A stretch of 64,000 nt of DNA from a phage. A program made the position numbers and the translations under genes. A model generated the notes under the pieces. The model saw only the letters and a list, made by a program, of their open reading frames with translations, did no database searches and had not been told where the DNA came from. Positions within the stretch are counted from its first letter, which is position 1, and each line of letters opens with the position of its first letter. The stretch is from the NCBI GenBank assembly GCA_018296565.1, contig GCA_018296565.1_3935.1, one strand, 5' to 3'. Of this stretch, positions 1 to 64,000 are shown piece by piece.

Positions 1-444
1 TTTGTATCTCACCTTGATGTTGAAATTGATGAAGAAGGCTACATCATTGGTTGGAAGAAAGTCTCTACTCGTGAAGGCAAGCTGGTTGACTCTCACACCT
101 ACAAAGTGCCTAATGATTTGGGTAACATTGTAGAAATGCCACGTTGGATGGTTGATAATAACCGTAACGTAACTTGCTCTCAAGGTCTTCATGTTGGTGC
201 TTGGGATTATGTTCGTTGCTTCTCAGGTGATACAATCCTGAAGGTTCGCGTACATCCACGAGATGTTGTATCTGTTCCAACTGATTACAACGATATGAAG
301 ATGCGTTCCTCTCGTTATGAAGTTGCAGCAATCGTTGATAATCAGCGTAAAGTGCTGAAAGCGTGGGATGGTAAGACTGAAGCTTTGCATGTCATCGTTG
401 GCACTGCTGGTGAACTCATCTCTCAACGTAAACGTGAAATCTAA
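1..444 (+). CDS. hypothetical protein, 5-prime truncated at window edge
   Basis: Frame 1 is open from nt 1 to stop at 444; followed by hairpin plus T-run. Confidence 0.6.
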   Translation, partial: FVSHLDVEIDEEGYIIGWKKVSTREGKLVDSHTYKVPNDLGNIVEMPRWMVDNNRNVTCSQGLHVGAWDYVRCFSGDTILKVRVHPRDVVSVPTDYNDMKMRSSRYEVAAIVDNQRKVLKAWDGKTEALHVIVGTAGELISQRKREI

Positions 445-457
445 TAAGTAATTCCTT

Positions 458-486
458 AAAAGGCTGCTCCGGCGGCCTTTTTTATT
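458..486 (+). terminator. rho-independent terminator-like hairpin plus T-run
   Basis: GC hairpin aggctgctccggcggcct followed by TTTTTT. Confidence 0.5.
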
Positions 487-513
487 TGTATTTTGTGCAG
501 AGTGCTGTATAAT
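485..513 (+). promoter_or_regulatory. sigma70-like promoter candidate
   Basis: TTTGTA, 17 nt spacer, TATAAT, about 30 nt upstream of the 545 start. Confidence 0.4.
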
Positions 514-544
514 TGTTGTCACGATAAACTAAACAGGAGAACCA

Positions 545-1093
545 ATGAAGAAATTGATTCTAGGTTTGTGCTTAATGTTTACAGCACAATTATCTTATGC
601 AGTTGACTGCCCAGAGCTATCAATTAGCCAAAAAGTAAACATGTTAAAAGCTTACCAGTATGGTGAGAACAACATGGGTAAAGGTTGGGGTATTACTCTA
701 GCTGCTATAGCCTTACAAGAGTCAGAGTTAGGTCTAAAGGTAGAGAATAAAAAGACCCATGACTATGGTATTTTCCAGAATCACTTGAAGACTGTTGTAA
801 AGCGTAACAAAATCAGTCCTAATGTGGCTAAAAAGAAGCTCTTAAAAGATTTTGATTATGCCGCTAAAGAAACACATAAAGAGCTTGAGTTTTGGACAAA
901 GGTGCATGGTCAGCCAAAGTCAAAGAAGACTTTACAAAAAGTTTTAGCATCATATAATGCTGGGTATTCGTACAAAATCCCTAAAGCTAAGAAATATTCT
1001 CAAGATGTCTATAACAACATGAAAGTTATTGCTCAATGTGAATTTGCAACAAACATTTCTAAGGTAAACCATGAAAAAATTAAGAAAGTCTGA
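545..1093 (+). CDS. lytic transglycosylase (SLT-domain) with N-terminal signal peptide
   Basis: N-terminus MKKLILGLCLMFTAQLSYA is signal-like; ALQESELG catalytic-Glu context, YGIFQ and ASYNAGYSY motifs typical of family 1 lytic transglycosylases. Confidence 0.6.
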   Translation: MKKLILGLCLMFTAQLSYAVDCPELSISQKVNMLKAYQYGENNMGKGWGITLAAIALQESELGLKVENKKTHDYGIFQNHLKTVVKRNKISPNVAKKKLLKDFDYAAKETHKELEFWTKVHGQPKSKKTLQKVLASYNAGYSYKIPKAKKYSQDVYNNMKVIAQCEFATNISKVNHEKIKKV

Positions 1094-1766
1094 TGAAGTA
1101 CTGTGCCATGCTTACGACTTGCACCCTCATGAGTTAGGTCTTGATTCCTGTGTATGGACTCCAGAACAGTGCAGGGATTTTGAAGATACTGCAAGAGAAG
1201 TTGTATGTTCACTTGAAGAGTTCCACACATCAGAACCAATTGTGAGCGTTGTGGACAAAGAGACTGGACAAACTGTAGGTGTAAGGCGTGACAGCTTAGT
1301 CATAGTCAATAAAGACCTTGTAGAAAAAGGTAACCTTATCTTAGCAGACATTGATGGTGTTCTTACAAATTTTAATCACGAAGATTACTCAACGGAATTG
1401 ATTGATGGGTCATTTTCACAGTACACTAATTTGCTTGACTCTGTAAGAGCAAAACCAACGTATGTTTTTAGTATTATTGATGCAATTGCTAATCATGCTG
1501 CCATTGGACTCTTGACAGCGAGAGGTGAATCTCAGAGAATACCTACTGAGATGTTTTTAAGGCATAACATAGAGCATGACTACATGCTTTTTATGCGTGG
1601 TTTTGGAACTAACTCTATAAGTGCAGAAAGTTTGAAAGTGAGGATGATTCAGTCTTGCATCCTGCCTTACTTTAATATAGTATGTTTTATAGAAGACACA
1701 GAGAAGAATGTGCAGAAGGTGAACAGAATCCTTCCACACATTAAAACCATGTTAGTTAAACATTGA
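1071..1766 (+). CDS. hypothetical protein, possible HAD-superfamily phosphatase
   Basis: LILADIDGVLT resembles HAD motif I (DxDG[TV]L); LLTARGE and FIEDTEKN resemble motifs II and IV; start overlaps upstream stop. Confidence 0.4.
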   Translation: MKKLRKSDEVLCHAYDLHPHELGLDSCVWTPEQCRDFEDTAREVVCSLEEFHTSEPIVSVVDKETGQTVGVRRDSLVIVNKDLVEKGNLILADIDGVLTNFNHEDYSTELIDGSFSQYTNLLDSVRAKPTYVFSIIDAIANHAAIGLLTARGESQRIPTEMFLRHNIEHDYMLFMRGFGTNSISAESLKVRMIQSCILPYFNIVCFIEDTEKNVQKVNRILPHIKTMLVKH

Positions 1767-1776
1767 GAGAAAACTT

Positions 1777-2241
1777 ATGAACAATATCATTACGGTAGCA
1801 CTGGACGATACGGTAAACAAATCTGCAATAGTTCGTAAAATTATTCAAGGTAACTTTGAAGGTAAAATTTTTCGTGCTGTTAATGTAAAAGCTGATGGCA
1901 GCATTCGTGAATATCGTGCATTATTGAATGTTAAAAAACACGTAAAAGGTGCTGGTTCAACTACTGCACACAAAGAAAACCTGATGACTATCTATGATAT
2001 GGGCAAGGCTTCAGAGTTAGGTGCTGAAGGTATCGTTAAAGAAGGTGCTCCGTATCGCTCTTTCAATCTGGAAACTACTCTTATGCTTTCCTTTACAAGT
2101 GGTTCTAAAACAATCACTTATCTCTTTACTGATGCTGCAACGGTATCTGCTATTAAGGATAGCACTGTCAAAGCTGGCGTAGTTGCTGCTGCAAAAGCTT
2201 CTTCGATGGCTGCGAATATCCTTGCTAAAGTCCTCGGTTAA
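1777..2241 (+). CDS. hypothetical protein
   Basis: ATG-initiated ORF followed by terminator. Confidence 0.55.
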   Translation: MNNIITVALDDTVNKSAIVRKIIQGNFEGKIFRAVNVKADGSIREYRALLNVKKHVKGAGSTTAHKENLMTIYDMGKASELGAEGIVKEGAPYRSFNLETTLMLSFTSGSKTITYLFTDAATVSAIKDSTVKAGVVAAAKASSMAANILAKVLG

Positions 2242-2252
2242 GGTTAAGATAC

Positions 2253-2276
2253 AGGCTCCTTCGGGAGCCTTTTTCA
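2253..2276 (+). terminator. rho-independent terminator
   Basis: aggctccttcgggagcct hairpin followed by TTTTT. Confidence 0.65.
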
Positions 2277-2293
2277 TTTCAGGAGATTGTTAA

Positions 2294-2641
2294 ATGACAT
2301 TTAAAGAGTTCTGTCAAGCTACTTTCATAATTGTTTTCTTAGTTGGGGCAGGTGTCTGGGGAGGATACTCTTACAGAGACTATCAAGTTGCTGAAACTGA
2401 GCTAAACAATCAAAAGCTCATAAGTGTTGCTAAAGATGCTTATCAGGAAGGATTAGTTACACTGAGCACCAATTACAAAAATGATTTGAAAGATGTGCTT
2501 GCTAAGAATAAGCACACAAAAGAGGTACTAACATATGAAAAAACTAAGCCAGAGTTTTATAATGTTTGTGTTACTGATAATTATGTCAGGGTGTTCAACG
2601 AACAAAGTGAACAGTACATTCAAAAACTCCCAAGTAAGTGA
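2294..2641 (+). CDS. membrane-anchored coiled-coil protein (i-spanin-like candidate)
   Basis: N-terminal hydrophobic segment FIIVFLVGAGVWGGY followed by charged helical region; the downstream lipoprotein gene starts inside this ORF in another frame. Confidence 0.45.
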   Translation: MTFKEFCQATFIIVFLVGAGVWGGYSYRDYQVAETELNNQKLISVAKDAYQEGLVTLSTNYKNDLKDVLAKNKHTKEVLTYEKTKPEFYNVCVTDNYVRVFNEQSEQYIQKLPSK

Positions 2642-2804
2642 GAGTGATAAGTACACTCAAGAAGAATCACGGTATATCATCAAAGGCAACACAGGCAGTG
2701 ATGTAGCAGCAGCACTTGAGTTCTATCGTGATGGCTTTTACCAGTGTACAATTAAAGCTAATAACCTTATTGACATGATTTTATTAGGGAATAAGCAGCA
2801 ATGA
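2535..2804 (+). CDS. small lipoprotein (o-spanin-like candidate)
   Basis: AAGAGG RBS 10 nt upstream; signal plus lipobox-like LIIMSGC; overlaps 3-prime end of the 2294 ORF. Confidence 0.45.
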   Translation: MKKLSQSFIMFVLLIIMSGCSTNKVNSTFKNSQVSESDKYTQEESRYIIKGNTGSDVAAALEFYRDGFYQCTIKANNLIDMILLGNKQQ

Positions 2805-3070
2805 CAGAGAATCAAGACACTTTCTATGTAGAAGGTTACTTACTGTTGCCACGACCAAAAGAAACTTATATGCGAATCGATTTCTTACCAACCATTATGG
2901 ATAATGTGATGTGTCATATCTTTATGCAAGGTGTCACAGCACAGCTTAAGCATGTTGGTAAAGATTGCAAAATAAAGGTTGACACTCATCCAGAAATCAA
3001 AGAGAATCACTACACATGGTTCTTACCAGATTCTAAAGAAATCTTAGCAGTTCTTAAAACGAGGAAGTAA
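2801..3070 (+). CDS. hypothetical protein
   Basis: ORF with ATG overlapping upstream stop. Confidence 0.5.
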   Translation: MTENQDTFYVEGYLLLPRPKETYMRIDFLPTIMDNVMCHIFMQGVTAQLKHVGKDCKIKVDTHPEIKENHYTWFLPDSKEILAVLKTRK

Positions 3071-3072
3071 CT

Positions 3073-3399
3073 ATGCAGATTAATGGAAGAGATTTTGTAG
3101 CCGTTTATTACGAGAAAGATAAAGAAGTTGGCGTAGCACAAGTATCTTATGGCAATGGTAAGTGGTTGTATGGGACAATCGCAGTAGTCGGAACAAGAAG
3201 TGATACAAAAACTTTTAAAGACTGTGTTGACCTTCTTGAAGAATCCATCCACAATCATTGGTGTCTGATATGGATGACTGATAACGAAGTGATGGAGCGT
3301 TTCAAAAAGATTGATATCAATATTGACAGTATTGAGCATGTTGATTTATATGAGCTAACTGAGAAGGTAAACTATGAAAGTAATACTAGCCAGAGATAA
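3073..3399 (+). CDS. hypothetical protein
   Basis: ORF, tightly packed operon. Confidence 0.5.
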   Translation: MQINGRDFVAVYYEKDKEVGVAQVSYGNGKWLYGTIAVVGTRSDTKTFKDCVDLLEESIHNHWCLIWMTDNEVMERFKKIDINIDSIEHVDLYELTEKVNYESNTSQR

Positions 3400-3601
3400 A
3401 AAGACACGGAAACTTATCAGGTCAGCAGTGTTCATTGGACGGAATGAGGTCATCCCATTTACAGCAAATGATGTGATAGCTTACAGGAAGAACTTAGTAT
3501 TTAGTGATTGCTTGCGTGGCTTCATCTCCCAACCATTGGAAGACTTTAAAAGCCGTTGTGGTAAAGGTATCATCATTCAAGAGGTAATTATCAATGGCTG
3601 A
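3374..3601 (+). CDS. hypothetical protein
   Basis: ORF with RBS gagaagg. Confidence 0.45.
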   Translation: MKVILARDKKTRKLIRSAVFIGRNEVIPFTANDVIAYRKNLVFSDCLRGFISQPLEDFKSRCGKGIIIQEVIING

Positions 3602-3794
3602 CTTCTGCAAAGACTGTTCTATAGAAATGTTTGGACGTGATACAGGTGACTTAAAAGGTCTTATCACTGAAGATGACTTTAAAGCTGGTTATGCAATGCC
3701 AGTAATCTGTGAAGGTTGTGGATGTATCTGGGTAGACCATGAGGGGCAACGTGTAAAACCTTCAGAAGATAAAGAATCTTGGGAGAGATGTTAA
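3594..3794 (+). CDS. hypothetical Cys-rich small protein (possible zinc-binding)
   Basis: CKDC ... CEGCGC cysteine pairs. Confidence 0.45.
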   Translation: MADFCKDCSIEMFGRDTGDLKGLITEDDFKAGYAMPVICEGCGCIWVDHEGQRVKPSEDKESWERC

Positions 3795-4580
3795 ATGGGT
3801 ATTGTAAAAATAATCAATGGTGATATCTTTGCCGCATTTGATAAAGGTAAGTTTGACATCATCGGTCACGGTTGCAACTGTATGAATTTAATGGGTGCAG
3901 GTATCGCTGACAAGATTTCTAAACTTTACCCAAAAGCATATGAGACCGATACAGAAGTTTATCTATATGCAGGTGGTATAGGACACAAACCCTGTGAAAA
4001 TTTACTGGGTAATTTCTCTGTAGCACGTTTAAAACAAGGTCGTATAGCTAACCTTTACACTCAGCTTAAGACTGGTAAAGATGCCCGATACAGTGCTTTA
4101 GAGTCATCTTTGAAACAGCTTAACAGATACTGTGAAGTCAATCAGTTGAAGAAAGTCGGGTTACCTATGATTGGTGCAGGTATCGGTGGGCTAGACCCTC
4201 AAGCCGTCACAGTTATCATTAATCAGGTGATGAAGAGTGTAGATGTTTATCTATATGTCTATGAAGGAGAGATGTACCACAAGTTACGCTCAGGTTGGAA
4301 GAACTACTGTGAACCAGAATACTTTGCAGGTGTAGTTGTGTTCACGGATAATGCAGTTACCCTCTTCAGACGAAGAAAAGGTAAGATACATCAAAGTAAC
4401 CCTCCGGTTGAAAAGATGTCTCTAAGTAACGCTCTAGTTACCCACCTGTCAAAGAGCAATCACAGAATTGCTGTAACATTTGGTAGTGATGCAGAAGCTT
4501 ATATCTATGCAAGAACTGATGAGGATATCGAGGCAATCTTCTCTTCACCAGAAGTTACCTTCTTAGACGCAAAGAACTAA
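3795..4580 (+). CDS. macrodomain protein (ADP-ribose processing, TARG1/DarG-like) with C-terminal extension
   Basis: INGDIF...DIIGHGCNCMNLMGAGIADKI and ...GLPMIGAGIGGLDPQ match macrodomain glycine-rich loops as in TARG1-type enzymes. Confidence 0.55.
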   Translation: MGIVKIINGDIFAAFDKGKFDIIGHGCNCMNLMGAGIADKISKLYPKAYETDTEVYLYAGGIGHKPCENLLGNFSVARLKQGRIANLYTQLKTGKDARYSALESSLKQLNRYCEVNQLKKVGLPMIGAGIGGLDPQAVTVIINQVMKSVDVYLYVYEGEMYHKLRSGWKNYCEPEYFAGVVVFTDNAVTLFRRRKGKIHQSNPPVEKMSLSNALVTHLSKSNHRIAVTFGSDAEAYIYARTDEDIEAIFSSPEVTFLDAKN

Positions 4581-4649
4581 GAAACTCTGTAGGATATTCA
4601 CAATAGCCTAAGCCTTTCTTATCTGGTAAATTTTTCAGGTAAGGAGGGC

Positions 4650-4832
4650 TTTTTCATTTCAGAATTGTGCAGGTAGAGTTCTGTAGAGAAATCTGTAGAG
4701 AGAATTTTGAACTCCAAAGAGAAAATTCATTTTCAAACTGTGCAGGTAATCTCCAAAGAGCTTTTTCATTTTCAAAACGTGCAGACTCCGCTCAGGTCGG
4801 GCAAGAAAAATCATTTTAGAATTGTGCAGGTA
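4650..4832 (+). repeat. four spaced copies of motif tttcatttYcaNaaYtgtgcaggta
   Basis: Copies at about 4650, 4726, 4761, 4808; a fifth partial copy follows the terminator at 2271. Confidence 0.6.
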
Positions 4833-5008
4833 GGTTTTTATAGACAGCCAGCCCAACACCTCTCCCCCTCTTACTCCCCCTCTCCCCAAAAGTCAATAGA
4901 AAAATTTGTAGCGGATTGAAAAATAATTCTTGATTTGCGTTCTGTTTTGTGGTAGTCGTGCGCACCCGTTTCATTACAGTTTTGCCAAAAATATTTTTAA
5001 AATTTTTA

Positions 5009-5037
5009 TTGACTCTTTGAACGTGGTTATCTAATAT
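5009..5037 (+). promoter_or_regulatory. sigma70-like promoter
   Basis: TTGACT, 17 nt, TAATAT, just upstream of first leader of the small-gene array. Confidence 0.55.
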
Positions 5038-5100
5038 TTACATCAACGGGGAGGGAATGACCTTCCCCACTAAATAAAATCCTAAACTGGAGATTCAAAA

Positions 5101-5289
5101 ATGGCATCAAGAAAAATTAAAGTTGGCGATGAGGTTAACATTAAGCACGAATACTCTTACAAAATGCTAACTATACGCTCTTATAAGGTTTATCAGGTGG
5201 AAGCTATCCACAAAGATAATACTTTTTCCTTAAAAGGGTATAGCGAACGTTTCCCTGCTGAACTCTTTGAGAAATGGAGCGCGAAATAA
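5101..5289 (+). CDS. hypothetical small protein (cassette gene, type B leader)
   Basis: Conserved leader catcaacggggagggaatgaccttcccc...ctggagattcaaaa then ATG. Confidence 0.65.
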   Translation: MASRKIKVGDEVNIKHEYSYKMLTIRSYKVYQVEAIHKDNTFSLKGYSERFPAELFEKWSAK

Positions 5290-5495
5290 TGCTTTACAGT
5301 CGTGAATTGATGGTTACAACTAACGTTAACACAAAGGTAAAACGTTTTTACATGCAAATTTGTGGCGTATGGTCCAGAATATCAGAAGCCGACTATTGCA
5401 ACTATGTAGAAACGGCTATTAATTCTAATTGCTACCTTACAAGAAACACTAAGAAATTTACAAGGCAGACAGCGATTTACTACTACGACAAATAA
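5289..5495 (+). CDS. hypothetical small protein
   Basis: ATG overlaps upstream stop (TAATG), GGAG 10 nt upstream; ORF track start 5274 is an alternative. Confidence 0.5.
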   Translation: MLYSRELMVTTNVNTKVKRFYMQICGVWSRISEADYCNYVETAINSNCYLTRNTKKFTRQTAIYYYDK

Positions 5496-5583
5496 AGTAC
5501 TTTACAGGGGGCTTAAAAGCTGATATCTTAAGCCCCAGATAAAGAGCTTTACTAAATTAACCCTTAAACTAGGAGATTCAAAA

Positions 5584-5964
5584 ATGGCTTATCGTGCACC
5601 GAAATTCATCAACAAAGACAACTTTCGCAACGCACTGGAGAAGTCACTTGATGAAAATTTTAAAGGTAACATTATCATTGTTCACGCATTCAATTTTAAG
5701 TATGATATTAACGGGAATAAAATCAACCATTACACGGCAACCATGATAGATGGTACTCTATCAAGTGAAAAAGCCATTTTACATGCACTTGCAGGACGTG
5801 GTAAAAACCTGATAAGATGCGATAAGAGACGTTATCAGGGTGGCGCATATGGTTATGATGATGCTGTTTATCATCTTGAAAATATGGGCTATTCAGTGGA
5901 AAAAGCTGGAGTGTCTCAAATAATCGGCAGTGACGGCTATGTGACAATTTTCAAAATTAACTGA
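5584..5964 (+). CDS. hypothetical small protein (cassette gene, type A leader)
   Basis: Preceded by ggggcttaaaag...taagcccc hairpin and ctaggagattcaaaa RBS block. Confidence 0.65.
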   Translation: MAYRAPKFINKDNFRNALEKSLDENFKGNIIIVHAFNFKYDINGNKINHYTATMIDGTLSSEKAILHALAGRGKNLIRCDKRRYQGGAYGYDDAVYHLENMGYSVEKAGVSQIIGSDGYVTIFKIN

Positions 5965-6053
5965 TAAAGTACTTTACAAGGGGCTTATAGTTCGATAAAG
6001 TAAGCCCCAGATAAAGAGCTTTACCACTAAATCCTAAATTGGAGAACTTAAAA

Positions 6054-6347
6054 ATGGCTATTATCAAAAACGTTGTAATTACTGCAAAGACTCGTGATGA
6101 CGCTCGCGTTATGGCTAAAAAGTTATGCGGGAAAGTGGTTGACAATGGAAAACAATCTGCTGTAAGGTGGGGCGTGAAGGTTGATAAACAGTTGAAGTTA
6201 AAAAATTCACCGATAAACCTTTTTACATGTGTAAACACTATCGGGAAGACAAATGTATACACAAAAAAGGCATACATTAGACGCGTAGCATTAACATCCC
6301 CCATTCGTACAATGAGAAGTTACGCAAAGCTGAAAATTAACAAATAA
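6054..6347 (+). CDS. hypothetical small protein (cassette gene, type A leader)
   Basis: ATG at 6054 directly after conserved leader; ORF-track start 6039 is TTG inside the leader. Confidence 0.6.
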   Translation: MAIIKNVVITAKTRDDARVMAKKLCGKVVDNGKQSAVRWGVKVDKQLKLKNSPINLFTCVNTIGKTNVYTKKAYIRRVALTSPIRTMRSYAKLKINK

Positions 6348-6432
6348 AGTACTTTACAAGGGGCTTAAAAGTTGATATCTTAAGCCCCAGATAAAGAGCT
6401 TTACCACTAAATCCTAAACTGGAGATTCAAAA

Positions 6433-6945
6433 ATGAAAACTGTAGACGCTACCTTTGAAGTTGTAAAAGAAAAATTCACAATTATCTATGAAGCGGTAAA
6501 TTGCTACGAGTCAAGCCATAATCTTGACAATTGGGAGTTTACAGACGCCCATCAGGGCGGCGTGACTATTAAAAACCCCAACTGTCAGCGTAACGATTTT
6601 AAATATGCAATCCCTTTAAATTATAGCCTTAAACAGCTTTCTAGTGACTATGCAAAACAAGGCCGGGAAAACCCATCAAAAGGGGCTTACACCAGCTTAC
6701 AGAAAGAACTAGAAAGAGATTTAGAGGCTTCAGAATACAACCTTGCCGCGAAAGTTGTGGATGCAAACGGTAACACGGTTTTAGAAAGTTTTTATCTTGG
6801 CTATGCTTTCGATTGGTGCTATCGTGACGGCGATGATTTAGAGGATAGACTAAAAGAAGAGGTGAATAATTCAGACGCAGAATCTGAAGTATTAGAACGT
6901 TTGGAATCGTTGAAAGACTCAGTGATGAATATCTTTAAGAACTAA
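6433..6945 (+). CDS. hypothetical acidic protein (cassette gene, type A leader)
   Basis: Conserved leader plus RBS; 170 aa. Confidence 0.65.
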   Translation: MKTVDATFEVVKEKFTIIYEAVNCYESSHNLDNWEFTDAHQGGVTIKNPNCQRNDFKYAIPLNYSLKQLSSDYAKQGRENPSKGAYTSLQKELERDLEASEYNLAAKVVDANGNTVLESFYLGYAFDWCYRDGDDLEDRLKEEVNNSDAESEVLERLESLKDSVMNIFKN

Positions 6946-7036
6946 ATAGATTTCTTTACACGGGGTTATCAAACTGGTATGATAGCCCCAGATAAAGAGA
7001 TTTATCAAATTAACCCTTAAACTAGGAGATTCAAAA

Positions 7037-7333
7037 ATGAAATTATCAAATAAAGTTAGGGAAAATCTAAGCAAGTTACTCAACAAAATTGATTTTATCG
7101 AGACCTCAAGAAATACTCATGAGGTTATGGAATGGTTACACGGCAAAATAAAAGGCCGTCGTGTAGTGATTTGCTTATGGAATAGTTGCAGGGAGTATAA
7201 AAAGTCTGTATTGCAAATTAATGTTTATGATGATACTTGTAAAAGTCCTGTTAAGTCTGAAAGTGATTTACTAGATTCTTATGAGATAACTGTAAATGGC
7301 AAAGTGTCACGTAAAGAGGAAGCACTATGTTAA
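7037..7333 (+). CDS. hypothetical small protein (cassette gene, variant type A leader)
   Basis: Leader hairpin ggggttatc...gatagcccc with compensatory changes. Confidence 0.6.
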   Translation: MKLSNKVRENLSKLLNKIDFIETSRNTHEVMEWLHGKIKGRRVVICLWNSCREYKKSVLQINVYDDTCKSPVKSESDLLDSYEITVNGKVSRKEEALC

Positions 7334-7659
7334 TGATGGGTATCACTGCAATCATTGCTATTATGGCGCTATATAAGGCGTACAGCGCCTACAATCTGGC
7401 AAGTAAGGCAATCACGCAACAGGTCAATAATAGCCTTGTAATGAGTTTTCTGGAGCGTTTAAGTGATGAACAAATAAAACGGTTAGAAATGAGCTTCAGA
7501 TTTCAATCAAAAACTTATCAAATCAGCGACATTTTCAAAGATAATTTTCAGCTTGTCGATGATTATAACTCTCTGATAAATGCTTTAAATATCAGTGACT
7601 TAAAAGACTATTACACTGTAATTGTCCAAGAACTGAACAAACGAAAAAATTTCTCTTGA
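7327..7659 (+). CDS. hypothetical protein with N-terminal hydrophobic segment
   Basis: MLMMGITAIIAIMALY hydrophobic N-terminus; overlaps upstream stop. Confidence 0.5.
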   Translation: MLMMGITAIIAIMALYKAYSAYNLASKAITQQVNNSLVMSFLERLSDEQIKRLEMSFRFQSKTYQISDIFKDNFQLVDDYNSLINALNISDLKDYYTVIVQELNKRKNFS

Positions 7660-7749
7660 TTTTAGTTTTAAAAACAAGTAAATTACTAATCAACGGGGAG
7701 GGAATGACCTTCCCCACTAAGTAAAGTCCTTAAACTAGGAGATTCAAAA

Positions 7750-8022
7750 ATGTACACTACTAACAACGGTCGCACCTTAAACGTAACCCTACGCCACTAT
7801 GTGAACGGTGTAATGCACTTCGAGGATTTACAAGCTGAACAGCACATTTTGGATTGGCAACTTGCAGGATTCCAAAAAACTGCTACCGGATACGGGAAAA
7901 AGATTCCAACTAGCTGGAAAGTATACTACGAAGGCCGTTTGCGTAGAATTTATCAAGATGTATGCGGCAATAGCGCATCAAGTTACGTCATAGTAAAAGG
8001 CAAAAAGCTGCATTTAGCATAA
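7750..8022 (+). CDS. hypothetical small protein (cassette gene, type B leader)
   Basis: Conserved leader plus RBS. Confidence 0.65.
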   Translation: MYTTNNGRTLNVTLRHYVNGVMHFEDLQAEQHILDWQLAGFQKTATGYGKKIPTSWKVYYEGRLRRIYQDVCGNSASSYVIVKGKKLHLA

Positions 8023-8107
8023 AGTACTTTACAAGGGGCTTATAGTTCGATAAAGTAAGCCCCAGATAAAGAGCTTTACCACTAAATCCTAAACTGGAGA
8101 TTCAAAA

Positions 8108-8512
8108 ATGGCTATTAATAATCGTGAGTTATCTATCTTAAAAGCACGTTTGACCGTCAACCGGATTAATGTTATCACATCATCAGCACCAGATGAAACA
8201 CTGCAAAACATTATCGGAAAGATTCAAAGCGTTATTTTAGACGTTGAAAACGTAAAAAATTCATTGGCTGACGTTGCAGCAGGTATCACACTAGACGGTG
8301 CGCAATATGAAATGTCCGACATGTTAGGCAAATCTAAGGTAATGAATAAAGAGTTAGATTTGAAAATGTTCCGATTTGCTGTTAAAGTGTGGCTATCTGT
8401 CGAGTATGATGCTAACTTTGCAATCGCTGACTTTTTCGCCACTTGGTTGCAGCGTAATTTGACTAATCATGACTTCCGCGATATCTGTGATGCAATTTAT
8501 GCAGAACTCTAA
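8108..8512 (+). CDS. hypothetical small protein (cassette gene, type A leader)
   Basis: Conserved leader plus RBS. Confidence 0.65.
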   Translation: MAINNRELSILKARLTVNRINVITSSAPDETLQNIIGKIQSVILDVENVKNSLADVAAGITLDGAQYEMSDMLGKSKVMNKELDLKMFRFAVKVWLSVEYDANFAIADFFATWLQRNLTNHDFRDICDAIYAEL

Positions 8513-8521
8513 AAAATTTTG

Positions 8522-8550
8522 TTGACACTGGTTTTTAGATAGATTAAATT
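8522..8550 (+). promoter_or_regulatory. sigma70-like promoter candidate
   Basis: TTGACA, 17 nt, TAAATT upstream of type B leader. Confidence 0.45.
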
Positions 8551-8613
8551 ACACATCAACGGGGAGGGAATGACCTTCCCCACTAAATAAAGTCCTAAAC
8601 TGGAGATTCTAAA

Positions 8614-8811
8614 ATGGCTATTATTAACGGCTTAACCATTGAAACTACACACATCAAAGATATCAAAGTTGGCGATATAGTCCTTTCCCACGGCGTAGAA
8701 AAAACTGTCACTGCAAAGGATATCAAAGAGGATTCTTTCATGGGTAGGACTCTCTTCGGTGATTCTTATTGCTTAGGTTATCTTGCAGTTTTAAAAGTTG
8801 TCAAAAATTAA
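8614..8811 (+). CDS. hypothetical small protein (cassette gene, type B leader)
   Basis: Conserved leader plus RBS. Confidence 0.6.
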   Translation: MAIINGLTIETTHIKDIKVGDIVLSHGVEKTVTAKDIKEDSFMGRTLFGDSYCLGYLAVLKVVKN

Positions 8812-8902
8812 CAAATAAAGTACTTTACAAGGGGCTTAAAAGTTGATATCTTAAGCCCCAGATAAAGAGCTTTACACAGTCCTTAAACTAGGAGATTAAA
8901 AA

Positions 8903-9151
8903 ATGATGAACTATTTCAATATCCCTGATACCTGCCGACTATTGACACAAGAAGAAAACTTGGGTAAACCTTTTCTTTACCACATGCCAGACAACACACC
9001 AAAAACTTATAGTTACAATGTCAACCGTTTTACCGCATACGCTGCAAAGAACGGTTATAAGTTGGTCACTCAAAAAGTAATGCTGGTTACAACCGCTGAC
9101 GAGATTCCTACAGTTGCAGTTAAACTAATTTTCTCAAAAAAAGTTAAATAA
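8903..9151 (+). CDS. hypothetical small protein (cassette gene, type A leader)
   Basis: Conserved leader plus RBS. Confidence 0.6.
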   Translation: MMNYFNIPDTCRLLTQEENLGKPFLYHMPDNTPKTYSYNVNRFTAYAAKNGYKLVTQKVMLVTTADEIPTVAVKLIFSKKVK

Positions 9152-9236
9152 AGTACTTTACAAGGGGTTTATAGTTCGATAAAGTAAGCCCCAGATAAAG
9201 AGCTTTACCACTAAATCCTAAACTGGAGATTCAAAA

Positions 9237-9800
9237 ATGAAATGCTATCACGGCACTACTCTGAAAAACTTTGTAAACTTACTGAATGGTGGCGACAAGC
9301 CGGAAGGAATCTGGAACTGCTCCTACATGGATGATTGTTTCTACGTTTACCCAATGAACAAGGTTATCAAAACGGAATGTCTGGAAGATGAGGAAGATTC
9401 TTATATCCGTGAACGCTGCATTCAAAGCGCCTTAGAGTCTGGGCTTATTACGGCAGCTTTCCAAATGGAAACGCAGGAAGTGATTGTTATCGAAATGGAT
9501 ATCCCAGAGGAAGAACTTGAGGACGATTATTCTTGTGACAACATGAGCGAAATTGCCAGCTTTACCGGATACTTTGATAAGAATTGGATTATCGGCATAC
9601 ACTCGACGAAATTTAGTGCGATGTATGCACCTTTCTTTGTACCAGATGCAACTAACCGCAATTTAGGCTATGTTGACGATGATTTGTTAAGTATGGCGAA
9701 AATTGTACAGAATAGCGGTGACAGTTCCGTGTTTTGTGACTTGCTGGATAAAATCACGGCAAACATCACAGAGCGCAATTTAAAAGACTTTTTAGGTTAA
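9237..9800 (+). CDS. hypothetical acidic protein (cassette gene, type A leader)
   Basis: Conserved leader plus RBS; 187 aa. Confidence 0.65.
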   Translation: MKCYHGTTLKNFVNLLNGGDKPEGIWNCSYMDDCFYVYPMNKVIKTECLEDEEDSYIRERCIQSALESGLITAAFQMETQEVIVIEMDIPEEELEDDYSCDNMSEIASFTGYFDKNWIIGIHSTKFSAMYAPFFVPDATNRNLGYVDDDLLSMAKIVQNSGDSSVFCDLLDKITANITERNLKDFLG

Positions 9801-9863
9801 TCAGTACAAAGACACCAACTTCCAACTTAAGGCCCATACAGGGCCATTTAAAGGGCTTAAATC

Positions 9864-10097
9864 ATGCTTACAACCGTTTATCTTATCCTTTCTATTTGTA
9901 ATGGTCATTCATGTGATTTTAAAGGGCTTGAGGAGTTTACAGGGAGTAAAGAAAATGCTATTCAAGTTTGCCAGATAGCAAGACAAGACTATCCCGCCAG
10001 TGATGATATTCAATGCTACTTTAAGACAGAAGATGAAGACGGCGTCTATTTTGACAGTGTCGATGGTCAATATGAAATTATCATTGAAAAAGACTAG
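9864..10097 (+). CDS. hypothetical small protein
   Basis: ORF preceded by a different hairpin ggcccatacagggcc; no conserved leader. Confidence 0.5.
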   Translation: MLTTVYLILSICNGHSCDFKGLEEFTGSKENAIQVCQIARQDYPASDDIQCYFKTEDEDGVYFDSVDGQYEIIIEKD

Positions 10098-10187
10098 ACA
10101 AGCCTGATAAAAATCTGTAAATTGTCAATCAACGGGGAGGGAATGACCTTCCCCACTAAATAAAGTCCTAAACTGGAGATTCTAAAA

Positions 10188-10529
10188 ATGGCTTATGTAA
10201 CCGTAATTACCGATAAAGCTGGCGCATCTTGGTCAACTCAGGTCAGTGATAAGATGTCACCTATGCAGTGCCTAAAATACTTTGAACAGTGGAATAAAGG
10301 CGAGGACACAAGCCCCTTTCAAGTGATGCAGATTATCCATGTAGACAACGAAGGGAATAAAACGACGCTGAATAGTGAGTACTATGCAAGCCGTTTTGAA
10401 ACGAGAAGTAAAACAATGAAACTTTTACGTGAATCCGGTTATACCCATATCGCCGCGTTAATCTGGGATGACCTGCTAAAAAGTCAGCGTATCAGCTATG
10501 TAAAACCTGAAAAAATATTCATCAGTTAA
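10188..10529 (+). CDS. hypothetical small protein (cassette gene, type B leader)
   Basis: Conserved leader plus RBS. Confidence 0.65.
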   Translation: MAYVTVITDKAGASWSTQVSDKMSPMQCLKYFEQWNKGEDTSPFQVMQIIHVDNEGNKTTLNSEYYASRFETRSKTMKLLRESGYTHIAALIWDDLLKSQRISYVKPEKIFIS

Positions 10530-10561
10530 TCAATAACTTACAAAAAACTTTTAAAAAGATG

Positions 10562-10590
10562 TTGACAACCCCTCTTGACATTGGTAACTT
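10562..10590 (+). promoter_or_regulatory. sigma70-like promoter candidate (tandem TTGACA boxes)
   Basis: Two TTGACA hexamers; TAACTT 17 nt after the first. Confidence 0.35.
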
Positions 10591-10751
10591 TGTTCGAGGG
10601 GGTTTATCTAAAAGGGATTAACTTAAAAGATTCTTTATAGATAGATTTAAAAAATTGCTTGCAATCAGATATCAAAACAAGTAAATTACTCATCAACGGG
10701 GAGGCAATAACCTCCCTACTAAGTAAAGTCCTTAAACTAGGAGATTCTAAA

Positions 10752-11282
10752 ATGAACAAGTTCAAAGCTATCAACTATATTCGTTCAAATAATGTAATGG
10801 CTAAGCCTGTTAAAGATACCTATGAATTTCGTTGTAATGGGGTACACTTTGCAACCATTACCAAATCAGAAAACGGGGCTTATTACGTTCATCGTCGTAA
10901 TGTTGCAACCGTTGTAGTCTCTCACTTTATGCAAGCTGTCGCGGAACTTCTCCCGATGTTTTTAGGTCTTTATTTAGATGAGTGTAAAAACGTTCACAGC
11001 CACGTTAAAAACCTTTTAAATAGCTATAAAATGGCTTATGAACGTTCTATCAAGTCCTTAAACAAGTTTTACAACGCACCTAAAAATACTGTATCAATAG
11101 CCTATGCTGCAAATGGTGAGATGGTAAACTTATCCAATGTGGAAGAAATCAAGCTGCATGATTTACGCCCTAGCGGTTACTCTAAGACTCTCGGTGAAGG
11201 TTTAACGTTCAATATCAAGAACTTAGAGAAAACTTTAAAAGATATTGAAAAAGATATTGACGAGACAACCAAAAGTCTGTAA
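10752..11282 (+). CDS. hypothetical protein (cassette gene, variant type B leader)
   Basis: ATG at 10752 directly after leader; ORF-track start 10659 lies inside the leader. Confidence 0.6.
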   Translation: MNKFKAINYIRSNNVMAKPVKDTYEFRCNGVHFATITKSENGAYYVHRRNVATVVVSHFMQAVAELLPMFLGLYLDECKNVHSHVKNLLNSYKMAYERSIKSLNKFYNAPKNTVSIAYAANGEMVNLSNVEEIKLHDLRPSGYSKTLGEGLTFNIKNLEKTLKDIEKDIDETTKSL

Positions 11283-11347
11283 ATTGTCAATCAACGGGGA
11301 GGGAATGACCTTCCCCACTAAATAAAATCCTAAACTGGAGATTCAAA

Positions 11348-11611
11348 ATGGAACACGTCGAACTGACCACACTTTTACAAATTGCAACCGACAAAGAGGA
11401 TGTAGCATTATTCCATCGTATCGAGAGTGATTTGTTCAATGGTGAAATCATTAAAGAGTCTTACGAAGTTGTCGGATTCAAAGACGGTAAAGCGTTCGGA
11501 TTCTTTGACCTCGACAAAGGCAAAGCGGTTACAAAATATGATGTTTTATCTTGTGAGATTCTGACAAAATACAACGAAAAAAGACTTGCAACATACGCCA
11601 ATATGCAGTAA
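11348..11611 (+). CDS. hypothetical small protein (cassette gene, type B leader)
   Basis: Conserved leader plus RBS. Confidence 0.65.
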   Translation: MEHVELTTLLQIATDKEDVALFHRIESDLFNGEIIKESYEVVGFKDGKAFGFFDLDKGKAVTKYDVLSCEILTKYNEKRLATYANMQ

Positions 11612-11688
11612 ATTACTAATCAACGGGAGGGACAACCTCCCTACTAAGTAAAGTCCTTAAACTACTTCCTAAACTGGAGATTCTAAAA

Positions 11689-11937
11689 ATGGCAACTATC
11701 CGCGCAACTGTCAATGCTTATGGCTGTTATACTCTGGACGTTAAATTTGATATTAGTGGAACTGATGAGTGTTTTTCATTAGTGAAGACAGTTATCAAGC
11801 AAGTTATCCCAGATTATAACCCTACTGATGACTTCTGGAAAGATGCTGTAAAAGAGGCATTAAACGACGAGCATCACTATCATTACTGGGGTGACTTGAT
11901 TGTCTCACTGTACTACAATAAACAAGGTTACAACTAA
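11689..11937 (+). CDS. hypothetical small protein (cassette gene, variant type B leader)
   Basis: Conserved leader plus RBS. Confidence 0.6.
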   Translation: MATIRATVNAYGCYTLDVKFDISGTDECFSLVKTVIKQVIPDYNPTDDFWKDAVKEALNDEHHYHYWGDLIVSLYYNKQGYN

Positions 11938-11947
11938 TCGACGCAAC

Positions 11948-12000
11948 GGGGCTAAATAGCCCCAGATACCTGAAAAGCTCCTTCTCATAGGGGCTTTTTT
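11948..12000 (+). terminator. terminator-like hairpins with T-run ending the plus-strand small-gene array
   Basis: ggggctaaatagcccc hairpin, then ...ggggc followed by TTTTTT. Confidence 0.5.
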
Positions 12001-12027
12001 ACGTCTATGTAATAGCCTCTATACAAT

Positions 12028-12050
12028 CCCTTTCCTTTCCTTTCCTTTCC
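12028..12050. repeat. microsatellite (CTTTC)x4
   Basis: ccctttcctttcctttcctttcc. Confidence 0.8.
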
Positions 12051-12419
12051 AGAATCTATCCCACTAATTCGATAGAATCTATCTCATACCTTAAAAGCAA
12101 TAACTCTATAGTCTACTCTATAACCTCTTATCAAATCAACTTAAATAAAAGCCCATAACCCGAAAGGGAAGGGCAACCGTTTAAACGCTCTATAAAGCTC
12201 TATAACAGCCTTATCAACCTAACTTAAGGGATTGCATTAACTCACCCTAAAAAGCTCTTTATAAAGCTTCCTAGAGCCTTAAAAGAATCTTATAAGGGTG
12301 TAAGCTTTATCATCTCGTTAGCTATCTTGTGAATATCTAAAAAGGGCTTGTTATTGTCTTAAAAGTATGTTATATGGGCTTTAAAGTTACTTTGAAGTAG
12401 CTTAAAAGTTACGTAAATG

Positions 12420-13510
12420 CTAGCCCCCTTAACATTTTCTTAACAATTTCTTAACAAACCCTACATAGTTATGCTTTTAAGGCACTTGTTAGCAACTTGT
12501 TAGTCCCTTGTTAAATCTCTGTTAAGACCACGTAAAAGCCTTGTAAGAGTCTTTGACATAGCCTTTAAAGCCCCTGTAAAGCCCTATAAAGAGGTATCTG
12601 TACAGTTGGGGGGTAGATACTAGGAAGAGACTTAAAAGAGCTTACAAGGAGCTATAGAGAGCTTTTAAGAGGTATGTTTAAAGAATCACTAAGAAAGGAA
12701 AGGGAACGATAAGAAAAGAGATAGTGACCATGTTAATAGCTTGTTAAAAAGATTAAACACTTGTTAGAGACTTGTTAATTATCTTAACAAAATAACTCTT
12801 AAAAATTAACTTGTTAGCTCTTGTTAGCCATCTGTTAAGACTCTGTAAAGCCTATGTATCAACTGTTAAGAAACTGTTACGCTCTTGTTAGTTCTGTTGA
12901 GAATCTGTTAAGACCTTTGAAGAGATGTTAAGGAGATGTGAGAACTGTTAAGAGATTGTTAAGGATATTTTAAAATTTTGCAAAGTACTTGTAAGGGAGC
13001 TGTTAAGGGCTACCAAGCAGATATACATCTTCTACAGATATTTTTCAGTTCCTTCAAAGACCCTAAAAAATGACTTGATAGTCCTATTTTATAAAAATTT
13101 TAAAAATCTGAATAATTACCTATACAGTCTTTCTAAAATACAGGTAATAACAGGCTTATAAGATACCTTGTTAGTACCGTGTTAGACCTTGTGAGATAAG
13201 GTCTGTAAAGATATTCCTGTTAAGTTTGTTAAAACAGTCTATATAGAGGCTTAGTAATACCTAGTGAACACCTATAGAGAGTGTCATAGCTAACCTAGAG
13301 ATTAAGAGGTGTATAGGAGCTTCTAAGAGGGTATAGAAAGATGGTTAAGGTGATTGTATAGGTTGTTAAGAAGGCTTGTTAGAGGGCTTGTTAGAAGGGT
13401 TATACAGAGGGCTATTAAGACCACTAGATAGATACTAAGAGACTATATAGTACTATATAACTATATATAGAGAGTAAGCTTAAGAAGGTTGTTAAGAAGG
13501 GTAGATATTT
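12420..13510. repeat. dense array of short iterated motifs (YTGTTAR and reverse complement CTTAACA), non-coding
   Basis: Dozens of cttgttag / ctgttaag / gttgttaag copies, often 10-12 nt apart; no ORF of 60 aa or more in the block. Confidence 0.7.
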
Positions 13511-13604
13511 TGTTCACATATGATGGTGACCCAGAGGTTGGGACAACCGATAAAAATTTTATAAAAATTAAAAAGCCCCCAATTAAGGAGGCTCTTAAGA
13601 TATT

Positions 13605-14228
13605 TTAAATCAGTGTTTCCAGAACTGTTTTTAATGATGACTTGGTTGTCTGATAAAAATGAGTAAAGCCATTGTTGTTATCAAATACCTGCATCATGAT
13701 ATCATCTCCCTTGATTGGGTACACTCGGATATCATAGTGAAAACCATTAAAGACACAAGAGCCATTACAGAATGCACTAAAGTCATCAACTGAGATATAC
13801 TCTTCATGTCCTGTGATTTTTATACAAACACCTTTACTCGGTCTCTTAGGGTTGATATCTTCCATCACAGACATACTCTGTCCACCAAGAGATACCATAG
13901 TGACCACTTTACGGTTCTTCTGTCTAAAGTACATTTTAACTTTCTGCAAAGTGTCTTCATAGAACGGATAAGACCTTTCTACAAAGATTCCTTCAAGTGG
14001 CTCTTTACCATTTTCAACTTCTCTGTTATGCCGTACTGCAAAGATAATTTGTTCGAACCAGTCAAGATTTTCTTCGGAGAGTGCTTCCCGAACATCCTTC
14101 CAGTCAAGTACTAAGTAGTTACCTTCAACTTCTTTTAAGTTATCTTTTTCCATATCTATCACACCATTATCGTAAAACTTGATATTCTGGTACTGCGAAT
14201 TTATTACTATTGTTCTTGATGAGGTCAT
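13605..14228 (-). CDS. hypothetical protein
   Basis: ORF; first Met overlaps upstream gene by about 60 nt, so true start may be the internal Met near 14153. Confidence 0.5.
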   Translation of the reverse strand: MTSSRTIVINSQYQNIKFYDNGVIDMEKDNLKEVEGNYLVLDWKDVREALSEENLDWFEQIIFAVRHNREVENGKEPLEGIFVERSYPFYEDTLQKVKMYFRQKNRKVVTMVSLGGQSMSVMEDINPKRPSKGVCIKITGHEEYISVDDFSAFCNGSCVFNGFHYDIRVYPIKGDDIMMQVFDNNNGFTHFYQTTKSSLKTVLETLI

Positions 14229-14631
14229 CCTCTGAAACTAAAAATGTAATACCACATAAGTGTCTGTAACGACTATCATACTCGAATATCTTAAACAGAT
14301 ATTTACCATCATGATAAACCTGTTGCACTTCACCTTCTGCAACAATCTCACCTGTAATAAAATTTTTTAGTTTATACACATTACCAACTTTAGGTACTGT
14401 TTTCATCTCAGGCTCTTTTAGTGCTACACCTATTTTTGCATCACCGAGTAAATGAGAACTCTCAAAAGCTACGTGTTTCATATAGGCTTCTGAGCATTCC
14501 CAAATAAAACAATGTACAAGAACCTTAGCAGCATGTCTTGAGCAGTTCAACTTATCACAAATTTCTGTGTACATCTCATCTTTAGTAGAATTGTCAAGCA
14601 TTGCTCTTTGCACTACTTCTTTAATTTTCAT
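14167..14631 (-). CDS. hypothetical protein
   Basis: ORF in minus-strand operon. Confidence 0.5.
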   Translation of the reverse strand: MKIKEVVQRAMLDNSTKDEMYTEICDKLNCSRHAAKVLVHCFIWECSEAYMKHVAFESSHLLGDAKIGVALKEPEMKTVPKVGNVYKLKNFITGEIVAEGEVQQVYHDGKYLFKIFEYDSRYRHLCGITFLVSEDDLIKNNSNKFAVPEYQVLR

Positions 14632-15043
14632 AAGCTCTCCGAATAACCCTATTAAGCATCTCTAAAGTCAGCTTTCCAGATTCTAAATGCGGCATAACAA
14701 GCTTTAAAGCTTTTTCAACATCATGCACAATATCAATTATACCTTCTTCATAGGCTTCTACGAGGATATCTTTTACACAGATATAGCCTTCATTGATAAG
14801 GATTTGCATATCAAAATCTTTTGATTGCTTGTTTAACTTACCTCTCCAATACCCATCAGCATTAAAAGATATCACTTCACACTCTTTAAAATCCATATCA
14901 TCTGCATTGAATGGAGTAATTATTGTGCATTGGATTGGGTACTCTACACCAGTGGTGTCAACATCAAAAACCTTCACAGAAGTGAGTGGTTTCTTTGTTT
15001 TAGAGCAGTAAACTGTCAATCTTTTACCAATAAGCTCTTTCAT
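14621..15043 (-). CDS. hypothetical protein
   Basis: ORF in minus-strand operon. Confidence 0.5.
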   Translation of the reverse strand: MKELIGKRLTVYCSKTKKPLTSVKVFDVDTTGVEYPIQCTIITPFNADDMDFKECEVISFNADGYWRGKLNKQSKDFDMQILINEGYICVKDILVEAYEEGIIDIVHDVEKALKLVMPHLESGKLTLEMLNRVIRRAYEN

Positions 15044-15095
15044 TTCGCTACCTTCTAAGTTTCTACAAAGGGGCTATCAAGTAACCCCTAAGTTA

Positions 15096-15320
15096 TTACT
15101 CAGACTTTTCAGTCTTCTTATCGGATTTCTTACTAGTCTTCTTCTCAGCTTTCTGTTCAGGTTCCTTCTCAGAAGTTGCCTTGATAACCATATCAAGAAG
15201 CTCTGATAAGTCACTCTTCAGCAAAGTAACAGGCTGCTCATTGTAGAAGTTTTTGTCAAGATAAACTTTAAACTCTTCTATAGAAGGAAATCCAAAAATT
15301 GGTACAGGTGTCTTAATCAT
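15096..15320 (-). CDS. hypothetical small protein with Lys/Glu-rich C-terminus
   Basis: ORF, 74 aa. Confidence 0.4.
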   Translation of the reverse strand: MIKTPVPIFGFPSIEEFKVYLDKNFYNEQPVTLLKSDLSELLDMVIKATSEKEPEQKAEKKTSKKSDKKTEKSE

Positions 15321-15396
15321 TACTTAGTCTCTCCATAGGCATCTTTTAAGATTGCCTTGTTAATCATTTCAGCGATTGCAAAACGAACACATACAG

Positions 15397-15930
15397 CTAT
15401 AATTGTAGGTTGCATTCTTTACTTACCTCTTCAAGTTTAACCTCAGAATCCTTAAGTCGTTTCTTATGAACTCTGAACCTCATTAGTGAGATGATGATAC
15501 CAGCTAAAGGAACAACATACAAGTACCAGACATCATGCAACTTTGCAGTAATCTGTGTAATGGTCAAGTCTTGAGCTATGTAGCTGATTGCTGATACAGC
15601 TAGTAATGTTGCTAAGAAGAAAACCAGTATCATAACAATATTCAGACAACCTCTGGCATGGTATTCATGCTTAATGCACTTATTCTTCTCTTCAACAACC
15701 CTGTTGTAGTCATTTGTAAAGTCTCTGTAGAAAGCTTTTAAGTATTCTTGAGTGTAGCCTTCAAAGCAACCTGTACCGTACCAATAATCACCACCAAAAT
15801 GTGCTATGATACCAGTATCCCCATTTGGTTTGGTTACTCTTAGTGAAGTATGATGACCAGTCTTCTGATAATCTATCTTGTATCTTTCTTCGTAAATCAT
15901 TTCCCAACCCCTCTCAATCGTTTGTTCCAC
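15397..15930 (-). CDS. hypothetical membrane protein
   Basis: Two hydrophobic segments (IVMILVFFLATLLAVSAISYI and YLYVVPLAGIIISLM). Confidence 0.5.
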   Translation of the reverse strand: MEQTIERGWEMIYEERYKIDYQKTGHHTSLRVTKPNGDTGIIAHFGGDYWYGTGCFEGYTQEYLKAFYRDFTNDYNRVVEEKNKCIKHEYHARGCLNIVMILVFFLATLLAVSAISYIAQDLTITQITAKLHDVWYLYVVPLAGIIISLMRFRVHKKRLKDSEVKLEEVSKECNLQL

Positions 15931-16115
15931 TCAAGGTCAACAAGTCTTTGCAGGACTTTCCCTCTAGGTGTTACACCTTTTAAATCTGCATCGTAGCAAC
16001 GGTAAAAGTCACCTTCAGCGTGTTTACCGTAGCATTTTCTGATATTCTGGCTCCTACGATACTGCTCTAACAGGGACAGTTTGTAGTAGTCTTCAACTGT
16101 AGTTAGTTTTTTCAT
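15897..16115 (-). CDS. hypothetical small protein
   Basis: ORF, 72 aa. Confidence 0.4.
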   Translation of the reverse strand: MKKLTTVEDYYKLSLLEQYRRSQNIRKCYGKHAEGDFYRCYDADLKGVTPRGKVLQRLVDLEWNKRLRGVGK

Positions 16116-16657
16116 TCTTTCACCATAGCGTTTCTGAACTGGCGTTGTGTTTCTCTTGTAATTTCGTTTGGAGTAAACCCTGCTTTTAGCATATCTCTGA
16201 AAAGAACTTCTAAATGGTTCCTCTCAATGATGTAAATAGCATTCTGAATAGCTGTTTTGCGCTCCTTCAGGTCACTACTAATCTCTTCGCACTTACTGGT
16301 AAGTTCTGTATCAACTTTCTTATAGACTGGCATAACATGTGCGTAGCAACCTTTATTAGTCTCCATGAAAAATTTAAAAGATTCTTCAGAGTCCTTTAGA
16401 GCAATCCCTATAAAGTTTTTGTAAGCACCTGTGAAAGATAAGGAATCAATCTCAGCAGTTGAGTATACAGTCCCTGCACACAGTCTTGCAGAAGTACTGA
16501 ATGTGTGATTTGGTGTTGTGTCAAAGTCTAAATTCTTCAGTGGTCGGAAATAAACTGTACCATTGTGTGAGATGTGTGTTACAACAGCCTCAACACTCTT
16601 TGAAGGGTTCTGTTTAACATACAAAATAATTTTATCGTGCTCTTTCACTTTAGCCAT
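16112..16657 (-). CDS. hypothetical protein
   Basis: ORF, 181 aa. Confidence 0.5.
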   Translation of the reverse strand: MAKVKEHDKIILYVKQNPSKSVEAVVTHISHNGTVYFRPLKNLDFDTTPNHTFSTSARLCAGTVYSTAEIDSLSFTGAYKNFIGIALKDSEESFKFFMETNKGCYAHVMPVYKKVDTELTSKCEEISSDLKERKTAIQNAIYIIERNHLEVLFRDMLKAGFTPNEITRETQRQFRNAMVKE

Positions 16658-16729
16658 AACTATTCTCCAGAAACTAAAAAGGGAACTACCTCTCGATAGC
16701 TCCCATCATAGTCAATATTGTATACTCGG

Positions 16730-17311
16730 TCAAGAGTATTTTTTAGGCAGTAATGCACTGCGCTTGTTACTCTCTTCACTCAATAGTGCAATGAAATCAT
16801 CACTTTTACCTTTCCACGGGCTGAATGAAGGGATATGCTCACGAATGGCTTCAATCACCGTTTTCAGTGCTGTATTTTTCATCCACCAATCAGAATCTGC
16901 TGATGCTACCACGTAGTATCCACCGTCATCAGTTAAAATTGGCTCTGAAATACATGGTGAAATCAAAGTGGTGATGATTGAACCGTTGTTCATGTAGTAT
17001 GTGCGCTTCATAACCTTTTCAAGAAGCTTGTGAAGGTCACCAAACAGTGTTACAAGCTCTTTGTGGTCAATGTCTTTTTCGAGATTTGCACGATACTTCA
17101 ACAAAGCTGCATCAACTTCTCTATCATTGAACTTGAAGTATTGAACTTCTTCAACAAGGCAAACACTAATGTTGTTAACATTCATAGTCAACTTACAAAC
17201 TTTTACAGGAGAGTTGATGTTTGGTTGAAAAAGTGCAATACACCCTTCAATATTTCCAAAATGTTGTACCAATGTTACTTGTGGAGTGATATTCTGTTGC
17301 TCTTCGGACAT
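16730..17311 (-). CDS. hypothetical protein
   Basis: ORF, 193 aa. Confidence 0.5.
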   Translation of the reverse strand: MSEEQQNITPQVTLVQHFGNIEGCIALFQPNINSPVKVCKLTMNVNNISVCLVEEVQYFKFNDREVDAALLKYRANLEKDIDHKELVTLFGDLHKLLEKVMKRTYYMNNGSIITTLISPCISEPILTDDGGYYVVASADSDWWMKNTALKTVIEAIREHIPSFSPWKGKSDDFIALLSEESNKRSALLPKKYS

Positions 17312-17655
17312 TACAGTTTCCTCATTAAATACTTTTTAAGTTGTGTGTTAGGTTTCTCAAAAACTTCTATAGAAGATATCTTGACAGATTCACCACGCAT
17401 ACCAGTATGTTTGAATATATAGTACTCTAACATCCCTATGTACTTTGCTGGCAAGTCATACTTGACATACACCGTTACAGAATCTTCAAATTCAACAACC
17501 TTCGTACCATCTTTGTAGTTAAACTCTTTAGGATGGTTGTAGTTGTCTATGTCATACATTAAAAAGAGTCTTTTACGTTGTAAATCAAGCTTATTTGTTA
17601 AAGACTCTTTGATATCTGAGAAGTTTTTGTACACTGTGACATGGAGCTTACTCAT
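17311..17655 (-). CDS. hypothetical protein
   Basis: ORF, start codon overlaps downstream stop. Confidence 0.5.
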   Translation of the reverse strand: MSKLHVTVYKNFSDIKESLTNKLDLQRKRLFLMYDIDNYNHPKEFNYKDGTKVVEFEDSVTVYVKYDLPAKYIGMLEYYIFKHTGMRGESVKISSIEVFEKPNTQLKKYLMRKL

Positions 17656-17941
17656 CGTTAAACTCTCTGACGAAGAAATAGTTGACTTTGTTATTACCTA
17701 CCATAAGGTCAAAGCAGGTATTTTCAAAAGGTTTGTTGCAGGCATCATATGAAGTGTATGTATCAGCTACTTGCTTAGTAGTGAGCTTTTTACTTGATGG
17801 ATTTAAGAGGCCACCATACAGTTTCTTGATAGCCTCTTCTACAACAGACCAGATGATTTCGTCAGTAATCTCTTCGTACAGGTCAAGTTCACGCTCTAGT
17901 GAGAAGTCACAAATAGGGAAAATAACCTGCACTTTACTCAT
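17648..17941 (-). CDS. hypothetical protein
   Basis: ORF, 97 aa. Confidence 0.45.
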   Translation of the reverse strand: MSKVQVIFPICDFSLERELDLYEEITDEIIWSVVEEAIKKLYGGLLNPSSKKLTTKQVADTYTSYDACNKPFENTCFDLMVGNNKVNYFFVREFNDE

Positions 17942-18336
17942 TAACGAATCACCTGTGAGACTTGAATTGCTTCAGTTACTGACAAGTCACCTACTTTCTC
18001 TTCTTTGATAAAAGTGAAGGTGAGTTCAACAGGTTCTTCTTCTTGCTCAACTGGAACACCATTAAGCTCATCAAAGATTGATTGGGTTGTCCAGTCTTCA
18101 CCACCATCTGGGTAGTGGATTGCGTAAAGAGGGAACTCTATATCAAACCAACCAAATACAGGACAACCATCTTCATCATCTCGTACTCGATGAAGTGTGC
18201 TTCCAGACCCTGTAAACTGAAGGAATAAATCTCCGTTGCACTTGTATATTACTGCATCGGCAAAACCTATATCTTCTCGACCATCATGACCAAACGTGTC
18301 AACTTTTACTTGGATATCTCTAACATCTTTATTCAT
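17941..18336 (-). CDS. hypothetical protein
   Basis: ORF, 131 aa. Confidence 0.5.
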   Translation of the reverse strand: MNKDVRDIQVKVDTFGHDGREDIGFADAVIYKCNGDLFLQFTGSGSTLHRVRDDEDGCPVFGWFDIEFPLYAIHYPDGGEDWTTQSIFDELNGVPVEQEEEPVELTFTFIKEEKVGDLSVTEAIQVSQVIR

Positions 18337-18727
18337 AAAAACCTCTCTCTGCTTGTTCGATTTTTGCTCTTAAAGTTTCGCAATGATGTAGGTGGTAGTT
18401 AGCTTCTTGTTCATGTGTTGCTAACTGCCTTTCCAGAACAGTTTTATAGTAACCTGCAAGTTGCTCTTTTGTCAATGGGTGCTCTGAAATAATATCAAGT
18501 CCACTTTCGCCAAGAGGGTTGAATTGTCCATACTCATTGACATTGTAAGTCTCAAACTTGAATAGACCATTGTTCACAGACTCAATAGGTGACAGTTCAA
18601 CAAGCTCTACAGTAAACCGTGTATACACCTTGTCACCTCTTGAAACTACATTGTTTCCAACAATGCGTACAAGCGAGCCATTACGAGTGTACTTAAAAGT
18701 CCCAAAGTCACTAGCCCAAAGTTTCAT
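18329..18727 (-). CDS. hypothetical protein
   Basis: ORF, 132 aa. Confidence 0.5.
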   Translation of the reverse strand: MKLWASDFGTFKYTRNGSLVRIVGNNVVSRGDKVYTRFTVELVELSPIESVNNGLFKFETYNVNEYGQFNPLGESGLDIISEHPLTKEQLAGYYKTVLERQLATHEQEANYHLHHCETLRAKIEQAERGFYE

Positions 18728-25924: not shown

Positions 25925-26329
25925 ATGAAACTTTGTAGAAAATGTTCTCAAGAAAAACCTTTAAGTTGCTTTCATAAAAGAGGGAATGGCTATCAGTCTG
26001 CTTGCAAAGATTGTAAAGCTAAGTACTCGGCAAAGAGATACAAAGAAGACCCTACTTATAAAGCAAAAAGAAAAGTTAGAGCAAAATATGACAAAAAGAG
26101 GAACAGAGAGTTCCTTAGTAGATATAAAAAGTTTTGCAAATGCAGATTATGTGGCGAATCTGAGCCAGTAGCTTTGGATTTTCATCACTTAGACCCTAAA
26201 GAGAAAGATTTTGCTCCAAGCAATCTTAAAACTTACTCTAGAGGAACTATTAAGCGTGAAGTCCGTAAGTGTGTTGTGCTTTGTTCAAACTGTCATAGAA
26301 AAGTTCATGCAGGGCTGTTAAGTATTTAA
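25925..26329 (+). CDS. HNH homing endonuclease
   Basis: Cys-rich N-terminus and LDFHHLDP ... CSNCHRKVH HNH motif; embedded in tRNA array. Confidence 0.7.
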   Translation: MKLCRKCSQEKPLSCFHKRGNGYQSACKDCKAKYSAKRYKEDPTYKAKRKVRAKYDKKRNREFLSRYKKFCKCRLCGESEPVALDFHHLDPKEKDFAPSNLKTYSRGTIKREVRKCVVLCSNCHRKVHAGLLSI

Positions 26330-26342
26330 CAGTCTTATTAGG

Positions 26343-26430
26343 GGTAGGTAGCGGCTAATGGTAGCCAAACTGTCTTGAAAACAGTTGCCACTGTAGAGAT
26401 ACGGTGAGGGTTCGACTCCTTTACTTACCG
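26343..26430 (+). tRNA. tRNA-Ser (anticodon TGA), long variable arm, CCA not encoded
   Basis: Anticodon stem actgt/acagt, loop cttgaaa, long variable arm, T-arm gagggttcgactccttt, discriminator G. Confidence 0.7.
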
Positions 26431-26582
26431 CCTAATAAGATTTAAAGCCAAGCTTCATTCGGATGTTGCTTTGGTATCCCTCGTGTATTGTCGTACACAC
26501 TGATAAAGCACCTAGTAGGTGTCACGGAGAAGAGATAATATCAAGCTCTCCAAAGGTTCTAGTCACCGGATTAAACAAGACT

Positions 26583-26606
26583 ATGCAAAGACCAAATTAG
26601 GTCTTT
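26583..26606 (+). terminator. terminator-like hairpin with T-run
   Basis: aagaccaaattaggtctt followed by TTTT. Confidence 0.4.
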
Positions 26607-26687
26607 TTAGAGGGCTTCTAAGGTTATTACAGCTTGTTGTGGAACATTGTTGCTTAGGTTCTTAGAAGTTCTCTAAAAAGATTTAAT

Positions 26688-26765
26688 GGGAGATTGACGG
26701 TAATTGGTAAACCTACCATCCTTAGAAGTTGGTGTTTGAGGGTTCGAATCCCTTGTCTCCTACCA
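26688..26765 (+). tRNA. tRNA with anticodon TAG (Leu by anticodon) but short variable arm
   Basis: Acceptor gggagat/gtctcct with G-U pairs, anticodon loop cttagaa, T-arm gagggttcgaatccctt, A73, CCA; variable arm only 5 nt. Confidence 0.55.
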
Positions 26766-26772
26766 AATTAAT

Positions 26773-26848
26773 GCAGGTGTAGCAAAATGGTTATGCGGCT
26801 GACTCTTAATCAGTAAGACGATGGGTTCAATTCCCTCCACCTGTACCA
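26773..26848 (+). tRNA. tRNA-Lys (anticodon CTT)
   Basis: Close paralog of the 25134 tRNA; anticodon loop ctcttaa. Confidence 0.7.
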
Positions 26849-26854
26849 GACATT

Positions 26855-26930
26855 GGGGATGTAGTTTACATGGTTAAAACATAAGTTTTGCAAACTTAAG
26901 TACAGGGTTCAATTCCCTGCTTCTCCACCA
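26855..26930 (+). tRNA. tRNA-Ala (anticodon TGC)
   Basis: G3-U70 wobble pair in acceptor stem, anticodon stem taagt/actta, loop tttgcaa, CCA. Confidence 0.75.
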
Positions 26931-26936
26931 ATTAGT

Positions 26937-27011
26937 GCATCCATAGTTTAAACGGGAAAATTACAGTCTTCCAAACTGAGGTTGAGGGTTCGATTCCCTC
27001 TGGATGCTCCA
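26937..27011 (+). tRNA. tRNA-Gly (anticodon TCC)
   Basis: Acceptor gcatcca/tggatgc, anticodon loop cttccaa, T-arm gagggttcgattccctc, CCA. Confidence 0.7.
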
Positions 27012-27017
27012 AACAAT

Positions 27018-27094
27018 GCTGCTTTCGTATAATTGGCTATTACACATCCCTTGTAAGGATGGAAATGCAGGTTCGAGTCCTGTGAGCAGCACCA
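27018..27094 (+). tRNA. tRNA-Thr (anticodon TGT)
   Basis: Anticodon stem catcc/ggatg, loop cttgtaa, T-arm gcaggttcgagtcctgt, CCA. Confidence 0.75.
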
Positions 27095-27190
27095 ATTCAG
27101 AGGTCAAGTGAAAGACCGCTTTGAGTCAACTGAAGACCGTAACAAATTCCACGGAGTTGAGTTAGCGGCACAACTCCAGACCTCTTTCAT

Positions 27191-27265
27191 ACTCGCTTAG
27201 TTTATATGGTAAAACATCACCCTTACAAGATGAAGAAAAAGGTTCAAGTCCTTTAGTGAGTACCA
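27191..27265 (+). tRNA. tRNA-Val (anticodon TAC)
   Basis: D-stem gttt/aaac, anticodon loop cttacaa, T-arm aaaggttcaagtccttt, CCA. Confidence 0.7.
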
Positions 27266-27266
27266 T

Positions 27267-27344
27267 GTTCCAGTATCCCAATTGGCAGAGGATGCAAGCT
27301 CAAACCTTGTACTAGTGACGGTTCGAATCCGTCTTGGAACACCA
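27267..27344 (+). tRNA. tRNA with anticodon CAA (Leu by anticodon) but short variable arm
   Basis: Acceptor gttccag/ttggaac, anticodon stem gcaag/cttgt, loop ctcaaac, T-arm gacggttcgaatccgtc, A73, CCA. Confidence 0.55.
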
Positions 27345-27349
27345 ATTTT

Positions 27350-27425
27350 GCAGGATTAGTTCAAATGGATAGAGCAACAGTCTACGAAGCTGTTAATAGG
27401 GGTTCGAATCCCTTATCCTGCGCCA
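27350..27425 (+). tRNA. tRNA-Arg (anticodon ACG)
   Basis: Perfect acceptor gcaggat/atcctgc, anticodon loop ctacgaa, T-arm aggggttcgaatccctt, CCA. Confidence 0.75.
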
Positions 27426-27443
27426 GATAAGCAAGAGGAATTT

Positions 27444-27686
27444 ATGCAAACATTAATCGTCGTTGAACATGAAAATCCCAATAGTATTGAGTTTGTAAGG
27501 GTTCCCACTATAGATACTCACATTTTCTTGAAAGTCGGATGGGAATGCGACCCGATAAAAGTAGGAAAATTTCTTGGTCATTACTTTGGTGGAAGACAAT
27601 TTAAAAGTATCAATTTTGAGACAGTATTACCAGAAAACTCAGAAACAGACAATAATACTTACCTCCTTACGAGGATTAGACAATGA
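27444..27686 (+). CDS. hypothetical small protein (inside tRNA array)
   Basis: AAGAGGA RBS, ATG start, 80 aa. Confidence 0.5.
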   Translation: MQTLIVVEHENPNSIEFVRVPTIDTHIFLKVGWECDPIKVGKFLGHYFGGRQFKSINFETVLPENSETDNNTYLLTRIRQ

Positions 27687-28240
27687 GATACTTAAAATAT
27701 GTTTCATGGATTTTCTTAGCTTTGTTAGAACCATTTGCAGCAACACTAGCAGTCATCTTAGCACCTTTCGTAGTTCCATTCTACAGTGAGAAGAAAGGGC
27801 ATCTACCTTTTGGATTCAGATGGATGGAGACCTATGACAACCCTATTGATGGTGACAAAGGCCACGTTGAGAGATGGGCTAAGATTAGAAAGATTGGTAA
27901 GCTTGGTGTCTACATGCAGAGAGTTGGATGGCTCTGGAGAAACAAAGCTTATAACTTCTCTTACCATGTATTAGGAAGAGATGTAAAAGACGTTACTAAG
28001 TGGAAAGGTAATATCAACGTAAGTTCTAACCCTGAAGATAATCAAACAGGTTATCTCCTAATGTGGAACAGTAATGCTTGGGGATTATTCGCTTTTATTC
28101 CATCAATTAAAATCTTTGGTAAACAGTTTTACTGGAGAATTTATATTGGATGGAAACTTAAAAGTGTTGTCCCAGAAGAAAGAGCATTCTCAAGGGAAAG
28201 AGTTATGTTGGCATTCTTTATTCATCCACTGAGAAAGTAA
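27683..28240 (+). CDS. hypothetical membrane-anchored protein (inside tRNA array)
   Basis: N-terminal hydrophobic segment WIFLALLEPFAATLAVILAPFVVPF; 185 aa. Confidence 0.5.
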   Translation: MRYLKYVSWIFLALLEPFAATLAVILAPFVVPFYSEKKGHLPFGFRWMETYDNPIDGDKGHVERWAKIRKIGKLGVYMQRVGWLWRNKAYNFSYHVLGRDVKDVTKWKGNINVSSNPEDNQTGYLLMWNSNAWGLFAFIPSIKIFGKQFYWRIYIGWKLKSVVPEERAFSRERVMLAFFIHPLRK

Positions 28241-28248
28241 AGATTTAA

Positions 28249-28324
28249 AGGGGATTAGTTTACAAGGTTAAAACCTCGGTCTTTGAAATCGAAGAAGTTG
28301 GTTCAATTCCAACATCCCCCGCCA
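28249..28324 (+). tRNA. tRNA-Gln (anticodon TTG)
   Basis: Anticodon loop ctttgaa, unpaired position 1-72 (A-C), T-arm gttggttcaattccaac, CCA. Confidence 0.7.
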
Positions 28325-28326
28325 AT

Positions 28327-28405
28327 GCTCCATTACTCCAATTGGCAGAGAGGCCAGACTTAAAATCTGTGTTATGTATCGGTTCGAATCCGATATGGAG
28401 TACCA
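28327..28405 (+). tRNA. tRNA with anticodon TAA (Leu by anticodon), variable arm about 7 nt
   Basis: Acceptor gctccat/atggagt, anticodon loop cttaaaa, T-arm atcggttcgaatccgat, A73, CCA. Confidence 0.55.
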
Positions 28406-28410
28406 AATTT

Positions 28411-28486
28411 AGCGGTATAGCATAACTGGCAATGCAACAGTCTCTGAAGCTGTCCTATTAAGGTTCAAATCCTTATGCCGCTGCCA
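28411..28486 (+). tRNA. tRNA-Gln (anticodon CTG)
   Basis: D-stem gcat/atgc, anticodon stem acagt/gctgt, loop ctctgaa, T-arm taaggttcaaatcctta, CCA. Confidence 0.7.
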
Positions 28487-28517
28487 CTTCTAAGGATTCT
28501 TACGAGAGTCCTTAAAT

Positions 28518-28593
28518 GTGGCCTTATCATAAAAGGTAATGACCCATGCTGTGAACATGGTCTATACGGGTTCAAATCCCGTAGGTCACCCCA
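28518..28593 (+). tRNA. tRNA-His (anticodon GTG)
   Basis: D-stem tcat/atga, anticodon stem ccatg/catgg, loop ctgtgaa, T-arm acgggttcaaatcccgt, CCA. Confidence 0.7.
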
Positions 28594-28598
28594 ATTTA

Positions 28599-28675
28599 TA
28601 GTCCAAGTAGCTTATATGGTTAAAGCGCGTGTCTGAAAAACATGAGAAGAGGGTTCAAATCCCACTGGACTACCA
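28599..28675 (+). tRNA. tRNA-Phe (anticodon GAA), ends approximate
   Basis: D-stem gctt/aagc, anticodon stem cgtgt/acatg, loop ctgaaaa, T-loop ttcaaat; acceptor register ambiguous. Confidence 0.55.
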
Positions 28676-28691
28676 ATTTCAAAGGTGCTTA

Positions 28692-29426
28692 ATGAAAGAG
28701 ATGACAGAACAAGGTAAGGAGATTTTTAATCTCTTAAAAACCGGTAAAGGGTTCTCTAACCCACTTATTACTGGTGCAGCAGTTCTCGGTGGAACCGTAG
28801 CTGCTTCTACATCACTTGTAAGCTCTATTAGTTCTGTAACAGACCCTACAATGAAGGAGAAACTTGTTGCTGCTGGACTTACAACAGTCCTTCTAAACAG
28901 CTTTACAACAAGCCTTACAAGCACTACAGCAACTACTAAGACCCTAACAGACTACGGTCAAAAGTCTATTGATGAGTTTTCATCACGTATGCAGGTAGCA
29001 AAGGGGTACTCCAATGTTATGGGTGCAGCAGGAGAACAAGTTGGTTGTACACCATTCAGTGGTATTATGGGTGTTGCTACAGAGTATGGTCAAAAAGCTA
29101 TTGACATGATGAACAGTACACTAGATAGTGTTAATGGTGTGTTAAGTGACTTACAAGATGCTATTGATAAGGGTCTTGATACTGTTTCTGATTTAGCTAA
29201 TCAGGCTGTTAGTAAGATTAATGAAGGTATTTCAAAGATTACAGCTTATGCAGATGAAGTTGTGCAGATGATTGAAGAAGAAGCTGCCCTTATTGCAGAG
29301 TACCTTAAAACGAATATCAATGGGTTCTTAGCAGGTGTCTTACCAGACTGGTTTGATGATGCCTGTAAAACTGGTGTGATTGACACTATTGCAACACCAG
29401 AAATGAAGAGCGCATTACAGAAATAA
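28692..29426 (+). CDS. hypothetical protein (Ser/Thr/Ala-rich)
   Basis: ORF-track start 28629 overlaps tRNA-Phe, so internal ATG at 28692 is preferred. Confidence 0.5.
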   Translation: MKEMTEQGKEIFNLLKTGKGFSNPLITGAAVLGGTVAASTSLVSSISSVTDPTMKEKLVAAGLTTVLLNSFTTSLTSTTATTKTLTDYGQKSIDEFSSRMQVAKGYSNVMGAAGEQVGCTPFSGIMGVATEYGQKAIDMMNSTLDSVNGVLSDLQDAIDKGLDTVSDLANQAVSKINEGISKITAYADEVVQMIEEEAALIAEYLKTNINGFLAGVLPDWFDDACKTGVIDTIATPEMKSALQK

Positions 29427-29428
29427 AT

Positions 29429-29521
29429 GGAAGATTAACCCTAAAAGGTAAGGGAGCAGTTTGCTAAACTGCCAGTAGCTGAGAAATCGGTGTACCAGTT
29501 CAAGTCTGGTATCTTCCTCCA
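29429..29521 (+). tRNA. tRNA-Ser (anticodon GCT), long variable arm
   Basis: Perfect acceptor ggaagat/atcttcc, anticodon stem gcagt/actgc, loop ttgctaa, long variable arm, T-arm accagttcaagtctggt, CCA. Confidence 0.75.
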
Positions 29522-29525
29522 ATTT

Positions 29526-29601
29526 GAATCCGTGACAGAAATGGCCATGTGCCTGTCTGCAAAACAGGTTTATAAGGGTTCGAGTCCCTTCGGATTCTCC
29601 A
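29526..29601 (+). tRNA. tRNA-Cys (anticodon GCA)
   Basis: Acceptor gaatccg/cggattc, anticodon stem cctgt/acagg, loop ctgcaaa, T-arm aagggttcgagtccctt, CCA. Confidence 0.75.
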
Positions 29602-29638
29602 AGTTATTTTACTCTCTCTCAATTAAAATAATAATAAT

Positions 29639-29698
29639 GCCCTGCTATAAGTATTCTTCCTTTCGCTACCGAAGAGTATTTTTAGACAGGGCTTTTTT
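29639..29698 (+). terminator. terminator (extended hairpin plus T-run) after tRNA array
   Basis: gccctg ... cagggc followed by TTTTTT. Confidence 0.55.
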
Positions 29699-29763
29699 AC
29701 AGAGTTATACTTTATAAGAAGGCTTATACAGTATGTCTCTGACGTACATTGTGGTTTCTCCTT

Positions 29764-29787
29764 GACGGTCTCTGTACCGTCTTTTTT
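29764..29787 (+). terminator. rho-independent terminator
   Basis: gacggtctctgtaccgtc followed by TTTTTT. Confidence 0.6.
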
Positions 29788-29823
29788 AAGGAGAAACATG
29801 GTTAATTATTTGGAGAAAACATA

Positions 29824-30024
29824 ATGAGTGAGACCGTTTATAAAGAACTTTATGAAGCTAACAAAAAGCTGGAATTTATGCAGAACACTATCATGGCAAT
29901 TGCAGACAGATTATCTGTAGCAACAGGTATTGATATTAAAGAGGCATCTATGGATGCACTTCTTGATGCTGTTGATGCTAAATTCGAAGTTAAGAAAGAA
30001 GAGACTGCTACAGACTCTGAATAA
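29824..30024 (+). CDS. hypothetical small protein immediately upstream of terminase large subunit (position of a small terminase subunit)
   Basis: 66 aa ORF; call by position only. Confidence 0.35.
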   Translation: MSETVYKELYEANKKLEFMQNTIMAIADRLSVATGIDIKEASMDALLDAVDAKFEVKKEETATDSE

Positions 30025-30045
30025 TTCTATTTGCGGAGGTGCTTA

Positions 30046-31647
30046 ATGGATTTAAATGCTGTTAAGCAGAAGCGAGTGGAAGATGTTAGGAAAGTCCTAG
30101 CTGGAGAGTTGGGGCTTTCTGATGAAGTAAAAGAAATTATCAAATCATTCGGTAAAGACCCCTCTAAATTCCTTCCAACTCAAATTCTGACTTTATTAAG
30201 ATACACACCAGACCAAGTTAGACTTATCTTCAAATTGATGACTGATAAGAACTATGTAGCCCCTCAGCCGGGTTCTCAAGAGGTCTTTTTAAATACTAAT
30301 GCTGACTTGGTTCTTTATGGTGGTGCTGCTGGTGCTGGTAAAACTGCTGCATTGTTAATGGACTCTTTAAGATTTATTGAAGACCCTAACTATAATGCTG
30401 TATATTTCCGTCGAAATACAACACAGTTACAAGGTGGTTTATGGCCTGCTGCAAAGAAACTATTTGGTAAGTTTGGTGGGATTCCTCATGAGCAGAAAAT
30501 GACTATCACATTCCCTTCTGGGGCAACTATCAAGTTTACCTATCTAGAACTTGAAAAGCACGCTGAAGGTCATCAGGGTATTGAATACTCAGCTATTTAC
30601 TTTGACGAAGGTACACACTTCTCTGCTTCACAGATTTCATACCTACAAACCCGTCTACGTTCTGGTGCTGAAGGTGATTCATACATGAAGATTTCCATGA
30701 ACCCAGACAGAGACCACTTTATTTACGATTGGGTAGAACCATTCTTAGATGAAGAAGGTTATCCAGACCCTGAAAAGTGTGGTCGTATTCGTTGGTATGT
30801 AATGAATGATGGTGTGATGGTTTCTGATTGGGAGAGAGACAAGATTCTTGAAATGTTCCCTCTTGAGATTCCTCAAACATACACCTTCATCTCTGGTACG
30901 ATTGACGATAACCCAATTCTTGACTTCTTAGAACCAAAGTATCGCGGTAAGCTTGAAAACAACACTCCTGTAAACGTTGCAAGACTTCGTTTCGGTAACT
31001 GGAAGGCTCGTGCAGAAGGTTCAAACTACTGGCAAAGACAATGGTGTGAGATTGTTGATTCACTCCCAGAAGATGTGTTTGATGTTAGAGCATGGGACTT
31101 AGCAGCAACTTTACCATCTGAGATTAACCCTAATCCAGACTGGACAGCAGGTGTTAAGATGGGTAAATCTAAAAAAGACGGTTGCTATTATATCATTGAT
31201 GTAGTAAGATTTAGAGATAGACCCTCTGGAGTCGAAACACAAATTAATTTGACTGCTGAAAGTGACGGTAAGCGAACTGGTATTTTTATCCCTCAAGACC
31301 CAGGCGCTGCTGGTAAATCCTACGCAACATCCCTCATCAGGAAACTTGCCGAGAAAGGCTATCGTGCAAGAGCTAAACCAACAAATAAAGATAAAGTTAC
31401 CCGATTTGCGGGGTTTTCTGCTGCTTCTGAAGCTGGACTTGTAAAAGTCTTGAGAGGTAGTTGGAATGAAGCTTACTTTCAAGAGCTTGAAGGCTTTTGT
31501 GGTGATGGCAAAACTAAAGATGACCAAGTGGATGCTACCAGTGATGCTTTCAACAGTCTTAACGAAGTTAAATTATTCAAGCCACCATCAATGGGTGCTC
31601 ACACAGACTTAGTGAGAGGAAACCCATATGAGGGGCTTAGACGTTGA
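30046..31647 (+). CDS. terL: terminase large subunit
   Basis: Walker A-like VLYGGAAGAGKTAAL in N-terminal ATPase region, acidic nuclease-like C-terminal region; GGAGG RBS before ATG 30046. Confidence 0.75.
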   Translation: MDLNAVKQKRVEDVRKVLAGELGLSDEVKEIIKSFGKDPSKFLPTQILTLLRYTPDQVRLIFKLMTDKNYVAPQPGSQEVFLNTNADLVLYGGAAGAGKTAALLMDSLRFIEDPNYNAVYFRRNTTQLQGGLWPAAKKLFGKFGGIPHEQKMTITFPSGATIKFTYLELEKHAEGHQGIEYSAIYFDEGTHFSASQISYLQTRLRSGAEGDSYMKISMNPDRDHFIYDWVEPFLDEEGYPDPEKCGRIRWYVMNDGVMVSDWERDKILEMFPLEIPQTYTFISGTIDDNPILDFLEPKYRGKLENNTPVNVARLRFGNWKARAEGSNYWQRQWCEIVDSLPEDVFDVRAWDLAATLPSEINPNPDWTAGVKMGKSKKDGCYYIIDVVRFRDRPSGVETQINLTAESDGKRTGIFIPQDPGAAGKSYATSLIRKLAEKGYRARAKPTNKDKVTRFAGFSAASEAGLVKVLRGSWNEAYFQELEGFCGDGKTKDDQVDATSDAFNSLNEVKLFKPPSMGAHTDLVRGNPYEGLRR

Positions 31648-31664
31648 TAGCTAGGTGAAGAAGA

Positions 31665-33131
31665 ATGGCAGATATTACAGAAACACAAGAAAGCTTACCA
31701 CCATTTAGAATGGGTGAAGTAGGTTCTTTGGGTCTGAAGGTTAAGAATGGAAGAATCTATGAAGAACCTCGTCAGGCACTAAGGTTCCCTGAAAGTATTA
31801 AAACTTTCCAATTAATGATGCGTGACCCTGCTGTAGCAGCATCTGTAAATATTATTAAGATGTTTGTCAGAAAAGTCAACTGGAGATTCGTACCTCCAAA
31901 GGGAAAAGAGCAAGACCCTAAAATGCTTGAAAGAGCAGACTTCTTTAATTCTTTAATGGATGACATGGAGCATGATTGGGCAGATTTTATTAATTCTGTA
32001 ATGTCATTCTGCACTTATGGGTTCTGTGTTAACGAGAAAGTTTATAAGAAGCGACAGGGTAAAAAAGGAAAGTACCAGTCAAAATTTGATGATGGTCTAA
32101 TCGGATGGGCTAAATTACCAATCAGAAACCAATCAACACTTGATAAGTGGTATTTTGACGAAGACTTTAGAAAAGTTACTGGTGTTAGGCAGAATCTGAG
32201 AAATGTTTCACATATTGCTGGAGCAATTAATCTTGGAGAGAGACCATTAACAAGAAAACTTCCACGAGCTAAATTCATGCTGTTTAAGTATGATGATGAA
32301 TATGGAAACCCAGAAGGTCGTTCACCATTACTTAATGCCTATGTACCGTGGAAGTATAAAGTCCAGATTGAAGAGTATGAAGCTGTTGGTGTTTCAAGAG
32401 ACTTGGTAGGTATGCCAAAAATTGGTTTACCACCAGATTATCTGGATGAAAATGCAGAACCTGAAAAGAAAGCTTTCGTACAATACTGCAAAACTGTTGT
32501 TAACGATATGATTGCTAATGATAGAGCAGGTTTAATCTGGCCTAGATATATCGACCCAGATACTAAAGAGGATATTTTTGAGTTCTCATTAGTTTCTAGA
32601 CAGGGTGCTAAAGCATACGATACAGGTTCTATTATTGACAGATATTCCAAGCAGATTATGATGGCATTTATGTCAGATGTTCTTGCTATGGGTCAGTCAA
32701 AATATGGTTCATTCTCTCTTGCAGATTCTAAGACGAGTTTACTAGCAATGTCAGTAGATATTCTGCTGAAGCAAATTAAGAACGTAATTAACCGTGATTT
32801 AGTTGCACAGACTTATGCTCTTAATATGTGGGACGATGAAGAACATGTACAAATCACTTACGATGATATCGAAACTCCAGACCTTGAAGCAATTGGTTCT
32901 TATATTCAGAAGACTGTTGCAGTAGGTGCTTTGGAAGTTGACAAAGAGCTATCTAACAAGCTTAGAGAGCATATTGGTCTTCCTCCTGCTGATGAGTCTC
33001 AGCCAGTATCTGAAAAGCTTTCTCCAAATAGTCAAAGCCGTTCAGGAGATGGTTATAAGACCGCTGGAGAAGGTACTGCAAAGACACCTTCAGCGAAAGA
33101 CCCAAGCACAGCAAATAAGGCAAATAAATAA
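31665..33131 (+). CDS. portal protein
   Basis: 488 aa ORF directly after terminase; size and position. Confidence 0.6.
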   Translation: MADITETQESLPPFRMGEVGSLGLKVKNGRIYEEPRQALRFPESIKTFQLMMRDPAVAASVNIIKMFVRKVNWRFVPPKGKEQDPKMLERADFFNSLMDDMEHDWADFINSVMSFCTYGFCVNEKVYKKRQGKKGKYQSKFDDGLIGWAKLPIRNQSTLDKWYFDEDFRKVTGVRQNLRNVSHIAGAINLGERPLTRKLPRAKFMLFKYDDEYGNPEGRSPLLNAYVPWKYKVQIEEYEAVGVSRDLVGMPKIGLPPDYLDENAEPEKKAFVQYCKTVVNDMIANDRAGLIWPRYIDPDTKEDIFEFSLVSRQGAKAYDTGSIIDRYSKQIMMAFMSDVLAMGQSKYGSFSLADSKTSLLAMSVDILLKQIKNVINRDLVAQTYALNMWDDEEHVQITYDDIETPDLEAIGSYIQKTVAVGALEVDKELSNKLREHIGLPPADESQPVSEKLSPNSQSRSGDGYKTAGEGTAKTPSAKDPSTANKANK

Positions 33132-33631
33132 TGGCTGAAGTTATCTCTATTTCAAATGCTACACGAGTGCATTCGTATAGAGGTGTTCTTATCATCACTG
33201 ACAAATTATCTGTAGAGGCTGGCTCAAGGGTCAGCCTTTCAGGTTATGCAAGTGATGGTGGAACCTCTGACGTTTTCACTATTTGTAGGTTACTTGATGC
33301 ACCAATGAGTGGAAAACCGTTTATTTCAGGAAATTGTAGTGAAATTGTTAAAATTCCATTTGACAGTTCATGCCTTTTGGGTGTAAAGTTATATAACTGC
33401 GAGAATAAACGTATCAATGTTAATAGCATTGAAGCCGCTTTCATTACCCTCGACACTGCATTTCAATCTCCAATGACAGTTAATAAAGAAACAAACAGAC
33501 TTGAGTACATTTTTTCACAAAATGATTACAAAGTACTTGTCAAAGGTAAAGTATATGATATGATTGTAAATGTGGTAGATGAATCTGGTAACCATTCAAC
33601 AGTCCTTAAACAAAAAGTAAGGTTTAATTAA
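33131..33631 (+). CDS. hypothetical protein (head module)
   Basis: ORF, start overlaps portal stop. Confidence 0.5.
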   Translation: MAEVISISNATRVHSYRGVLIITDKLSVEAGSRVSLSGYASDGGTSDVFTICRLLDAPMSGKPFISGNCSEIVKIPFDSSCLLGVKLYNCENKRINVNSIEAAFITLDTAFQSPMTVNKETNRLEYIFSQNDYKVLVKGKVYDMIVNVVDESGNHSTVLKQKVRFN

Positions 33632-33963
33632 TGGGAACATTAACTATTGATGGTAAGAATAAAATCCTCGCCACGCTAACCCCAACGACTATTATTTTAC
33701 ACAATGTAGACCCAACGGCAGACCCTACAGCAAATAAGGTTACTCAGCCAGTGGCTATTTATTTTTCTGAACCGGATAATGGCTTAATTGCCTCAGAAGA
33801 TACAGTTAATATTACTGTTCCAGCTTCTGCAACGGTCTCACACTATAGCTTGTGGGATGCTAACGATAAATGCGTGGCAACTGGTGCTCTTAGCAAACCT
33901 CAATTCTTTACTGAAGAAGGTATCTATGTTATCTCTTCAGTCTCTGTAGATTTAAACAAATAG
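33631..33963 (+). CDS. hypothetical protein (head module)
   Basis: ORF, start overlaps upstream stop. Confidence 0.5.
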   Translation: MGTLTIDGKNKILATLTPTTIILHNVDPTADPTANKVTQPVAIYFSEPDNGLIASEDTVNITVPASATVSHYSLWDANDKCVATGALSKPQFFTEEGIYVISSVSVDLNK

Positions 33964-33974
33964 GGTGAGTAAAA

Positions 33975-35321
33975 ATGAGTTCGAATATCTTCAGACTTGC
34001 TGATAGATTATTCAACCAACCTTTACTAGCCACTGAATCATTAGCTCACTCAGCAGCAACTTATGTGAATAACAGATTGCTGGGTGATGTCCAAGCAGCA
34101 GTAAACTTTGATAAACCCAAAGGTGAAGCAAGAAGTCTTTTAAAAGTAAAAGATGACATTGCTATTATCCCTATTATGGGTGGTTTAACCCATCGTATGA
34201 CATTCATTGATGCAATGTGTACAGGTGGATTAAGCTCTTATGAAGGTTTGCGTAGAGGCTTTGACGAAGCTTTAGCAGATGAGTCAATCAAGACTATTGT
34301 TCTGCATATTGATTCCGGTGGTGGTGAAGCTTCAGGTTGCTTTGAATTAGCACGTCACATTATGGCTTCAAGAGGCCAAAAGAAAATTATTGCTTATGTA
34401 GATGAGTTCGCTTGTTCCGCTGCATACGCTCTTGCATCTTCTGCTGAAGAAATTATTGCATCACCAGATGCAGATGTTGGTTCTATTGGTGTAATTATGG
34501 TTCATCAGGAATTAACTAAGGCATTTGAAAAGAATGGCGTAACAATTAACGTCATCAAAGCTGGTGAGTTTAAAGGTATGGGTTCACCATTCCAAGCACT
34601 CTCAGAAGAAAGCAAAGAAAGACTTCAAAAGAGAATTAATGATACATACGCAACCTTTACAGGTTTTGTAGCCGAATCTCGTAATCTCTCTGAAGAAGCT
34701 GTAAAGAATACTGAGGCGAATGTTTATTCTGCTCAGGAAGCTCTTGAACTTGGTTTAATTAACTCAATCATGTCTCAAGATGATTTCTTAAATTACTTAC
34801 AAGGTTCTGAAGAGGCTCCTGTAAGTTTAAACGTTAACAATTCAGGTGAAGAAATGACTGAACAAGAAAAGCAAGAACTAGAAGCTTTGCGTCTTCAGGT
34901 TGCTCAAATGAAAGCTAAAGAACAGGAAGCTGCTTTGTCAGATTTGACTAATAAGATTTCTGCTTCTGCTGAAGCTTTTGGATTTGATGCAAAAGAAGCT
35001 GCAACGACTATTTTAGGTGCTGGTCTTGATAACCCTCTGAGTGTTCTGTTTATGAATGCTATGGAAGGTGCTAACCAGAAACTTAATGAAACTATCGCGT
35101 CCCATGCTTCTGCAATGGAAGAAAAAGAATCAGAAATTACCAAGCTGAAAGAAACTGCTGGTGCTGTTCTTGAACATTCCAACGCTATGGAAGAAATGGG
35201 TAATGACGGCGAAGCTGATTTGGTTGAAGAAGAAAAAGAACCAGCTAAGAATGCTTCCGAAGACACCGCTGAACAACGCAAACTGGCTCTCCAGAATGCT
35301 CTAAAATCTCTTATCAAATAA
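33975..35321 (+). CDS. prohead protease (S49/ClpP-like) fused to scaffold-like C-terminal region
   Basis: IVLHIDSGGGEASGCFELARHI resembles S49 peptidase core; C-terminal Ala/Glu-rich coiled-coil-like region. Confidence 0.6.
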   Translation: MSSNIFRLADRLFNQPLLATESLAHSAATYVNNRLLGDVQAAVNFDKPKGEARSLLKVKDDIAIIPIMGGLTHRMTFIDAMCTGGLSSYEGLRRGFDEALADESIKTIVLHIDSGGGEASGCFELARHIMASRGQKKIIAYVDEFACSAAYALASSAEEIIASPDADVGSIGVIMVHQELTKAFEKNGVTINVIKAGEFKGMGSPFQALSEESKERLQKRINDTYATFTGFVAESRNLSEEAVKNTEANVYSAQEALELGLINSIMSQDDFLNYLQGSEEAPVSLNVNNSGEEMTEQEKQELEALRLQVAQMKAKEQEAALSDLTNKISASAEAFGFDAKEAATTILGAGLDNPLSVLFMNAMEGANQKLNETIASHASAMEEKESEITKLKETAGAVLEHSNAMEEMGNDGEADLVEEEKEPAKNASEDTAEQRKLALQNALKSLIK

Positions 35322-35332
35322 GGAACACAATA

Positions 35333-35710
35333 ATGGCATATCAAGGTTTTACTAAGTTAGGTAAAAGAGAACCTCTGAATGATATCATTCTTTGGGAACA
35401 GGTTACCCCAACAGGCCACTCTCGTAAAGAGTACACTCCACAGGCATCTACAGAATACCGTGTAGGTGAGGTTCTGAAGGCAGACGGTACTAAAGTTACA
35501 GCAGGACAAGAAGCTCAGGCTGATTCGGTATGTATCGTTAACTTTTATGCAGACCTGCAACTGTCTTACCACGGTCAGTTGAAAGTTGTTGGTATTTACC
35601 GCGACGCAGAACTAAAAGACCTGCTTACTCTTGAGTCAGGTGTTGATGCTGCCGCAGTCAAGACAGCTCTGGCTGCTAAAGGTATTGATTTCGTACCAAC
35701 TGGTCTGTAA
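35333..35710 (+). CDS. head decoration-like protein (by size and position)
   Basis: 125 aa ORF between protease/scaffold and capsid genes. Confidence 0.4.
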   Translation: MAYQGFTKLGKREPLNDIILWEQVTPTGHSRKEYTPQASTEYRVGEVLKADGTKVTAGQEAQADSVCIVNFYADLQLSYHGQLKVVGIYRDAELKDLLTLESGVDAAAVKTALAAKGIDFVPTGL

Positions 35711-35743
35711 TAACAATAATAAGACATTCTGGAGAATTTTACA

Positions 35744-36850
35744 ATGTTGACTAATTCTGAAAAAAGCAGATTTTTCCTTGCTGACCTGACTGGTGAAGTC
35801 CAGTCTATCCCAAATACTTATGGGTATATTTCCAACTTAGGTCTATTCCGTTCAGCACCAATCACCCAAACTACTTTCCTGATGGACTTGACTGATTGGG
35901 ATGTTAGCTTGCTTGATGCGGTAGACCGTGATAGCCGTAAAGCAGAGACTAGCGCACCTGAGCGTGTTCGTCAAATCAGCTTCCCAATGATGTACTTCAA
36001 AGAAGTTGAAAGCATTACTCCTGATGAGATTCAGGGTGTACGTCAGCCAGGCACTGCAAACGAACTGACTACTGAAGCTGTAGTACGTGCCAAGAAGCTG
36101 ATGAAGATTCGTACCAAGTTCGATATTACTCGTGAGTTCCTGTTTATGCAAGCTCTGAAGGGTAAAGTTGTTGATGCTCGTGGTACTCTGTACGCTGACC
36201 TGTACAAGCAGTTCGACGTTGAGAAGAAGACTATTTACTTCGACCTTGACAACCCTAATGCTGACATCGACGCTTCTATTGAAGAACTGCGTATGCACAT
36301 GGAAGATGAAGCTAAGACTGGCACTGTAATCAACGGTGAAGAAATTCACGTAGTTGTTGACCGTGTGTTCTTCAGCAAGCTTACTAAACATCCTAAGATT
36401 CGTGACGCTTATCTTGCACAGCAGACTCCGCTGGCTTGGCAACAGATTACTGGTTCTCTGAGAACTGGTGGTACTGACGGCGTTCAGGCTCACATGAACA
36501 CTTTCTACTACGGTGGTGTTAAGTTTGTCCAGTACAACGGTAAGTTCAAAGATAAGCGTGGTAAGGTTCACACTCTGGTGAGTATTGATAGTGTAGCAGC
36601 AACTGTTGGTGTAGGTCATGCTTTCCCTAACGTTTCTATGCTGGGTGAAGCAAACAACATCTTCGAAGTGGCATATGGTCCATGTCCTAAGATGGGTTAT
36701 GCAAATACACTTGGTCAGGAACTGTACGTATTCGAATACGAAAAAGACCGTGACGAAGGTATTGACTTTGAAGCTCACTCTTACATGCTGCCATACTGCA
36801 CACGTCCTCAGTTGCTGGTAGACGTTCGTTCTGACGCTAAACCAGACTAA
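35744..36850 (+). CDS. major capsid protein
   Basis: 368 aa ORF in capsid position of a lambda-like head gene order. Confidence 0.6.
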   Translation: MLTNSEKSRFFLADLTGEVQSIPNTYGYISNLGLFRSAPITQTTFLMDLTDWDVSLLDAVDRDSRKAETSAPERVRQISFPMMYFKEVESITPDEIQGVRQPGTANELTTEAVVRAKKLMKIRTKFDITREFLFMQALKGKVVDARGTLYADLYKQFDVEKKTIYFDLDNPNADIDASIEELRMHMEDEAKTGTVINGEEIHVVVDRVFFSKLTKHPKIRDAYLAQQTPLAWQQITGSLRTGGTDGVQAHMNTFYYGGVKFVQYNGKFKDKRGKVHTLVSIDSVAATVGVGHAFPNVSMLGEANNIFEVAYGPCPKMGYANTLGQELYVFEYEKDRDEGIDFEAHSYMLPYCTRPQLLVDVRSDAKPD

Positions 36851-36871
36851 TATTCTTAAGGAGGGTTATGA

Positions 36872-37321
36872 ATGTGTTATACAGGCGACCCAGCCAATAA
36901 CCCTCTTGATAGAGTAAGAATCCTCTGCACAGACACCAATAATGATGAAATTCTTATTGAGCAGTCTGTGCTAGAGTGGTTCTATCTAGAATCTGGAAAG
37001 GATGAAAAGAAAGCAGCCATCAAAGCTCTTAAATATTTACTCTTTCAAGTAGCCAAGATGGGAGATGAGAAAGTTGGTGGTGTTTATTTACGTAACTCTT
37101 CCAGATTCAAATCTCTGAAAGCTGTTTATGACGACCTTGTTAAAAGCTCTGTTTCAGGACTACCCTATGCAGGTGGTATTAATCAGTGTGATATTGACAT
37201 GCGTCGTCAGAATCCTTGCTCTGTCAAGAAATACACAGAATATGGTGATGCTGCCAGATACGAAGGCAGAGATTACTGCAACCGTGTTAATGGCGTATTT
37301 ATTATCGAGCGAGATGAATAA
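36872..37321 (+). CDS. head-tail connector/neck protein candidate
   Basis: Position after capsid gene. Confidence 0.4.
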   Translation: MCYTGDPANNPLDRVRILCTDTNNDEILIEQSVLEWFYLESGKDEKKAAIKALKYLLFQVAKMGDEKVGGVYLRNSSRFKSLKAVYDDLVKSSVSGLPYAGGINQCDIDMRRQNPCSVKKYTEYGDAARYEGRDYCNRVNGVFIIERDE

Positions 37322-37803
37322 TGGTTAAAAGGGTTATTCACCCCGCGAGAGCAAAATTAGTCGGGGCTATGAAGAACTTGCAAACGGCTAATGCTCAAGT
37401 TGGGTATTTTCAAGAACAAGGTCAACATAGCTCTGGTTTTTCTTATCCTGCTTTAATGTATTTACAAGAAGTTATTGGTGTTCCTTCAGCTTCTGGTAAA
37501 GTATATCGTAGGTTGTTTGAAATCACTATGATGCTAAACAAACAGACCTTGTTAGAGCAGACTAAGAAGAATCTATATAAGCAACTTAGCAGTCTCAATA
37601 CAGACCCTTCAAATACCTTAGAAGCATTTGCAAAGAATGCTCAGAAGGCAATTAAAAGAGGTTTTGGTAATTCTGCTATCCTCCCTCCTAACGCACCTTC
37701 CACAGTCAAGAAAAAAGGCTTTAATGCACCTCTTGTTGAGACAGGTGACTTAAGGGATAACCTTGCTTATAAAATTTCTACTAAGAAGGGTATTAAGAAA
37801 TGA
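37321..37803 (+). CDS. head completion/neck protein candidate
   Basis: Position; overlapping start/stop. Confidence 0.4.
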   Translation: MVKRVIHPARAKLVGAMKNLQTANAQVGYFQEQGQHSSGFSYPALMYLQEVIGVPSASGKVYRRLFEITMMLNKQTLLEQTKKNLYKQLSSLNTDPSNTLEAFAKNAQKAIKRGFGNSAILPPNAPSTVKKKGFNAPLVETGDLRDNLAYKISTKKGIKK

Positions 37804-38201
37804 GACTCTTAAACAGACACAGCTTTGTAGTAAAGCGTAAAGTCTCTGAAGACGGTTATTATAATGATGATGGTGATTGGGTAGCTTCACAAGATATTGT
37901 TGAGGTTAACTGTAAAGGTAATATCCAGCCATATATCAAAGGTTCTGTAAAGAATGGTACACAGATTGCTTTACCGGAGGGTATTAGACTTACCGATACA
38001 AGAATCCTGTATACCACATATAAACTTAGTACTTCAGACGATGTAGAGTGGAATGAGTCTGACATTGTTATGATTGATGGTCATGAGTATGAAGTATTTA
38101 TGACTATGGATTGGTCACAGCAATTAGCCCATACATCCCATTATGAATATATCATTATTAGAAGGGATAAAATGAATGCAGTTAGAAACAGCAGAACTTG
38201 A
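37800..38201 (+). CDS. neck/tail completion protein candidate
   Basis: Position. Confidence 0.4.
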   Translation: MRLLNRHSFVVKRKVSEDGYYNDDGDWVASQDIVEVNCKGNIQPYIKGSVKNGTQIALPEGIRLTDTRILYTTYKLSTSDDVEWNESDIVMIDGHEYEVFMTMDWSQQLAHTSHYEYIIIRRDKMNAVRNSRT

Positions 38202-38775
38202 AAAAGGTCTAGTTAGAACCTTAGTGGATGTTATTGGTCACAGATTAGCTCGTGATAAAAATAATAGGCCAAACGTAATTAGAGCTTACCCTTCTGATAA
38301 CTCAAATGACAAAGGTTTAAAACCTGACCAGCCATTTATTACCGTATATTGTCAAGATGCTGCAACACCTTATGGTTGGGTTCTTGATAAATTTGTTGAA
38401 GATGATGTAGTTTGCTACAGAATTGCTTTTCAGATTCCTGTATTGATTACGGTAAATGGTAAGGGTGCTCACAGTATCATGCTTGAGCTTAAACAACGAT
38501 TAGAGATGAGTTCAGTCAGAGATTTAATCCTTGAAGAAACGGGGGCCACAGTACTAGATACTGGAGCAATCCCGAATGACTATACTTATCTCAATACAGA
38601 TTTCGAAAATTCTGCACCTCTTGTTGTAACTCTTGTAAAAAATTCAGTCCTGAAAGATGAACGTGGAAGTATTATTGAGCGTGTCATTGCTGATGGTGAG
38701 TTAGTTTACGAAGAAGGACAAGAGCCACCAGAATATACTATCCATCTAGATGTAGACTCCAAAGGGGTAAAATAA
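38176..38775 (+). CDS. tail completion/sheath terminator candidate
   Basis: Position immediately upstream of sheath gene. Confidence 0.35.
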   Translation: MQLETAELEKGLVRTLVDVIGHRLARDKNNRPNVIRAYPSDNSNDKGLKPDQPFITVYCQDAATPYGWVLDKFVEDDVVCYRIAFQIPVLITVNGKGAHSIMLELKQRLEMSSVRDLILEETGATVLDTGAIPNDYTYLNTDFENSAPLVVTLVKNSVLKDERGSIIERVIADGELVYEEGQEPPEYTIHLDVDSKGVK

Positions 38776-40128
38776 ATGTGGAATCCAATTGTTAATGTAG
38801 ATATTACATTGAACACCGCAGGAACTACAAGAGAAGGTTTTGGCTTGCCACTATTCTTAGCTTCAACAGACAACTTTGAAGAAAGAGTGCGTGGCTACAC
38901 TTCCTTAACTGAAGTTGCTGAAGATTTCGATGAAAACTCTGCTGCATATAAAGCTGCTAAACAACTTTGGAGTCAGACTCCTAAAGTAACTCAGCTTTAT
39001 ATTGGTAGACGTGCTATGCAGTACACTGTATCAATTCCTGATGCCGTTGCCGAAAGTACAGACTACTCAATTACTGTAGCTGCTGGCGGTGGAATTTCTC
39101 AACCATATCAGTATACAGCAGTGGAATCAGATACTGCTGAGAAAGTTTTGCAACAGTTTAAAACACAGATTGAAGCTGACCCAACAATCAAAGACAAGGT
39201 TTCTGTGAACGTAACTGGTAGTGGTGGTTCTGCCACAATGGTTATCACCAAAGCTGGTGACAATGACTTTGTAAAAGTAACAACCACAGCACAGACTGTA
39301 TATATTGCAAGTACAACTGCCGATACAGCATCAACCGCTCTAGCAGCTATTGAAGCTTATTCAACTGACTGGTATTTCATTGCAGCAGAAGATAGAACTC
39401 AACAGTTTGTCTTAGCAATGGCTTCTGAGATTCAAGCTCGTAAGAAAATCTTCTTTACAGCTAACTCAGATGTAACAGCACTACAGGGCACAGAATTGGC
39501 TAGTGCAAATGATGTTCCAGCACAGCTTGCTAAGAGCATGTACACTCGTACAGTTTGTTTGTGGCATCACACAGCAGCAGAAGACTATCCAGAAATGGCA
39601 TACATTGCTTATGGTGCTCCATATGATGCAGGGTCAATTGCTTGGGGTAATGCACAGCTCACTGGTGTAGCTGCTTCTCTACAACCAACTAATAAGAGAC
39701 CACTAACAAGTATTCAGAAATCTGCTTTAGATGCACGTCACTGTAACTTTATTGACCTTGATGGTGGTGTTCCAGTGGTTCGTAGAGGGATTACTTCTGG
39801 TGGGGAATGGATTGATATCATCCGTGGTGTTGACTGGTTAGAATCAGACCTGAAAACTGCTCTGAGAGACTTGCTAATTAACCAGAAGGGTGGTAAGATT
39901 ACTTATGATGATACTGGTATTACTCGTATTCGTCAAGTCATTGAAACCTCTCTGCAAAGAGCAGTCAACAGAAACTTCCTGTCATCTTACACAGTTAATG
40001 TTCCTAAAGCCTCTCAAGTTGCTTTGGCAGACAAGAAAGCTCGTATCCTGAAAGATATTACCTTCGCAGGTATCTTAGCAGGGGCTATCTTGGATGTTGA
40101 CTTGAAAGGTACAGTGGCTTACGAATAA
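38776..40128 (+). CDS. tail sheath protein
   Basis: 450 aa ORF followed by a 148 aa tube-sized ORF, the chaperone pair and tape measure. Confidence 0.5.
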   Translation: MWNPIVNVDITLNTAGTTREGFGLPLFLASTDNFEERVRGYTSLTEVAEDFDENSAAYKAAKQLWSQTPKVTQLYIGRRAMQYTVSIPDAVAESTDYSITVAAGGGISQPYQYTAVESDTAEKVLQQFKTQIEADPTIKDKVSVNVTGSGGSATMVITKAGDNDFVKVTTTAQTVYIASTTADTASTALAAIEAYSTDWYFIAAEDRTQQFVLAMASEIQARKKIFFTANSDVTALQGTELASANDVPAQLAKSMYTRTVCLWHHTAAEDYPEMAYIAYGAPYDAGSIAWGNAQLTGVAASLQPTNKRPLTSIQKSALDARHCNFIDLDGGVPVVRRGITSGGEWIDIIRGVDWLESDLKTALRDLLINQKGGKITYDDTGITRIRQVIETSLQRAVNRNFLSSYTVNVPKASQVALADKKARILKDITFAGILAGAILDVDLKGTVAYE

Positions 40129-40143
40129 TAGAGGTAAATTGGA

Positions 40144-40590
40144 ATGGCTATGTATCAGCAATATTCCCCTAAAGACGTTGTATGTAGCTGGAATGGTATT
40201 GCCATTGAAGGCTTTGCCCCAGACTCTTTCTTACGTCTACAGAGAACATCACCACTCGTGACACCAGTCGTTGGTGCAGGTGGTCAAGTTGCTCTGACAA
40301 GAAATGCAGACAAGACAGGTACTATTGAGATTGAGCTAATGCAGACTTCTCTCTCTAACCAGATGCTTTCTGCAATTCAAGCTAAACAAGACAATATGGA
40401 ACTTGAAGAAGATATCTCTTCTAACTTCGTAATCTACGACCCATCAGGCTCTGTTCTGGCAACTGGTATTAATGCTTGGTTGCAGGAATTACCACAGATT
40501 GAACTTGGTCGTGACCAGAACTCTAAAACTTGGATTTTTGGTTGTGAGAAGTTAGACTACACTTCTACAATTCCAGCGTCAAGTGTTTAA
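40144..40590 (+). CDS. tail tube protein
   Basis: Size and position; followed by strong terminator. Confidence 0.5.
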   Translation: MAMYQQYSPKDVVCSWNGIAIEGFAPDSFLRLQRTSPLVTPVVGAGGQVALTRNADKTGTIEIELMQTSLSNQMLSAIQAKQDNMELEEDISSNFVIYDPSGSVLATGINAWLQELPQIELGRDQNSKTWIFGCEKLDYTSTIPASSV

Positions 40591-40602
40591 TAAATCCTAT
40601 AA

Positions 40603-40634
40603 GGGGGAGACTTTAAAAGGTCTTCCCCTTTTTT
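40603..40634 (+). terminator. rho-independent terminator after tail tube gene
   Basis: gggggagac...gtcttcccc hairpin followed by TTTTTT. Confidence 0.65.
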
Positions 40635-40663
40635 GTTTCTTTTAAAAGTATTAAGGAATCACA

Positions 40664-41062
40664 ATGAAAACAGAATCTAGAGTAATTAATGGTAAGAAAG
40701 TAAATATCATTCTGCTTGGGGCAAGAGATGGTATTAAGATGTCTATGAAGTTGGGTAAGATTGTTGTCCCAACATTTGCACAGATGCTGTCAAGTCTGAC
40801 TGATAAAGATAAGAAAGAAGCTCCAATGGTTCCATTTAAAGAACTTGTTGAAGCTTGTTTTGACAGAATTGAAGAAATTAACCTAGAAGAAATGGCTACA
40901 TTACTATTTCAAGGGGCAACTGTTGATGACTTCCCACTTAATATTGATACGTACTTCCAAGCAAACTATGGTGAATTTATTGATTACTTAGCATTTGCTC
41001 TGGAGGCAAACTTCGGAAGTTTTTTCGAAGCAAGCATTTTCAAAAGCCTAACTTCTCAGTAA
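40664..41062 (+). CDS. tail assembly chaperone (G-like)
   Basis: Position between tube and tape measure; slippery heptamer near 3-prime end. Confidence 0.55.
   Translation: MKTESRVINGKKVNIILLGARDGIKMSMKLGKIVVPTFAQMLSSLTDKDKKEAPMVPFKELVEACFDRIEEINLEEMATLLFQGATVDDFPLNIDTYFQANYGEFIDYLAFALEANFGSFFEASIFKSLTSQ
41020..41026 (+). other. candidate -1 programmed ribosomal frameshift site (T_TTT_TTC)
   Basis: XXXYYYZ heptamer in frame of the 40664 ORF; -1 frame is open from here into the 41065 ORF. Confidence 0.5.
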
Positions 41063-41064
41063 AC

Positions 41065-41303
41065 ATGGGTAACACTCTACAGACACCACTAACTGATGCT
41101 GCTGTAGAGGCAACCTATGAAGAAGCAGACGAGATGAAATTTGTGCTTGCTATTTATGGTATGGAAGGGTGTAAAGAAACACTTGACCAACTCTTTGCTA
41201 TGACATTCTCTGATTTATTATCATTGAGACAATTTCTTGAAATTCAGAGGTCGTATAAAGAGGAAATTGCTTACAACGAACTTAGAAGAGCAGGAAAAAT
41301 GTA

Positions 41304-41304
<1 letters not shown>
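41065..41304 (+). CDS. tail assembly chaperone extension (T part of G-T fusion)
   Basis: ORF in -1 frame relative to the 40664 ORF with no stops between the slippery site and this ORF. Confidence 0.5.
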
Positions 41305-49314
<8,010 letters not shown>

Positions 49315-49316
49315 TA

Positions 49317-50489
49317 ATGGCAGTAGGTGAAATTCAAATTAGTGCCTTGCCTCAAGCAGCCTTGCCAATTGACCTTAGTGATATCTTCCATCTTAAGCAG
49401 GGTATTGAGGATAAAAGGTGTACTCTTGAGCAATTACTTGCTCCACACTCAAGCCTAAGAAATAACCCTCATGGTGTTACTAAAACACAAATTGGTTTAG
49501 ATAATGTTATTAATGCTCTTCAGTTAGTCGCTGCAAATAACTTATCAGATATTGTTAATGTAGCTGAGGCAAGAGCAAATCTACAGATTATGTCTTCAGA
49601 AGAGGTTAATAACCTTGTCCAACAACACATCAAGGACAAGAGTAACCCACACAATACAACTAAGGCACAGGTTGGCTTAAGTAATGTTCAGAACTGGACA
49701 ACATCTGACCTTTATAATGAAGATGCAAATAAGTATGCTACAGCAAGAGCAGTAAATAACTTGTACAAGGCTGTTCAGGCTTCTTATCCAGTAGGTACTA
49801 TTCATCTTTCTATGAACTCTGCAAACCCTTCTACATACTTAATTTGTGGGGGTACTTGGGAGCTAGTTTCAAAGGGTAGAGCATTGGTTGGCTATGACTC
49901 TGACACAAGACCAGCAGGTTCTGTATTTGGTGCTTCAACTGTTACTTTGTCAGTTAATAATATGCCTCAGCACTCCCACTCTGTGTCTCTTAGTGGTGGT
50001 GGTCACACTCATAGTGCCACTGTGTCAATTTCAGCTTTTGACTATGGAACTAAGACTACCAATTCTTTTGACTATGGAACAAAGACTACTAATACAACTG
50101 GTAATCATACACACAGTGTGTCAGGTAACACAAGTACAAACGGTACTCATGACCATGATGTGTACCCTAGAGAAAATGATGGTACTGGTAATGCTGTAGC
50201 TGACTCTGATGGTGGTGGTGCAAGAAGGACGTCAAGGACATCTAGTGACGGTGCACACTCACACAGTTTTAGCGTTACATCTGGTGCATCTGGTAACCAC
50301 AGCCACACAGTCGGTATTGGTGCTCACAGCCACACAGTCGGCATCGGCTCACATACACACAGTGGTTCTGTAACAGTTTCTTCTTCTGAGCATACACACA
50401 GTGGGAACACAAATAGTGTTGGTAGTGGACAAGCTTTCAATATTGAACAGCCATCCTTCGTACTATATGTATGGCAGAGAACAGCTTAA
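49317..50489 (+). CDS. tail fibre protein with C-terminal His-x-His repeat (tail-collar-like) domain
   Basis: GGHTHSATVS, GNHTHSVSG, GAHSHSFSV, GNHSHTVGIGAHSHTVGIGSHTHSG repeats and conserved C-terminal ...WQRTA tail. Confidence 0.6.
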   Translation: MAVGEIQISALPQAALPIDLSDIFHLKQGIEDKRCTLEQLLAPHSSLRNNPHGVTKTQIGLDNVINALQLVAANNLSDIVNVAEARANLQIMSSEEVNNLVQQHIKDKSNPHNTTKAQVGLSNVQNWTTSDLYNEDANKYATARAVNNLYKAVQASYPVGTIHLSMNSANPSTYLICGGTWELVSKGRALVGYDSDTRPAGSVFGASTVTLSVNNMPQHSHSVSLSGGGHTHSATVSISAFDYGTKTTNSFDYGTKTTNTTGNHTHSVSGNTSTNGTHDHDVYPRENDGTGNAVADSDGGGARRTSRTSSDGAHSHSFSVTSGASGNHSHTVGIGAHSHTVGIGSHTHSGSVTVSSSEHTHSGNTNSVGSGQAFNIEQPSFVLYVWQRTA

Positions 50490-50499
50490 TTTCTTTACA

Positions 50500-50521
50500 G
50501 GGACTTTGTAGTCCCTTTTTA
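50500..50521 (+). terminator. rho-independent terminator
   Basis: gggactttgtagtccc followed by TTTTT. Confidence 0.6.
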
Positions 50522-50535
50522 GAGGAAAATTTATA

Positions 50536-53067
50536 ATGGCAGATTACAAGTTGAGTGAATTAAACTCAATCGATACAATCCGTTCAGATGACCTTCTCCA
50601 TGTCAGGGTTAAAAAGAGACCTGAAATGCTTGGTGATGAAGACCGTCGAATGACCTATCAAGACTTCTTAGCATCTTTTAAACTTGAAAGATTTGTTCAG
50701 ATTGCTGGTAGCACTATGACGGGTGACTTAGGGATTGTTAAGTTACTTTATGGTGGTAAGGTAGTATTTAACCCAACAGGCTCTTCTGAGATTAATATTG
50801 GGGATGTTTTAAAGACTTTTAAAATCAATGCAAATGGCCTTAAACTAACTATTGCAGATGCTTCAAGGTCGGCAACCGTTTATCATACTCTGAATAAGCC
50901 AAGTCCTAATGAGCTTGGTATGAGAACTAATGAAGAGAATGATGCAAGATATGCAAGACTTGCTGTAAATAACACCTTTAGAGGCACTCAAGCTATCCTC
51001 TCTGACAATGAAGCACTCATTATCAAAAATATCACTCAAGGTGCTCCACTCTATCTTCGTGGTCAAGATGCAGATGGTACTAACAGATGGTATCTAGGTA
51101 ATGATAATAGGGGTACACATAATCTTGTATTAAAGAATGTAAAGTCCGACGTTTCAATTGCTATTTTAGAGAATTTGGTGACAGTCAACAGGACTCTTCA
51201 AATTGCTGGTCAAGTTCAACCTTCAAGTTTTGCTAACTTAGATGCTAGATATTTTACCCAGACAGTAGCTAATCAGAGGTTTGCACAGTTAGCTGGTAAT
51301 AACACATTTAGTGGCTCTAATATTTTCACTAATTTTGTTGTTAAGAAGAACGCTAATGCTATTACTCTGCAAAATGTAGATACAACTGCTGCTTTGTATA
51401 TCCAAGCAAGAAAATCAGATGGAGCTAATAAGTGGTACATTGGTAATGACGGTGATGAGAACATTGTAAACATCTATAACTATTTAGCAAAAACACAAAT
51501 CTCATTAGGCAACACCATTACCATGAGCAGAACAGTCCAAATTGGTGGTCAAGTTCAACCTTCTGATTGGGCTAACATTGACTCTAGATACATTCCAGCA
51601 GCTACTTTGAGTAATCTTGCTAAAATTAATGTGGCAAACACTTTTACAAATGTGCAGACTATTGTATCTAACAATGAAGGTCTAGTATTAAGGAACTTAA
51701 CACAGGGACAGCCACAATATATCCGTGGTGTTGATACTGAGAATGTTTCTAGGTGGTGGTTAGGTATCGGTGGTCCAAACTCTAATGTGGTAACACTGAA
51801 CAACAACTATTCTGACACTAAAATCTCACTTGGTGGCTCATCAGTAATGACTAATAAGAGTTTAGCTATTACTGGTCAAGTTCAGCCTTCAGATTGGTCT
51901 AACTTGGATGCTAGATACTTCACTCAAAGTGCTAGTGACGAGAGATATTTAAGAATCAGAAGCACAGGATTTAATTTAGGAAACGGTGAAAAGTGGGTTA
52001 AAATTGCTACTGTTGTGATGCCGCAATCAGCATCAACGGCAGTTATTGAGGTTTTTGGTGGCGCAGGGTTTAATATCAATACGCCAAACCAAGCAGGGAA
52101 GTGTGAGATTGTTTTACGAACATCAAATGGCAACCCAAAAGGTTTAAATGCCGTAGCTTGGAAAATCGCTGAGAATAACATCGTCAATGATATTGGTTAT
52201 GTGAATACGTCTGGTGACACTTATGATATTTACTGTCGAGTTGGTTCGTACCAAAACGGTACAACATCAAGAGTTCAATCTTCTAGCAATGCAAGTGTGC
52301 AGTTGTTTGAAGTCCCACAAACATCTGATGATGCTCCACAAGGTATTGTAAAGGGTACAATCGCAAAATACTACACTAGTTTGCAAAAACCAACCCCTTC
52401 AGATATTGGTGCATACACTAAAGCAGAGACTGACCAGAAAATTGCAGAAGCAATTAGTGACTCTACAGACCTTAATAAAATCTATCCAGTAGGTATTGTA
52501 ACGTGGTTTAACAGCAATGTTGACCCTAATACAGCACTTCCTGGGTTAACTTGGACGTACCTTAACAACGGTGTTGGTAGAACTATCAGAATCGCAGCAG
52601 CAAACGGTTCAGATGTTGCTACAACAGGCGGCTCAGATTCTGTGACGTTAGCTGTTGGTAACTTACCATCACATACCCATAGTTTCTCTGCTACCACTTC
52701 ATCTTTTGATTATGGTACGAAGAACACTAATGGTACTGGTGCACACACTCACTCAGTTAGTGGTACTGCTGCAACTTCTGGGCAACACGCACACAGAATT
52801 TCACAGGGTGACAACGCTAACGTTTCATCAGGTAGAGTCGCGTCTTCAAACTCTAGACAGACCCATGTTGGTTGGACTGAAAATGATGGTGCGCACACTC
52901 ACTCAGTCAGTGGTACTGCTGCATCTGCTGGCGACCATGCTCACTCTGTAGGTATTGGTGCTCACAGTCACACAGTTAGTGGTAACACTGGTGGCACAGG
53001 TTCTGGTTCAGCATTTAGTGTCACTAACCAGTTCTACAAGTTGATGGCTTGGGTGAGAACTGCTTAA
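50536..53067 (+). CDS. large tail fibre protein with internal repeats and C-terminal His-x-His domain
   Basis: Three internal repeats around I[AT]GQVQPS[SD][FW][AS]N[LI]D[AS]RY; C-terminus PSHTHSFSA...GAHTHSVSG...GDHAHSVGIGAHSHTVSG...WVRTA paralogous to the 49317 product. Confidence 0.6.
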   Translation: MADYKLSELNSIDTIRSDDLLHVRVKKRPEMLGDEDRRMTYQDFLASFKLERFVQIAGSTMTGDLGIVKLLYGGKVVFNPTGSSEINIGDVLKTFKINANGLKLTIADASRSATVYHTLNKPSPNELGMRTNEENDARYARLAVNNTFRGTQAILSDNEALIIKNITQGAPLYLRGQDADGTNRWYLGNDNRGTHNLVLKNVKSDVSIAILENLVTVNRTLQIAGQVQPSSFANLDARYFTQTVANQRFAQLAGNNTFSGSNIFTNFVVKKNANAITLQNVDTTAALYIQARKSDGANKWYIGNDGDENIVNIYNYLAKTQISLGNTITMSRTVQIGGQVQPSDWANIDSRYIPAATLSNLAKINVANTFTNVQTIVSNNEGLVLRNLTQGQPQYIRGVDTENVSRWWLGIGGPNSNVVTLNNNYSDTKISLGGSSVMTNKSLAITGQVQPSDWSNLDARYFTQSASDERYLRIRSTGFNLGNGEKWVKIATVVMPQSASTAVIEVFGGAGFNINTPNQAGKCEIVLRTSNGNPKGLNAVAWKIAENNIVNDIGYVNTSGDTYDIYCRVGSYQNGTTSRVQSSSNASVQLFEVPQTSDDAPQGIVKGTIAKYYTSLQKPTPSDIGAYTKAETDQKIAEAISDSTDLNKIYPVGIVTWFNSNVDPNTALPGLTWTYLNNGVGRTIRIAAANGSDVATTGGSDSVTLAVGNLPSHTHSFSATTSSFDYGTKNTNGTGAHTHSVSGTAATSGQHAHRISQGDNANVSSGRVASSNSRQTHVGWTENDGAHTHSVSGTAASAGDHAHSVGIGAHSHTVSGNTGGTGSGSAFSVTNQFYKLMAWVRTA

Positions 53068-53075
53068 TCCCTTGT

Positions 53076-53103
53076 TGACTGATTGTTAAGATGGTGTTAA
53101 TAT
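53076..53103 (+). promoter_or_regulatory. sigma70-like promoter
   Basis: TTGACT, 16 nt, TAATAT upstream of the 53147 ORF. Confidence 0.5.
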
Positions 53104-53146
53104 TCTTTATGGGTATTCTCACCATCTTGGCTGATGAGGTGATTAA

Positions 53147-53341
53147 ATGCCTACAATCCTAGCAATTCTTCTAAAAAATCTAGGTAGCTTCTTCTGGAAA
53201 CTCATTTTATCCCTTCTAAGTGAATACATGATTGAGAAAGTGTTCTTTAGGCTTGCAAGATACCTTGCGAGTAAAACAGACACACCTATTGATGATGAGT
53301 TCGTAGATAACTTAGAAAAAGCTTTTAAGGGGGAGAAATAA
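53147..53341 (+). CDS. small membrane protein (holin-like candidate)
   Basis: 64 aa with hydrophobic N-terminal helix ILAILLKNLGSFFWKLILSLL and charged C-terminus. Confidence 0.35.
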   Translation: MPTILAILLKNLGSFFWKLILSLLSEYMIEKVFFRLARYLASKTDTPIDDEFVDNLEKAFKGEK

Positions 53342-53713
53342 ATGAGGTGGCTAGAGGAAGCTTTTAAAAATAATATTGGTGCAATTGTAGTTGGTATTTT
53401 TAGTGTTATTGGAATGTATACCACCATGCAAGTTTCGGATGGTAAGCAAGAGGTGTCTATCACAACAAAATTACAGCAGCTAGATAATTACAGTAAATCT
53501 AATTACTCAGCTATTCGTGATTTACAGTCTGACATGAGATTGCTTCAGTTAGGGATGGAGAACCAGAAAGTTCAGTTAGAGAATGTTAAGGGTGAGAACG
53601 CAAAACTTACTAAAACTCTTGATAAATTCTCTGACAGTGTGAACAATCTGGCTCAATCGGTATCAGCCTTGCAAGCTATTACTGAAAAGAACACAAAGAA
53701 TACTGGAAAATAA
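53342..53713 (+). CDS. membrane-anchored coiled-coil protein
   Basis: N-terminal hydrophobic segment IGAIVVGIFSVIGMY then Gln/Leu-rich helical region. Confidence 0.4.
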   Translation: MRWLEEAFKNNIGAIVVGIFSVIGMYTTMQVSDGKQEVSITTKLQQLDNYSKSNYSAIRDLQSDMRLLQLGMENQKVQLENVKGENAKLTKTLDKFSDSVNNLAQSVSALQAITEKNTKNTGK

Positions 53714-53720
53714 AATTTAA

Positions 53721-53747
53721 GGCTCCCGTAAAAAGGAGCCTTTTTTG
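53721..53747 (+). terminator. rho-independent terminator at convergence point
   Basis: ggctcccgtaaaaaggagcc followed by TTTTTT. Confidence 0.65.
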
Positions 53748-53749
53748 TT

Positions 53750-54649
53750 TTACTTACCTACTGATAAAGGTGCTTCAATCTTTCCTGCATGTTGGTAGTT
53801 GTTAATTCCACCGATAAAATCACTTGCAGTGAGATGTTTTAAGTCGCTTAAAGTATTAAGTGGTAAACCAATCTCAAAAGTTGGTGCATGGAACTCTTCA
53901 TTGTTCATCAGTTCATAAACCTGCTTCATATGATTCTGATAAATCTGAGTATCTCCAAAGACACCTATCAAGTACCGTGGAGTATATCCAGTCATCTTAC
54001 AAAGAACTTCCAGAATAAAACCATAAGACGCAATGTTAAATGGAAGTCCTAAAAAGGTGTCTACAGAACGCTGATACCATTGCAAATCTACTTCACCTTC
54101 GTTGGTGATATAAATCTGAAACAGAACATGACAAGGTGCTAAAGCCATCGAGTTTGCTGCAATATCTGCTGCATTCCAAGCATTAACAAGCATGTAACGG
54201 TCTGTAATATCACCCTTCATCTTCGTTACTAAGGTTTCTAACTGGTCTACAACACAACCATTATGGCCTTCAAAGTTTCTCCACTGAACCCCATAGATTC
54301 TCCCACCTGCATCTTCTAACCAATCTTGTTCAGAAGAATAATTAGAGCTTAACCAGCGTTTAAAATCATCTGACCAGATTGTCCAACGCTCTCCATCATT
54401 TTCACCCCAAGTGCGGTAACGAAGTTCGCCAAGTTTATTCTCACCATTCAGGAACCATAAAGCTTCCCCAATAACTTGCCGTGTAAACACCTGTTTAGAT
54501 GTTAAAAGCGGGAAACCAGTTCGCATATCAAAGTGAAACTTAGGTGGAGCGAATGCAGAGATAACATCTCCAGTTCGTGTAGTACGCAGTTCACCAACGG
54601 ATAAAACATGGTTCAGGATATTTTTGTAACTTGTATCTGCTTGCGACAT
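53750..54649 (-). CDS. thyA: thymidylate synthase
   Basis: MALAPCHVLFQ catalytic Cys motif and YQRSVDTFLGLPFNIASY closely resemble ThyA. Confidence 0.8.
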   Translation of the reverse strand: MSQADTSYKNILNHVLSVGELRTTRTGDVISAFAPPKFHFDMRTGFPLLTSKQVFTRQVIGEALWFLNGENKLGELRYRTWGENDGERWTIWSDDFKRWLSSNYSSEQDWLEDAGGRIYGVQWRNFEGHNGCVVDQLETLVTKMKGDITDRYMLVNAWNAADIAANSMALAPCHVLFQIYITNEGEVDLQWYQRSVDTFLGLPFNIASYGFILEVLCKMTGYTPRYLIGVFGDTQIYQNHMKQVYELMNNEEFHAPTFEIGLPLNTLSDLKHLTASDFIGGINNYQHAGKIEAPLSVGK

Positions 54650-54650
54650 A

Positions 54651-55196
54651 TCAAAAGTGTCCTTTTACTTGTGGAACATAAATTTCAAAGGTTGCTTTAC
54701 CATCCTCTGATGGTTTCGACTGTACCTTTGTAAATACACGGCTATCATACAGTTTATCGAAGAAGTTTTCAAAAGGTAAATGCACAGTGGCCTCTTCAGT
54801 AACTCTATGGAAAACTGTATGGAAAACTACACCAGCATATGGTAAAGCATTGACAAGGACACCTGCACCACCAATTACAAAGACATCTTCATCAATAGAG
54901 CTATCAAGATAGTTCAAAAATGCTCCAAAGGATTCTTTACTGGCCTTAGCATACATTACATCATCTTTGCCAAAATCTATGCCTAAATATGGTACAGAAT
55001 TTGTTAAGATTAGGTTTGCACGTTCTGGTAAAGGCTTACTCCCCAGAGTCTTGAAAGTCTCGTTACCCATCACTACTAAGTTGTTTTTAGTAAGTCTCTT
55101 AAACTCTTGCATATCCTGTTTATGTCGAGGCCACGGCATACCAGTTGGAGTACCAAATTCACCGTTTTCACCACTTGCGAATATTAGCTTAATCAT
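54651..55196 (-). CDS. folA: dihydrofolate reductase
   Basis: GMPWPRHKQDMQEFKRLT...VVMGNETFKTLGSKPLPERANLILT matches DHFR N-terminal signature; adjacent to thymidylate synthase. Confidence 0.7.
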   Translation of the reverse strand: MIKLIFASGENGEFGTPTGMPWPRHKQDMQEFKRLTKNNLVVMGNETFKTLGSKPLPERANLILTNSVPYLGIDFGKDDVMYAKASKESFGAFLNYLDSSIDEDVFVIGGAGVLVNALPYAGVVFHTVFHRVTEEATVHLPFENFFDKLYDSRVFTKVQSKPSEDGKATFEIYVPQVKGHF

Positions 55197-55453
55197 TTTG
55201 TAAACCCTTTCTTAATGAACCAGTTGATGACACTCTTCACAACTTTACTACGATGGTAGATAAAATGTGGAGAGGGTTGGTATGAACCATAAGCCCAGAA
55301 AGCGATAATTTCATTACACCCTGTGCATCGGGTACTTTCTTCAGCAATATGACCGTTGACTATTTCACTCACCTCACCTTGTAAGTCTGTACATCCACAA
55401 TGTGGACAACGGATAGGTGTTCCATCAGACTCATAGCAGTGTTCAATTTTCAT
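55193..55453 (-). CDS. hypothetical zinc-ribbon protein
   Basis: CPHCGC ... CTGC cysteine pairs. Confidence 0.45.
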   Translation of the reverse strand: MKIEHCYESDGTPIRCPHCGCTDLQGEVSEIVNGHIAEESTRCTGCNEIIAFWAYGSYQPSPHFIYHRSKVVKSVINWFIKKGFTK

Positions 55454-55969
55454 CTATTTAACCTCAAAAACTGGCTCAAGAACCAATATAAAGTCTACAC
55501 AGTCATCTTCTTCATCCAGAATACCATCAAAGTTCTTAGGAACGAAGTCGAAGAGGCTCATAACAAAACAGTCAGAAGTAACCCTTATAGTGCCTCCCAT
55601 ATTCTCTACAGTCAACACTGTACGGCTTTCTTTTACCTCTCTCAGAAGATTACTCACAAAGTCATCTAAGAAGTACTTCATCAGTGACTTAAAACCTTTA
55701 GGGTAATCTGTACCGGAGTATGTTTCAATCTGAGGAACAAGCTTAACATTTATACTAGTCTTTGTTAAGAACGTATTAGAGAACATACTATCAGGTAACT
55801 TGCAAACAGTCTTTCCAGTACCTTCATGTTCAATCTCAACAAAACCAGCTTCATCGCCACACGTAACTATTTTAAAAGATGCTTCATTCTCATACTGTGA
55901 AGCCATAAACTTTTTAAGCATTTCTTTAAGGAAATCTGCATGAGCATCTTGTAAGTAGATATCAATCAT
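55454..55969 (-). CDS. hypothetical protein
   Basis: ORF, 171 aa. Confidence 0.5.
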   Translation of the reverse strand: MIDIYLQDAHADFLKEMLKKFMASQYENEASFKIVTCGDEAGFVEIEHEGTGKTVCKLPDSMFSNTFLTKTSINVKLVPQIETYSGTDYPKGFKSLMKYFLDDFVSNLLREVKESRTVLTVENMGGTIRVTSDCFVMSLFDFVPKNFDGILDEEDDCVDFILVLEPVFEVK

Positions 55970-55982
55970 AGTTAATCACCTA

Positions 55983-56342
55983 TTATGGGAACAAGCACTT
56001 AATGTCATCATTTTTGAAAACAAAACTTGTGTAGTTATGACCATCAACATCCAGCCAAACAGCCTGAACATCTACACCATCAAGGTTGTGGTAAAGCTCT
56101 TTGATGAAGTGGTCTTTTACAATCTGGCTGCTAGTTGTTTCCAGCTTAATGTTTGAGATTGCTGAACCTACAGCCATATAGCCCATGACACGTTTCTTCT
56201 CAGTATGCTTAATCTTACCATCTTTGTAAGCCATAATGAGATTGGAGAGAATCTTCACACCATAATACTTTTCAAGGTGAGTAGGTACACCATAAAAGCC
56301 TAATGCAAAGTTTTCAGAGTGGATAATGTTTTCACGTTTCAT
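55983..56342 (-). CDS. hypothetical protein
   Basis: ORF, 119 aa. Confidence 0.5.
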   Translation of the reverse strand: MKRENIIHSENFALGFYGVPTHLEKYYGVKILSNLIMAYKDGKIKHTEKKRVMGYMAVGSAISNIKLETTSSQIVKDHFIKELYHNLDGVDVQAVWLDVDGHNYTSFVFKNDDIKCLFP

Positions 56343-56343
56343 A

Positions 56344-56673
56344 TTAATCTGCCAACCTTAAATTAAAATTAACACCAAATTTTTCACAGACACCCAACAT
56401 ATACTCAAGAGAGACATTCCCAGTGAGGTGGATTATGTTGGATACACGAGCTTGAGAGATACCACAAATTTTAGCAACTTGCTCTTGAGAAAGACCTCTG
56501 GATTTAATCTCTCTCTTAAAACGATGTGCAACGAAATCCCTCATCTCGTCTACATCCATTGGACAAATATAACTCTCCATTTCAGCCTCTCTATCAGCCT
56601 CCCAATCATCTTGTGGAGCATAAGGGTCAAAAACCTCATTCATCTTTCTTCTTCCGTTTACGTGAAGTATCAA
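56344..56673 (-). CDS. helix-turn-helix DNA-binding protein (XRE-like)
   Basis: LSQEQVAKICGISQARVSNI resembles an XRE-type HTH. Confidence 0.5.
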   Translation of the reverse strand: MILHVNGRRKMNEVFDPYAPQDDWEADREAEMESYICPMDVDEMRDFVAHRFKREIKSRGLSQEQVAKICGISQARVSNIIHLTGNVSLEYMLGVCEKFGVNFNLRLAD

Positions 56674-56848
56674 TTAATGAGTCTATGTTTGTAGCTCTGA
56701 CCTTTTCACGTTCATCATTAAGATAATCGTCAAGAGCCTTTTCAATCTGTGAATCATCCTGACAGATGACTGTAAAGACTGTAAAGCCGTCTGTATCGTC
56801 AATTATCTTACCATAACCGCTTCTGGGATGTAACTTTTTAAGAGCCAT
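56636..56848 (-). CDS. hypothetical small protein
   Basis: ORF, 70 aa. Confidence 0.4.
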   Translation of the reverse strand: MALKKLHPRSGYGKIIDDTDGFTVFTVICQDDSQIEKALDDYLNDEREKVRATNIDSLIDTSRKRKKKDE

Positions 56849-56849
56849 A

Positions 56850-57233
56850 TCAAATACCTGTGCAGCTTCTGTTTTCTAAGAAATACTCAACACCATACAT
56901 AGCTTTTTGCATCAAATCTTCTTTAAACTGGATACGATGATTGAGCATAGCCTGTACATCAATATCATCAGGGTGCTTCTCTTTAATATTTGCAGATTGC
57001 AGGAAATACTCTGCAAGAACACGATACTGATAGTCAGTTACCTTATCAGTCATCTCTGTTAAAGACTCTTCAGAGATTGGTTTAAGCAACTCACCTTTAG
57101 ATAGAGCAACACCTTTAACAATCTGGCAAGTGTCTTCTGGAACACCTGATAAGTCCACATTTGGAAGTTCTGTTGCATTGACTGGTAAATTCATTGCCAT
57201 AACCGTTGCAGCAGCTAATAAAATCTTTTTCAT
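56850..57233 (-). CDS. hypothetical secreted protein
   Basis: N-terminal signal-like MKKILLAAATVMAMNLPVNA. Confidence 0.5.
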   Translation of the reverse strand: MKKILLAAATVMAMNLPVNATELPNVDLSGVPEDTCQIVKGVALSKGELLKPISEESLTEMTDKVTDYQYRVLAEYFLQSANIKEKHPDDIDVQAMLNHRIQFKEDLMQKAMYGVEYFLENRSCTGI

Positions 57234-57339
57234 AATGACCTCAAAGTTATATTAAATTTTGTATTACGTTGAGTATAAAAATAAGCTATAACACCTGACT
57301 TGTCAACAGATTTTATAGCTTATTTGGCAGATTTTTTAT

Positions 57340-57600
57340 AAGGCTACTGCCATCCTTCCATACCAAACCGTTCCCAACCCAACCCTACAGCACCGAGCCA
57401 AACCCTACCGAACCGTGCCTAACCTGACCTAACCGTACCTTACCAAACATCGCTTAAAAACCCTCTTAGAAGACGCTTAAGTGATGTAATCGAATTTTAA
57501 TGTAGCTCCGATTAACTACCCATACCTGACCTAACCTGACCTAACCGAACCGAACCAAACCCTACCCCGCCTCACTGTACCTCATTAAAAGACCCTGTTT
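57340..57600. repeat. strand-biased ACC-rich short-repeat block R1 with conserved hairpin motif
   Basis: Plus strand nearly devoid of G over more than 100 nt (ccaaacc, ctaacc, tgacc units); shares three sequence modules with R2. Confidence 0.65.
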
Positions 57601-57610
57601 AAAGACCTTT

Positions 57611-57634
57611 TAAAAAGGAGCCTCCGAAGAGGCT
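57611..57634 (-). terminator. terminator-like hairpin (minus strand) downstream of the 57646-58086 gene
   Basis: agcctccgaagaggct hairpin followed by T-run on minus strand. Confidence 0.45.
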
Positions 57635-57645
57635 ACCTAGTCAAC

Positions 57646-58086
57646 TTAGAAAGGTTTTCTACGTTGCTTGTTAATGTTAGCTTTCATAGCAGCTAAATGG
57701 TTTTGCTGTTCAATCAGTCGTGAGCGTTCTTGATGGCTAAGTGCCATAGTGTTCACATTCTCAATCGCTTGAGTGGCTTGCTTTAAAGCTCGACCAATCT
57801 TACCAGACATTTTACGTTTTGCAATAGTTGCTTGATGCTTAGGTTCAACCACACGATAACCAACACCCATTGAAGCAACCAGATAAATCTTCTCTTCTTT
57901 AAGAAGCTTCTCAATAAACTTCTCAAGTCGGTTTAGACGTGTAAGCGCATAAGCCTTCATTTCATCTTCGTACTTAACAATGTCACCTTGATAAGTTGGC
58001 TTCACAATACCTAAGAAGGTATCCATCTCAGAGTGTGATACAGTGTCACCGTAACTAAACTTTGCTGCTAATGCTTTTGTATTCAT
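57646..58086 (-). CDS. hypothetical protein
   Basis: ORF, 146 aa. Confidence 0.5.
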   Translation of the reverse strand: MNTKALAAKFSYGDTVSHSEMDTFLGIVKPTYQGDIVKYEDEMKAYALTRLNRLEKFIEKLLKEEKIYLVASMGVGYRVVEPKHQATIAKRKMSGKIGRALKQATQAIENVNTMALSHQERSRLIEQQNHLAAMKANINKQRRKPF

Positions 58087-58088
58087 AA

Positions 58089-58694
<606 letters not shown>

Positions 58695-58739
58695 TTAGTT
58701 GATTGTTAAGTTGTTTGTAAAGAACCCTCAACAGAAGAC

Positions 58740-59100
58740 TCTTTAGAAACTTGGTAGATTTTTAATGTGGCTACTACCATCCACCCATACCAGACCTAAC
58801 TACACCTCACCCCACCTGACCCATACCTCGCATTACCATACCAAACCAGACCCTACCTCATTAAAAAACCCTCTTAAAGACCTTTTAAAAAGGTAAGTCT
58901 CATTTTAATGTAGCTGAGACTAACTACCCGCACTTTACCGCACCGGACCTTACCGGACCGCACATCACCGCACTAAACCAGACATCACATTACCTGACCA
59001 CACCAAACCAAACATCACATTACTTAAAAACCCTCTTAGAAGACTCTTAAGTGATGCTGGTGAGTACCCGTTGGTTTATGCTGCTCAGTATACTCACCAA
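58740..59100. repeat. strand-biased ACC-rich short-repeat block R2, paralogous to R1
   Basis: Shares ttttaatgtagct hairpin loop, cattaaaa.accct.ttaaagaccttttaaaaagg and aaaaccctcttagaagac.cttaagtgatg modules with R1. Confidence 0.65.
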
Positions 59101-59121
59101 ATTTTCTATGTCAACAACTTT

Positions 59122-60255
59122 TTATTCGTAATCTCGAATAACTAACCCAACAGGGAACTGTAAAGAACCCTTACGAGTCATCTTCTGGAACTGAACAGTT
59201 AAAGGTTTCCCGATAAACTCTTCAGGATGTTCAGCAAGATACTGTTTCTTCTCATGAGTAGTCTTCCATGAGACATCTACAAAGACGTTAGGAAGAGTCT
59301 CTACGACGAACTTACCATGACCACGTTTATCAGTCTTTACACCAGTTACTTTAAACTCTTCAGTGTGCATCTTCTTGTGCTTAATCAAGAAGTATGAACG
59401 GTGACAACACTCATAGAAGGAGTCTTCAGAGATTGAACGGTACATTGCACCTTCAAACTTAGCTTCAACCCACTTATCATGAGCTTCATCAAACTCTTCC
59501 CAAGAGTTAACACGACGAGACTTAACAGGGACAACTTTACAGCCGTCTCTGAAGTCATTCAATGGTGAAGTCTCAATAATATCTCTACGCTCAGGCCACG
59601 TCTTAGCACTGTCACAGATATCATACCAGTAGAACTGGAGTAGATGTCGGTCTGGATTGTCAGCATTCTTAATCATAGACACAATATCTTCTAAGTCCCA
59701 ACCATGAGCATAAATCTCACCATCAAAGTCTTCGACTTGTGGATGTAATTTAAGCAACAAAAGCAAATCTGGGATTAGTTCTACTGGGACGTTGTAAACA
59801 GTATTCTCACGAGAATAAGCCGTGAAGCTAACTGAATCAGCATCTCTTGAAATTCTACAACGAACACCATCAAGTTTTGGTTGAGCATCAGCAGGGAACT
59901 TCAGATACTTTGCATGACTAACCTTTGCAGCATCATGAGCAAGCTGTACACCTACCTTCTCAGTATTCTGTGCAGACTCTTTTGTGTAAGCATAACCTTT
60001 ACGGTCAACTTGCTTTTTATACTTAGCAGCAACTTCAAAGAGAGCTTGCTGTTCAGCGTTACGCTCATTCTTTTTACCGATGTTTTTAGGTTCTGCTGTA
60101 TACTCTTCAAACATCATCTTGCCATTTTCTTTACCATAGGTTGTAATAACTTTGTCACCTACAGCGACACATGACCAGACGTTAAAAGAGCCATCTTTAT
60201 TTTGTTTGTATAGAATTGTCATTTTTATTCCTCTGAGTGATACCAAGTATTGCAA
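59122..60255 (-). CDS. ATP-dependent DNA ligase
   Basis: PKLDGVRCR matches ligase motif I (KxDGxR); size typical of phage ligases. Confidence 0.7.
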   Translation of the reverse strand: MQYLVSLRGIKMTILYKQNKDGSFNVWSCVAVGDKVITTYGKENGKMMFEEYTAEPKNIGKKNERNAEQQALFEVAAKYKKQVDRKGYAYTKESAQNTEKVGVQLAHDAAKVSHAKYLKFPADAQPKLDGVRCRISRDADSVSFTAYSRENTVYNVPVELIPDLLLLLKLHPQVEDFDGEIYAHGWDLEDIVSMIKNADNPDRHLLQFYWYDICDSAKTWPERRDIIETSPLNDFRDGCKVVPVKSRRVNSWEEFDEAHDKWVEAKFEGAMYRSISEDSFYECCHRSYFLIKHKKMHTEEFKVTGVKTDKRGHGKFVVETLPNVFVDVSWKTTHEKKQYLAEHPEEFIGKPLTVQFQKMTRKGSLQFPVGLVIRDYE

Positions 60256-60416
60256 GCATTACATGCGTAAAGCTCTAAGTCATTTTTATCCGGTTTATGA
60301 AAGCAGTTTGCTCCGCAGTGGCAACGGAATGGCTTTCCATCAACTGTCAGGGTGAATGATTGAATCTTCCCATCAGGAGTTCGTACAGCATTTTTATGCT
60401 TGTCTTCTTTGTTCAT
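60225..60416 (-). CDS. hypothetical Cys-rich small protein
   Basis: CHCGANC ... CNACN cysteine pattern. Confidence 0.4.
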   Translation of the reverse strand: MNKEDKHKNAVRTPDGKIQSFTLTVDGKPFRCHCGANCFHKPDKNDLELYACNACNTWYHSEE

Positions 60417-60718
60417 TTTCTCTTACCACCAATCTCTACGTCAATAACTTGAACATCACCAGCAACATCAAACTTATGAATGATGTTTTCCACAGTGTAA
60501 GTCCAACCCTCAATGCGAACCAATTCACCTTCTCGCGGTACGATTGGGTTACGTTGGGCCACGGTTGCAGTGGAATAAACAACATCGTAGCAGTAGATAT
60601 AGTGTACTAAAACTTGCATATTAGTCTCATCCATCAATAACAGTAGTGTGTGATTGACCATTTTTGCCATATCTATAAGATGTTGTTGTTTGAGAGTTTG
60701 GGCATCTGACAACAACAA
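60413..60718 (-). CDS. hypothetical protein
   Basis: ORF overlaps the lipoprotein gene by about 90 nt at its first Met, so true start is probably an internal Met. Confidence 0.4.
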   Translation of the reverse strand: MLLSDAQTLKQQHLIDMAKMVNHTLLLLMDETNMQVLVHYIYCYDVVYSTATVAQRNPIVPREGELVRIEGWTYTVENIIHKFDVAGDVQVIDVEIGGKRK

Positions 60719-60887
60719 TATCCCTGCTTATAGCATCCCCATTGAGTTTGTAGATTTTGCAGTCTTGCATCTCTGGAGGGAGGCTGTAAGAGGCATCTTT
60801 GTTTTCATAAGATGGGTTACAGCCAGCCAGAAAAATTACTCCAAGTGCAACCATTGCTTTCACACAACTCTTAACCTTATTGTTCAC
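60627..60887 (-). CDS. small lipoprotein
   Basis: Signal plus lipobox VIFLAGC. Confidence 0.5.
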   Translation of the reverse strand: MNNKVKSCVKAMVALGVIFLAGCNPSYENKDASYSLPPEMQDCKIYKLNGDAISRDIVVVRCPNSQTTTSYRYGKNGQSHTTVIDG

Positions 60888-61023
60888 GATAATCTACCTC
60901 TCTGTATGTTTTTAAATAGTGAGTGATGAGTTCTGGTAATTCACTACGTTTAACGTTTGAACGAAGAAGTGTCCAGTCAAAACCTTTACCAACCCTCCCC
61001 CAGAGACTGTACATTTTCTTCAT
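60880..61023 (-). CDS. hypothetical small protein (47 aa, below ORF-track cutoff)
   Basis: ATG overlaps stop of upstream gene (ATGA) and its stop overlaps the lipoprotein start; translated by hand. Confidence 0.3.
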
Positions 61024-61253
61024 AGCAACTCCAGAATATCAATACGTTCACCTTTGAGTACTCCAGTACGGTCTTTTGCAATCTTACCTTCAACAATAAG
61101 AATGTGTGCAGACCTTAAAGTGTCGCTGTTAAAGGTTTTTACGAACCTACTAGGCATGACTACAATGCACATCTCCTGAATCAGCTCTGGAGTATAGCAG
61201 TTATCATGAAGTTGCTGAATAACGTCTGCAAGTGTCATTTTTGATATCTCCAA
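61020..61253 (-). CDS. hypothetical protein
   Basis: ORF, 77 aa. Confidence 0.45.
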   Translation of the reverse strand: MEISKMTLADVIQQLHDNCYTPELIQEMCIVVMPSRFVKTFNSDTLRSAHILIVEGKIAKDRTGVLKGERIDILELL

Positions 61254-61444
61254 TATTCAATGTCTATAAGTTCTTGTGCAATGCTTTTAAGGTTACTTTT
61301 AAGGAAAACTTTCTCACCACCAGACAGGGAAGTGTTATCAATGAGTCTATTCATTCTCTCAAACAACTTTTGCTTACGATTCTTGATAGTCTCCTTTGAA
61401 GCACCTTTCATCATTGCTGCATGAGTTCTTCCACGGTGGCTCAT
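61235..61444 (-). CDS. hypothetical small basic protein
   Basis: ORF, 69 aa. Confidence 0.4.
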   Translation of the reverse strand: MSHRGRTHAAMMKGASKETIKNRKQKLFERMNRLIDNTSLSGGEKVFLKSNLKSIAQELIDIEYWRYQK

Positions 61445-61505
61445 AAGCCCTCCTATATAAGATACAGTATAAGGTACTCTTCCATGAGAACCTTGTCAAT
61501 ACTAA

Positions 61506-64000
61506 TCAGTGAACCTCAAGCCAACTCTTTCCAACCTTACCTGTACCAGTTACAAGTGTTTCTTTCTTAAGACCTAAGTTCTTAGAAGCTTGCCCGTAAT
61601 ACCAATCAGTAACTGCTTTTACTTCTGCCGTCATACTCTCTGGACATTCCCAGCTAGTCTCATCGTGATATGCGCACAATAAGCGAGCACCTATAGCTGG
61701 TTTACGCCCATTTAGCTTCATCAACCCTTCGTCAATCATGCGACGACAAGCAAGGTTAATTGCCTCATTTTGAATCTGGGCCTCTGAACCCATCAAAAGG
61801 TAGTTCAACAGTTTGTGTGGAGATTTACACCACAACCAAGCTCCAGCAACCTTTACAAAACCCCCTTTAGAGATTGCAGCAGTCTTACCAAACACCTCTT
61901 CAAGTGCCTTTTTAGTTGCTTTGTAGTCAGCTTCCAAGTCATCTAACAGCTTCTTAATTTTAGGCAAACGTATAAAGTAAGTCTGTTTAGTCAGCGCACC
62001 TTCCTGAGTAGTCGCAGCTTTAATCGTCTTAGCAAACTTCTCATCACCTGCACCGAACAGCAGTGCATAGATACCATTCTTAGCTTTCTTACGACCTTTG
62101 CTAATCTCATGAAGAAGATTCTCATCCTGAGTAGCTCGACAAGTCAAGATGTCCTGCTCATCATTCAAGCTAAAGTAAATACTGTTCAGTGTATGTGCAT
62201 CAGTCCCTGAATAGACAACGTACAGGTCATTCTCAGAGTCATAGCGAAGGTACTTATCAATCTCTGGGTTGAGGTACTCATCAAAGTGTTTGCAGTAATA
62301 GCGTCCATCTTCTTGACGAATGAACTCAATTTCTTCTTTACCTTGCGTTACCGCTTTGGTGAAGTCTTTATCACCCATAAAGTTACAAAGTAGAACTAGC
62401 TGGGCTGAGTTCATATCTACAGAGACAACGTTAGTACCTTCCTCACAAATCCACACTGCCCTCATTGGTTCCCCATAGACAGCAGCACCAGACGGTACGT
62501 TTACAATACCATATTGTGTCATACGTCCAGTTGAAGTACCAAACACCATTGCACCAGCACTAAGGCGACCATCAGGACGAATCTGGTTCAACCAACCTTT
62601 TTCATCATCCTTTGAGTTCTCAATAGTTCTGCGTCGGTGCATCAAAGTATAGTACTTAGCAATCTTCTGTCCAAGCTCACCTTCAATCGTATCATAAGAT
62701 GATTCAGTAAGTTTTGGTGAAGTACGGATTAAGCAAGGCTCAAGCAAATCTGTGTACTTCTTCACAGACCAGTTATGCTCAATGTACTGTACACCTTCAT
62801 GTTCAACATAGCTCAAACCACACCGCTCAACCATTTCCTGCCACTTAGGATGTTTTGTAATCATCTTTTTATTGTCTTTGAAACGACAAACTTTGACAGG
62901 GCGACCGTCTGAGTCTTTCTTGTAGTTCCAGTCATCTGGAATCCAACCAACTGATTTCAAGTAGTCTTTTACCACTGCTACCTGAGTCATACGAGAAACT
63001 TCAAACTCAATTGGTGTATATGGTGCATCAATCAATCCTGTGTAGCGACTTGACTCAAGTTCAAAGTGGTTAACAACGTGGCTGTTATAGTACTTCACAG
63101 TTTTGACTGTTTTTACTGGCTTCCAGTCTTTGCATTTCTTACCAATCTTTGCATTCAACTCATTGCAAATTGCACGAGCATCCTTCATTGCTACAAAGCC
63201 TTCCTTGTACTCTTCACCAGTTACAGAGTTGGTTGGTGTATAGCAATTTCTCTTTTCAATGTTAAAAATCTTTGTAGTTGGCTTACCAAATGGTTTGATT
63301 TCATAAGTCTGCATCTCACCATTACGCACCTGCTGACGATACTTCGTCTTAGGGTACTTGGTAATTCTTTTCAGTCCATCTGCATGACCAAATGCTTCAA
63401 CATACTCATTCCAAGCTTTTGCAAACTCTTCTCCAGTGACTTTACCTTTGGTCTTAATAGTTGGAGGTAGATGTGGTTCAACCTCTGAAGCAAGCTCATT
63501 AGTCAACTTGTCAAGTTCCTTTACATGGAACTCCATAAGCTCTTTATCAGCTTTCCAACCATTGATAGCCTGTTGACTCATCCAGAAAGATGTCTCTTTA
63601 GCTCTCATGTAAGTTTCATAAGTGTCTATGCCACACTTCTTAAGCTTGAGATACTCGTTATCAAGTGCCCGTTTAGTTTTGGCGTTAATACGGATATCTT
63701 CTACAACACGAGTGAAGATTTCTGCATTCCACACACCCCAGTGTTCAATCTCTGGTTTACGAACACCAACACGAGCACCCCATGCAGCCAAACCATGAGC
63801 ACCTTTATAACCCTTTGGAGTTGGTCTATCCATCCACTGAACACGAGACTGGATAAGAGAATCCTGAAAGAAATTACTCCACGGTTTACACTTTGGATTA
63901 TCAAAGTTCCATAAATCAGGTGCAATGTGATTGAAAACCCACCAGTCATAACCGAGACCGTTATGGATGCAAAGACGTTTTGCCTTTAACGCAAACTCAA
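61506..64000 (-). CDS. family A DNA polymerase, N-terminus beyond window end
   Basis: Motif B-like RKKAKNGIYALLFGAG and motif C-like LLCAYHDE; frame remains open upstream of the annotated Met to nt 64000. Confidence 0.7.
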   Translation of the reverse strand, partial: EFALKAKRLCIHNGLGYDWWVFNHIAPDLWNFDNPKCKPWSNFFQDSLIQSRVQWMDRPTPKGYKGAHGLAAWGARVGVRKPEIEHWGVWNAEIFTRVVEDIRINAKTKRALDNEYLKLKKCGIDTYETYMRAKETSFWMSQQAINGWKADKELMEFHVKELDKLTNELASEVEPHLPPTIKTKGKVTGEEFAKAWNEYVEAFGHADGLKRITKYPKTKYRQQVRNGEMQTYEIKPFGKPTTKIFNIEKRNCYTPTNSVTGEEYKEGFVAMKDARAICNELNAKIGKKCKDWKPVKTVKTVKYYNSHVVNHFELESSRYTGLIDAPYTPIEFEVSRMTQVAVVKDYLKSVGWIPDDWNYKKDSDGRPVKVCRFKDNKKMITKHPKWQEMVERCGLSYVEHEGVQYIEHNWSVKKYTDLLEPCLIRTSPKLTESSYDTIEGELGQKIAKYYTLMHRRRTIENSKDDEKGWLNQIRPDGRLSAGAMVFGTSTGRMTQYGIVNVPSGAAVYGEPMRAVWICEEGTNVVSVDMNSAQLVLLCNFMGDKDFTKAVTQGKEEIEFIRQEDGRYYCKHFDEYLNPEIDKYLRYDSENDLYVVYSGTDAHTLNSIYFSLNDEQDILTCRATQDENLLHEISKGRKKAKNGIYALLFGAGDEKFAKTIKAATTQEGALTKQTYFIRLPKIKKLLDDLEADYKATKKALEEVFGKTAAISKGGFVKVAGAWLWCKSPHKLLNYLLMGSEAQIQNEAINLACRRMIDEGLMKLNGRKPAIGARLLCAYHDETSWECPESMTAEVKAVTDWYYGQASKNLGLKKETLVTGTGKVGKSWLEVH

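Follow-up and report, generated by a model that had tools for sequence, protein, structure and literature searches.

The question raised by this locus is what a gene-free block of about 1.6 kb, saturated with short repeats, does between two converging sets of phage genes. The original prediction allowed for a replication origin, a partition site, a packaging-related site, or an array bound by a phage DNA-binding protein. We examined the block (positions 11940-13604) within the window, which is the whole 64-kb stretch of DNA that was analysed, and compared it with the genomes of related phages.

Coding content and repeats

The block is non-coding, as had been predicted. It contains no ORF of 60 aa or more on either strand (the longest are 31, 33, and 39 aa), and stop codons occur 37-53 times per frame in all six frames. 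The last ORF on the plus strand ends at 11937, and the minus-strand ORF beyond the block ends at 13605. Therefore, the block does lie between converging gene arrays, as the original prediction had placed it, and stable terminator hairpins close both of the converging gene blocks.

The dense iteration of the YTGTTAR motif was borne out by counting. There are 26 copies in the block, 23 on the plus strand and 3 on the minus strand, which is 23-fold denser than in the rest of the 64-kb window (about 0.6 per kb per strand). In every other 500-bp bin of the window, there are fewer than four TGTTAR copies. The claim of a roughly helical spacing was checked by autocorrelation and also held. The distance between successive TGTTA motifs on the plus strand is exactly 11 bp in 10 of 28 cases. 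The self-identity of positions 12423-13014 at lag 11 is 0.473 (z = 9.1), against a background of 0.269 +/- 0.022 with a maximum of 0.328 in about 200 segments. Both flanks of these positions show weaker self-identity peaks at lags 10-12, with harmonics at 21-22 and 31-32. A 3-bp coding signal (lag 3) is absent from the self-identity of the block.

The cttgttag, ctgttaag, cttaaaag, and ataaag-ending motifs are all instances of one 8-bp frame, CT-N4-AG. This frame occurs 62 times in the 1665 bp of the block, while 5.3 +/- 2.3 copies are found in shuffled sequences, and its copies are spaced by about 11 bp, approximately one helical turn. The neighbouring frames, CT-N3-AG and CT-N5-AG, are depleted to 0.5x in the block. 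The A/T/G-rich form of CT-N4-AG is 12-fold denser in the block than in the rest of the window. Among the additional repeats that had been proposed, CTTAAAAG was found in five copies on the plus strand and two on the minus strand, whereas 'ataaag' is only about 2-fold enriched. The proposed CTTTC tetrad was detected by Tandem Repeats Finder as CCTTT x 4.4 at 12029-12050. This microsatellite is one unit longer here than in all 11 aligned relatives and adjoins the least conserved stretch of the block (12040-12089). It is probably a slippage product without a function of its own.

Genome ends of related phages

The window is a Felixounavirus genome, that is, the genome of a Felix O1-like myovirus (Ounavirinae). 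A similarity search with the block matched 257 phage records with up to 94.6% identity over the full length. Nearly all of the matches are Felix O1-like myoviruses of the Ounavirinae (Felixounavirus, Mooglevirus, and Suspvirus). A T5-like injection-stop region had been our first guess and was dropped when the similarity search gave Felixounavirus. In the matching records, the block is left unannotated, carries bare 'repeat_region' features, or is covered by small ORF calls that are not conserved.

The matches were sampled down the ranking, and both ends were fetched for six records. Many of the sampled records have a terminus within the block, at a shared base that is homologous to window position 12423. 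The six relatives, which belong to two genera, have exact direct terminal repeats (DTRs) of 570-613 bp:

Ro111lw, Felixounavirus, exact DTR of 613 bp
SPJ41, Felixounavirus, exact DTR of 613 bp
ZX4221, Felixounavirus, exact DTR of 591 bp
D4, Felixounavirus, exact DTR of 581 bp
I14.1, Felix O1-like but filed in GenBank under Tequintavirus, exact DTR of 581 bp
HP1, Mooglevirus, exact DTR of 570 bp

All six DTRs have GCCCCCTTAACA as their first bases and TGTTAAGGGCTACC as their last bases. The ends of Ro111lw, D4, and HP1 were mapped by BLAST to window positions 12423 and 13014. At least four further records, including E9 and NBEco004, start or end at the homologue of 12423, and at least 10 records from several laboratories have fixed, non-permuted ends there. 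The record of the Erwinia phage Prophecy begins a single base ahead of its homologue of 12423. In the 70 nt at either end of the DTR, the window does not differ from Ro111lw. Because the DTR ends of the relatives map to 12423 and 13014, homology to deposited genomes with determined ends shows these positions to be the limits of a predicted 592-bp DTR in this phage. The window holds a single copy of the DTR, and each boundary sequence occurs once in the window. This is the form expected for a concatemer junction or a circularised assembly.

Short DTRs are already known in Felix O1-like phages from genome announcements and read analysis. PhageTerm indicated a 613-bp T7-like DTR for Ro111lw (PMC6454146), and PhageTerm analyses with DTRs have also been published for Philippine isolates (PMC11737134) and, with short DTRs, for the Erwinia Kolesnikvirus phages (PMC11984208). 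HP1 was described as having 'direct repeats at both termini' (PMC9120918). In Felix O1, pulsed-field sizing suggested short terminal repeats, and the genome paper does not discuss the block (PMC3185647). A limited literature search gave no description of the sequence anatomy of the Felix O1-like DTR block, only statements that the DTR exists.

Among the functions considered in the original prediction, a packaging-related site is strongly supported by the ends of at least 10 relatives, which fall at two fixed, sequence-invariant positions in the block. Judging from this homology, we consider it quite probable that the block is the concatemer junction where both chromosome ends meet, and hence the packaging site.

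Anatomy of the block

The features of the block, with their coordinates in the window, are as follows:

11948..12001, plus strand: two tandem terminator hairpins (11948-11963 and 11972-11999) followed by a U run, closing the plus-strand genes
12002..12422, no strand: right-end non-coding spacer just before the DTR, with A/T-rich CT-N4-AG units
12029..12050, no strand: the CCTTT microsatellite
12423..13014, no strand: predicted 592-bp DTR, from the ends and exact DTRs of relatives
12429..12457, minus strand: left DTR edge with three reversed copies of the motif (TTAACA) at 11-bp intervals
12485..13007, plus strand: array of 19 TGTTA(R) units in the DTR (CTTGTTAG / CTGTTAAG)
13001..13027, no strand: right DTR boundary, consisting of TGTTAAGGGCTACC, the cut, and then AAGCAGATATACA
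13015..13570, no strand: left-end non-coding spacer just after the DTR, with TGTTAR clusters and TATAGAG-type units
13571..13596, minus strand: terminator closing the minus-strand genes, from a consensus scan and folding

The RNA of the tandem hairpins at 11948..12001 folds with -25.6 kcal/mol (z = -4.3), and none of 200 shuffled sequences was as stable. A terminator is annotated at the homologous place in the Moogle record. The terminator at 13571..13596 folds with -15.2 kcal/mol (z = -3.0) and is annotated as such in KhF1 and Moogle. Flanked by these terminators, the block is shielded from the converging transcription. Folding revealed no notable secondary structure at either DTR boundary. 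The sole Chi site of the window is located far from the block, at 20000.

The units of the right-end spacer (CTTAAAAG, CTATAAAG, CTTATAAG, and CTTTAAAG) lie about 10-11 bp apart. This spacer holds 14 copies of CT-N4-AG, and its self-identity at lags 10-11 has a z of about 4. In the DTR, the TGTTA(R) units are interspersed with degenerate CT-N4-AG units, and their spacing is mostly 11 bp or about 2-3 periods (20 and 31 bp). The TGTTAR clusters of the left-end spacer are located at 13167-13233, 13362-13396, and 13488-13496, and A/T-rich stretches are found in this region at about 13085-13115 and 13545-13575.

The two boundaries of the predicted DTR resemble each other in mirror orientation. With the cut written as ^, the left end reads inward as TGCTA^GCCCCCTTAACA-N5-TTAACA, and the right end, read inward on the bottom strand, is TGCTT^GGTAGCCCTTAACA-N6-TTACAA. 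Both virion ends, read inward, would thus begin nearly alike with 5'-TGCT(A/T)^G..CCCTTAACA and continue with more TTAACA units. The mirror symmetry is imperfect, with the cut 3 nt from CCCTTAACA at one boundary and 5 nt at the other. An alternative direct-repeat reading, with GCTA(G)CC at both boundaries, fits too.

Conservation across genera

The block was compared in an alignment of 12 genomes from three genera. In 50-bp bins of this alignment, about 85-95% of the window positions are shared, except at the block ends and next to the microsatellite. Between genera, alignments of the three block parts cover 77-100% of their length with 76-86% identity. For the adjacent protein genes, 6-91% of the length is aligned, or none. 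As judged from these alignments, conservation of the block equals or exceeds that of its neighbouring genes. The right-end spacer shares 80-86% identity with Mooglevirus and Suspvirus, which is above that of the neighbouring genes, and the left-end spacer shares 77-80% identity with the other genera and 89-97% within the genus. The TTAACA units at the left DTR edge are kept in all 12 aligned genomes, and heid has a fourth copy. The right boundary is nearly invariant in the 12 genomes, with a single substitution in SUSP1.

Several indels inside the DTR among the relatives are exactly 11 bp, or one unit, and the steps between the DTR lengths (570, 581, 591/592, and 613 bp) are approximately multiples of 11. 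The remaining indels comprise palindromic insertions of about 22-24 bp and one insertion of about 20 bp that is specific to VpaE1. The 22-bp palindromic insertion of the relatives is absent from the window.

In the Erwinia phages, the alignable remnant is about 130 bp at the right boundary. Their equivalent non-coding block is 1.4 kb in length and follows the same plan as the block in the window. A flank array built of CTTCTAAG or TTCTAAAC units leads to the terminus. Beyond it come three to four T(T/A)ACA units with an 11-bp spacing (TTTACA/TTAACA/TTAACA), many TGTTAAG units, and further TGTTAAG clusters before the terminator. Outside the right boundary, phiEa104 and Prophecy retain AAGCAGATATACA or AAGTAGATATACA. 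Because the Erwinia phages keep this layout although only about 130 bp can be aligned, the comparison speaks in favour of selection acting on both the motif and its arrangement, and against a neutral satellite.

Candidate packaging proteins

Three features elsewhere in the window bear on packaging:

21901..21991, plus strand: A/T-rich CT-N4-AG cluster of five copies in the leader of the DUF5681 gene
22002..22373, plus strand: 123-aa DUF5681 protein (Pfam PF18932, E = 2.3e-14)
30031..31647, plus strand: large terminase, TerL (Pfam Terminase_6N, E = 2e-43; Terminase_6C, E = 4e-33)

The DUF5681 protein has a basic N-terminal arm, GNPSGRPKG. The nuclease responsible for the cuts at the DTR boundaries is presumably TerL. 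For the 66-aa ORF that precedes TerL, the Pfam and PHROGs searches gave only families of unknown function. The same searches with the six ORFs that flank the block gave no Pfam match and, in PHROGs, only families of unknown function.

The cluster at 21901..21991 is the only other A/T-rich CT-N4-AG cluster in the window, and we infer that it is linked to the DTR array. Through this weak link, the DUF5681 protein becomes a candidate for the small terminase or a DNA-recognition subunit. Distant DUF5681 homologues in two unrelated phage contigs are encoded directly upstream of the TerL gene and overlap it. The position directly upstream of the large terminase gene is the usual one for a small terminase gene. 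In addition, the phiEa104 homologue is preceded by CTTAAAAG-CTTTAAAG-CTGTAAAG at 11-bp spacing. In the present genome, the DUF5681 gene is located about 7.7 kb from TerL. The structure model of the protein is of only moderate quality (pLDDT 68). A fold search with Foldseek gave no significant match, with two small terminases at E = 3.6-4.6, and the PDB holds no sequence match. In a co-variation test, the Erwinia flank unit CTTCTAAG was absent upstream of the Erwinia DUF5681 gene, where CTTAAAAG-type units were found instead. The intergenic DNA upstream of the distant DUF5681-TerL pairs does not contain a comparable array.

Alternative functions of the block

An iteron-type origin, as considered in the original prediction, would use the repeats to bind a phage or host initiator and melt an adjacent A/T-rich stretch, instead of or besides a terminal-repeat role. 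The dense phased repeats and the A/T-rich stretches in and beside the left-end spacer would suit an origin, and the block is located at a GC-skew switch. However, gene orientation changes at exactly the same place as the skew; therefore, the skew is uninformative on the origin. The block contains no DnaA box (with up to 1 mismatch) and no IHF consensus site, no initiator gene is recognisable, and the six flanking ORFs have no Pfam match. Moreover, the DTR and its boundaries form the centre of the repeat array, an arrangement that packaging accounts for with no need of an origin, and we regard an origin at this place as unlikely. The arrays of about 11-bp repeats also resemble type II plasmid centromeres, and a partition or centromere-like site would act like parC of plasmid R1, with an adaptor protein segregating the copies. 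However, the relatives are virulent Ounavirinae, and a phage group that is virulent does not need a partition site. No ATPase or adaptor gene is recognisable beside the block, and the array coincides with the virion DNA ends. A partition site is thus an extremely improbable reading.

The presence of CT-N4-AG units in the leader of the gene at 22002 would fit a transcriptional element, such as a phage-specific promoter cluster or a group of small-RNA genes. However, promoter-like sites are not in excess in the block (9 found, 5.7 +/- 2.2 expected), and neither an Rfam match nor a tRNA was found in it. The neighbouring genes are oriented towards the block and are closed by terminators, so that nothing is positioned for expression from it; we consider this explanation very improbable. 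As a further alternative, the array could be a functionless satellite. For the terminal repeat, the boundaries and a certain length would then suffice, and units of 11 bp would be by-products of replication slippage or out-of-register annealing. The unit-sized indels among relatives, the stepwise DTR lengths, and the variable copy number of the microsatellite are consistent with this. However, the conservation of the block across three genera at least equals that of the neighbouring genes, and Erwinia phages that are otherwise unalignable still show the TGTTAAG/TTAACA motif with its pattern of orientations. The strict CT-N4-AG frame, with the N3 and N5 forms depleted, suggests recognition rather than drift. 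A satellite without function therefore seems quite unlikely.

Proposed mechanism and implications

The reading that we prefer is a concatemer junction with a role in packaging. The array may reasonably be regarded as a putative binding site for a phage DNA-binding protein, as the original prediction had suggested, and we propose that this would be a packaging protein that positions the terminase. In the proposed mechanism, the phased units would offer a binding surface on one side of the DNA to an oligomeric packaging protein. This protein would most likely be the small terminase, for which the DUF5681 protein is a candidate. The bound protein would position TerL at the two mirrored boundaries. 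The same complex could sit in mirror orientation at both boundaries, with TerL nicking opposite strands. Strand-displacement synthesis across the repeat would then provide each packaged genome with its own copy, as in the classical Watson-type scheme for T7. The terminal repeat would also allow replicated genomes to join into concatemers.

A more specific version of this mechanism is possible but doubtful. In it, the approximately 60 phased CT-N4-AG sites would be coated by an unrecognised small-terminase family (DUF5681), which would regulate itself via its own leader, and the mirrored TTAACA arrays would specify the opposite-strand nicks. If true, this scaffold would be the first sequence-level model of short terminal repeat duplication in a myovirus.

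Felix O1-like phages are widely used in diagnostics, biocontrol, and therapy for Salmonella and E. coli. Most of the deposited genomes of this group have been opened arbitrarily, and the block is unannotated in them or carries spurious small ORFs. The predicted DTR at 12423-13014, with its invariant boundaries, offers a simple rule to orient and complete these genomes. The DTR region would also define a cis element for engineering approaches that rely on packaging, such as transducing plasmids or the rebooting of genomes. With its fixed cuts, mirrored boundaries, and a candidate recognition protein, the system may be tractable for studying the duplication of terminal repeats, which is poorly understood.

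Comparison with known systems

Iteron origins and type II centromeres are bound cooperatively, and parC of plasmid R1 consists of 11-bp repeats. The block shares tandem repeats of about 11 bp with these elements. However, there are no DnaA boxes here, and no gene for an initiator, a partition ATPase, or an adaptor is found nearby.

In the R sites of lambda cosB and in pacL and pacR of SPP1, an oligomeric small terminase binds short repeated boxes, which lie next to the cut site on the same face of the helix. These systems use a handful of boxes over 100-250 bp for cos or headful packaging, whereas the present block has dozens of putative binding units over 1.6 kb and two fixed cut sites.

Arrays of short imperfect repeats, such as CCTAAAG, also surround the terminal repeat of T7. 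The DTR of the Felix O1-like phages is of the T7 type in that an exact, non-permuted short repeat is present at both virion ends, as found in the six relatives. A single copy at the junction in replicating DNA is a further likeness to T7. The T7 junction is a cis-acting packaging signal, and T7 packages plasmids that combine a T7 origin with this junction (Chung and Hinkle 1990, as cited in PMC13236587 and PMC4281155). There are also differences from T7. The repeat here is 570-613 bp, about four times longer than the 160-bp repeat of T7, and it belongs to a myovirus whose large terminase is of the T4 type (Terminase_6). At 1.6 kb, the non-coding junction far exceeds that of T7 in size, and it holds about 60 phased CT-N4-AG units. 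The genes at both ends point outward, whereas the leading end of T7 has early promoters that read inward. Finally, the two boundaries here carry mirrored TTAACA arrays, which distinguish this junction from that of T7.

Insertions and length variation at the predicted genome-end junction

Alignment with relatives from three genera revealed two kinds of short insertion in and beside the predicted 592-bp direct terminal repeat (DTR).

after 12691 (VpaE1), 12784 (Ro111lw) and 12869 (heid): palindromic insertion within the DTR
after 13029, shortly beyond the right boundary of the DTR: 25-bp insertion ATGAGGTAGATTCTACCGAATCAAC in relatives

The palindromic insertion is approximately 22-24 bp long, about two of the 11-bp units, and has the core GGGATTGGTAACAATACCAATT or its reverse complement. 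It occupies three separate places in the three phages, and the window carries no copy of it. It resembles a very small hairpin that is mobile or arose by template switching. JH2, VpaE1 and Moogle carry the 25-bp insertion; the window and the remaining eight genomes of the alignment lack it. Its occurrence in more than one genus means that it does not simply mark a lineage. The CCTTT microsatellite (12029-12050) has one unit more in the window than in all 11 aligned relatives, and the adjoining stretch (12040-12089) is the least conserved of the non-coding block, with large insertions and deletions among these relatives.

Two GenBank records are anomalous. PP892526.1 (vB_EcoM_I14.1) is filed under Tequintavirus, yet its ends are a Felix O1-type DTR of 581 bp, identical to that of D4. 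GU169904.1 ("Staphylococcus phage SA1") holds the Felix O1-like non-coding block described here at approximately 91% identity, pointing to a record that is mixed or chimeric.

The DUF5681 gene and its surroundings

21901-21991: leader of the DUF5681 gene
22002-22373, + strand: DUF5681 protein gene
22455-23870: DUF2828/DUF7788 protein (471 aa), directly upstream of the tRNA array
24036-29601: array of 27 tRNA genes

The leader contains the only cluster in the window, other than that of the block, of the 8-bp CT-N4-AG unit. At its N-terminus the encoded protein carries a basic motif that is invariant, KGQSGNPSGRPKG. Genes for distant homologues lie directly upstream of large terminase genes, so the DUF5681 proteins may be small terminases that have so far gone unrecognised. 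In the window, the DUF2828/DUF7788 gene and the tRNA array form an insert, with the DUF5681 gene on one side and the terminase and portal genes on the other.

Comparison with known phages

The position of the DUF2828/DUF7788 protein matches that of a Bas63 protein, likewise encoded directly upstream of its phage's tRNA genes, which was likened to the Ro60 protein (PhageMaP preprint on Bas63). Among the small early genes, an intergenic element of approximately 60 bp, ACAAATAAAGTACTTTACAAGGGGCTTAAAAGTTGATATCTTAAGCCCCAGATAAAGAGC, is present in three copies.

5488-5547: first copy
6340-6399: second copy
8811-8870: third copy

The element folds as a hairpin with CTTAAAAG in the loop. Intergenic direct repeats of 57 bp have been reported in Felix O1 (PMC3185647), and the element looks like their counterpart, although the loop sequences differ.

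Follow-up and report, generated by a model that had tools for sequence, protein, structure and literature searches.

The window analysed here, i.e., the whole stretch of 64,000 nt of DNA, belongs to Felixounavirus, a Felix O1-like phage, and carries a tRNA array in which three leucine tRNA genes are embedded. A few small ORFs of unassigned function (DUF7338, DUF7217) interrupt the array, and it is syntenic across Felixounavirus, Mooglevirus, and Kolesnikvirus records. The features considered in this work, with coordinates in the window, are as follows.

24036..29601, + strand: tRNA array, 27 ARAGORN calls, all on the + strand
24534..24621, + strand: tRNA-Tyr(GUA), 88 nt, extra arm V=15, internal class II control (ARAGORN)
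26343..26432, + strand: tRNA-Ser(UGA), 90 nt, long extra arm V=20, G73, internal class II control (ARAGORN)
26688..26765, + strand: tRNA-Leu(UAG), type I, 78 nt including the encoded CCA (ARAGORN; Rfam)
27267..27344, + strand: tRNA-Leu(CAA), type I, 78 nt including the encoded CCA (ARAGORN; Rfam)
28327..28405, + strand: tRNA-Leu(UAA), type I, 79 nt including the encoded CCA (ARAGORN; Rfam)
29429..29521, + strand: tRNA-Ser(GCU), 93 nt, long extra arm V=21, internal class II control (ARAGORN)

A long extra arm is a textbook feature of leucine tRNAs. In the three Leu genes, the stretch between the 5-bp anticodon stem and the 5-bp T stem, taken as the variable region, reads UGUUU (5 nt) in Leu(UAG), ACUAGU (6 nt) in Leu(CAA), and GUUAUGU (7 nt) in Leu(UAA), and an extra arm has no room because only 75 to 76 nt precede the CCA. 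We counted a tRNA-Leu as class II (long-arm) when its variable region exceeded 10 nt and formed a stem-loop; host leuV, T4, and T5 have such arms, and the three phage genes fall short of this length. An earlier note on this DNA, which was based on folding by hand, had given the same starts, ends, and anticodons for the three genes, and ARAGORN returns exactly these values. A73 in all three, their variable regions of 5 to 7 nt, and the long arms of the array's Ser and Tyr tRNAs are likewise what ARAGORN finds, with Rfam in agreement on the tRNAs. The worry expressed there, that the manual folds could be off by a register, proved unfounded, and the outcomes named as fatal to the claim, i.e., other anticodons or a long arm upon program folding, did not appear.

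All three genes score above the gathering score of the Rfam tRNA model (RF00005, 29 bits), with 40.0 bits for Leu(UAG), 43.6 bits for Leu(CAA), and 47.5 bits for Leu(UAA). In the cloverleaves drawn by ARAGORN, the acceptor stem is 7 bp, the T-stem 5 bp, and the anticodon loop 7 nt with U33, and the anticodons UAG, CAA, and UAA have the NAG or YAA form by which leucine codons are read. Leu(CAA) has G1-C72 and a 3-bp D-stem closing an 11-nt D-loop, CAAUUGGCAGA; Leu(UAA) has the same D-stem length and D-loop, with G1.U72 and the anticodon loop CUUAAAA. Leu(UAG) has a G1.U72 wobble, a U.U mismatch in the anticodon stem, and one extra nucleotide in the D-arm, which ARAGORN draws as a 3-nt spacer and the covariance-model alignment as a C bulging from a 3-bp D-stem. 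We considered G1.U72 as a Leu-specific mark and dropped it, since it is equally frequent in phage Glu, Val, Lys, and Ile tRNAs. Single-sequence minimum free energy (MFE) folding missed the cloverleaf and returned just its acceptor and T arms (z = -0.3 to -1.6), a result that, taken on its own, is counted neither way. One GenBank record labels its copy of Leu(UAG) as "tRNA-OTHER" and pseudo and another as tRNA-Leu; the armless form would explain such occasional calls by annotation pipelines.

The low generic covariance scores, the pseudo/OTHER label in one record, the weak MFE folds, and the bulge and mismatch of Leu(UAG) could be read as marks of decaying or non-translational relics, i.e., pseudogenes, processing signals, or decoys. 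However, we consider such relics very improbable in view of how these genes vary among related phages, a comparison that the earlier note had proposed. Between the window and Mooglevirus HP1, which is of a different genus, Leu(UAG) and Leu(UAA) are 100% identical and Leu(CAA) is 98.7% identical, against 66% in the spacers and 76% in the CDS. In the Leu(UAG) of a Felix-like contig, L072, the sole differences are eight compensatory changes by which the whole anticodon stem is replaced. The Kolesnikvirus ortholog of Leu(CAA) shares 17 of 17 D-arm nucleotides with the Felix gene, and in the other three stems seven base pairs are changed on both sides with none broken. Across the wider type I Leu family, 98% of cells are paired, and there are 453 double-sided changes versus 120 in shuffles. 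Because of the 99 to 100% identity against 66% in the spacers, together with the compensated stem rewrites, the three Leu genes are judged to be under selection as tRNAs; U33 with intact anticodon loops, the conserved T-loops, and the encoded CCA also speak against relics. In phage Sf14, the copies of Leu(CAA) and Leu(UAA) are 1 nt each from the window genes, and the Leu(UAG) slot holds a different type I gene.

E. coli leucyl-tRNA synthetase (LeuRS) requires A73, A15-U48, G18G19, and A20a but neither the arm nor the anticodon, and arm-less variants are active (PMC9976931). The published set is kept in the phage genes: A73, U8-A14, A15-U48, G18G19, A20a, and an 11-nt D-loop closed by a 3-bp stem, as in host leuV, whose 3-bp D-stem carries the loop GAAUUGGUAGA. 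A73 occurs in all three, as do T8, A14, A15, and a T just 5' of the T-stem, and the T-loop of all three is TTCGAAT, with U54, U55, C56, and A58 in place. G18G19 and A20a on a 3-bp D-stem are found in the shared loop of Leu(CAA) and Leu(UAA); in Leu(UAG) they lie in UAAUUGGUAAA, next to a stem with the bulged C, and the D-arm identity positions are displaced by the 1-nt insertion. Among 88 unique viral type I Leu tRNAs, U8, A14, A15, G18, G19, A20a, U48, and A73 are invariant. The combined signature is present in 69 to 91% of type I Leu tRNAs, in 58 to 84% of long-arm Leu tRNAs, and in 0 to 8% of any other isotype. Within the window, its fixed-position form is found in Leu(CAA) and Leu(UAA) only, Leu(UAG) having the shifted version.

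A dedicated covariance model (R1) was also used. Briefly, it was built from 54 diverse type I Leu tRNAs from other phages, with the Felixounavirus copies left out. Leu(UAA), Leu(CAA), and Leu(UAG) score 77.0, 74.1, and 66.8 bits, respectively, and take ranks 1 to 3 of the 27 array tRNAs; Glu follows at 63.3 bits, which leaves Leu(UAG) a margin of just 3.5 bits. The gain over the generic Rfam score is 27 to 30 bits for the three Leu genes and at most 7 bits for all others. In published tRNAscan-SE isotype scores, Leu ranks top in all three Sf14 genes, i.e., in Leu_CAA (49.1), in Leu_TAA (60.2), and in Leu_TAG, which is not the window's gene, where Leu (67.4) is followed by Ile2 (65.7) and Lys (63.4) (PMC12482277).

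The earlier note had offered two readings, structurally unusual tRNA-Leu species or charging with a different amino acid, and the results divide them. According to the second, the three tRNAs, which lack the class II hallmark, would be charged with a non-Leu amino acid or ambiguously mischarged, so that Leu codons are recoded; the missing arm, the close runner-up isotypes in Sf14's own Leu_TAG, and the failure of E. coli LeuRS on another type I tRNA-Leu (see below) point in this direction. We find it hardly credible all the same, as the full LeuRS identity set is present and the marks of the other candidates are absent: tRNA-Ser has a long arm and G73, whereas the three genes are armless with A73, and the G3.U70 of tRNA-Ala is replaced by G-C in Leu(UAG) and by U-A in both Leu(CAA) and Leu(UAA). 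Moreover, UAG, CAA, and UAA are unlike the anticodons required by the anticodon-reading synthetases (identity rules, PMC9976931), and Leu is the top isotype in all three Sf14 genes. The cognate codons are the majority of the phage's Leu codons and include must-be-Leu sites in conserved proteins such as the terminase and DNA polymerase; recoding would be catastrophic because the three tRNAs read most Leu codons of the phage. Unusual Leu tRNAs, with Leu anticodons and the full identity set, is the reading that is supported.

The codon usage fits genes of this kind. The phage is 39% G+C and uses A/U-rich Leu codons far more than the host does, with shares of 29% for TTA, 27% for CTT, 14% for TTG, and 11% for CTA (n = 963 Leu codons). 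No phage LeuRS or other synthetase was found among the large or array-embedded ORFs of the 64-kb window (the genome is roughly 87 kb).

The three genes are most likely working Leu tRNAs because every feature that host LeuRS is known to need is kept. Judging from sequence, they are probably functional type I Leu isoacceptors that are charged by the host LeuRS and serve the A/U-rich Leu codons. Structure, conservation, covariation, identity elements, and codon usage are directly observed, and from these we infer expression, leucylation, and translational use of the three tRNAs. They would be transcribed inside the phage tRNA array, mature using their encoded CCA, and be aminoacylated by the leucyl-tRNA synthetase of the host (E. 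coli or Salmonella); the UAA and CAA anticodons would then decode UUA/UUG, and the UAG anticodon CUN. It seems that the arm could disappear from these tRNAs because LeuRS tolerates its loss. A promoter scan gave 16 matches versus a shuffled expectation of 14 ± 4, i.e., no excess. In our weighing, the bulge and U.U mismatch of Leu(UAG), the low generic scores (40 to 47.5 bits), the "pseudo" label, and the weak MFE folds were counted against this explanation, as were the narrow R1 margin of Leu(UAG) and the failure of E. coli LeuRS on the Streptomyces type I tRNA-Leu (see below).

Among the closest known systems is the canonical bacterial type II tRNA-Leu (e.g., E. coli leuV/leuP/leuQ, 87 nt), which shares with the phage genes the Leu anticodons, A73, the 3-bp D-stem, the 11-nt D-loop of the form N-AAUUGG-N-A-G-A, A15/U48, G18G19, A20a, and the standard T-loop. 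It differs by a stem-loop arm of about 15 nt where the phage genes have just 5 to 7 unpaired nucleotides, and the phage copies are A/U-richer, two of them with G1.U72, and Leu(UAG) has A37 versus G37 in the host. Biochemical precedents for such a shortened molecule are laboratory constructs: in arm-less E. coli tRNA-Leu (the Larkin 2002 minimal substrates), LeuRS charging survives deletion of the whole arm (PMC9976931), and in the arm-less VLAD mutant, TrmL methylation is intact (PMC4615657), whereas the phage genes occur naturally and have been maintained in evolution.

A natural relative is the type I tRNA-Leu(CAA) of Streptomyces coelicolor, which, like the phage genes, has a short variable loop (5 nt, ACAGC) and which coexists with type II Leu tRNAs, a single LeuRS serving both (PMC6614811). 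A73 is no identity element there, and charging needs the leucine-specific domain of ScoLeuRS (PMC6614811). E. coli LeuRS could not leucylate this tRNA and has been described as type II-only (PMC6614811). The Streptomyces tRNA has C48, whereas the phage genes have a conserved U48; unlike it, they keep the E. coli-type identity set, and their hosts have an E. coli-type LeuRS. Animal mitochondrial tRNA-Leu(UUR/CUN) is also type I and armless, with identity via A73 and A14 (PMC9976931); however, it is organellar, often degenerate, and served by a dedicated mitochondrial LeuRS, whereas the D and T loops of the phage genes are canonical. In horizontally acquired tRNA clusters of Mycobacterium, a short-loop tRNA-Leu(TAG) is array-borne beside normal chromosomal long-arm copies (PMC6582537); it belongs to another host clade and is mentioned in passing, without analysis of identity elements (PMC6582537).

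Other coliphages have Leu isoacceptors in tRNA clusters as well, with A73 and a Leu-type D-loop, but T4 tRNA-Leu(UAA) is an 87-nt class II tRNA, and in T5 tRNA-Leu(UAG) (85 nt) the arm is reduced to about 13 nt. Where T5 has this gene, in an Ala-Leu-Ser-Ser order, its relative Spc35 has a type I Leu(UAG) of 77 nt; the Spc35 gene is about 82 to 84% identical to the window Leu(UAG) and nearer to the Felix gene than to that of T5. The reduced-arm T5 gene was considered as a direct ancestor of the armless Spc35/Felix gene and dropped. Gene replacement seems likelier than in-place deletion because the T5 and Spc35/Felix sequences differ throughout the stems.

Type I tRNA-Leu is recurrent in viral contigs and bacterial tRNA arrays, with at least 175 unique sequences. 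A length-blind motif scan had given 73% of viral Leu tRNAs as type I; we dropped this figure as motif bias after an independent viral sample, recruited via tRNA-Arg(UCU), contained 2 short versus 31 long Leu tRNAs, i.e., about 6% short. A scan of cellular genomes, to which the same caveat of motif bias extends, located comparable genes within dense tRNA arrays in several phyla. Searching Leu(CAA) by blastn against 5,426 E. coli genomes gave no match, but with a query of 75 nt against 28 Gb this carries no information. The phage genes are most likely members of a little-noticed short tRNA-Leu type. Our literature search found no explicit description of a phage type I tRNA-Leu, and the papers on Felix O1, wV8, Sf14, and phage tRNAs make no mention of the arm.

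The arm loss could also be adaptive in itself, i.e., the armless tRNAs would decode Leu and at the same time resist a nuclease or toxin which recognizes the arm or shape of host tRNA-Leu. Such a nuclease could belong to the defences of the host or be encoded by the phage for host shut-off, and phage translation would continue while the host tRNA-Leu is damaged. T4 infection reportedly cleaves host tRNA-Leu in the extra arm, which would favour this explanation. That phage tRNAs can resist nucleases is established for Tyr (retron-Eco7 PtuAB), Lys (PARIS AriB), and Thr (P2 OLD), and altered stems are among the routes of resistance (PMC12445682). The Leu(UAG) slot shows turnover of alleles, with the different type I gene in Sf14 and the rewritten anticodon stem in L072, and the anticodon loops are unlike those of the host, e.g., A37 versus G37 in host Leu(UAG) (PMC12482277). 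On the other side, the literature search turned up no nuclease reported to act in these hosts on tRNA-Leu or on the variable arm, the arm is kept in T4 and in most viral Leu tRNAs, and the type I Leu family also occurs in bacterial genomes, even as singleton genes. LeuRS tolerance and deletion drift would account for the pattern without selection. We give an adaptive loss of the arm an outside chance, and a somewhat slimmer one to the proposal that arm shedding and the repeated rewriting of the anticodon stem are together an escape from a postulated nuclease or toxin that recognizes class II host tRNA-Leu, with the loss selected and not merely tolerated.

The three conserved armless Leu tRNAs, with the E. 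coli identity set intact, are carried by a whole subfamily of coliphages and Salmonella phages in common use, among them the Felix O1 group used in diagnostics and biocontrol. They allow the dispensability of the arm for LeuRS, concluded from in vitro work, to be tested on natural molecules; to our knowledge, the type I tRNA-Leu of Streptomyces is the only bacterial exception that has been studied. They may also serve as compact, ready-made Leu tRNA scaffolds for engineering, and arm versus no arm gives a concrete structural variable for the phage-host conflict over tRNAs. The extra arm is a known synthetase identity element for Ser, and Ser in the same arrays never lost its arm; the contrast with Leu may be taken as an evolutionary read-out of synthetase recognition rules. 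Tyr has also retained its arm in the array.

ARAGORN called 27 tRNA genes in the window, all on the + strand and spanning 24036-29601, among them three leucine tRNA genes:

26688-26765, + strand, tRNA-Leu(tag), 78 nt including the encoded CCA
27267-27344, + strand, tRNA-Leu(caa), 78 nt including the encoded CCA
28327-28405, + strand, tRNA-Leu(taa), 79 nt including the encoded CCA

The variable region is UGUUU (5 nt) in Leu(UAG), ACUAGU (6 nt) in Leu(CAA), and GUUAUGU (7 nt) in Leu(UAA), and the ARAGORN cloverleaves and bracket strings place A73 in all three genes. Controls with real extra arms come from the same array: a Tyr tRNA of 88 nt and two Ser tRNAs of 90 and 93 nt. These calls reproduce what an earlier note had obtained by hand-folding: the coordinates and anticodons, the A73 discriminator, variable regions of 5-7 nt, and long-armed Ser and Tyr tRNAs. 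Its worry that the folds were off by a register can be set aside, since with 75-76 nt ahead of the CCA an arm fits in no alternative register. The Rfam general tRNA model matches the three genes with low generic scores of 40.0 (UAG), 43.6 (CAA), and 47.5 bits (UAA), the gathering score being 29 bits; single-sequence MFE folding of the Leu genes did not recover the cloverleaf. Leu(UAG) has two imperfections, a D-arm bulge and one U.U mismatch in the anticodon stem. Its D-arm holds one extra nucleotide, drawn by ARAGORN with a 3-nt spacer and placed by covariance-model alignment in a 3-bp D-stem, where a C bulges out.

For Escherichia coli LeuRS, the identity elements are A73, the Levitt pair A15-U48, G18G19, A20a, and D/T-loop tertiary pairs; the anticodon and the long arm are not required, and arm-deleted variants are still active (PMC9976931). 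All of the elements named there were found in the three phage genes. The D-arm of E. coli K-12 leuV has a 3-bp stem and an 11-nt loop, GAAUUGGUAGA; in phage Leu(CAA) and Leu(UAA) the stem is likewise 3 bp and the loop is CAAUUGGCAGA, and the D-loop of Leu(UAG) is UAAUUGGUAAA. Across 88 unique 77-nt viral type I (short variable loop) Leu tRNAs, U8, A14, A15, G18, G19, A20a, U48, and A73 are invariant, some of them imposed by the search pattern but not U8, A20a, U48, and A73, and the sequence at helix positions is close to random. The full LeuRS signature is carried by 69-91% of type I tRNAs with Leu anticodons, 58-84% of long-arm Leu tRNAs, and 0-8% of any other isotype. Within the window, only Leu(CAA) and Leu(UAA) of the 27 tRNAs have it at fixed positions; in Leu(UAG) it is present but displaced by the insertion.

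A set of 54 diverse type I Leu tRNAs, none of them a Felixounavirus copy, was used to build a covariance model, and the alignment behind it covaries strongly (98% of cells paired; 453 double-sided changes versus 120 ± 10 in shuffles). Under this model UAA (77.0 bits), CAA (74.1), and UAG (66.8) rank first to third of the 27, followed by Glu as the best non-Leu tRNA (63.3); the gain over the generic Rfam model is 27-30 bits for the three Leu genes and at most 7 for every other tRNA. In the Mooglevirus phage Sf14, tRNAscan-SE isotype scoring put the Leu model on top for Leu_CAA (49.1) and Leu_TAA (60.2), and also for its own Leu_TAG (67.4), a gene unlike that of the window; the variable arm is unmentioned in that paper (PMC12482277). 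Sf14 Leu_CAA and Leu_TAA are each 1 nt apart from their window counterparts. By their sequences, the three genes look like leucine tRNAs in all but the arm. The earlier note had left a choice between structurally unusual Leu tRNAs and tRNAs charged with another amino acid. The former stands, with the identity set kept; the latter is hardly probable given the Leu-type identity elements, signature, and model ranks.

Two further features were seen in these genes. A G1.U72 wobble opens both Leu(UAG) and Leu(UAA). Among unique viral tRNAs of loci L005-L161 its share is 43% for type I Leu, 31% for long Leu, 41% for Glu, 38% for Val, 36% for Lys, 32% for Ile, and 23% for Arg, and it is 0-4% in viral Ala, Gly, Thr, Ser, Tyr, Pro, Asp, Asn, Cys, His, and Gln tRNAs; the wobble seems to be a general trait of phage tRNAs that only certain isotypes tolerate. 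The anticodon loop of Leu(UAG), which reads CUN, is CUUAGAA (26722-26728), hence A37, as in 84% of the 88 viral type I Leu tRNAs, whereas the loop of the host CUN isoacceptor is UUUAGGU, with G37 (PMC12482277); phage Leu(UAG) may therefore go without the host-type modification at G37.

There is one precedent on the opposite side. Streptomyces coelicolor has a natural type I tRNA-Leu(CAA) that E. coli LeuRS could not leucylate; Fan et al. described this E. coli enzyme as charging type II (long-arm) tRNAs only (PMC6614811). The Streptomyces tRNA has the variable loop ACAGC and C at position 48, unlike the phage type I family, in which U48 invariably faces A15, the E. coli determinant. This difference at position 48 may be a reason why the phage tRNAs would behave otherwise.

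Matches to the tRNA region came from 258 phage records (80-99% identity), virtually all of which are Felix O1-like myoviruses infecting Escherichia, Salmonella, Shigella, and Citrobacter. Against the Mooglevirus phage HP1, Leu(UAG), Leu(CAA), and Leu(UAA) are 100, 98.7, and 100% identical, as compared with 66% for spacers, 76% for CDS, and 91% for all tRNAs together. Leu(UAG) of L072, a Felix-like metagenomic contig, equals the window gene, bulged D-arm included, except for the anticodon stem, where ccatc/gttgg with its U.U mismatch becomes tctcg/cgaga with five Watson-Crick pairs; all eight differences fall on paired bases of the stem, and the helix survives. In Kolesnikvirus phages, which infect Erwinia and Cronobacter, the Leu(CAA), Leu(AAG), and Leu(UAA) genes are likewise type I, at 77-78 nt, and the Kolesnikvirus Leu(CAA) shares 17 of 17 D-arm nucleotides with the Felix gene and differs by seven double-sided pair changes in the acceptor, anticodon, and T stems, with no pair broken. 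That the three genes are non-functional relics is very improbable in view of the conservation against HP1 and the compensated stem changes in relatives; on this comparative pattern they are under selection as tRNAs.

In Sf14, the Leu(UAG) slot holds a different, unrelated type I Leu(UAG) gene; alleles have therefore been exchanged, and the occupant of the slot has remained an armless Leu tRNA. The turnover is seen by comparing window 26688-26765 with L072 and with L283:3356-3432. This turnover, together with an analogy to phage Tyr, Lys, and Thr tRNAs, would agree with arm loss as an adaptive evasion of a nuclease; T4 infection reportedly induces a cut in host tRNA-Leu. However, no nuclease against tRNA-Leu or its arm was found in the literature searched, and we regard such an evasion as unlikely. 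Elsewhere in the array, conservation against HP1 (comparison with locus L282) is mosaic: most tRNAs are 90-100% identical, and Glu (24120-24197, 64%), Thr (27018-27094, 71%), and Trp (25840-25910, 58%) have diverged like spacers, which suggests replacement or decay of genes at particular positions.

A pattern that joins the Leu-type D-loop and a Leu anticodon loop to a short variable gap and a TTCGAAT T-loop matches at least 120 viral contigs, in which ARAGORN found at least 175 unique type I Leu sequences. Among the matches listed, A73 is present in 189 of 202 type I Leu gene copies, the variable region is mostly 5 nt and sometimes 6 or 7, and every Leu anticodon is represented. A length-blind pattern gave 87 short versus 32 long in viral contigs and ~27 short versus 85 long in species-representative bacterial and archaeal genomes, ratios that are biased by the motifs. 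Viral loci recruited independently via tRNA-Arg(UCU) had 31 long and 2 short neighbouring Leu tRNAs (~6%); type I tRNA-Leu is therefore not the viral norm but a recurrent minority family. Many cellular short Leu tRNAs lie in dense arrays of 14-34 tRNAs per 8 kb (genome contig loci L165, L168, L180, L193, L202, L210, L211, L219, and L277), the assemblies being in many cases MAGs of Acidobacteriota, Polyangia, Haliangiales, and Rhodocyclaceae; singletons occur in actinomycetes (Nocardia L175, Jatrophihabitans L184). Armed Leu tRNAs matching the same pattern have a modal variable region of 13 nt in viruses (L125-L161) and 15 nt, with a tail to 24, in cells (L162-L281). The 13-nt arm of T5 agrees with the shorter viral arms, and there may be a general drift to smaller arms among phage Leu tRNAs.

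SerRS relies on the arm as a major identity element, whereas LeuRS can do without it (PMC9976931). In the 120 viral loci, among the matches listed, ARAGORN gave 202 short and 57 long Leu tRNAs, 0 short and 106 long Ser tRNAs, and 1 short and 35 long Tyr tRNAs; short Leu beside long Ser fits the synthetase recognition rules. No synthetase was found among the large or array-embedded ORFs of the window. We infer that the three Leu tRNAs would be made from the array, charged by host LeuRS, and used to decode UUA/UUG and CUN, and a working armless tRNA-Leu of this kind is in our judgment the probable explanation. CUG is the dominant Leu codon of E. coli, where the isoacceptors with UAA, CAA, and UAG anticodons are minor ones. 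The 963 Leu codons in 40 ORFs of the window are TTA (29.3%), CTT (27.4%), TTG (14.4%), CTG (12.5%), CTA (11.0%), and CTC (5.4%); Leu[TTA] was already among the codons aided by phage tRNA in the Felix O1 genome paper. Host modification need not be lost without the arm; TrmL acts normally on an E. coli tRNA-Leu(CAA) stripped of its entire arm (PMC4615657).

Type I tRNA-Leu is already known from animal mitochondria (PMC9976931) and Streptomyces (PMC6614811), and a short-loop tRNA-Leu(TAG) of a horizontally acquired mycobacterial tRNA cluster is mentioned in one sentence (PMC6582537). GenBank has listed the present genes as tRNA-Leu from the Felix O1 sequence onward, and public annotation keeps that name, except for one record with the UAG copy as 'tRNA-OTHER', pseudo; the original genome papers on Felix O1 and wV8 listed the tRNAs and passed over the structure. 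Our literature search found no description of armless Leu tRNAs in phages, nor do they appear in reviews of tRNA identity and non-canonical tRNAs or in recent phage-tRNA papers. The three genes represent a type I tRNA-Leu that is natural, conserved, and carried by phages, and that retains the E. coli-type identity set, in hosts whose LeuRS is reported to refuse another type I tRNA-Leu. Among better-known phages, T4 Leu(UAA) is class II (long-arm) with 87 nt and T5 Leu(UAG) has 85 nt with a reduced arm. In T5-like Spc35, the gene at T5's syntenic position is a type I Leu(UAG) of 77 nt, nearer to the Felix gene than to T5's. Window-type Leu(UAG) is ~82-84% identical to Leu(UAG) of T5-like phages, e.g., Spc35 and EC100, a similarity that suggests exchange of tRNA genes between unrelated phage families.

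Three ARAGORN calls fall under the Rfam gathering score, Trp(cca) 25840-25910, Met(cat) 24288-24364, and Tyr(gta) 24534-24621. With low scores under every model and just 58% identity in the HP1 comparison, the 71-nt Trp call may be a degenerate gene or not a true tRNA. The tRNA region also occurs in GU169904.1, a 147-kb record named Staphylococcus phage SA1 (95.7% identity, 99% of the query covered). Its presence under that host name is unexpected and points to chimerism or contamination in the assembly. Two promoter-like sites (23889-24009, + strand), each with 10 of 12 consensus positions, stand just ahead of the first tRNA, such sites overall showing no enrichment over shuffles, and a terminator-like hairpin followed by TTTTTT (29764-29781, + strand) lies ~160 nt past the last tRNA. 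Directly upstream of the array, a 471-aa ORF (22455-23870, + strand) matches DUF2828 and DUF7788 and is named 'vWFA protein' or 'RNA-binding protein' in related records; it is possibly an RNA-binding protein adjoining the tRNA array.

Follow-up and report, generated by a model that had tools for sequence, protein, structure and literature searches.

Between the tail tube and tape measure genes of this phage lie two adjacent open reading frames, ORF1 and ORF2, and the locus raises the question of whether they are two separate genes or the two parts of one longer protein, made by ribosomes that slip into the -1 frame near the end of ORF1. Across region 38700-43600, the window (the whole 64,000-nucleotide stretch of phage DNA analysed here) shares 99.3% identity with Escherichia phage EcoM2 and about 96% with more than 160 further Felixounavirus genomes, which places it in this genus. 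As set out below, the pair very probably undergoes programmed -1 ribosomal frameshifting of the kind known from phage tail assembly chaperones. The features of the region are collected in Table 1.

Table 1. Features of the tail module around the putative frameshift site, with positions in the window.
Feature	Coordinates	Strand	Evidence or remark
Tail sheath gene, 450 aa	38776..40128	+	phrog_205 'tail sheath', E 1.4e-124; Pfam PF11863
Tail tube gene, 148 aa	40144..40590	+	PDB 9mt4_P 'Tube protein', E 2.9e-96; Pfam PF11681
Terminator-like hairpin and T-run in the tube/chaperone gap	40601..40640	+	13-bp stem with 6 GC pairs, then TTTTGTTTCT
Short chaperone ORF1 (G-like, 132 aa, frame-0 product)	40664..41062	+	Pfam Phage_TAC_15; phrog_1613, E 7.1e-49
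Overlap open in the -1 frame within ORF1	40984..41062	+	Preceding -1 stop at 40981-40983
Internal SD-like GGAGG, candidate 5' stimulator	41002..41006	+	13 nt 5' of the heptamer; anti-SD duplex -9.3 kcal/mol
Slippery heptamer T_TTT_TTC	41020..41026	+	Ser119 AGT, Phe120 TTT, Phe121 TTC; read directly
T-like segment, -1 frame, 92 codons and TAA	41026..41304	+	phrog_4963 'tail assembly chaperone', E 2.8e-55
ATG that gives ORF2 the look of a gene of its own	41065..41067	+	Probably not the real start
Tape measure gene, 740 aa	41304..43526	+	phrog_4036, E 0; Pfam TMP_3, 2.2e-17

The genes follow one another in the order sheath, tube, chaperone, -1 extension, and tape measure, and the phage has a contractile tail of the Felix O1-like kind. 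The counterpart of the sheath gene is labelled 'tail sheath' in the EcoM2 record, while the tube protein is essentially identical to 9mt4_P, with a match that covers all 148 residues. ORF1 starts behind a Shine-Dalgarno (SD) sequence with a duplex energy of -6.1 kcal/mol. Its product matches Pfam PF21822 (Phage_TAC_15) over residues 9-124 with 70.9 bits (1.9e-19), exceeding the curated gathering cut-off of 22, and the same family is also found in ORF1 homologues. At the other end of the pair, the TAA that closes the -1 segment overlaps with the tape measure ATG. The ordered matches to sheath, tube, chaperone, and tape measure bear out the initial annotation, which had identified a tail module at this place.

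A PDB sequence search with the 213-aa fusion returned no significant match, and neither did Foldseek against the PDB with a model of the G-like domain (pLDDT 77.6); thus, no structural link to a solved chaperone can be drawn. In BFVD, the best structural match to this predicted G-domain fold is the 212-aa fusion of Citrobacter phage Moogle (A0A0A0RQ75, E 5.9e-13). The terminator-like hairpin in the gap between the tube and chaperone genes has a homologous site in Salmonella phage Meda, which carries a 'terminator' annotation there. This element may lower chaperone and tape measure expression compared with that of sheath and tube. When 40500-41500 was compared with Rfam at a permissive threshold, two sub-threshold sRNA matches near the terminator were obtained and nothing else.

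Geometry, coding potential, and conservation of the locus can be observed directly. The ORF1 codons begin at 41021 (TTT) and 41024 (TTC), and TTTTTTC thus fits the pattern X_XXY_YYZ, with the ORF1 stop (TAA, 41060-41062) 40 nt from the first T of the heptamer. From 40984 onward, the -1 frame contains no stop until the TAA at 41302-41304, and ORF2 (41065-41304, 79 aa) lies in the -1 frame relative to ORF1. Both codon positions and distance agree with the initial annotation, which had described an in-frame T_TTT_TTC about 40 nt before the end of the 40664-41062 ORF and a stop-free -1 passage into the 41065-41304 ORF. Its estimate of about 205 aa for the fusion, in contrast, has to be revised, as translation gives 213 aa, composed of 121 residues in frame 0 and 92 in frame -1.

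Among the 15,430 codons of the 67 putative genes of the window, T_TTT_TTC occurs in frame only once, at 41020-41026. In-frame X_XXY_YYZ heptamers of any kind number 66 across these genes, and about 0.11 would be expected in the 26-codon overlap. In near-identical relatives (e.g. L001), the heptamer is the sole X_XXY_YYZ of the overlap.

Other potential slip sites are present in the window. A second possible -1 site in the same overlap, the tetramer U_UUC (ATT TTC, 41038-41041), would lead into the identical -1 frame. It is embedded in GCATTTTCAAAA, which is kept in most of the Ounavirinae examined but not in Pectobacterium phage Wc4-1, and this could merely reflect coding in two frames. In two other ORFs, A_AAT_TTC lies in frame 12 nt before the stop of the ORF at 7327-7659 (+), and C_CCA_AAG lies in frame 9 nt before the stop of the ORF at 18779-19243 (-). 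The most efficient slippery heptamer of E. coli, A_AAA_AAG, is found in frame within the tape measure gene (41591-41597). It was rejected as a second site, since the -1 frame stops there after five codons and since it is kept within Felixounavirus only, Mooglevirus spelling the same Lys-Lys as AAG AAA; it is probably incidental.

None of the frameshift-type relatives examined departs from the heptamer. It is found in 31 of 31 Ounavirinae contigs from IMG/VR and is also kept in Mooglevirus, Kolesnikvirus, Citrobacter phage Maleficent, the Erwinia phages Pistou and M7, Hafnia phage Zyzzx, and Pectobacterium phage Wc4-1. Further, it is retained in 12 distant contigs with 28-50% protein identity and in two metagenomic relatives found by protein search. 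Lack of conservation in related phages, which the initial annotation had named, together with an undetectable fusion peptide, as the observation that would speak against a frameshift, was looked for, and the heptamer proved invariant even in relatives with as little as 28% protein identity.

For many of the distant contigs, retrieval relied on the peptide pattern NF[GS]SFFE. Because this pattern covers the slip site, the sample is biased toward Ser-Phe-Phe, not toward its codons. With the codon usage of the tail module, the probability of NNT TTT TTC given Ser-Phe-Phe is 0.14 per lineage. In two lineages, TCT replaces the serine codon AGT, and the T in its third position is always kept. A within-gene codon control on eight diverse Ounavirinae chaperone genes is free of this retrieval bias. 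Here, 29 columns are invariant in the residue and six of these also in the codon; four of the six are S119, F120, F121, and A123. Phe82, Phe98, Phe111, and Phe117 are likewise invariant as residues in the eight genes, with codons alternating between TTT and TTC. By BLASTN, positions 41009-41049 alone are detectable in some Erwinia phages (92.7% identity), and other Erwinia phages give longer matches at about 66% identity. Scanning genome contigs with the N-terminal part gave no match; a search for relatives of the T-like domain that was independent of the slip site, run with a narrower alignment, returned the same Ounavirinae contigs only, and a protein search with the T-like segment yielded six matches only.

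A chaperone pair free of the frameshift is found in Buttiauxella noackiae (L085, 3001-3986; JPRU01000001.1, 1022942-1029322, reversed). The locus is chromosomal, lying within a 1.88-Mb bacterial contig, and a Pfam search upstream of the pair gave no sheath or tube match. The short chaperone (126 aa) belongs to TAC_15 and is 47% identical to ORF1. Its Ser-Phe-Phe is spelled TCA TTC TTC, which is not slippery, and no -1 extension follows. The next gene, joined to the 126-aa gene by a TAATG overlap, is read in a single frame and specifies a separate protein of 201 aa. Its alignment with the predicted 213-aa fusion is continuous over residues 81-208 of the fusion, across the junction at 121/122 (E 6e-13, 30% identity). 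In the sequences compared, a gene of its own for the long form goes together with loss of the slippery codons, and they are frozen where no such gene exists. This contrast provides the strongest computational support available for the fusion as the functional product and for a heptamer kept for slippage.

U_UU.U_UU.C falls in the efficient H_HH.U_UU.Y class, which gives more than 0.1% frameshifting in E. coli without stimulators (PMC4066793). Stimulated -1 sites are characterized by a stable, conserved RNA structure that starts 5-9 nt 3' of the heptamer, and the initial annotation had proposed a search for such a downstream element; folding, a consensus of eight relatives, and Rfam gave none. 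Folding of 41027-41070 resulted in an MFE of -2.5 kcal/mol (z +1.1) with no stable structure adjoining the heptamer, and the longer segments 41027-41090 and 41027-41120 contained nothing next to it. The consensus fold downstream of the heptamer in the eight relatives reached -0.61 kcal/mol, with no conserved structure, and Rfam contained no match for a structure in this position. A hairpin at 41064-41119 (z -2.7) was rejected as a stimulator because it starts 38 nt downstream, which is too far, and is not conserved.

Upstream of the heptamer, GGAGG falls inside the range of 6-17 nt that was searched for stimulators of the dnaX type. Within the tail-module genes (12.1 kb), this pentamer occurs only twice in total. 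Of 18 diverse relatives, 12 carry GGAGG or AAGGAG; the Erwinia and Hafnia phages have neither. A role of GGAGG as dnaX-like stimulator in this phage is plausible at most. The same stretch can form a hairpin (40999-41017, UCUGGAG/CUUCGGA; -8.1 kcal/mol, z -2.9) immediately 5' of the T6 run, with GGAGG contained in its 5' arm; hairpin and T-run together (40999-41026) were flagged as terminator-like in the scan. In relatives, the hairpin is weak or absent (-1.5 to -4.9 kcal/mol), and the consensus amounts to -0.8 kcal/mol with almost no covariation. As it is stable here but not conserved, the hairpin was rejected as a defining element of the site.

The pair could nevertheless represent two separate genes, with ORF2 translated from its own ATG, for example by reinitiation after the stop at 41060-41062, and the heptamer without function. 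Two separate chaperone genes are listed in EcoM2, the nearest record (99.3%), and in most GenBank records of the genus, and the ATG is located 2 nt past the ORF1 stop, at a distance that would allow termination-reinitiation. However, this ATG has no Shine-Dalgarno sequence: its anti-SD duplex is calculated at +0.7 kcal/mol, compared with -5.1 to -12.6 kcal/mol for 15 neighbouring genes. In a close relative, the Felixounavirus contig IMGVR_UViG_3300045988_004167 (L023/L073), ATA stands in its place, with heptamer and -1 frame intact. Erwinia and Pectobacterium phages have no start codon at the homologous position, and their records leave the -1 segment unannotated though it is open. In the Erwinia phages, the first start codon of the segment lies in mid-domain, and the segment is conserved regardless, still open and homologous. 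Moreover, the -1-frame products of 11 divergent relatives have a recognisable motif in common with that of the window (...IY....CKE.L..L..M.F.DL..L..). On these comparisons, the downstream segment probably lacks translation start signals of its own, and the ORF2 ATG is probably not a real start. Two separate genes would also leave unexplained why AGT TTT TTC is invariant at the codon level and why the heptamer is lost exactly where a separate long-form gene exists, and we regard this arrangement as highly improbable.

Could the T-run near the end of ORF1 be a chance product of an AT-rich genome, or act on the RNA polymerase rather than the ribosome? The window has a G+C content of 39% and contains TTTTTTC 13 times over both strands, but the copy at 41020-41026 is the only one of the 13 that lies in frame inside a gene, and lineages sharing less than 50% protein identity have the heptamer unchanged. 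For comparison, the in-frame A_AAA_AAG of the tape measure gene disappears outside the genus. Because the heptamer is conserved, chance is excluded for all practical purposes. Transcriptional slippage, in which RNA polymerase would add one U while copying T6 so that some mRNAs encode the 213-aa fusion by ordinary translation, would result in the same protein, as AGU UUU UUU CGA also reads S F F R. The terminator-like hairpin and T-run at 40999-41026, stable in this phage, would fit such an event. Hairpin-stimulated transcriptional slippage is described as a known phenomenon in PMC5009743, where a stem loop promotes the forward realignment of the RNA at its 3' end. If forward realignment is taken to mean a deletion, it speaks against slippage by the polymerase, since a one-base deletion here would end the frame at 41048-50. 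Typical sites of transcriptional slippage have a homopolymer of 8-9 or more residues or a conserved 5' hairpin adjoining the run, neither of which is found at this locus. Six T are short for efficient polymerase slippage, and the run is exactly six T, never longer, in all relatives, in which the adjoining hairpin is weak or missing. In addition, the frame of T_TTT_TTC is strictly kept, as ribosomal slippage needs. Slippage of the polymerase is thus very unlikely.

In the favored reading, a programmed -1 ribosomal frameshift, most ribosomes would translate 40664-41062 and terminate at 41060, giving rise to the 132-aa chaperone. A minority would slip while UUU (41021-23) in the P site and UUC (41024-26) in the A site are both occupied by tRNA-Phe, and each tRNA would then re-pair with UUU one base further upstream. 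CGA (41026-28) would be read next, and translation would proceed over 92 codons to the TAA at 41302-04. The long product would thus comprise 213 aa, its first 121 residues being common to the short form. By analogy with lambda G/GT and P2 E/E+E', the common part would bind the tape measure protein, while the extension would recruit the tube protein, and the single start codon would set a fixed short:long ratio for tail assembly. We infer the slip itself, its efficiency, and the functions of the two proteins; a search of the literature for experiments that detect the long product in Felix O1-like phages returned genome announcements only.

The initial annotation had compared the pair to the G/G-T architecture. 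The tube and tape measure flanks, Phage_TAC_15, and phrog_4963 agree with this comparison, but owing to the contractile tail, P2 E/E+E', not lambda G/GT, comes closest among the tested systems. Like this phage, P2 has a contractile tail and two overlapping ORFs between its tube and tape measure genes. Both shift by -1 on six T, with TTTTTTG in P2 and TTTTTTC, ending in C instead of G, here. P2 slips without a downstream stimulatory structure (PMC3091744), and none is found in the window either. The products differ in size, with 132 and 213 aa here compared with 91 and 142 aa in P2. The chaperones here belong to Pfam Phage_TAC_15, and their likeness to P2 E is drawn from the arrangement of the genes. 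The P2 frameshift is experimentally verified, whereas that of the Felix O1-like group is predicted from sequence. The work on E and E+E', summarised in PMC3091744, is reportedly that of Christie et al. (2002) and of Xu, Hendrix & Duda (2004).

Lambda G/GT shares with the window a single start for a short and a long chaperone and a gene position immediately upstream of the tape measure gene. In contrast, lambda slips on G_GGA_AAG and is a non-contractile siphovirus, while the window combines T_TTT_TTC with a contractile tail. Neither a PDB sequence search nor Foldseek detected similarity of the window chaperone to lambda G/GT in sequence or solved structure. The lambda system is said to have been worked out by Levin et al. 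(1993) and by Xu et al. (2004, 2013, 2014). As reviewed in PMC5009743, lambda undergoes a low-level -1 slip shortly before the short ORF ends, with the tape measure protein bound by the common part and the tube protein by the extension; the same division is presumed here by analogy. With E. coli dnaX, the window has in common an SD-like element upstream of the heptamer, namely the GGAGG at 13 nt (-9.3 kcal/mol). In dnaX, the heptamer is A_AAA_AAG, a downstream hairpin follows, and the shifted product is the shorter one. The SD-like element of the window is missing in the Erwinia and Hafnia relatives.

Several records already contain the frameshift. In Salmonella phage Meda, a Felixounavirus, Meda_064 is a joined CDS named 'Tape measure chaperone frameshift product' with a span of 641 nt, which corresponds to 213 aa, and Citrobacter phage Maleficent has a joined CDS as well (CPT_Maleficent_069). 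The genome announcements of Citrobacter phage Moogle (PMC4319497) and of Mijalis (PMC5543628) mention a tape measure chaperone with a translational frameshift, and the 212-aa Moogle fusion A0A0A0RQ75 is present in UniProt. Meda, Maleficent, and Moogle possess the same gene pair and heptamer as the window, with no difference of substance. The evidence thus supports a frameshift that is ordinary, already annotated, and strongly conserved, and not new.

For this phage, the finding confirms the tail module and fixes the annotation of the 213-aa product; beyond annotation, it adds nothing new on frameshifting. As in Meda, the 79-aa 'gene' at 41065-41304 should rather be annotated as the 3' portion of the 213-aa frameshift product. 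One mildly useful by-product is the Buttiauxella locus, which supports selection for slippage as the keeper of the heptamer. It is conceivable, though we consider it unlikely, that GGAGG tunes the frameshift efficiency of this lineage, as in dnaX, instead of a downstream structure; Buttiauxella would then show that the frameshift is replaceable by gene duplication. If this were true, the Buttiauxella locus with its short and long genes would form a natural pair with which to ask why the frameshift persists in nearly all tailed phages.

Follow-up and report, generated by a model that had tools for sequence, protein, structure and literature searches.

By sequence comparison, the window (the whole 64,000-nucleotide stretch of phage DNA analyzed) is a Felixounavirus genome, from an E. 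coli myophage of the Felix O1 type. Its structural module was 98% identical to that of EcoM2 (PQ818761), with the other top Felixounavirus records at 94-97% and the fiber region less conserved. The late operon of the window runs from wedge 2 (489 aa) and wedge 1 (285 aa) through the platform protein (100 aa) to the short tail fiber (STF) and the long tail fiber (LTF), an order which agreed with Bas63 when compared against the annotations of Bas63, EcoM2, FelixO1, VpaE1, and wV8; two small ORFs and then the convergent td/frd operon follow LTF. The genes under study and the spacer element between them are listed below.

49012..49314, + strand: long-tail-fiber platform protein, 100 aa, ortholog of Bas63 gp25; adjoins the fiber genes upstream
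49317..50489, + strand: STF gene (ORF), 390 aa, ending ...FVLYVWQRTA; ortholog of Bas63 gp26, VpaE1 gp74, and FelixO1 ORF76
50499..50516, + strand: stem-loop conserved in the spacer between STF and LTF; resembles a terminator, with the hairpin AGGGACT-TTGT-AGTCCCT and a T run after it
50536..53067, + strand: LTF gene (ORF), 843 aa, ending ...YKLMAWVRTA; ortholog of Bas63 gp27, VpaE1 gp75, and FelixO1 ORF77

The initial annotation had placed two tail fiber genes at 49317-53067, and both the coordinates, which are exactly those of the ORFs, and the assigned function, backed by PHROG tail fiber matches and orthology to Bas63, were confirmed. STF matched PHROG 2097 (tail fiber, E 1.4e-135) and was 75% identical to Bas63 gp26 over its full length and 100% identical to the EcoM2 STF, while LTF matched PHROG 4277 (tail fiber, 1289 bits) and was 60% identical to Bas63 gp27, also over its full length. 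The platform protein showed 98% identity to bas63_0025 and matched PHROG 4141 (E 9.5e-62), its platform role being taken from the cryo-EM of Bas63 (PMC12609058). Cryo-EM has also revealed the Bas63 orthologs of the two fiber proteins as baseplate-attached trimeric fibers (PMC12609058), and the VpaE1 and FelixO1 orthologs were found in the virion by mass spectrometry (PMC4690856). Taken together with the features described below, these results make it very probable that the two genes encode the STF (390 aa) and LTF (843 aa) of a Felixounavirus, each with a T4 gp37-type receptor-binding tip.

Both proteins were found to carry the His-x-His-rich (HxH) C-terminal module that had been ascribed to them. 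STF has nine HxH motifs (at aa 219, 230, 264, 278, 314, 328, 337, 346, and 359; in sequence order HSHS, HTHS, HTHS, HDHD, HSHS, HSHT, HSHT, HTHS, and HTHS), whereas 5000 shuffles of its sequence averaged 1.4 and reached 7 at most, and LTF has six (at aa 713, 737, 751, 787, 801, and 810; HTHS, HTHS, HAHR, HTHS, HAHS, and HSHT), whereas its shuffles averaged 0.27 and reached 3 at most; the HAHS form is present in LTF and not in STF. BLASTP aligned the common module of ~190 aa (STF aa 157-341 with LTF aa 650-814) at 39% identity (E 5e-29), and both fibers end in W-x-R-x-A. The parts of the two C-terminal regions are as follows.

49749..49961, + strand: STF collar domain, aa ~145-215 (YPVGTIH...NPSTYL..GGTWEL..KGRALVGY), Pfam Gp10_C
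49962..50156, + strand: STF needle, ascending strand, aa 216-280, four HxH motifs, aligned to the T4 gp37 needle
50157..50255, + strand: hypervariable head segment of STF, aa ~281-313; lines up with the head of T4 gp37
50256..50411, + strand: descending strand of the STF needle, aa 314-365; five HxH motifs, among them the VGIGAHSHTVGIGSHTH box; aligned to T4 gp37
50412..50486, + strand: C-terminal return segment of STF, aa 366-390, ...GQAFNIEQPSFVLYVWQRTA; aligned to ...IAFNYIVRLA at the end of T4 gp37
52453..52656, + strand: LTF collar domain, aa ~640-707, from the BLASTP alignment to the STF collar
52657..52794, + strand: ascending strand of the LTF needle, aa 708-753; three HxH motifs; phmmer match to 2XGF
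52795..52893, + strand: LTF head segment, aa ~754-786, hypervariable, low identity among relatives
52894..52980, + strand: descending strand of the LTF needle, aa 787-815; carries three HxH motifs and matches the Pfam Phage_fiber repeat, best at aa 783-795
52981..53064, + strand: C-terminal return segment of LTF, aa 816-843, ...GSAFSVTNQFYKLMAWVRTA; aligned to the ends of STF and T4 gp37

Sequence searches showed that this module is homologous to the needle with which the T4 gp37 tip binds metal. A phmmer search matched the T4 tip structure (PDB 2XGF) with STF aa 145-362 (E 8.9e-29) and LTF aa 708-822 (E 7e-19), and Pfam matches in the fiber pair comprised Gp10_C, Phage_fiber, and gp37_trimer. 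The STF collar scored 64 bits for Gp10_C, where the cut-off is 27, and matched 2FKK and 5HX2, structures of the C-terminal domain of T4 gp10; the LTF collar scored 24.4 bits, under that cut-off. The seven HxH motifs of T4 aligned with every one of the six in LTF and with seven of the nine in STF, although the pairing of the first T4 motif with the first or the second STF motif differed between two alignments, and the motifs are divided between ascending and descending strands as 4+5 in STF, 3+3 in LTF, and 3+4 in T4. The ascending STF strand also contains a tandem FDYGTKTTN duplication, encoded by a 29-nt direct repeat (50035-50063 and 50065-50093, 93% identical).

Across 62 homologs, the collar, the HxH histidines, and the C-terminal W and R were at least 90% conserved or invariant while the segment between the HxH clusters was hypervariable, a pattern which fits the gp37 fold. 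In the STF collar, P158, G160, N170, P171, W181, G187, and R188 were conserved in at least 90% of these homologs; in the return segment, G369 was conserved and W386 and R388 were invariant, and the corresponding LTF segment was 100% conserved in six of the six relatives compared, so that the conserved WQRTA/WVRTA tail noted earlier is real. The STF head showed many insertions and deletions across the same 62 homologs, and STF bins within aa 271-327 were only 27-46% identical to FelixO1 and wV8, compared with 90-100% at the N-terminus. Likewise, LTF aa 757-786 were 3-17% identical to SUT_S820, FelixO1, VpaE1, and wV8, whereas the LTF collar was 97-100% conserved among relatives. AlphaFold2 monomer models were of low confidence at the tips (pLDDT 40-69 in LTF tip blocks and 43-57 in the STF head), as expected for an interdigitated trimer; at pLDDT 40-57, the head and return region is too uncertain in them to display the fold, and a Foldseek search with the models gave no significant match to 2XGF; the structure check thus adds nothing independent.

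On the Bas63 model (PMC12609058), each fiber would be a homotrimer with its N-terminus on the baseplate, and LTF would attach via the 100-aa platform protein encoded directly upstream. Each tip would consist of a collar followed by a needle in which every chain ascends, makes a small head, and descends again, so that the needle of the trimer would be a six-stranded beta structure. By analogy with T4, whose needle holds Fe2+ in octahedral coordination by six histidines per layer of the homotrimer, the HxH motifs of both fibers would face inward, and the six histidines of a layer, two from each chain, would coordinate one metal ion and stiffen the needle. There would be up to nine such layers in STF and six in LTF; two STF motifs have no T4 counterpart and two (aa 264 and 278) have no Bas63 counterpart, which makes nine metal sites an extrapolation. 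The earlier proposal of metal-coordinating fiber tips is backed by the homology of the needle to T4 gp37, but its placement of the conserved tail at the tip needs correction, since the gp37 chain doubles back and the W-x-R-T-A end would sit at the collar rather than at the receptor-contacting end. The specificity determinant is probably the hypervariable stretch of ~35 aa between the HxH clusters (STF aa ~281-313, LTF aa ~754-786). The receptor class reported for the genus is LPS and not protein receptors (PMC8594841), and the head loops would probably bind LPS core sugars. If the T4 analogy extends to the order of binding, LTF would make the first, reversible contact and STF would follow; the BASEL authors remarked that the role of the short fibers in the genus had not been explored (PMC8594841).

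The LTF shaft consists of three repeats of ~110 aa and, after them, an exchangeable domain.

50926..51261, + strand: LTF shaft repeat 1, aa 131-242 (circular repeat-HMM E 2.7e-61; Pfam gp37_trimer)
51268..51600, + strand: LTF shaft repeat 2, aa 245-355 (circular repeat-HMM E 3e-53)
51592..51927, + strand: LTF shaft repeat 3, aa 353-464 (circular repeat-HMM E 2e-59; best gp37_trimer stretch aa 381-466)
51931..52386, + strand: LTF mid-shaft cassette, aa 466-617, 152 aa, predicted to fold as a beta-sandwich; exchanged when compared with the closest relative

The three internal repeats noticed at the outset are present in three copies, with 31-43% pairwise identity and 75-78% DNA identity in their conserved cores, but the pattern given for them, I[AT]GQVQPS, fits only two, as the middle copy reads IGGQVQPS. 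The repeat HMM was built from the same three units, hence the circularity of its E values, and its only independent result is that a fourth copy was not found in LTF; independent support comes from Pfam PF20744 (gp37_trimer), which matched three LTF stretches (E 4.7e-59).

Comparison among relatives supports the exchange of head and mid-shaft cassettes by recombination, in keeping with the recombinational exchange foreseen for this site. Nucleotide identity within the mid-shaft cassette was 0-45% to EcoM2 and 77-97% to wV8 and SUT_S820, while its flanks were 87-100% identical to EcoM2 and LTF outside the cassette was 93-100% identical to EcoM2 in every 30-residue bin. The window LTF is an EcoM2-type backbone in which aa ~459-616 are replaced by a 152-aa cassette of the wV8/SUT_S820 type, making it 60 aa longer than that of EcoM2. 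Among homologs, LTF and STF scaffolds are both seen with a T4-type head (80-85% identity over 40 aa). The exchanged cassettes are flanked by the conserved boxes GQVQPS...DARY and KPTPSDIGAYTKAETD and by HxH boxes such as VGIGAHSHTV.

The presence of two such modules was taken by the initial annotation to suggest a broadened or switchable host range, and several explanations other than a pair of T4-type fibers can be weighed against these data. Compositional bias is all that would favor reading the His-rich region as a metal-dependent enzyme or an unrelated low-complexity tract instead of a fiber; profile searches, which had been named as the check on whether the region is a fiber or collar domain at all, returned Pfam and 2XGF matches to fiber, and given the strong homology to the T4 gp37 tip and gp10-type collars, the PHROG tail-fiber matches (E to 1e-135 and below), and the direct visualization of the Bas63 orthologs as fibers, that reading is rejected with near certainty. 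Programmed switching of the tip, whether by DNA inversion as in the Mu G and P1 C segments or by a diversity-generating retroelement (DGR), could appeal only to the two related C-terminal modules lying 2.5 kb apart. The modules share one strand, each inside a complete ORF, and are only 39% identical at the protein level; the longest inverted repeats (18-34 nt, 71-83% complementarity) are unrelated to the module borders, and direct DNA repeats between the modules reach at most 58 nt (64-88% identity). The fiber region showed neither inversion arms nor alternative C-terminal exons nor TR/VR repeats of the DGR kind, no invertase or reverse transcriptase gene was found nearby, and switching is accordingly so improbable as to be effectively refuted. 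The sequences instead identify the modules as old paralogs on two different fibers, one short and one long, and Bas63 carries both fibers on its baseplate simultaneously (PMC12609058), which fits sequential or dual recognition and not a switch. In the dual form, the fibers would act in parallel on different surface structures, either sufficing to start infection, so that host range would be wider. The STF and LTF head segments are indeed unrelated in sequence and vary independently among relatives, with EcoM2 having an identical STF and an LTF that differs in one cassette, and in Bas63 both fibers share the baseplate; on the other hand, no experiment in the papers examined separates the roles of the two fibers, and the Bas63 authors prefer T4-like sequential use, the STFs staying folded on the sheath in extended-tail particles (PMC12609058). 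Parallel use is therefore doubtful, if well within consideration, and a host range broadened through two fibers is possible. The parallel model is compatible with the pair of T4-type fibers that we favor.

The predicted beta-sandwich of the LTF mid-shaft raises the further suggestion that it is a lateral glycan-binding domain, which would give LTF two independent host-range cassettes. It is swapped independently of the tip, comes in at least three unrelated types among relatives, and is predicted as a confident, autonomous fold (pLDDT 56-91 per 10-residue block, mostly 77-91), and T-even gp37 proteins carry homologous domains (40-50% identity). Its best Foldseek match was a region of the tailspike-like glycan-modifying WceF (6TGF, E 3.5e-7), but with a TM-score of only 0.27, and a search for a Pfam family found none. 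Fiber variants of a Salmonella Felixounavirus that rose under host challenge map to aa 497 and 534 (PMC6669636), although the authors themselves doubt that these changes affect host range; those working on Sf14 speculate on receptor contacts proximal to the tip (PMC11821841), whereas the Bas63 authors raise the possibility that weak constraint alone can make shaft domains vary (PMC12609058). On balance we consider glycan binding by this domain unlikely; if true, Felixounavirus host range would be combinatorial, with three cassettes (STF head, LTF head, and LTF mid-shaft).

The arrangement of the fiber pair has already been described, close relatives included: VpaE1 in 2015, and Sf14 and Bas63 by cryo-EM in 2025. 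The finding is thus real but ordinary, a His-rich tip of the type that binds iron in T4 on a Felix O1-like fiber pair. Bas63 (JohannRWettstein), of the same genus, has the same architecture, with a collar, HxH needle, and head on both fibers and a repeated beta-helix LTF shaft (PMC12609058). Its LTF has six HxH motifs, as in the window, and its STF has seven, the two extra motifs of the window (aa 264 and 278) being on the ascending strand; its head segments differ, and its LTF mid cassette measures ~92 aa, non-homologous to the 152-aa domain found here. VpaE1 gp74 and gp75 were reported as gp37-like, with a size-variable middle region in gp75 (PMC4690856). Sf14 gp52/gp53 (Ounavirinae) are likewise two single-protein fibers of unequal length, folded along the tail without Mu-type chaperones and combining gp37-like with gp10-C-like or C24-like elements, but they belong to another genus, at much lower identity (42% for the Sf18-type LTF), and their authors place a tip-like domain in mid-fiber (PMC11821841).

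The T4 tip is borne on a 1026-aa distal half-fiber of a four-protein long fiber and needs the chaperones gp38 and gp57A, and lambdoid side tail fibers are accompanied by Tfa-type assembly chaperones. The tips in the window, unlike that of T4, sit directly on single-protein fibers with no adjacent gp38/Tfa-like gene: among the adjacent genes, searched against Pfam, PHROGs, and NCBIfam, the two ORFs downstream, of 64 aa and 123 aa, had no gp38, Tfa, or Caudo_TAP match. An adjacent chaperone gene is a feature of T4 and lambda and not part of the tip fold itself. The likeness to the T4 tip (2XGF; Bartual et al., 2010, as cited in PMC12609058) extends to the collar/HxH needle/head topology, the FDYGTK and VGIGAHxHTV boxes, and the x-R-x-A end, with seven HxH motifs in T4 against the nine and six found here; T4 also binds OmpC, whereas LPS only is reported for the genus of the window (PMC8594841). 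Lambdoid Stf and E. coli prophage tail fibers have the module of HxH needle and head in common with the window (~43% identical across 38% of the query; common Pfam families PF03335, PF07484, and PF03406), but their N-terminal scaffolds are not alike.

The hairpin in the STF-LTF spacer was not called by a simple terminator scan, but it is annotated in wV8 as a rho-independent terminator. Its folding energy is -16.3 kcal/mol (z -3.35), and it is kept in six phages with one compensatory change from A-T to G-C.

ORF calling returned two genes, separated by a 46-nt spacer, at exactly the coordinates of the initial annotation:

49317-50489, + strand: ORF of 390 aa, short tail fibre (STF)
50536-53067, + strand: ORF of 843 aa, long tail fibre (LTF)

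By its sequence, the window comes from a myophage of the Felix O1-like genus Felixounavirus, with E. coli or Salmonella as host. The upstream structural module shares 98% identity with Escherichia phage EcoM2 and 94-97% with the other top Felixounavirus records, among which the fibre region is far more divergent than this module. The gene order is that of Bas63 (JohannRWettstein), whose virion structure was determined by cryo-EM (PMC12609058): wedge 2 (489 aa) and wedge 1 (285 aa) come first, followed by the gene for a 100-aa protein, those for the 390-aa and 843-aa proteins, and two small ORFs; beyond these, the genes for thymidylate synthase and dihydrofolate reductase form a convergent operon. 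The 100-aa protein is 98% identical to Bas63 gp25 (the long-fibre platform), and the two larger proteins are full-length matches to gp26, the short tail fibre (75% identity), and gp27, the long tail fibre (60%). Taken together, gene order and identities therefore establish the two genes, initially annotated as tail fibre genes, as the STF and LTF of a Felixounavirus; their counterparts are VpaE1 gp74 and gp75 and Felix O1 ORF76 and ORF77. An NCBIfam search with both fibres matched no family.

His-x-His (HxH) motifs were restricted to the C-terminal parts of both fibres, with nine in STF (aa 219-359; mean of 1.4 and maximum of 7 in 5000 shuffles) and six in LTF (aa 713-810; mean of 0.27 and maximum of 3 in shuffles). 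BLASTP gave 39% identity between STF aa 157-341 and LTF aa 650-814 (E 5e-29), and both proteins end in W-x-R-T-A, with W386 and R388 of STF invariant in 62 homologues. The proposed shared His-rich C-terminal module is thus confirmed. Both modules also match the receptor-binding tip of T4 gp37 (PDB 2XGF; STF aa 145-362, E 8.9e-29; LTF aa 708-822, E 7e-19). As described in the Bas63 paper, the T4 tip comprises a collar, a needle with Fe-coordinating HxH motifs and a small receptor-contacting head, at which the chain reverses and runs back to the collar (PMC12609058). Whereas T4 gp37 has three ascending and four descending HxH motifs, LTF has three and three, the same six as Bas63 gp27, and STF has four and five, two of which are without a T4 counterpart. 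The STF motifs at aa 264 and 278 are absent from Bas63 gp26, which accounts for nine motifs versus seven. An FDYGTK box, a VGIGAH-x-HTV box and a final x-R-x-A are common to STF, LTF and T4 gp37. This alignment of HxH motifs and shared boxes supports, by homology, the earlier reading of both C-termini as metal-coordinating tips, which we retain as a prediction. The STF collar scored 64 bits against Pfam Gp10_C (cut-off 27) and also matched PDB 2FKK and 5HX2, the C-terminal domain of T4 baseplate gp10, and is a predicted collar fold; the LTF collar scored 24.4 bits, just under the same cut-off, and is alignable with that of STF. The Pfam Phage_fiber repeat also matched LTF.

Two further repeats were observed in STF. 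A tandem 10-aa unit, FDYGTKTTNS/FDYGTKTTNT, occupies aa 240-259 (window 50035-50093; 29-nt repeats, 93% identity); the FDYGTK unit is present once in LTF, twice in T4 gp37 and two to four times in the displayed STF homologues (e.g., P0160), and its copy number may tune needle length. The N-terminal half carries, within a stretch for which mostly helix is predicted, two copies of NPH-x-(V/T)TK-x-Q-(I/V)-GL-x-NV-x-N that were absent from the initial annotation and probably match the Bas63 elements termed "triple alpha-helix and turn":

49461-49511, + strand: NPH motif, STF aa 49-65
49644-49694, + strand: NPH motif, STF aa 110-126

AF2 monomer models were built for LTF aa 440-843 and the whole STF from alignments of 62-63 sequences, with mean pLDDT values of 62 and 66 for the two fibres. 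The needle and head were poorly modelled (pLDDT about 40-57), as expected of an interdigitated trimer predicted as a monomer. Foldseek searches with these models gave no significant match to 2XGF, and the best tip matches were weak: one was to the collar of T4 gp10 (prob 0.82, E 0.18), another to the C24 tip of Bizionia. Structure prediction, suggested earlier as a check of the C-terminal domains, thus added no independent evidence, and the tip assignment rests on sequence homology and Bas63 orthology.

The conserved W-x-R-T-A tail noted initially is real; in the gp37-type fold predicted from homology it would be the end of the return strand, back at the collar. The fibre's distal end, and probably its determinant of specificity, would instead lie in the stretch that separates the two HxH clusters (STF aa ~281-313, LTF aa ~754-786). 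Across five or six relatives, identity in these segments drops to 27-46% in STF and 3-17% in LTF, with N-termini, collars and C-terminal strands holding 90-100%, and the STF segment is the chief insertion/deletion site in 62 STF homologues. Felixounaviruses are reported to use LPS rather than protein receptors (PMC8594841; bioRxiv 2026.04.02.716166), and VpaE1 requires a truncated LPS core (PMC4690856).

The internal repeats of LTF, each ~110 aa, are three in number:

LTF aa 131-242: shaft repeat 1
LTF aa 245-355: shaft repeat 2
LTF aa 353-464: shaft repeat 3

They are 31-43% identical pairwise, and each is closed by the core I-x-GQVQPS-(D/S)-(W/F)-x-N-(L/I)-D-(A/S)-RY. The repeats stand as annotated; the pattern first given for them, I[AT]GQVQPS, was slightly too narrow, since the middle copy reads IGGQVQPS. 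Pfam PF20744 (gp37_trimer) matched LTF in three stretches (E 4.7e-59), and a repeat search of LTF detected no fourth copy; by structure, five beta-helix domains are counted in the Bas63 long fibre (PMC12609058).

Two independent observations, shared head cassettes and LTF mosaicism, support the proposal that the fibre modules are sites of recombinational exchange. T4 gp37 has a 40-aa head that shares 80-85% identity with the heads of three proteins with Felixounavirus-type LTF scaffolds (P0003, P0021 and P0039) and 80% with that of P0134, an STF-scaffold protein which outside the head is 85% identical to the STF of the window; one head cassette therefore occurs in short and long fibres as well as in T-even phages. 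This cassette is bordered by conserved HxH boxes. The head type of the window's STF likewise recurs at 54-59% identity in proteins which are 26-31% identical overall. LTF itself is a mosaic of an EcoM2-type backbone and a wV8-type mid cassette:

Nucleotide identity along LTF (window positions, + strand)
50536-51549: 98-100% to EcoM2
51550-51909: 87-93% to EcoM2
51910-52382 (aa ~459-616): unrelated to EcoM2 (0-45%); 77-97% to wV8 and Salmonella phage SUT_S820
52383-53067: 90-100% to EcoM2

The mosaic borders lie within the GQVQPS...DARY box of repeat 3 and within KPTPSDIGAYTKAETD. Of the STF head, the LTF head and the mid cassette, it is chiefly the last in which this phage and EcoM2 differ. 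At least three unrelated cassettes occupy this mid-shaft position among relatives:

Mid-shaft cassettes by length
152 aa: this window, wV8, SUT_S820
about 92 aa: EcoM2, ULIM8, Felix O1, Bas63
about 94 aa: VpaE1

The fibre region of the window was matched in two pieces (88% covered) in VpaE1_ev108 (LR597658) and VpaE1_ev035 (LR699048) and in four pieces (68% covered) in VpaE1 (KM657822), which suggests that these "evolved" derivatives gained fibre segments by recombination; a literature search on the VpaE1_ev phages found no describing paper.

The STF and LTF tips are old paralogues carried on two fibres. Recent gene conversion between them is ruled out by their 39% protein identity, the longest DNA stretches common to both tips being 34-58 nt at 64-88% identity. 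The suggestion of a switchable host range is not upheld: both modules lie in complete ORFs on the same strand, inverted repeats at the locus are short chance matches, direct DNA repeats between the modules reach at most 58 nt (64-88% identity), and no invertase or reverse transcriptase gene lies near the fibre genes, so that the locus carries no signature of inversion or of a diversity-generating retroelement (DGR). In Bas63 both fibres are present together on the baseplate, and T4-like sequential use has been suggested (PMC12609058); parallel recognition by the two fibres is a live alternative.

A second binding site, in the mid-shaft cassette (LTF aa 466-617), was also considered. The domain is modelled as a beta-sandwich (pLDDT mostly 77-91 per 10-residue block), and T-even gp37 proteins carry related domains (40-50% identity); the cassette matched no Pfam family, and its best Foldseek match was to a region of the tailspike-like WceF (6TGF; E 3.5e-7, TM-score only 0.27). 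Variants at aa 497 and 534 of a Salmonella Felixounavirus "gp37-like" fibre rose under host challenge (PMC6669636), and the Sf14 authors speculate on tip-proximal receptor contacts (PMC11821841); a second site is therefore possible, if unproven, and we regard it as unlikely.

Felix O1-type phages, whose host range is set by STF and LTF, serve in typing, biocontrol and therapy of Salmonella and E. coli, and knowing where the variable head segments and the exchangeable mid-shaft cassette lie helps in engineering host range and in sequence-based prediction of receptors. The feature initially annotated is real and correct in outline. The two-fibre layout, the gp37-like HxH tip in both fibres and the repeated LTF shaft are already known from VpaE1 in 2015 (PMC4690856), Sf14 in 2025 (PMC11821841) and Bas63 in 2025 (PMC12609058); the locus adds no new principle, only one more combination of alleles, in which a wV8-type mid cassette is set in an EcoM2-type backbone, and the nine-HxH STF.

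Several elements surround the fibre genes:

24036-29601, + strand: cluster of 27 tRNA genes, including tRNA-His(GTG)
50490-50527: hairpin in the STF-LTF spacer
53147-53713: two small conserved ORFs 3' of LTF
53719-53742: GC-rich palindrome flanked by T runs
53750-55196, - strand: thymidylate synthase and dihydrofolate reductase genes

The spacer hairpin (-16.3 kcal/mol, z -3.35), an annotated terminator in wV8, has an inner 7-bp stem (50499-50505/50510-50516) conserved among six Felixounaviruses, one compensatory change replacing A-T by G-C. Its predicted outer stem (50490-50497/50520-50527) would pair with the LTF Shine-Dalgarno sequence GAGGA, and the hairpin might set the STF:LTF expression ratio. 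Of the two small ORFs, the first (64 aa, PHROG 402) has a hydrophobic N-terminus and the second (123 aa, PHROG 4038) one hydrophobic segment, a coiled coil and a weak Rz-like spanin match; neither matched a chaperone family or has a known function, and possible roles are fibre assembly or lysis. The palindrome, which looks like a bidirectional terminator, separates the late operon on the + strand from the convergent genes on the - strand.
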